Source: Candidatus Bathyarchaeia archaeon | GTDB taxonomy: Archaea; Thermoproteota; Bathyarchaeia; Bathyarchaeales; Bathycorpusculaceae | Assembly: GCA_050012755.1 (NCBI GenBank) | Contig: JBEKGO010000037.1 | Coordinates: 1-23,658, forward strand | DNA: 23,658 nt | Direction of reading: 5' to 3' | Part shown: positions 1-23,658 of the stretch, piece by piece | How positions within the stretch are numbered: position 1 is the stretch's first letter | Layout: every line of letters begins with the position of its first letter | Translations under genes and position numbers: made by a program | The notes under the pieces: model-generated | Told to the model about the DNA's origin: nothing | The model's database searches: none | The model's input: only the letters and a program-made list of their open reading frames with translations

Positions 1-231
1 CACAGTCATGAAAAACCGATAAACCTGATAAAGGTAGAGGAAATGGCGCGGACAAGCCAGGGTGAAAAGCCACAAATTAACCTGACCGCCTTAGGCTACA
101 CAAAACTTCTAGGCACTGGCAAAGTAACTAAACCCCTGACTATACACGTTGCTTCATTTTCGAAGTCAGCAGCTGAAAAGATCAAGGAAGCAGGCGGAGA
201 AATTATAAGCTCCCAAGCTAACGGAGAGTAA
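1..231 (+). CDS. rpl15: 50S ribosomal protein uL15 (5' end outside window)
   Basis: Frame is open from base 1 (HSHEKPINL...). C-terminal uL15 signature KLLGTGKVTKPLTIHVASFSKSAAEKIKEAGG; lies directly upstream of secY as in the spc operon. Confidence 0.93.
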   Translation, partial: HSHEKPINLIKVEEMARTSQGEKPQINLTALGYTKLLGTGKVTKPLTIHVASFSKSAAEKIKEAGGEIISSQANGE

Positions 232-240
232 AGCTGCTAA

Positions 241-1656
241 ATGCCCGGAAGATTCCTCGGTCTCTTTAAACCAATCGGTAGAGTCCTGCCTGAAGTTAAA
301 AAGCCCGAGCGAAAAGTCAGTTTTAACGAAAAAATCTTCTGGACAGCCCTAGTCTTAGTTATTTTCCTTGTAATGACTCAAATTCCGCTTTACGGGGTTT
401 CAGCCTCAGCACAAGACCAATTTAGCTCATTAAGAGTTATTTTTGCTTCCAACCGTGGAACACTGATGGAGTTAGGCATTGGGCCTATAGTCACGGCTGG
501 TTTGATTTTACAGTTGCTTGCAGGTTCAAACATCATTGAATGCGATATGTCAAACTCGGAAGACCGAGGTCTATTCACTTCTGCAAGCAAAGTCTTCACC
601 GTGATTCTCACGGGCATTCAAGGTGCAGCCTACATCATAAGCGGCATGTACGGCTCAATTTCTGGGCCAGTTTCGCTCATAATATTCTTCCAATTGATAG
701 CCGCAGGCATAATTGTTATGTTAATGGATGAACTTGTTCAGAAAGGCTGGGGCCTAGGCAGTGGAATCAGCTTATTCATCATGGCTGGTGTTGCCCAATC
801 AGTTGTCTGGGACACATTTTCACCCCAGACCGGCTTGCTGGTAGGTTCTCTTTCAAACTTCCTAGGCCATGGGCAGACAGCGATGCAATGGGTGTTTGGC
901 CAACTTAACGGAGTTTACCCATCTTTACTCGGATTCTTCGCCACTGCCGGCGTATTCTTACTAGTTATCTATTTGAACGGCATAAGAATTGAGCTTCCAA
1001 TGAGCTACGCAGGATACAAAGGCTTCAGAAGCAAATATCCAATAAAACTGCTGTACGTGTCAAACCTTCCAGTCATTTTTGCATCAGCCCTGTTTGCCAA
1101 CGTCTACTTCTTCGCACAATTGCTCTGGAGCCAAATGGGGCGACCATTGCCAGGAAAAAACCTCTTATTCCAGATAATAGGCGACTTCAGCTACAACGCC
1201 ACATCAGGCGCTGTTAAACCTGTAGGCGGTATCACTTACCTGGTCACTGCACCAACAAACATTCAGCAAGTGGCACTTGACCCATTAAGAGCCGCTGCCT
1301 ATTTGGGCATTATTGTTGCTTTCTGCGCGGTCTTCTCTTTAATTTGGCTTGAAGTAGGCGGTTTAGGTCCTGCAAAAGTTGCGAAGCAACTTATGGATTC
1401 GGGCATGCAGATTCCAGGTTACCGTAGATCAGGAAGGCCAATTGAAGCAGTCCTTAAGCGATACATTCCGGTAGTCACTGTTCTAGGCGGAATCATCGTG
1501 GGGCTAGTGGTTGGGCTGTCAGATTTCCTTGGTGCATATGGTACCGGCACAGGAATCTTGCTGTCAGTGGGTATAATTTACCAGTATTATGAGTTGTTAA
1601 TGCGTGAGAGAGCAGCGGAGATGTTCCCGGCATTCCGAAGAATCATCGGAGACTAA
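241..1656 (+). CDS. secY: Preprotein translocase subunit SecY/Sec61alpha
   Basis: 471 aa polytopic membrane protein with archaeal SecY motifs (LPEVKKP, RGTLMELGIGPIVTA, KGWGLGSGISLFI, YPIKLLYVSNLPVIF, GTGTGILL). Confidence 0.98.
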   Translation: MPGRFLGLFKPIGRVLPEVKKPERKVSFNEKIFWTALVLVIFLVMTQIPLYGVSASAQDQFSSLRVIFASNRGTLMELGIGPIVTAGLILQLLAGSNIIECDMSNSEDRGLFTSASKVFTVILTGIQGAAYIISGMYGSISGPVSLIIFFQLIAAGIIVMLMDELVQKGWGLGSGISLFIMAGVAQSVVWDTFSPQTGLLVGSLSNFLGHGQTAMQWVFGQLNGVYPSLLGFFATAGVFLLVIYLNGIRIELPMSYAGYKGFRSKYPIKLLYVSNLPVIFASALFANVYFFAQLLWSQMGRPLPGKNLLFQIIGDFSYNATSGAVKPVGGITYLVTAPTNIQQVALDPLRAAAYLGIIVAFCAVFSLIWLEVGGLGPAKVAKQLMDSGMQIPGYRRSGRPIEAVLKRYIPVVTVLGGIIVGLVVGLSDFLGAYGTGTGILLSVGIIYQYYELLMRERAAEMFPAFRRIIGD

Positions 1657-1830
1657 CATAACAACTCACTATACGACAACAAAAACCCTTCTTCCTTTTC
1701 TAGATTTCTTGTGCACGACAATGTTAAAGCAGGCTTCTAAAGTTCACCATGTTTCGGGGTTTATTTGTTCATCTTTCTTGGAGATAGAACTGGTAGTTAT
1801 TGACGCTTTTGTGCAAGTTTGAATTAGTTG

Positions 1831-1930
1831 TTTTGAGTTGCTTTTTTGATCTAAAGCTTAAATTCTTTGCAGGTTGCGTCAAAAAACGTCAAGAATCGTC
1901 AAGAAACGTCAAAATTCGTCAAAAAAAGTC
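1831..1930 (+). repeat. Conserved leader plus 10-bp-period tandem array (copy A; six GTC cores, mostly CGTCAA)
   Basis: GTC at 1878, 1888, 1898, 1908, 1918, 1928. 1831-1881 aligns ungapped to 10276-10326 at 37/51 identity (counted by hand). Confidence 0.85.
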
Positions 1931-2166
1931 CAAAATACCTCTAGAAAAAATTGATTATGACATGCCATTAAGTCAAAAGAGACTTTCTAAAACACCACGG
2001 ACAATTTTGGACCGCTGGAAGGTCAATAAACTGAGAAAGTTCTGGAAAATAGTTTTTTCAAATATAGAAAACACCTTTTGCTAACCCAGTTCTAAAGCTG
2101 AGAAGCAAAAACGGTTATTAACAAGGAAACAAGATACGCATAAGCATAGTCAAGAGGAAAAATGCG

Positions 2167-2697
2167 ATGTCTTTAGCAATCACATCATTGCCTTTGGCAA
2201 CAATCATCATAATGGTCATTGCAGCGGCCATTGCGTTCCTAAACTCTGGAATAAACAGGTTTTTAATCAATTATTTCGTTGGTTGGGAACAATACCGAGT
2301 TATGCAGAAAGAAATGAATGAATACCGTTCAGAAACCATGAAAGCAATGCGGGCAAATGACAAAAAACAGATAGAGAAACTCAAAAAGAAAGAATCACAA
2401 GTCAAGAATATGCAAGCAAAAATGGTTAAACCCCAAATGGTTCAGTTCGGTATTTCTTTCGTCTACCTAATTATGTGGTTTTTAGTCTTAACTCCGACAT
2501 TTCATGGGTCTCCCATGGCTTACATACCTGGTATCGGAAAAATTGCCGGTGCAATTCAATGGGATTTTGTCAAAAATGTCGCTGTTGGATCAGCAATTCC
2601 TAATGCGATTCCTGTGTTCTACTGGTACCCCATCTGCTCATTCTTCTTCGGCTTGCTCTCATCAAGAATACTAGGCATAATGCCCATTGAGCCTTAA
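2167..2697 (+). CDS. DUF106 / EMC3-TMCO1 (Oxa1 superfamily) membrane insertase-like protein
   Basis: N-terminal TM, long Lys/Glu/Met-rich coiled coil, further TMs ending WYPICSFFFGLL; canonical position between secY and cmk in archaea. Confidence 0.88.
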   Translation: MSLAITSLPLATIIIMVIAAAIAFLNSGINRFLINYFVGWEQYRVMQKEMNEYRSETMKAMRANDKKQIEKLKKKESQVKNMQAKMVKPQMVQFGISFVYLIMWFLVLTPTFHGSPMAYIPGIGKIAGAIQWDFVKNVAVGSAIPNAIPVFYWYPICSFFFGLLSSRILGIMPIEP

Positions 2698-2719
2698 TGC
2701 AGAAAACAGGGTGTCACCT

Positions 2720-3328
2720 ATGGATAAAAACACTAAATTCTGCTCCACGGGCAAAAAAACAGTAATCTGCATTTCAGGAATGGCTGGAACCGGAAAAAGC
2801 ACCCTATCCAAAAAATTAGCAGAAAAATACCATCTGACTTGCTATTCAGGCGGCGACGCTCTCAAAGAACTTGCCAACGCAGAAGGATATGATACCTCCC
2901 GCCAAGGCTGGTGGGAAAGCCCTGAAGGCTTAAAATTTCTAAACGAAAGAACAAATGACCCTAAATTCGACAAAGCAGTAGACGCCAAGCTCATTGAATA
3001 TGCGCAACAGGGAAACGTGCTCTTAGATAGTTGGACTATGCCTTGGTTACTTGAAGAAGGCTTTAAAATTTGGCTGCTGGCTTCGGCTGAGAAGAGAGCA
3101 GCACGAGTTGCTGAACGTGATAGGATAACTTTTGATGAAGCACTCAAAGTGTTGAATGAAAAAGAAGATAGAACAAAAGCAATTTACAAGAAGCTCTATG
3201 GTTTTGCATTAGGCGAAGATTTATCGCCCTTCGATTTGATTTTAGATACTGATAATTTAAGTGCAGACCAGGTTTTTGAGGTTCTATGCAAAGTAATAAG
3301 TAACGTTGTTCTTTCAGATCCTTCATGA
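2720..3328 (+). CDS. cmk: Cytidylate kinase (archaeal type)
   Basis: P-loop ISGMAGTGKST, SGGDALKELA, DKAVD, RAARVAERD, YKKLYG, FDLILDT. ATG 2720 follows a GGGTG SD-like motif; the ORF track extends it to TTG 2687. Confidence 0.9.
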   Translation: MDKNTKFCSTGKKTVICISGMAGTGKSTLSKKLAEKYHLTCYSGGDALKELANAEGYDTSRQGWWESPEGLKFLNERTNDPKFDKAVDAKLIEYAQQGNVLLDSWTMPWLLEEGFKIWLLASAEKRAARVAERDRITFDEALKVLNEKEDRTKAIYKKLYGFALGEDLSPFDLILDTDNLSADQVFEVLCKVISNVVLSDPS

Positions 3329-3423
3329 TCAAAACTGCAAATAGCAAATTAGACTAACTGTCACAAAAAACAGATCTAAATTTTATGGGAAGAAACATTT
3401 TTTCCATACTCGGAGACTTAAAT

Positions 3424-4470
3424 TTATTTGAAAAGTAACTTTGCGTTTTTCCACTGGTCCAAAGCCAAGGATAAATAGCCGCTTGGGCTTCCCTGAAGTG
3501 AATAGAAAACGTAACAGAGGTAGCTGCATTCTGTGCAATTAGAGTAAGTTTCTCGTAATTGCTTGAATTGTTGGCTGTTCCATTTCTTAGGCAAATCGAA
3601 TATTGATGCTGCAGAATTGTGGCTATGGCATCCTCCAATTCTTCCTAAATGATCAATAACTAAGAAGTTGCTTAGCGCTTGGCATTTCCAGACCCTTCTA
3701 TCTTCCCCGAAGAGGCTTCTTACTGTTTTCAGAAGTTTGTTTGTCATGAGAATTTTTTTATTTTTCTTTTTCATTTCAATTAGAGAATTGCAGAGTTCAA
3801 TCATTGCTTGAGTATCCTTTATGACGTATTCATCGTCAGCTTTGCCAATCCTGAAAAGCTGTTTTTCATCCATTGAAAGGTCATACGAGTAAAGGCAGAA
3901 CCAGACTGGAATTGCTTTTTGGGTAAAATAATTAGTGATATCAACTATTTCATACATGTTTTTCTGTGAAATCGTTGGAGTAACACTAACGTTGACCCCC
4001 TCGTTTTGAAGGAATTCAACGGCTTCCATTGCCTTTTTCCAAGCACCTGGCACGTCTTTCATGGAATCGTTTTTTGATTCATCCAAACTATCTATCGAAA
4101 TTGCCACAAAATCGACGTTTCGCAATGAATCAATTTTTTCAGCAGCTAGGCTTCCATTATCACAAATAGTTGTGACAAAACTCTTTGAGGCATAATCAAG
4201 TATTTCACCGATGTCATCTCTCAATAACGGCTCTCCGCCTGATAAAACAAGATCAACAATACCCATTTTTTTTAGAACATCTAACCCTTTCTTTATTTCA
4301 GATGTTTCAAGTGCTCTTGGATCTTGTTCTTTCCAGACGTTGCAACCAGCACAGCGGTAGTTGCATTTTCTTGTAATTAACCATTGAGCGTGGTGAGGCT
4401 TACCGGGTGCAAGCGCGCGTGCTGCAATTGATGCTGCTTTTTTCATACCTGTCGTCAAATAAGTTGTCAC
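3424..4470 (-). CDS. Radical SAM protein with C-terminal SPASM/twitch-like Cys cluster
   Basis: CNYRCAGC (CxxxCxxC), SGGEPLLR, ISIDS, C-terminal C..GC...CTECSYLC. Confidence 0.9.
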   Translation of the reverse strand: MTTYLTTGMKKAASIAARALAPGKPHHAQWLITRKCNYRCAGCNVWKEQDPRALETSEIKKGLDVLKKMGIVDLVLSGGEPLLRDDIGEILDYASKSFVTTICDNGSLAAEKIDSLRNVDFVAISIDSLDESKNDSMKDVPGAWKKAMEAVEFLQNEGVNVSVTPTISQKNMYEIVDITNYFTQKAIPVWFCLYSYDLSMDEKQLFRIGKADDEYVIKDTQAMIELCNSLIEMKKKNKKILMTNKLLKTVRSLFGEDRRVWKCQALSNFLVIDHLGRIGGCHSHNSAASIFDLPKKWNSQQFKQLRETYSNCTECSYLCYVFYSLQGSPSGYLSLALDQWKNAKLLFK

Positions 4471-4659
4471 TAGCTGATTTATTGTGTTAGTGTATCTTGA
4501 GTTGGAACTATAAAAACCATTATCAAGAACAAAACAAAATATTTTTTTTAGTTTAAAGACTGATTTTATTTAATGCTAGCAAGGAACTCTTTTTAAGAAT
4601 GTACTTCTGGTATTGATAAGACGTTTTCCCTTTGTCAAGGAGCGAAGGCGGAGAAAACC

Positions 4660-7600
4660 GTGGCAGATCAGCTACAGAAAAATCCAGAAATATTCACAGT
4701 TAAAGAGAATGTTCCTGTAGCGAAGCCTCCAATTACATCCGAAGAAGCATTAACTCTGCCCGCAACTGAAGTGCTTTCTCATCTGGCGACTTCAACGCAG
4801 GGTCTTAATTCGGAGGATGCAACTGAGCGTTTAAACATTTATGGGACTAATGAGCTGGCTCACAAGCAAAAGCGGACTGGCATTGTTAGTTTTCTTTTGC
4901 ATTTTAAGAGTCCCCTAATCATCATTTTATTAATTGCTGCTTCTATAGCTGGAGCTTTAGGTGACCCTTCGGACTTTACCATCATTTTCGTAATCGTTAT
5001 CATAAGTGTTAGCATCGATCACTACCAAGAATCAAAAGCTGAAAACGCTGCTGAAATGTTGAAAGAAAAAGTCTCAACCACAGCAACTGTGCTTCGTGAC
5101 GACACAAAGATGGAGATTAAATTATCACAAATTGTTCCAGGAGACATAATATCTCTTTCAGCCGGTGACATTGCCCCTGCAGACGCAAGAATTATTGCAG
5201 CGAAAGATTTTTTCATTAATCAAAGTTCACTAACTGGCGAATCTTTTCCAGTTGAAAAAAATTCTAATCCCATAACATCTTTGAATTTAGCAAACAGCTC
5301 CATCACTGAATGGAACAACTACCTGTTTATGGGTACCTCAGTTGTCAGCGGATCCGCTAATGCAGTTGTAGTTAAGACTGGCGGCATGACCGAATACGGG
5401 AAAATCGCGAAGAAACTGGTTGCAAAGCCGCCTGAAACCGAGTTTGAACGGGGCATAAAAGGATTCAGCTATCTTATAATGCAAATTACTTTCATATTGA
5501 TAATTTTTGTTTTTCTAGTCAATGCATTGTACAGGCATGGCTTGGTCGAGTCATTACTGTTCGCAGCTGCTCTTGCAGTCGGATTAACGCCTGAGCTTCT
5601 GCCGATGATTATTACGATGAACCTTTCAAGAGGCGCCATAAACATGTCGCGAAAAGGCGTCATCGTTAAACATTTGCCATCCATAGAAAACTTCGGCAGC
5701 ATGAACGTTTTGTGTACAGACAAAACAGGCACACTTACTGAAAACCGAATTACTTTGGTTTTGCATGTTGATTGGGAAGGCCATGATGATGACAAAGTCT
5801 TACTATATTCATACTTGAACAGTTACTATCAAACAGGCTTGAAAAGTCCACTTGATGAAGCTATCCTCGTTCATAAGGAAACGGGTATGGAAGGATATCA
5901 GAAAATCGACGAAGTTCCCTTTGACTTTGTTCGAAGAAGAGTTTCTGTTATCGTAGAGAAAGATAGACAAAGATTTTTAGTAGTTAAAGGTGCACCGGAA
6001 GAAATTCTGAAGGTTTCGGAATTTTCCGACCTAAATGGTTTAGTTTCTGATGTTAGCGATGAACTGCGCAAAAAAATTGAGCAGAAATATTTTGACTTAA
6101 GTTCCGAAGGCTTAAGAGTTCTAGGAGTTGCATACAAGAAACTTCGAGAAGAAAAAACTACTTACTCAGTCAATGACGAAAAAGACATGGTTTTTCTGGG
6201 TTTTGTTGCTTTTCTTGACCCACCCAAGCAAACGTCTAAAGTGTCATTAGAGCTTTTAGCTAAAGAAGGCATTGAGCTAAAAATCTTAACTGGTGACAAT
6301 GAACTTGTTACCCGAAAGATCTGCGAGCAACTTGGCTTTGAAATAAAAGGTGTGGTGCTTGGAAATGATATTGCCCAGATGCATGATGATGCTTTAGCTC
6401 GCGTCGTTGAGGAAGCTAATGTTTTTGCAAGGGTAAATCCAGTTCAAAAAGACCGCATAATCAATTTGCTGAAAGATAATGGGCATGTTGTCGGTTTTAT
6501 GGGTGACGGCATCAACGATGCTCCTTCACTGAAAACCTCAGACGTCGGCGTTTCAGTCAATAATGCGGTTGATGTGGCAAAAGAATCAGCAGATATTATT
6601 TTGCTGGAAAATGACTTGACCGTTCTCGCCGAAGGTGTGCTCGAAGGAAGGAAAACTTTCGGCAACACCATGAAATACGTCATGATGGGCATAAGCTCCA
6701 ACTTCGGAAACATGTTTAGTGTAGCCGGCGCCTCGCTGTTTTTGCCTTTCCTTCCTATGCTACCCGTTCAAATTCTACTAAACAATCTACTCTACACGCT
6801 TTCTCAGACCACCATAACATCTGATAACGTCGATGACGAGTACATTGAACGGCCAAAGCGATGGGATATTTCATTTATCAGAAACTTCATGATTGTTGAA
6901 GGGCCAATCAGTTCGATTTTTGATTATTTAACCTTTTTCTTAATGTTATTTGTCATCGTTCCAATGTTTGCGTTTTTGCCTGAACTTCAGCGGGAGCATT
7001 TGTTCCAGACTGCTTGGTTTGTGGAGTCTTTGTGTACTCAGACTTTGGTTGTGTTTATCATTCGAACAAGGACCTCGCCGTTCTATAAAAGTAAACCTGG
7101 CAAGTACTTGGTCTTCAGCTGTCTTGCGGTTGTTGCCGTAGCTTTAGTTCTGCCTTACACAGCTCTGGGCAAAATATTCAGCTTTTACCCTCCGCCACTT
7201 GCTTTCTACGGTGCTTTGGCGCTTATGATAGCGGCCTACCTGTTTCTAGCGGAAGTTGTGAAAAAATGGTTCTACAAACGATTTGCCCATAGAATTGAAC
7301 AGGCTTTGGTTCCGAGAAGAAAAGGCTTCTACTTAAGCAAGAATGCGCGACTAGTGCAAGACATAGCTGCCGTAGTGTGTTTGCATGAAGAAAACGAAAT
7401 TTCACTTGATTCTCTGCTTGAAGATCTATCCAGAAGCTTAAACTATCCTATTGATTCGGACCGCGTTTACCAAAATCTTCAGCATCTTCGCCGAGGCGGC
7501 TTAATTGACGTAGACTGGCATAAACGCATAATCAAGAGGACCGGACCAATCAAAGAATACATCACAAAACAAATTTTTACCAGCCGTATGTGGCCTCTAA

Positions 7601-7698
7601 TCTCAGATGATTGGATTCGCATAAGCAAGTCGATTCAAGATAAATATGGCAAAGTCAATCCTGACTTCGAAGATATTCTATCGCCAAAACAACGTTAA
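4660..7698 (+). CDS. mgtA: Mg2+-transporting P-type ATPase (P3B/MgtA-like) with ~135 aa extra C-terminal domain
   Basis: TGES, LTPELLP, DKTGT phosphorylation motif, PFDFVRRR, TGDN, GDGINDAP, SSNFGNMFS and FQTAWFVES are typical of MgtA/MgtB. Confidence 0.93.
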   Translation: MADQLQKNPEIFTVKENVPVAKPPITSEEALTLPATEVLSHLATSTQGLNSEDATERLNIYGTNELAHKQKRTGIVSFLLHFKSPLIIILLIAASIAGALGDPSDFTIIFVIVIISVSIDHYQESKAENAAEMLKEKVSTTATVLRDDTKMEIKLSQIVPGDIISLSAGDIAPADARIIAAKDFFINQSSLTGESFPVEKNSNPITSLNLANSSITEWNNYLFMGTSVVSGSANAVVVKTGGMTEYGKIAKKLVAKPPETEFERGIKGFSYLIMQITFILIIFVFLVNALYRHGLVESLLFAAALAVGLTPELLPMIITMNLSRGAINMSRKGVIVKHLPSIENFGSMNVLCTDKTGTLTENRITLVLHVDWEGHDDDKVLLYSYLNSYYQTGLKSPLDEAILVHKETGMEGYQKIDEVPFDFVRRRVSVIVEKDRQRFLVVKGAPEEILKVSEFSDLNGLVSDVSDELRKKIEQKYFDLSSEGLRVLGVAYKKLREEKTTYSVNDEKDMVFLGFVAFLDPPKQTSKVSLELLAKEGIELKILTGDNELVTRKICEQLGFEIKGVVLGNDIAQMHDDALARVVEEANVFARVNPVQKDRIINLLKDNGHVVGFMGDGINDAPSLKTSDVGVSVNNAVDVAKESADIILLENDLTVLAEGVLEGRKTFGNTMKYVMMGISSNFGNMFSVAGASLFLPFLPMLPVQILLNNLLYTLSQTTITSDNVDDEYIERPKRWDISFIRNFMIVEGPISSIFDYLTFFLMLFVIVPMFAFLPELQREHLFQTAWFVESLCTQTLVVFIIRTRTSPFYKSKPGKYLVFSCLAVVAVALVLPYTALGKIFSFYPPPLAFYGALALMIAAYLFLAEVVKKWFYKRFAHRIEQALVPRRKGFYLSKNARLVQDIAAVVCLHEENEISLDSLLEDLSRSLNYPIDSDRVYQNLQHLRRGGLIDVDWHKRIIKRTGPIKEYITKQIFTSRMWPLISDDWIRISKSIQDKYGKVNPDFEDILSPKQR

Positions 7699-7800
7699 CA
7701 GCATTTTTTTATAGTGAGATGAAATTTTTTTGTGAATCTTATGCATTTCATTTGATAGGCTGAAGTAGTACCCTTTTTCAGTATAAGATTTTACTGGTTT

Positions 7801-7842
7801 TCAACATAGGTCAACATAGTTTCATGTACCGGGGGGTCTACT
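7801..7842. repeat. Short 10-bp tandem repeat (TCAACATAGG/TCAACATAGT) followed by a G6 run, between convergent genes
   Basis: Directly visible at 7801-7820, degenerate third unit at 7821-7830, GGGGGG at 7831-7836. Confidence 0.55.
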
Positions 7843-7992
7843 GTTTTTTCAATAAAGCTAAGTTTTAACTGTGGCAAGCTATATTTTCCGTTTCATTTGA
7901 AAGAGTTTTTTTGATTTTTTGAGATAAATTATGTTCTCTTTACCAGTATTGTCATTTAAAGCAATTAATTGATTATTTACACAAAAGTTAGC

Positions 7993-9000
7993 TCAATGCG
8001 ATAATGCTATCCATAAATGGTCTGAAATTGGCCTTGGCAACATCTCAGCCGAATCATCACTGTGCATCAAGATACGTTTGTTAATGTTTGCATTGAATTC
8101 CCCAATTACATCAGCATAAATGTGCTCCTTACCTAAGGCACCCATAATTTTGTCTGCAGCTCCCGGCTCCACAGCTATCAGCAAAGCACCTGAACTAATC
8201 AATTGCAGCGGGTCAATCTCGTAATACCGGCAGATTTTGGCAGTTTCAGGCTCAACGATGATTTTTTCTTGAAAAACTCGGATTCCTAAACCAGCGGCAT
8301 CTGCCATCTCATGGATGCCATTTAAGATTCCGCCCTCAGTTGGGTCATGCATAGCGTGTACACCGCCTGTCCTGTAAGCCGTTAAAGCATCTTTAACGAC
8401 GCTTATTTGGTTAAAGAAATGTTTGGCGCTTTCAAGCATTTCAGGATTGAAGATTTTGGAAAGTTGCTCTTCTCGGTCAGAAGCCAAAATAGCAGTACCT
8501 TCGATCCCAGCGCTTTTTGTTAAGATCAGTTTGTCACCTGCTTTGGCGCCTGCCGCCGTCACGTATTTGCCTTTTTCTGTTAAGCCCATAATGCAGCCGA
8601 CAACAATAGGATTAGCTAAACCAGGCGTCGATTCGCAGTGCCCGCCCACAATGGCTATTCCAAGGTCTTTTGCAGCCGCATTCATTTGAGTGCTTATGGC
8701 TTCAACTATTTTGCTTTCCGCGTTCTCTGGAAGAAGGAGGCAGGAGAAGAAAAATGCTGGTTCAACCCCGAAAGTGGCTACGTCGTTAGCGTTTACGTTT
8801 ATGGCTTCCCAACCGATGCGTTCAACCGCCCCAGTGATGGGATCCATCGAGACAATAGCGTTTTTGTTTCCAACATCTAAAACAGCACCATCAACTCCAG
8901 CGGCTGGACCCAAAACAACTTCGCCGCGTTCAGCACCTAAATTTTTGAACACAACTTCTTTTAAAAGATCTATGGGGATTTTTCCAGGCGGCAGCTTCAT
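7993..9000 (-). CDS. AIR synthase family protein (PurM/HypE/ThiL/SelD superfamily)
   Basis: GPAAGVDGAV, SMDPITGA, NANDVATFG, IVGGHCE, GDKLILTK, MHDPTEGG, LISSGALL motifs. Confidence 0.9.
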   Translation of the reverse strand: MKLPPGKIPIDLLKEVVFKNLGAERGEVVLGPAAGVDGAVLDVGNKNAIVSMDPITGAVERIGWEAINVNANDVATFGVEPAFFFSCLLLPENAESKIVEAISTQMNAAAKDLGIAIVGGHCESTPGLANPIVVGCIMGLTEKGKYVTAAGAKAGDKLILTKSAGIEGTAILASDREEQLSKIFNPEMLESAKHFFNQISVVKDALTAYRTGGVHAMHDPTEGGILNGIHEMADAAGLGIRVFQEKIIVEPETAKICRYYEIDPLQLISSGALLIAVEPGAADKIMGALGKEHIYADVIGEFNANINKRILMHSDDSAEMLPRPISDHLWIALSH

Positions 9001-9013
9001 AACTTATCCTCTG

Positions 9014-9583
9014 TTAAATCGAGCTTTTAAGCTGTGGGAAAACACGCAAAACCGCATGCATCACAGGCACCGCAACAAATAAACCAATTAACATCTGAAC
9101 AATATTGAATGGGACTTCAACCGCTGCCAAAGCAAACGGATAACCTAAAACAAGAGTTTCGTAAAGGAAATATCCTAAAACCATCTCAAAGCCGCCGATA
9201 ACAACGGCTATTGTGGCGGACAACGTGATGTTTTTGATTTTTCGGTTTAATTTCTTGTACAGAAAGCCGACAAGGAAACCTTCTATAGCTTTAATAGTAA
9301 ATGTTCCGGGAGCATATTGTGCGGCTACAAGAACATCAGCAATGGTTGCTCCCGCACCTGCAACTGCTCCGACTAGCGGACCAAAAAGCAATGCTGCAAT
9401 GTAGATGAGTGTCTCGCCAAGATTGAAGTATCCGCTGGTAGCAGGAATGGGAACCACAAACAAAAGTGTAGCTGCTGCAACAAGCGCTGCAAAGATGGCG
9501 GCTGCTGCAATTTTGAATGCGGCAGATGGGGCAAAGCCTGTGGAATCGGCGCTGGGCGTTTTTTTGTCACTCATTAGCTTCAC
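9014..9583 (-). CDS. ECF transporter S component (GYxNxG[DE], HmpT/PdxU-like)
   Basis: Very hydrophobic ~186 aa protein with VPIPATSGYFNLGE, LLFGPLVG, YAPGTFTIKAIEG, PFNIVQ; likely start ATG at 9574. Confidence 0.85.
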   Translation of the reverse strand: MKLMSDKKTPSADSTGFAPSAAFKIAAAAIFAALVAAATLLFVVPIPATSGYFNLGETLIYIAALLFGPLVGAVAGAGATIADVLVAAQYAPGTFTIKAIEGFLVGFLYKKLNRKIKNITLSATIAVVIGGFEMVLGYFLYETLVLGYPFALAAVEVPFNIVQMLIGLFVAVPVMHAVLRVFPQLKSSI

Positions 9584-9749
9584 AGTGCTAAGGTTTCGAG
9601 GCTATTTTATTTAACAGGCGCATATAAAGGTTAATCGCCGACCTGCTTGAAGTTTAATCTTTTTTCGTCTGTCCTCCAAAACAAGAGTGCAAAAGAGGAA
9701 AATCTAAATGGGAGATCACAGCAAAATAAAGACGACAGAGTGACAAGTC

Positions 9750-10151
9750 ATGACCGAAAGAGAAGACCCAATAAAAATGCATAAACAAGGAATCTCCCTG
9801 ATGGAAAACGGCAAATATGAGGAAGCAAAAGACATCTTCGTTAAAACTGCGGAGCTCTACTATAAAGGACAGAACTATTTTGGGGCAGCAGAAATGTACT
9901 ACAAAGCCGGCGAAGCCGCTGTAGCTCTCAAAGACTGTGCCAAAGGCGCCGAATTTTTCATGAAATCAGCTGAAATCGCTTTTAGCAAAGCCTTTGACAG
10001 ATATGGCTTAAGCGGGCTTGAACAAGCCAGAGACTGCCAAAAAGCCTTGGGCAAAACCAAAGAAGTAGACGAGCTTAACAAGAAAATCAAGGAAATCAAC
10101 GACAAACAAAAAGAGCCTGAAAGCGAACAATCGTTCTCCGTATTCTCATAA
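9750..10151 (+). CDS. Small TPR/SNAP-like helical repeat protein
   Basis: Repeated YEEAKDIFVKTAELY, AAEMYYKAGEA and AEFFMKSAEI helical hairpins. Confidence 0.7.
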   Translation: MTEREDPIKMHKQGISLMENGKYEEAKDIFVKTAELYYKGQNYFGAAEMYYKAGEAAVALKDCAKGAEFFMKSAEIAFSKAFDRYGLSGLEQARDCQKALGKTKEVDELNKKIKEINDKQKEPESEQSFSVFS

Positions 10152-10275
10152 TTCCTTCATTTTGAGAACACTATGTAACGTAGCTCAAATTTTAACCCCA
10201 ATTTTCATAATTTAGATTTTGATGTTTATAATGTGAATTAGAAGAATATTTTTTTTAGGTTTTTTGTTCTTTGTT

Positions 10276-10390
10276 TTTTGGGTTGCTTTTCTGATTCAGC
10301 AGGTAAATTGGTTGCAGGTCGAGACATTATTTGACATTTTTTGACAATATTAGACAAAAATTGACATTATTTGACGTAATTTGACATTTA
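10276..10390 (+). repeat. Conserved leader plus 10-bp-period tandem array (copy B; seven GAC cores, mostly TTGACA)
   Basis: GAC at 10323, 10333, 10343, 10353, 10363, 10373, 10383; leader homologous to 1831-1881 in the same orientation and register. Confidence 0.85.
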
Positions 10391-10722
10391 GAAAGTTCAT
10401 AACCGTTTAATGCGAATGGTAATGCAACGCCACTATTTTTTGTTCTCTGGGGTTCGGATTGTTTTTTCGTTTAGGGTTTGTCAAGGCCCGTTTATATTCC
10501 CTAAATGCTTAGACGATGTAAAGTCAAGTTTATCAAAGCTAATCGTCTATTTTTTAGTTTATACTTTTTCCTTTAAATGTTCATCTTGTTTTGAGCGATG
10601 GTCTTTCGATGCTTTCTATTCAGGCTTAAACTTTCACGCTCCGCCAAACTGAACAGAGCAAGGATTTGAACCTCCACTCAGTGGAGATATCACCCACATT
10701 TCCTATTTTTAGACTAAAAGAA

Positions 10723-11634
10723 CTAAGCGAGGAACACTAAGACAACACCTAAGACAATTATTGCAGCACCAATAGTGTTGTTCAAAGTCATTTTTTCATG
10801 GAACATGGCATAGCCAGCCAAAACAGAAAACAGCGGTGTCGTTGAAGAAATCGGTACCGCCTGAGACTCTGCTATATTTAAGAAACTATAGTTCATCAGC
10901 AACCAACCGACAGCATTGGCAACTAGCCCCCCGATGCAAAGCAGCAGAATTGTTTTCCTACTAACTTTTAGGAAACCGTGGTTACCATCTATTATCGGCG
11001 CCAACATCAACAGAATTAGCGCCGTTGACATGATCCTCACTGTGATTACGGCATAGTTCGCAGCCACTGTCCCTAAACCAGGCATCAAGACAACAACATC
11101 CATCAAACTCAAACTTACTGACCAAATTACAGCTGTCAGCAAACTCGCGACCAAACCAGCTAACACAATTCGTCCCTTAACGTGGAAGGTATTGCGCCCT
11201 TTTTCCCGACTAACCAGCCAAATCCCCACTATGATCACTGAAGCACCGACGACCGCAGCAACAGTTACTGGTTGGTGGAGCAGGAAGGTTACCCATAGAA
11301 GGCTAAAAAGCGGATACGTCGCTGCCAAAGGTACAGCACGAGAAACTCCAACTGAGCGTAAACCATACATGTAAAGCGTATCACCAATAACCAATCCAAT
11401 AATCCCACTTACAACAGTCAAAACTAAGGCGCTCATGGGCAGTCTCGCTAAAATACCTGCCCAGCCAAATCCGAACAGAACAACAACCATGAATATTGCG
11501 TTGCTTGTACATCGTACGATGTTTGCTGAAATAGGAGAAACTTTGAACAGCGCTTGTCGGTACAGTATAGGTGCTGCAGCCCAGCAGATAGCTGCACCCA
11601 AAGCTGCCATCTCCCCAAGCAACACTGAATTCAT
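10723..11634 (-). CDS. DMT/EamA family transporter
   Basis: 303 aa with ~10 hydrophobic segments; internal duplication GVSRAVPLAATYPLF / AESQAVPISSTTPLF. Confidence 0.9.
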   Translation of the reverse strand: MNSVLLGEMAALGAAICWAAAPILYRQALFKVSPISANIVRCTSNAIFMVVVLFGFGWAGILARLPMSALVLTVVSGIIGLVIGDTLYMYGLRSVGVSRAVPLAATYPLFSLLWVTFLLHQPVTVAAVVGASVIIVGIWLVSREKGRNTFHVKGRIVLAGLVASLLTAVIWSVSLSLMDVVVLMPGLGTVAANYAVITVRIMSTALILLMLAPIIDGNHGFLKVSRKTILLLCIGGLVANAVGWLLMNYSFLNIAESQAVPISSTTPLFSVLAGYAMFHEKMTLNNTIGAAIIVLGVVLVFLA

Positions 11635-11813
11635 GTTCCAAATAATTGAAAAAGTTTACATAAGTAATTTTCTAAAACAAAAAAAGGTTTCTCGTATAAA
11701 TCGGGTAAAAATTAGAACACGAGAGGTTTTGACCCGCATCCCCGAAAAGGATGTCACAATATTTTCCCTTTTTTTTCGAAATATACTCTCTATTGAATCC
11801 CGTTTTGATCTGG

Positions 11814-12410
11814 TTACTTCGCTGATTTTATTTTTGCAACATTTTTTATTTGATTATACCGAAAACACGTGACTAAATGGTCATTTACCAAACCTGCAGC
11901 TTGCATGAAAGCATAGCATATAGTTGGACCAACAAATTGAAAACCCCTCTTTTTCAAGTCCCTGCTCATAGCTTTCGACTCACCGGATTCTGCTGGCAGG
12001 TCTGATAACTGAACAAAGGAGTTTTGGATTGTTCTACCGTTGACAAACTGCCAAATGTAGGCATCAAAGCAACCGAATTCTTTTTGAACTTCCAAAAAGC
12101 AACGTGCATTGTTGATTGTAGCCAAAATCTTGTTCCGGTTCCTAACTATTTTACTGTCTTCCAATAAGCGCTCTACGTCTTTTTCAGTGTACTTTGCAAC
12201 TTTCTCTGGATCAAAGTTATCAAACGCTTTTCTAAAAGCATCCCTTTTCTTGAGTATTATCAACCAAGAAAGCCCTGCTTGGAAACAGTCTAAAACCAAA
12301 AACTCAAACAGCTTATTGTCCTCATGGACGGGAACGCCCCACTCTTCATCATGATACCTTATGTAAAGTGGATTGTTAGTGTTCCAACATCTCTTCAACT
12401 TAACGTTCAT
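11814..12410 (-). CDS. tag: DNA-3-methyladenine glycosylase I
   Basis: RCW...YIRYHDEEWG, FQAGLSWLIILKKR, IVRNRNKI, GFQFVGPTICYAFMQAAGLVNDHLVTCF (Zn-ligand pattern). Confidence 0.96.
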   Translation of the reverse strand: MNVKLKRCWNTNNPLYIRYHDEEWGVPVHEDNKLFEFLVLDCFQAGLSWLIILKKRDAFRKAFDNFDPEKVAKYTEKDVERLLEDSKIVRNRNKILATINNARCFLEVQKEFGCFDAYIWQFVNGRTIQNSFVQLSDLPAESGESKAMSRDLKKRGFQFVGPTICYAFMQAAGLVNDHLVTCFRYNQIKNVAKIKSAK

Positions 12411-12581
12411 TGACTACTCTCACATCCTTCTCTACTCAAACAATATGGTTTCTATACTCATTTTCTAATCAGTTTTAGCTTAAATTTTTTTATGTTTGAT
12501 TTATTCAGACCTTGTGGCGCTGTGGAAAAGATGGCGAAACCAATCATGAACGTGATTGTTTGGCGGGTAAAGCTTAAGAGC

Positions 12582-12595
12582 ATGACACGTGTCAT
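12582..12595. promoter_or_regulatory. Perfect 14-bp palindrome ATGACACGTGTCAT, candidate operator
   Basis: Exact self-complement, just after a TATA-like GCTTAAG (12572-12578) and ~30 bp before the ATG at 12624. Confidence 0.5.
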
Positions 12596-12623
12596 AATTT
12601 GTTTATAATGGCGAAGGTATTAA

Positions 12624-13442
12624 ATGAAAAACAAATTTGGCCTTCTTACGTCTTTCCTAATAATTCTCGGCCTTCTACTGACTACTCCTCATTTAACAGT
12701 ATCAGCAGTCTCGGGGCCCAACCTTCAAATCACCAATCTATCAGGTGCCACCTTCAACTTTACATACGACCAACTATTAGCAATGCCTAAGACAACAGTG
12801 AACTCAGATCTTTTCTGCGACGGCAGCTTGGTAACAACAGGGGATTGGGGTGGCATTAATCTAAGTTATCTGCTTAATTTGGCACAGATTAGCTCCGATG
12901 TTTTGTCTGTGGATTTCAGCGCAACAGACAACTATCGAGTCTCTATACCTATCAGCTTGGCCGTGCAGCCGCAAGTAATTATAGCCTATGATAAAAATAA
13001 TGAGACTCTGAATGAGGGGCTTCGTTTGGTTCTTCCTGGAATTAATGGGCCTACTTGGATAGCTAGCATCAGTTCCATCGGAATGAGCAACGTTCAAGTT
13101 GCAGATCCCTCTCCTGCATCTGTTACAGGCTTCAAAATGCCCCCACTAATATCCTACCCCGATGACGTAGTCAACGAATCAACATCCCAGCCACAAGCTG
13201 AGCAGCCAACACCCACTATTCCGCAAAATCAACCAAGCCCAACTGCGACAACTCCGCCGGCGGACACCAATGATCCAAATCAGGCTAAGTCAGCAGTTCA
13301 ACCCTTGAGCCCTCAAAACCGTCTGTTATCTATTGCACTTCCAACAGCGTTTGTTTTACTGGTTGTATCCTTTGCAGTAGTTTACATCACAGTTAGACGA
13401 AGAAGGAGTGCAACCGTAGCAAATTTAGACTTGGATTCTTAG
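12624..13442 (+). CDS. Exported, C-terminally anchored protein with a sulfite-oxidase-family (Oxidored_molyb-like) domain
   Basis: Signal peptide; FTYDQLLAMP, DLFC..GDWGGINLSYLL, ATDNYRVSIP, IIAY, LRLVLPG..GPTW match the MsrP/YuiH-type Moco-domain pattern; P/T/Q linker, TM and RRRR tail. Confidence 0.75.
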   Translation: MKNKFGLLTSFLIILGLLLTTPHLTVSAVSGPNLQITNLSGATFNFTYDQLLAMPKTTVNSDLFCDGSLVTTGDWGGINLSYLLNLAQISSDVLSVDFSATDNYRVSIPISLAVQPQVIIAYDKNNETLNEGLRLVLPGINGPTWIASISSIGMSNVQVADPSPASVTGFKMPPLISYPDDVVNESTSQPQAEQPTPTIPQNQPSPTATTPPADTNDPNQAKSAVQPLSPQNRLLSIALPTAFVLLVVSFAVVYITVRRRRSATVANLDLDS

Positions 13443-13509
13443 CACTCTTTTCAGCCTAGAATTAAAGAAAAAATAAAAAAAAAAATAGATGCCTAAAAAA
13501 TCGGCTTAA

Positions 13510-13698
13510 TCACATTTTATCTTTTACTTTTTTAGCTGCTTTCTTGCTTTCTTCAGCAACTTTTTTCCCAGCCATTTTAGCTTCCGCGGCTACTTTTTTT
13601 GTTTCTTCCGAAACTTTTCCGCCAGCTTTCTTGGCTTCAGCAGCAGCTTTCTTAGCCTCTTCCTCTACTTTCGTTTTTGCGTTTTTTATGGTTGACAT
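13510..13698 (-). CDS. Small Lys/Ala/Glu-rich repeat protein (LEA-like amphipathic helix)
   Basis: 62 aa with three ~18-aa repeats: KVEEEAKKAAAEAKKAGG / KVSEETKKVAAEAKMAGK / KVAEESKKAAKKVKDKM. Confidence 0.7.
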   Translation of the reverse strand: MSTIKNAKTKVEEEAKKAAAEAKKAGGKVSEETKKVAAEAKMAGKKVAEESKKAAKKVKDKM

Positions 13699-13748
13699 AA
13701 TAATTCTCAGTTTACATTTTGACCTTACGCATTTAAAAAGTTTCTTTT

Positions 13749-13990
13749 TTAGTTTTTCACTGTTTGGACAATACTCGATGATATGGCAATGAAAAAGTAG
13801 CAGAATTGCTAGTATCGATGGAACTTCTGGAATGGTTGGTGGTTGGTGAATCTTTTGCGGTTGAACTTGGAGTGCTTGTTGTACTAGTTGGCTGTTGGGT
13901 TGGATTGGTTGTTGGGTTGCTGGTTGGTATTTGGGTCGGGGCTGATGTTGGTGTGGGAGTTGGGATTGGAGTTGGAGTTAGAGCAGGATG
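13749..13990 (-). pseudogene. C-terminal remnant of a cell-surface protein (PT linker plus frameshifted PEF-CTERM-like anchor)
   Basis: PTPIPTPTPT... linker; after a one-base shift near 13840 it reads PTIPEVPSILAILLL. No N-terminal domain or signal peptide. Confidence 0.6.
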
Positions 13991-14136
13991 AAAAAGTTGA
14001 AACAACAAAAACGGCTTTAAAATCATAGATTTTACTGCAAACTATCTTAAAACCCTAAGCAAGCATGAATTAGTATTTGAGATTCATAATTGATTTATTA
14101 CAATTTCACCAAGAGTATTTGAGTTGGAGCCTTGCT

Positions 14137-16965
14137 GTGCAAAAGTCTGAACAAGATAGCAGAGTAATCATTGACGCGGCTGATTTAGAATCTTCTAGCA
14201 ATAAGAGCGCCATTCGTGTTTTGCATGTTGACGATGACCCATGTTGTCTTGAAATCTCAAAGCAGATCTTAATGGATATGGGCAACTTTGAAATTGACTC
14301 TGTCTCTTGTGTAGATGAAGCCTTCAAGAAAATAGCAATTGGACATTATGATGTTGTTATTTCGGATTATGAGGTGCCTCTGAAGAATGGATTAGACTTT
14401 TTGAGTGAACTCAGAGAACAAAATAATCAAATTTCTTTTATCTTATTTACGGGGAAAGGCAGAGAAGATGTTGCAGTTAAAGCTTTGAATTTGGGTGCTG
14501 ATCGCTACATCAACAAAAACGGTTCACCAGAAACGGTCTTTTGCGAATTGACAGATGCCATAAACAAGACTGTGGAACGCAAGAAATCACGGGAGATTCT
14601 GCGTGAAAGTGAACAGAGGTACCGAGAACTGGCAAATTGTTTGCCGGACATTGTTTTTGAAACTGACCTAAAGGGTCAAGTGATATTTGTCAATGAAAAG
14701 ACTCCTGAAATTTCTGGCTATTCTCGTGAGGAGCTTGAAAGCGGGTTGAATATTCTTCAGTTCCTTGTCCCTGGAGATAGAGAAAGGGCAACGAAAAGCA
14801 TTCAGCGGTTACTATCCGGAGGCAAGTATGTTCCTGATGAGTACACAGTCCTGCGGAAAGACGGCACGACTTTTCCTGCGCTTATCACGGCAACATCTCG
14901 TATTTCCCAAAACAAGATGGCAGGGCTCAGAGGCTTGGTCTTAGATATTACTGAGCGCAAAAAGACTGAGGAAGTTGTGAGAAAAAGTGAGGCGAAGTAT
15001 CGAGAACTGGCCAACTTTTTGCCGGAGATGGTTTTTGAGGCTGATCTAACGGGGAAAATTACTTTCATTAGTCAACGAGCTTCCGAAGTAGCAGGCTTTA
15101 CACGAGAGGAGCTCGAAAAGGGCTTGAATCTGCTGTCGTTTATTGTTCCTGAGGAACGAGAAAGGGCAATGGAAAACATGAAGAAGTCGTTGGCTGGAGC
15201 GGAACATGGAGCTAACGAATATACACTCCTTAGAAAAAACGGTACCACCTATCCCGCAATTGTTAGGACTAATCTTATTATTTCTGAAAACAAAGTGACT
15301 GGGCTCAGAGGACTGGCTCTGGACATAACGGATCGCAAGAAAACTGAAGAAGCACTTCTCTTGAGTGAAGAGAAATTTAGGACAGCATTCGCAACAGCGC
15401 CTGATGCTTTTTACATAAGTACTCTAAAGGAAGACAAATTGATTGAGGTTAACGAGTGTTATGAGGAGATGTTTGGATACACAAGGCAAGAAGCCATAGG
15501 CAAAACTTCACAGCAGCTTGGCATTTGGGCTAACCCTTCTGATAGGGAAAAAATGTTTGCCCTACTCAAATCTGAGGGAGAAGTAAGAAATCTTGAAATA
15601 AACTGCATAAGAAAGAACGGACAAATATTCCCAGCGCAGTTCTCAATTTCTATCCTGCAAGGAAACAAGCAACAGCTCCTTGTGGGCGTAATCAGAGATG
15701 TCTCAAGTTACAAGCAGGCTGAAGAAGCCTTAAGAGAAAGCGAAGAAAAATACCGAACATTAGTCGAAAAATCAACCCAGGGAATACTGATAGCCCAAGG
15801 ACCGATACCTCACATAGTCTTCGCTAACTCCACCATGTCAAAGATTCTGGGCTACAATGTTCAAGAATTGACTTCCCTCTCACCTCAACAGACTATAGGT
15901 CTTGTGCATCCAGACGACCAAAACCTCTTCTTCGGACGATTCAAAGAAAGATTGGAAGGAAAACCCGTCCCTTCAAAATACATGGTTCAAGGAATCAGAA
16001 AAGATGGAGCCATTGTTTGGATGGAATTATCATCTGCTCTGATAGAATATAGTGGACAACCAGCCGTGCAAGCAATGTTCCAAGACATTACTGAACACAA
16101 AAAAGCTGAGGAACGACGAAAGGTCTTGGAAAGAAAAGTAAACGAATATTCAGAACATTTGAAATGCATGGTTGATTTGAGAACTTCTCAATTAAAGGAT
16201 GTTAATGAAAGGCTCATGAAAACAGAACGTCTAGCAGCTATAGGTGAACTATCTGGTATGGTTGGGCATGACCTGCGCAATCCGTTAGCAAGTATCAAGA
16301 ATGCTACTTATTTCTTGAAAAAGAAAGGCACAACAATTTCCGAAACGCAACATAAAGAAATGCTTGAAATCATCGACAAAGCCATCGACCACTCAGACAA
16401 AATCATCAACGACCTACTTGAATATTCAAGAGAGATGCATCTGGAACTTACAGAGTCAACGCTGCCAACGCTTCTGGAAGCAGCAATGCGAATGATTCAT
16501 GTGCCAGACAGAATACAAATCCTAAATCATGTTCATGAAGAAATTGCGATTAGAGTTGACGCCGATAAGATAATGCGAATTTTCTTAAACCTTATCAAGA
16601 ATGCAATTGACGCAACGCCTGAAAAAGGAACACTTAAAATCAGCAGCTGCAAAACAAAAGACTACGTGAAGATTGCTTTCGCTGACACAGGCACAGGCAT
16701 ACCTAAAGAAACTTTGCCAAAGATTTTCATGCCCTTGTTCACTACTAAGGCGCAGGGCATGGGTTTTGGCTTAGCCATATGTAAACGCATAGTTGAGGCG
16801 CATTGTGGAACAATAACGGTGAAAACAGCTGTAAATAAAGGAACAACATTCACAATTTCGCTGCCCATAAAACCTAAAGTGCCATTACCTAAGAATCAAG
16901 CTGTATTGGAGAATCAAAATGCAAACCGAAAACAAAATGCTCCATTATTCTTCACTTTTGCTTGA
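14137..16965 (+). CDS. Cytoplasmic hybrid sensor histidine kinase, REC-PAS x4-HisKA-HATPase
   Basis: REC: HVDDD, VVISDY, ILFTG, YINK. Four PAS/PAC blocks end in DITERK-like motifs. H-box GHDLRNPL, N-box NLIKNA, DTGTG, FTTK, GMGFGL. GTG 14137 follows GGAG; the track extends to 14077. Confidence 0.93.
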   Translation: MQKSEQDSRVIIDAADLESSSNKSAIRVLHVDDDPCCLEISKQILMDMGNFEIDSVSCVDEAFKKIAIGHYDVVISDYEVPLKNGLDFLSELREQNNQISFILFTGKGREDVAVKALNLGADRYINKNGSPETVFCELTDAINKTVERKKSREILRESEQRYRELANCLPDIVFETDLKGQVIFVNEKTPEISGYSREELESGLNILQFLVPGDRERATKSIQRLLSGGKYVPDEYTVLRKDGTTFPALITATSRISQNKMAGLRGLVLDITERKKTEEVVRKSEAKYRELANFLPEMVFEADLTGKITFISQRASEVAGFTREELEKGLNLLSFIVPEERERAMENMKKSLAGAEHGANEYTLLRKNGTTYPAIVRTNLIISENKVTGLRGLALDITDRKKTEEALLLSEEKFRTAFATAPDAFYISTLKEDKLIEVNECYEEMFGYTRQEAIGKTSQQLGIWANPSDREKMFALLKSEGEVRNLEINCIRKNGQIFPAQFSISILQGNKQQLLVGVIRDVSSYKQAEEALRESEEKYRTLVEKSTQGILIAQGPIPHIVFANSTMSKILGYNVQELTSLSPQQTIGLVHPDDQNLFFGRFKERLEGKPVPSKYMVQGIRKDGAIVWMELSSALIEYSGQPAVQAMFQDITEHKKAEERRKVLERKVNEYSEHLKCMVDLRTSQLKDVNERLMKTERLAAIGELSGMVGHDLRNPLASIKNATYFLKKKGTTISETQHKEMLEIIDKAIDHSDKIINDLLEYSREMHLELTESTLPTLLEAAMRMIHVPDRIQILNHVHEEIAIRVDADKIMRIFLNLIKNAIDATPEKGTLKISSCKTKDYVKIAFADTGTGIPKETLPKIFMPLFTTKAQGMGFGLAICKRIVEAHCGTITVKTAVNKGTTFTISLPIKPKVPLPKNQAVLENQNANRKQNAPLFFTFA

Positions 16966-16981
16966 CGGCTGTGACACGTTA

Positions 16982-17442
16982 AAAGAAAGTGCTAAAGAAA
17001 TCGATCACATTGTTGATTGCATGGAGACCTCCTATTTGTAATAGACAAAAACCGTGTTATCATTAAAGTCAACAAAAGCGCTTGTGAAGCGTTCAAGAAA
17101 AAACCTGAGGAAATAATAGGTAGACATTGCTATGAAATTGTGCATGGCATGAATAAGCCTTGGTGTAATTGTCCTGCTACCGAAACTTTTAAAACAAAAC
17201 AAATAGCTACTGAAGAAATAATTGATCCAAACATAGGTCTGCCTCTGTTGGTAACTACGTCGCCAATTCTTGATGAACAAGGCGAAGTCGCCAAGGTTAT
17301 TCATATTGCAAAAGACATTACTAAGACAAAGCTGGCAGAAATGGAGATGCACATTGCCCCGAATCTATTCGATGCGGCCTCAGACTCGATTTTAGTGCAT
17401 GATTTAGATGGGAGGATCTTAGCTGAAAGCGAATCACAGTAA
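16982..17442 (+). pseudogene. Truncated, frameshifted multi-PAS sensor fragment
   Basis: KESAKEIDHIVDCM (16982-17023) shifts frame into GDLLFVIDK...GRHCYE..CP...KDIT. A second PAS (LFDAASDSILVHDLDGRI) starts and stops abruptly; no output domain. Confidence 0.65.
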
Positions 17443-17526
17443 AACTCCTTTTTCTGGGCAAAAATACGCGCAAAAGTAGATAGAGTTTTTAGTAAAAGAG
17501 TATCAGAGGCTTAGTAGGGATGTGTC

Positions 17527-18234
17527 GTGACAAAGGCTTTGTTTTTAGTTAACAGCTACCTCAAGGAATCCCGAGCGACTGTGGTTTCTGTTAAAGATGG
17601 AAAATTCGTGACCTTGAACCAAACAATCTTTTACGCCAAAGGAGGCGGCCAACCACATGACACTGGCAAGATTGTCAAAGACTCGGAAGTCTTCAATGTA
17701 GTCTACGTTGGCAAGTTCTCAGGGGAAATCTCTCACGAAATCGACCGAGTCGGGCTCCAACCTGGCGATAAAGTGTATTGCATCTTAAATTGGGATAGAC
17801 GGTACAAGCTAATGAGAAGTCACACAGCCGCGCATGTCCTCGCAGCTGTTCTAAACAAGGGGACAGGAGCACTCATAACGGGTAACCAGCTTGAAGAGGA
17901 TCATGTTCGATTCGATTTTAGCCTCGAAAAATTCGACAAGGCTCTCCTTGAATCATACCTCGCCAAGGCAAACAAGTTATTCGGCGCAGATATTCCTGTT
18001 ATTTGGTATGAGCTGCCCCGAGAAGAAGTGCTGCAAATACCTGGTATAGTTAAGATGGCTGAGGCGTTTCCTCCAGATCTTCCGATTCTTAGAATCGTCG
18101 AAATCGTTGGAGTGGACAAACAGGCGGATGGCGGCACCCACGTAAAAAACTTAAGAGAGATTGGAAAAGTCGAGCTTATGAAAACTGAAAACAAAGGAAA
18201 AAATAACAGACGCATCTACTTCAAACTTAACTAA
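17527..18234 (+). CDS. alaXM: Freestanding alanyl-tRNA editing protein AlaX-M
   Basis: TIFYAKGGGQPHDTG, MRSHTAAH (HxxxH), RIVEI, GGTHV..REIG, RRIYF; 235 aa. Confidence 0.93.
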   Translation: MTKALFLVNSYLKESRATVVSVKDGKFVTLNQTIFYAKGGGQPHDTGKIVKDSEVFNVVYVGKFSGEISHEIDRVGLQPGDKVYCILNWDRRYKLMRSHTAAHVLAAVLNKGTGALITGNQLEEDHVRFDFSLEKFDKALLESYLAKANKLFGADIPVIWYELPREEVLQIPGIVKMAEAFPPDLPILRIVEIVGVDKQADGGTHVKNLREIGKVELMKTENKGKNNRRIYFKLN

Positions 18235-18254
18235 TACTTTTTGACAATGTTGAC

Positions 18255-18280
18255 CCTGCCAAAGTTCGTGCTTGGGCAGG
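18255..18280 (+). terminator. GC-rich hairpin downstream of alaX
   Basis: CCTGCCAAAG-TTCGTG-CTTGGGCAGG; 9 of 10 stem positions pair. Confidence 0.35.
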
Positions 18281-18451
18281 TAATCTTGTAAATAAATTCG
18301 GGGAATAGTTGCTGAAATTGTATTTGAATAAATACTCAGTTTTGCCTTGCTTCGAACAAAAAACACTAAAGCCAATCTTCTCATAGCCTACACACAAATG
18401 TTCTTCATTAGTGCAAAAGATTATAAACAAATCCAGCCTTGCACACCAACT

Positions 18452-18571
18452 ATGTCATACGATGCATTCAAATGTCCAAATTGTAACGAAAAATTTGCCG
18501 ACCCTAAACAACTCCAAGAACACAGTGTGAAAGTACACAAAGGGCAAACAAAAAGCAGAGTAGTTTTTTAA
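18452..18571 (+). CDS. 39-aa stand-alone C2H2 zinc-finger protein
   Basis: MSYDAFKCPNCNEKFADPKQLQEHSVKVH fits F-x-C-x2-C-x3-F-x5-L-x2-H-x4-H exactly; in frame with track ORF 18347-18571. Confidence 0.78.
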   Translation: MSYDAFKCPNCNEKFADPKQLQEHSVKVHKGQTKSRVVF

Positions 18572-19113
18572 AATTCTGTATTGGAATTTTCAAGAATTAA
18601 CACCCATTCAGAGTTAATATTGACTATATAGATTCTGTGATAACTATAATCTATTTGGAAATGCTACATAAGGGAAGTCCAGTAATATTTTTTTGGTGAT
18701 GGAACTGAAAAGAGAAAAAAAAGCTAAGCAAGAAGAAAAGAATCAAAGTGAAAAGCCGTTCTTTTTTAAGCGAATTTAATTTTTTAGAATGCAAAGAGGG
18801 GAGAAGATGAGCAACAAAATAAAGACAAAGAATGGTAATTCGGAATTGTCTGACTGAATGTTCACTATCGATTTTGACCCAGCCAAATCCAGATTCTAAA
18901 AGAGCATGGAAAAACTAAATATCTGGCCCTGTGGCGTGGTCAGAGCAATGGATACGGTGCAATAGCCGTTGTTAAAAGGCGTGCCTTCTGCAATACTTCT
19001 TATTATAGAATTTGAAGAACCTTTTATCAGCTTCAAATACATTGTATTGAATAGTAATAGTTAATAAGTAGTTTCTACTTACAAATTCGCATTAAGTATG
19101 GTGAGGTGCTAAG

Positions 19114-19242
19114 ATGCTATCTCGTGATTGTGACGGATGCGAAAGACAGATTTTTGAATGTAAACGTCGTTTTGCCCATGTTTGTTTAGGCGAGAAGGTT
19201 TTCTGTCCAGACGGCACAGCCCATCTAGTTGACAGCAAATAG
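19114..19242 (+). CDS. 42-aa Cys/His-rich small protein (putative metal binder)
   Basis: Strong SD GGTGAGGTG at 19100-19108; MLSRDCDGCERQIFECKRRFAHVCLGEKVFCPDGTAHLVDSK. Below the ORF-track size cutoff. Confidence 0.68.
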   Translation: MLSRDCDGCERQIFECKRRFAHVCLGEKVFCPDGTAHLVDSK

Positions 19243-19416
19243 TCTAGGTCAAAGCGTAAGGTCATTTCTCCAAAGGCTTTTCCTTATTTCTTGTATATTG
19301 TAAATTAGTAGAATTTAGTTAGACAACTCTGTAGTCAACTTAAGTGCGTGCTTCACGGTGAATATTCTATGGTTGTTTTCAGGTGAAAGCAGCGTCATGG
19401 GTTTCTTTTCACTTGC

Positions 19417-19647
19417 TCAGATGCCGATAAGTAAGTCGTGGCCGTCCCCTTTCACTTCGTAGACTGGTAAATCGTGAGTTTGTCCAGAGATTGCTTTCCC
19501 CGTTATTACGTCGAAGCTTGAAAAATGGCTAGGACAAGTAACAATTGTGTTATTCAAAGTATCCTTGCCTAGCATAGCACTCAGATGGGGGCATTTATCG
19601 CCGACGTCATAGAACTTGCCATCAACATTAGCGATCAGTAGAGTAAC
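19417..19647 (-). pseudogene. Rieske [2Fe-2S] ferredoxin lacking its N-terminus
   Basis: Hand translation: VTLLIANVDGKFYDVGDKCPHLSAMLGKDTLNNTIVTCPSHFSSFDVITGKAISGQTHDLPVYEVKGDGHDLLIGI*. CxH and CxxH are intact; in-frame TAG at 19648-19650 and no ATG/GTG/TTG before the first motif. Confidence 0.82.
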
Positions 19648-19658
19648 CTAGCCAACAA

Positions 19659-20135
19659 TTAATGTCGATTTAATTCTTTTAGCAAAGCTCTAGCTTGATG
19701 CGGCAGGTCGGGCTTGTTTCTTCGGCCTAAAATCAAGAACAGGGAACCAATAGAAATTAACGCAATTCCGAAAAACGCTACACTCACTTTCGGCAAAATT
19801 CCAAAGCTAAGCCCGACAGTGAAAAATACCATTGCGATACCCATAACAACCATAATCGTATTGCTCATGGCAGCTGTTGAATACAAAGCAAATTCTTTCT
19901 TACCTGTCTCGGTAACAAGAAAATGATCCTGTTTCTCCTCAATCATACCTGCATTCATCAGGTAATTCCAATCGTAATGGAAGTGACCATCAGACTTGTA
20001 TCCTAATGCAGAACTTATGCTTGATTTTACCCCTGGTTCAGCTTTGATTTTACTGTTTGGGGCAGAATAGATGAAGTAAAGCAGTTTAGTTCTTGGTGAC
20101 TGAATATCCGCGTTTATTCCCCTTGATTTTGCCAT
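19659..20135 (-). CDS. Putative membrane-anchored winged-helix regulator (N-terminal wHTH, two C-terminal TM helices)
   Basis: RTKLLYFIY...ISSALGY..GHFHYDWNYLMNAGMIEE...FLVTETGK is a PadR/ArsR-like wHTH pattern; two hydrophobic helices follow; GGAG SD upstream on the minus strand. Confidence 0.7.
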   Translation of the reverse strand: MAKSRGINADIQSPRTKLLYFIYSAPNSKIKAEPGVKSSISSALGYKSDGHFHYDWNYLMNAGMIEEKQDHFLVTETGKKEFALYSTAAMSNTIMVVMGIAMVFFTVGLSFGILPKVSVAFFGIALISIGSLFLILGRRNKPDLPHQARALLKELNRH

Positions 20136-20233
20136 CGTATCAACTCCTTTTCACTGAATAACAAATGATGGCGAGTGCTCTGTAGCTTAGGTCTGTTTGC
20201 ATAATTTCACCAATAATTGTTTGTTTGCTTATG

Positions 20234-20302
20234 AATCTATGTCTTAGATTTGCTGCTCTAAGTGTTAGAGCTGTTTTAGAGTTGGTATTCTAAATGTTAG
20301 GG
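20234..20302. promoter_or_regulatory. Array of palindromic sites, consensus TCTA(A/T)NNNTTAG(A/G)
   Basis: AATCTATGTCTTAGATT (20234-20250), CTCTAAGTGTTAGAG (20256-20270), TTCTAAATGTTAGGG (20288-20302), plus a half-site at 20276; located in the divergent intergenic region. Confidence 0.65.
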
Positions 20303-20351
20303 CTATATCCGTCACTCACTTAATATGTTTCAAAAAATTGGAGGCAAAAAA

Positions 20352-21017
20352 ATGAACGTAAGTTTACAATACAGTAAAACTCTTGCTGGCGAAGGCGCAA
20401 TACTTCTTTTACTAAGCCTTGTTCCTTACGCCGGCTGGATATTAGGCATAATTGGTGTAATCTTGTTACTCAGGGCTATGAAAGAATTCTCAAACTATTA
20501 TCAAGATGAAGAAATCTACAAGAACTCGCTCACAGGTGTGAAATACTATATAGTTGCATTGGTAGCGGCTGGAGTTGCCATTGCTTCATTAGTGATTGGT
20601 ATATGGACCGCAACAGGCTTTACATTTACAACAGGCAACTTTGTACCAACAATTGCCTTTGGAGCTGGCTTAATAGCTTTCTTAGTGGGGCTTATCGTTG
20701 CTTTCGTATTCTACATACTTGCAGCATCGCACTTAAGAAGAACCTTCGATACACTTGCACTGAAATCAGGTGAAGCATCGTTTACCACTGCTGGCAATTT
20801 GCTCTGGTGGGGATCTATCCTGTCAATCATTCTCGTCGGCTTTGTGCTGATATTAATCGCTTGGATATTTGCTGCAATAGGATTCTTCACGATGAAAACC
20901 CCGCAACAGCAATCATACAGTCCACAGCAATATGCCACTCCCCCTTCTTCACAGCCTGAACAAGGAAACATGACCGAGAACAAAGGAATAAGCAACAATA
21001 ATCATCCGCAATTTTAA
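20352..21017 (+). CDS. DUF996 family membrane protein
   Basis: KTLAGEGAIL, LGIIGVILLLRAMKEFSNYYQDEEIY, F..AG.L.WWG.IL.IILVG...IAWI.AAIGFF pattern; ATG 20352 follows GGAGG (track start 20325). Confidence 0.8.
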   Translation: MNVSLQYSKTLAGEGAILLLLSLVPYAGWILGIIGVILLLRAMKEFSNYYQDEEIYKNSLTGVKYYIVALVAAGVAIASLVIGIWTATGFTFTTGNFVPTIAFGAGLIAFLVGLIVAFVFYILAASHLRRTFDTLALKSGEASFTTAGNLLWWGSILSIILVGFVLILIAWIFAAIGFFTMKTPQQQSYSPQQYATPPSSQPEQGNMTENKGISNNNHPQF

Positions 21018-21035
21018 ACAGAGGAGAGGGATTTA

Positions 21036-21605
21036 ATGACTGAGGAATACAGAATTGAAAAAGGCTCTGATTGGGGAAAATTCCTAAGAAAACACTGGAA
21101 AATATTTGCTTTGTTTGTAGTAGCAGTTATTTTGGCGGTTGGAGTTGCCGTCTATGTCTTTCTCTGGTTCACAGGAAACGCACAGTCAACCGGACTAGTA
21201 CCATCAAATCTAAGTCTGTGGACAATGAGCCATTTAGTGTCGTTTATTTTACATTCGATTTTCTGGGAGCTTCTCTTCATAGGCGTTCCAGCAATTGTCG
21301 CAGCGGTAGTAGGTTGGCAATGGTGGAAAAGACTGCCAGCTGAAGAAAAACAAGAATATCATCTCTTTGGCAAAGGCTCTCGGTCAAACAGAGCAGGAGG
21401 AGCAATCTCGCCATTACTCTTCATCGCATTTGCAATCAAAGTCTACGTTGACGGAAACTGGAATAATGCCATTTCAAGTTTTACATTAGACTATGTCGTA
21501 GGCTCAATGTTTACAATACTGCTTTGGATAGTTGCCATCGCCGCAATTCCAGCTACAATAGGGATCATCTGGTGGATACGCCACGAGATGAACAAAAAAC
21601 CTTAA
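21036..21605 (+). CDS. Hypothetical Trp-rich polytopic membrane protein (~4 TM)
   Basis: Clean ORF with GAGGAGAGG SD, four hydrophobic segments, 18 bp after the DUF996 gene. Confidence 0.8.
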   Translation: MTEEYRIEKGSDWGKFLRKHWKIFALFVVAVILAVGVAVYVFLWFTGNAQSTGLVPSNLSLWTMSHLVSFILHSIFWELLFIGVPAIVAAVVGWQWWKRLPAEEKQEYHLFGKGSRSNRAGGAISPLLFIAFAIKVYVDGNWNNAISSFTLDYVVGSMFTILLWIVAIAAIPATIGIIWWIRHEMNKKP

Positions 21606-21668
21606 TCCTTTTTTTGTTAAGCTACTTATTAAATACCATGTATGAAATACAAAGCGGAGGAACAGCGT

Positions 21669-22226
21669 ATGAATAAGGCTTTGATAGTTTATGGCACTCG
21701 CTATGGAACAACTGCGGGGACTTCAGAAATCATTGCGGATACTCTTCAACAACGAGGGTTTGAAGTTGAAGTTATTGATTCCCAAAAAGATAAAATCAGA
21801 AGCATAAGTGAGTTCGACCTCGTTATTGTTGGCAGTGGAATTCAAATGGGTAAATGGACTAAGGGACCTGAAAGTTTTCTTGAGAAATTCCAAAATGAGT
21901 TATCAAAAAAGAAGATTGCTCTCTTCGTGTCTTGTGGCAGTGCAAATCCACTATCCGAAGGGGAACAAAAGAACAAAGAAATGGATGAAGCGAAGAAGAA
22001 GTATCTTGAGGATAAAGCTGTTGAATACAAATTGAAACCAGTCGCTTTAGGTTTCTTTGGTGGATGCTATGACTTTAACAAGATGTCATGGTTTTTCAGA
22101 AGAACTCTTTCTTCAATCAAGCCAAAGCTCGAAGGTGCTGGTTACAAGGAATCAAAAACTGGGGTCTATGACTTAAGAGACTTTGATGCTATACGTAATT
22201 GGACAAGAGAAGTAGCTAAAAATTAA
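21669..22226 (+). CDS. Flavodoxin-domain protein (HemG/Flavodoxin_5-like)
   Basis: ALIVYGTRYGTT FMN loop, FDLVIVGSGI..GKW, FFGG, DLRDFDAIRNW; ATG 21669 follows GGAGG (track start 21642). Confidence 0.87.
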   Translation: MNKALIVYGTRYGTTAGTSEIIADTLQQRGFEVEVIDSQKDKIRSISEFDLVIVGSGIQMGKWTKGPESFLEKFQNELSKKKIALFVSCGSANPLSEGEQKNKEMDEAKKKYLEDKAVEYKLKPVALGFFGGCYDFNKMSWFFRRTLSSIKPKLEGAGYKESKTGVYDLRDFDAIRNWTREVAKN

Positions 22227-22246
22227 GTTGGAAGGTTGATTAACTC

Positions 22247-22753
22247 ATGAAGTCTTTGATAGTTTTAGTTTCCTACCATCATAAGAATACTCAGAAGATA
22301 GCGGAAGTTATGGCGAAAGTGCTTGATGCACAGATAAAAACTCCGCGACAAACTATCCCAGAAGAGCTTCAACAGTACGACTTGGTAGGTTTTGGGTCAG
22401 GGGTATATGCTGGGAAACACCACGAAAGTCTGCTTGACCTTGCCGATAAACTCCCACAAGTAACGGACAAGAAAGCATTCCTCTTCTCAACTAGTGGAAT
22501 GCCAATGGGCATTTCTGGTCAAAAACGATTAGAAGAATACACATACAAATGTAATGCGACTCTAAAAGAAACTCTTCAATCGAAAGGCTACCTAATTGTG
22601 GATGAGTTTGGATGTGCTGGTTTTAACACTAATAAATTCCTCAAGTATTTTGGTGGAATAAACAAAGGAAGACCTAATGCTGAAGACCTCAAACACGCTG
22701 AAGAGTTTGCTACAAAACTCATTTCTGAGGGAGAATATGGTAAGAAGAATTGA
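22247..22753 (+). CDS. Flavodoxin family protein
   Basis: SYHHKNTQKIA FMN loop, YDLVGFGSGVY.GKH, AFLFSTSG, GRPNAEDLKHAEEFA. Confidence 0.88.
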   Translation: MKSLIVLVSYHHKNTQKIAEVMAKVLDAQIKTPRQTIPEELQQYDLVGFGSGVYAGKHHESLLDLADKLPQVTDKKAFLFSTSGMPMGISGQKRLEEYTYKCNATLKETLQSKGYLIVDEFGCAGFNTNKFLKYFGGINKGRPNAEDLKHAEEFATKLISEGEYGKKN

Positions 22754-23126
22754 GAACCACTCAAAGTCTAAACCTGTGAGGAGTTTGATTGGTTTTTGTG
22801 GGATAGATTGTGGCGAATGCAAGGCTTATGTTGCCACCAAAGATAACGATGCCTTGATGAAGAAGTTAGTTGCTGAAGAATGGTCAAAGTTCTATGGACA
22901 TGAGGTGAAGCCTGAAGATATTAACTGTGTTGGTTGTGTGGTTGTTGAGGGACCTCACATTGGGTACTGTGACGTCTGCGAGATAAGGAATTGTGGAGTG
23001 CAAAAGAAGGTTGAAAACTGTGCCTACTGCATCGAATACGGTTGTGGCAAACTGGAAACTGTTCATTCTCGTTCATCCAAAGCAAAAGACACACTAGAAC
23101 AGATACATAAGCAGACCAAGAAATAA
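22737..23126 (+). CDS. DUF3795 family Cys-rich protein
   Basis: CGIDCGEC...CVGC...C..CEIRNC...NCAYCIEYGC pattern; likely ATG 22737 follows GAGGGAG (track start 22677). Confidence 0.82.
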   Translation: MVRRIENHSKSKPVRSLIGFCGIDCGECKAYVATKDNDALMKKLVAEEWSKFYGHEVKPEDINCVGCVVVEGPHIGYCDVCEIRNCGVQKKVENCAYCIEYGCGKLETVHSRSSKAKDTLEQIHKQTKK

Positions 23127-23316
23127 GTTGAATGATTCTTGTTTTTGCTTGGTTTCCTCTTTCTTTGATAGCATCAAACTCGAAACATTTACAGTTAACT
23201 TTTGCGGGTACTGGCTGAAAACATCATTTTCATCTTCTGATGTAGGGATAAAAGGCAAATATAACAGTGACTAACAAACACATATGCATGGCTCGGAGAT
23301 GGTTGTGACGGATGTA

Positions 23317-23658
23317 ATGGGAGAGAAAGCGTTCGCTGAAGAATTCTACAGTCGCCAACTTATAATGAAGGAACTCGGCGAAAAAGGGCAAGCGCGTTTG
23401 GCTAAGTCTAAAGTGGCTGTTGTCGGCGCAGGTGGTTTAGGCACGGTTTCTTCGCTTTATCTTGCTTTATCGGGTGTTGGTTATATTCGCTTGATTGATC
23501 AGGACATTGTTGAGCTGCAGAATCTTCACCGCCAAATCCTTTACACCAGCGCTGATTTGCATTATCCGAAAGCTGAAGTTGCTGCAAAACGACTGCAAGA
23601 ACTAAATCCGCTGATTAAAACTGAAGCATTCACTGAAAATGTGAACACCAGCAACGTT
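23317..23658 (+). CDS. MoeB/ThiF/UbaA E1-like adenylyltransferase (3' end outside window)
   Basis: Hand translation: YSRQL...GQARLAKSKVAVVGAGGLG...LALSGVG.I.LIDQDIVELQNLHRQILY...KAEVAAKRLQELNP. Alternative in-frame ATGs at 23284 and 23299. Confidence 0.92.
   Translation, partial: MGEKAFAEEFYSRQLIMKELGEKGQARLAKSKVAVVGAGGLGTVSSLYLALSGVGYIRLIDQDIVELQNLHRQILYTSADLHYPKAEVAAKRLQELNPLIKTEAFTENVNTSNV

Follow-up and report, generated by a model that had tools for sequence, protein, structure and literature searches.

The window (the whole stretch of DNA that we analysed, 23,658 nucleotides) carries genes for SecY with a Sec61 plug, an EMC3/DUF106 membrane protein, a cytidylate kinase and a P-type ATPase, together with PAS histidine kinases, AlaX and flavodoxins, as assigned by Pfam searches of 23 ORFs. 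Homologues of the window SecY, at 83–87% identity, are named Candidatus Bathyarchaeia or Bathyarchaeota. Judged from these gene sequences, the window is a segment of an archaeal chromosome from the Bathyarchaeia. Two copies of an intergenic element, A and B, lie 8.4 kb apart within it. Copy A occupies a 510-bp spacer leading from secY to the DUF106 gene, both on the + strand, while copy B sits in a 571-bp spacer between convergent genes for a TPR protein and an EamA transporter.

Each copy consists of a conserved leader followed by an array of short units with a period of 10 bp. An earlier reading of the letters (hereafter the sequence-only reading) had claimed that positions 1831–1881 align without gaps to 10276–10326, and they do, at 37/51 identity. 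When this 51-mer leader is slid over both strands of the window, the top non-self score is 37 and the runner-up 30. That reading had named comparable alignments among AT-rich controls as grounds for refutation. Markov-1 controls do not reproduce the alignment: none of 2000 sequences with the composition of the copy B intergenic region reaches 37 (maximum 32), nor does any of 2000 with the leaders' own T/G-rich composition (maximum 33), or 0/4000 in all. The homology in fact extends ∼12 bp further 5′, to 1819 and 10264 (nhmmer envelopes), and the leader is ∼60 bp long.

The arrays are equally regular. TRF reports a period of 10 without indels for both, with 5.9 copies at 1877–1935 in copy A and 6.6 copies at 10323–10388 in copy B. 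In copy A, GTC triplets start at 1878, 1888, 1898, 1908, 1918 and 1928; in copy B, GAC triplets run from 10323 through 10383. The pattern of four GWC triplets at 10-bp spacing occurs seven times in the window, always within arrays A and B, and not once in 100 dinucleotide shuffles of the window. Both arrays are followed by TAGAAA (1942–1947 in A, 10390–10395 in B). The claim of 10-bp-phased arrays that start at an identical offset from the leader and run into TAGAAA is therefore borne out by TRF and by the GWC pattern against shuffles.

All parts of both copies are given here on the + strand. Copy A opens with a T/G-rich, weakly conserved 5′ leader extension (1819..1830; alignment A1 columns 12–23), where the nhmmer envelope of the six-copy leader HMM begins. 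Alignment A1 then delimits leader box 1 (TTTTGAGTTGCTTTTTTGAT, 1831..1850), which is the best conserved block and holds the first GGTTGC-type box, and the leader centre (1851..1865), which is the least conserved part and contains a TATA-like CTTAAAT at 1857–1863. Leader box 2 (TTTGCAGGTTGC; family consensus GGTTGCAGGTTGA) spans 1866..1877 and abuts the array, whose offset is equal in all copies. An HMM built from four external copies (see below) matches copy A at 1829–1876 with E 9.6e-7. The array itself (1878..1937) comprises six 10-bp units of GTCAA (one GTCCA) plus an A-rich linker, as defined by TRF, the shuffles and a unit table, and is followed at 1938..1950 by a degenerate seventh unit and the 3′ end motif (CCTCTAGAAAAAA; family RGAAAA). 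Copy B has the same layout: a T/G-rich 5′ leader extension (10264..10275, from an nhmmer match at 10264–10322), leader box 1 (TTTTGGGTTGCTTTTCTGAT, 10276..10295), a variable leader centre (10296..10310), leader box 2 (the GGTTGCAGGTCGA region, 10311..10322), an array of seven 10-bp units of (TT)GACA plus an A/T linker (10323..10392; TRF, GWC pattern and unit table) and a 3′ end motif (TAGAAAGTT, 10390..10398). The external-copy HMM matches it at 10264–10322 with E 1.3e-6.

Further copies are present in other genomes. A genome scan with a pattern for the array only (five GWCA at 10-bp spacing) returned at least 122 loci. Of the loci listed, 120 are unrelated tandem repeats, mostly bacterial, and the leader HMM finds no leader at any of them; both Bathyarchaeia loci among the matches listed, L058 and L109, bear the leader directly 5′ of the array. 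L058 holds one element. L109 holds three tandem elements in the same orientation within 0.5 kb, with leader starts 201 and 163 bp apart. A loose regular expression had also flagged L034, L045, L056 and L093 as leader loci, none of which the HMM confirmed (only L058 and L109 were). The four external leaders provide a reciprocal check. An HMM built from them recovers exactly the two window copies in 325 kb, at the E values given above, with the next match at 8.8. The reverse HMM, from the two window leaders, recovers the four external copies at E 0.0014–0.027, each with a 10-bp array, with the next match at 5.1; the sequence-only reading had suggested such a profile as its check. The DNA copies number at least six, spread over three Bathyarchaeia genomes: A and B in the window, one at L058 and three at L109. 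In phage and plasmid collections, blastn with copy A turned up nothing beyond a 29-nt chance match at E 0.5.

Alignment of the six DNA copies with MAFFT shows no internal gap over ∼108 columns (column 12 to 119), despite T-runs and tandem repeats, which indicates that the spacing is constrained. From 5′ to 3′, the element comprises the T/G-rich extension, box 1 (consensus TTTGTGTTTTGGGTTGCTTTTTTGAT), the centre, box 2, the array and a purine-rich end, RGAAAA. The leader is bipartite, with GGTTGC-type boxes in which the TTGC of box 1 and that of box 2 lie 29 bp apart. Between them, the centre of ∼13 bp is poorly conserved. The array begins directly after box 2, at an equal offset in all copies, and has five to seven units (three in L109_2), with degeneracy in the final one or two. 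Any two leaders agree at 37 to 51 of 61 positions.

The array core is TTGAC(R), with 4–5 A/T bases between cores, and it comes in two orientations. In class I (window A and L058) the unit joins GTCAA to an A-rich linker; in class II (window B, L109_1, L109_3 and every protein-library copy described below) it joins TTGACA to an A/T linker. The two cores are reverse complements of each other, and the central GWC (ATC in L109_2) keeps the same register from the leader. Core orientation is uniform inside each array and never mixed. L109_2 is the sole copy found without selection on its core; its units (ATCTAAAAAC) stand in the same register and are 8/10 identical to those of window A (GTCAAAAAAC), so that a single unit underlies all the arrays seen, in variant forms. 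Some copies have A-rich linkers and others T-rich or mixed ones, and linker composition therefore shows no strand preference.

Gene callers have translated some copies of the element. We queried protein libraries with a spurious minus-strand ORF that runs through L109_3, a class II copy. A word-indexed library gave one match, P0121, and an exhaustive search of a representative library gave seven matches at E ≤ 0.001. Five of the seven (P0121, P0122, P0125, P0126 and P0127) contain a translated array followed by a translated leader. Together these five mis-called ORFs hold six full copies and one partial copy; two of them, P0122 and P0127, contain two elements each, as tandem clusters in the same orientation. 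The other two differ: P0123 has a long 10-residue repeat and no leader, and P0124 has no leader-like stretch. The library copies are known from translation alone, and the search sees only in-frame copies free of frameshifting indels and favours the array class of its query (class II). With a scan that demands GWCA cores and a class II protein seed, core conservation and indel-free spacing in the library copies are partly so by construction. The sequence-only reading had staked itself on finding more leader-plus-array copies in related genomes, and these occur in two other Bathyarchaeia genomes and in the five mis-called ORFs. The element is a conserved family of ∼125-bp intergenic sequences across several Bathyarchaeia genomes.

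The genomic settings of the copies have little in common. The L109 elements, like copy B, lie between convergent genes, and at least one gene 3′ end faces the element at each of the four loci. The ORFs in the window and at L058 and L109 include no gene family shared by the four element loci. Comparison of the flanks of the six copies likewise reveals no shared sequence up- or downstream, except for a GT-rich stretch that extends the L109_1 and L109_3 leaders. Extra solitary TTGAC/GTCAA words near the elements (four in 510 bp and two in 571 bp, against about one per 375 bp window-wide) are unconvincing, and upstream 'inverted iterons' were dropped because their distances from the element are inconsistent.

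Several established classes can be set aside. A protein-coding reading fails because class II arrays contain TGA or TAA in all frames (by inspection) and because the 94-aa ORF over copy A is an orphan, without relatives in the protein library. Archaeal C/D box sRNAs pair a C box RUGAUGA with a D box CUGA, which flank 10–12-nt guides; on inspection of alignment A1, TGATGA occurs in no copy and CTGA in one copy only. TTGACA is the bacterial −35 hexamer, but archaea have no sigma-70, and we set that reading aside. The sequence-only reading had held that the element is not a CRISPR, an ORB origin or an IS end, and we agree on each count. The period is exactly 10 bp, with a 5–6-bp core and 4–5 A/T bases, rather than repeats of about 23–50 bp alternating with unique spacers of comparable length; no Cas domain was found by Pfam among the 23 ORFs of the window, and there is no Rfam CRISPR-DR match. 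Origin iterons and ORB are rejected because the window has no initiator gene and there are multiple copies per locus. Searches for terminal inverted repeats around the four loci gave only short, inconsistent pairs, none at the element ends.

Comparison with these and other repeat systems sharpens what is peculiar to the element. A CRISPR leader plus array shares with it a conserved leader, a fixed junction, a repeat array and distal units that are the most degenerate; the element differs in its 10-bp units, its 'spacers' of 4–5 A/T-only bases, the lack of a repeat hairpin and the absence of cas from the window. Plasmid and viral origin iterons are likewise helically phased direct repeats beside a conserved sequence, and their cores may differ between replicons. 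Such iterons are typically 17–22 bp long, against 10 bp for the units of the element, which moreover has no rep or orc1/cdc6 beside it, lies among housekeeping genes, and recurs several times per 24 kb, with three tandem copies within 0.5 kb at L109. The Borg element repeats of Methanoperedens are also short, A-rich tandem repeats in archaeal intergenic DNA. Those repeats are perfect, come in many unit lengths, are locus-unique and have no leader in common; the element, by contrast, keeps its unit length, core and leader across loci and genomes.

The closest parallels are among arrays bound by ribbon-helix-helix (RHH) proteins and related centromeres, such as the omega-protein heptads of pSM19035 and the ParR-bound parC iterons of R1 and pSK41. 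In TP228, the boxes of parH/OF are 4 bp long and alternate regularly with AT-rich spacers of 4 bp; ParG binds as one RHH dimer per box, coats the DNA cooperatively and tolerates inversion of boxes (PMC3130281). Short boxes in a row with A/T-rich spacers, the hallmark of an RHH-type array in that account, are present in all six copies of the element (PMC3130281). The two further share short cores (4–7 bp), many units, a length of ∼60–100 bp and a disposition on one helix face. Single parH/OF boxes work either way; in the Bathyarchaeia element it is the complete array that is seen in both orientations with respect to the leader. The parH unit differs in being 8 bp rather than 10 bp. The element also has a conserved ∼60-bp bipartite leader, a uniform orientation within each array, and dispersed or tandem chromosomal copies. 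Unlike at RHH centromeres, no parA/parM or centromere-binding gene lies nearby in the window, L058 or L109; among the ORFs of these loci we found no ParA/ParM/TubZ or RHH domain, and a 74-aa ORF adjoining L109 has no Pfam match at E ≤ 0.1.

Taken together, we favour the view, with a probability of roughly 0.4, that the element acts as double-stranded DNA, a platform on which a sequence-specific binding protein oligomerises. A sequence-specific protein would recognise the leader boxes and/or the iteron cores, and copies of that protein, or of a partner, would then align cooperatively on one face of an intrinsically bent array, with one unit per helical turn. The outcome would be a fixed nucleoprotein landmark between genes, which could serve as a transcriptional roadblock or silencer, in chromosome organisation or in segregation. 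An inverted core whose helical phase is kept suits recognition of a duplex and not of an RNA sequence. More generally, the invariant spacing, the helical-turn lattice that joins leader boxes and array, the flippable core and the strand-neutral A/T linkers are natural for duplex recognition on one face, and parH/OF of TP228 may, by analogy, be taken as a working precedent for the logic of such a platform (PMC3130281). The wedge-model curvature of arrays A, B and L109_3 (see below) and the lack of coding signals also favour this view. The binder would be expected to be a small RHH or wHTH protein, or one of similar kind.

Several points weigh against the platform. No binding protein was identified, no gene is common to the four loci, and the L058 array is only modestly curved. 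The copies are also dispersed on the chromosome or clustered in tandem without partition genes, unlike the plasmid centromeres of the precedent. The DNA copies sampled are few as well, and biased towards GWCA cores. The polymerising-protein platform of the sequence-only reading is partly and indirectly supported: the core in either orientation with its triplet in register, the indel-free spacing and the lack of RNA structure speak for it. A more elaborate version, in which the elements are chromosome-wide programmed landmarks, strikes us as doubtful. Here a nucleator would read the GGTTGC leader and load an oligomerising partner on the TTGAC iterons, and single or tandem modules would act as centromere-like or domain-boundary sites. 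If true, archaea would have their own, dispersed version of the parC/parH segrosomes of plasmids, and its leader-plus-array grammar would have no known parallel.

The alternative that fares best, though we still consider it unlikely, is a family of small non-coding RNA genes, in which the leader would be an archaeal promoter, with BRE/TATA in its centre or T-run, and the unstructured array of 60–70 nt would be transcribed into a multivalent binding site or sponge that captures an RNA-binding protein, or into a repeated antisense seed. In about three of the six copies, purines in the leader centre precede a TATA-like word (CTTAAAT or CTTTAAC) that resembles words upstream of window genes, and four of the six arrays lack any + strand T-run of four or more; these two observations keep leader-driven transcription of the array in consideration. 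The tandem, same-orientation clusters of L109, P0122 and P0127 resemble small-RNA gene clusters, and between convergent genes (window B and L109) there is no protein-gene promoter for the leader to serve. Against this, no part of the leader is less conserved than the TATA-like centre, which L058 and L109_2 lack. The core is inverted between copies, so that the transcripts would have no common sequence. T-runs such as T5–T6 are archaeal termination signals, and two arrays contain them on the + strand (T6 in window B, T5 in L109_3). Nor do the structural tests point to RNA. No match to Rfam 15 was found in the window at the gathering score, in 1650–2170 at E ≤ 5, or overlapping the L058 or L109 elements at E ≤ 5. 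On the + strand, RNAalifold yields a consensus of six weak pairs, none backed by a compensatory change, and on the − strand it yields no pairs; single-sequence folding z-scores range from −1.71 to +2.36 (12 folds). We therefore rejected a structured RNA, given neither covariation nor a folding energy signal relative to shuffles.

It is rather improbable that the element is structural DNA without a dedicated binder, in which phased A/T tracts would bend ∼65 bp and position or exclude histones or chromatin proteins as a chromatin boundary. In a wedge model, array B is the most curved and array A the third most curved 60-bp stretch of the window, and L109_3 comes first within its own locus; the L058 array is modest under the same model (0.948 against a locus median of 0.979), which counts against the idea. 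Archaeal nucleosomes are reported to have a ∼60-bp footprint, to follow a 10-bp WW/SS rule and to exclude A/T-only pentamers (PMC3691661). The arrays accord with the first part of this description: the unit table shows WW offset from SS with a 10-bp period over about 60 bp, an alternation of A/T-rich and G/C-containing core sequence that spans 60–70 bp and resembles nucleosome-positioning sequences (PMC3691661). They depart from the second, since most units hold an A/T-only run of 4–7 bases and nearly every unit an A/T-only pentamer, of the kind that archaeal nucleosomes exclude in that account (PMC3691661). The element also differs from nucleosome-positioning sequences in its specific conserved core word and attached leader, and curvature alone leaves the conserved leader boxes and the TTGAC core unexplained.

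A non-autonomous mobile element, MITE- or SINE-like, is improbable as well and ranks next. Such an element would spread between and within Bathyarchaeia genomes, with the array as subterminal recombinase repeats or an insertion tail. The copies do lie in unrelated intergenic contexts with no common neighbour, and they pile up in tandem. P0121 and L109_3 are alike only across the element, with differing flanks. The leaders are closer across genomes (L058 vs L109_2, 51/61, the closest pair) than between adjacent copies (L109_1 vs L109_2, 39/61). In archaea, adk is usually found in the spacer between secY and the DUF106 gene, and the spacer that holds copy A lacks it. On the other side, besides the lack of terminal inverted repeats, no target-site duplication is evident at the alignment A1 boundaries, and neither the window nor the other loci encode a transposase, integrase or reverse transcriptase. 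Leaders within one genome are only about 62–67% identical (about 37–43 of 61), which gives no sign of recent bursts.

Least of all do we credit a transcription terminator or insulator, in which T-runs of leader and array would stop RNA polymerase from either side: gene 3′ ends do face the element at all four loci, box 1 of four of the six copies has a T5–T6 run with more T-runs upstream, and several arrays have T5–T7 runs on one strand, but in the L109_1 array no T-run exceeds three on either strand, T-runs need no GGTTGC boxes, 10-bp lattice or conserved core, and other convergent gene pairs in the window manage without the element.

Short cores with A/T spacers on a helical lattice are already known from plasmid operators and centromeres. 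Neither the grammar of leader plus array, nor the way in which copies are dispersed and clustered in tandem along an archaeal chromosome, nor their conservation between species of Bathyarchaeia is known from those systems. Among the titles and abstract openings listed, the literature on Bathyarchaeia repeats, non-coding RNA and archaeal iterons, and searches for the 11-nt box 2 string, yielded no published description of such an element.

Few archaea are as abundant in sediments as the Bathyarchaeia, which are essentially uncultured, and to our knowledge almost nothing is known about their non-coding DNA. At a practical level, the element is a useful annotation feature, as gene callers turn some copies into hypothetical proteins. 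If its arrays are transcribed, they would represent a new class of repeat-bearing small RNA. If, as we favour, a protein coats the arrays, the element would belong to a sequence-specific system for chromatin or segregation that is new among archaea; phylogenetic co-occurrence could point to its binder, which could then be tested in vitro with no need for culture. In either case, a conserved, precisely spaced, cross-species element offers a concrete handle on the chromosome biology or regulation of the Bathyarchaeia.

Copy A of the element sits inside a 510-bp non-coding spacer (window positions 1657–2166) that lies 3′ of secY and is followed by the EMC3/DUF106 gene and then by cmk. In many archaea, an adenylate kinase gene is found between secY and DUF106; in the window, no adenylate kinase gene is present in this interval.

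At L109, a locus of another Bathyarchaeia genome, three elements lie in tandem. In the first two of these, the sequences of box 2, the part of the leader directly abutting the array (L109 276–285 and 483–492; ACCAGTTGCA and TGCAACTGGT, respectively), are perfectly complementary over 10 nt. Box 2 of the second element, L109_2, contains an 8-bp palindrome, GTTGCAAC, instead of GGTTGCAGGTTGA, and its array is short, with three units. L109_2 may represent either a variant of the element or a copy in decay. At L058, a locus of a further Bathyarchaeia genome with a single element, a minus-strand gene (3434–3943) located 1.4 kb from the element encodes a winged-helix regulator of the PadR family that carries a TRASH/zinc-ribbon domain at its C terminus. 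We give no significance to this gene because an equivalent was not found near the other element copies.

The window contains other repeats and small reading frames. A 32-bp unit repeated twice (20240–20304; 78% match by TRF) includes internal dyads (TTAGAG...CTCTAA) and resembles a duplicated operator. It is located in a divergent promoter region of 189 bp, flanked by a 158-aa membrane-like ORF and the DUF996 gene. Imperfect GTTGG/GGTTGGATTGCT-type repeats (13833–13983; TRF periods 6, 7, and 12) occupy part of a 634-bp spacer upstream of a PAS histidine kinase gene. Near these repeats is a minus-strand, Lys/Ala/Glu-rich ORF of 62 aa (13510–13698), whose sole Pfam match, ApoLp-III-like, is weak (E 0.035). 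Finally, a 1.4-kb stretch (18235–19658) flanked by AlaX on one side and a minus-strand ORF on the other has no ORF of at least 60 aa other than that at 18347–18571 (plus strand). Short Cys/His-rich reading frames in this stretch (e.g., starting at the ATG at position 18452 and near 19115–19243) could encode small zinc-binding proteins or be gene remnants.

Protein-library matches to a query ORF read through the minus strand of the third L109 element include P0123, a 200-aa predicted protein in which residues 1–85 comprise eight copies of the 10-residue repeat CQILSDxVRY. Such a repeat would be the expected product of a 10-nt TGTCA-type array of at least 24 units translated as an ORF. A leader-like stretch was not found in P0123, suggesting that longer, leaderless arrays with the same 10-nt period may exist elsewhere. 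Five other matches (P0121, P0122, P0125, P0126, and P0127; 71–125 aa) are the minus strand of element copies that gene callers have called as ‘hypothetical proteins’, an annotation artefact worth flagging.
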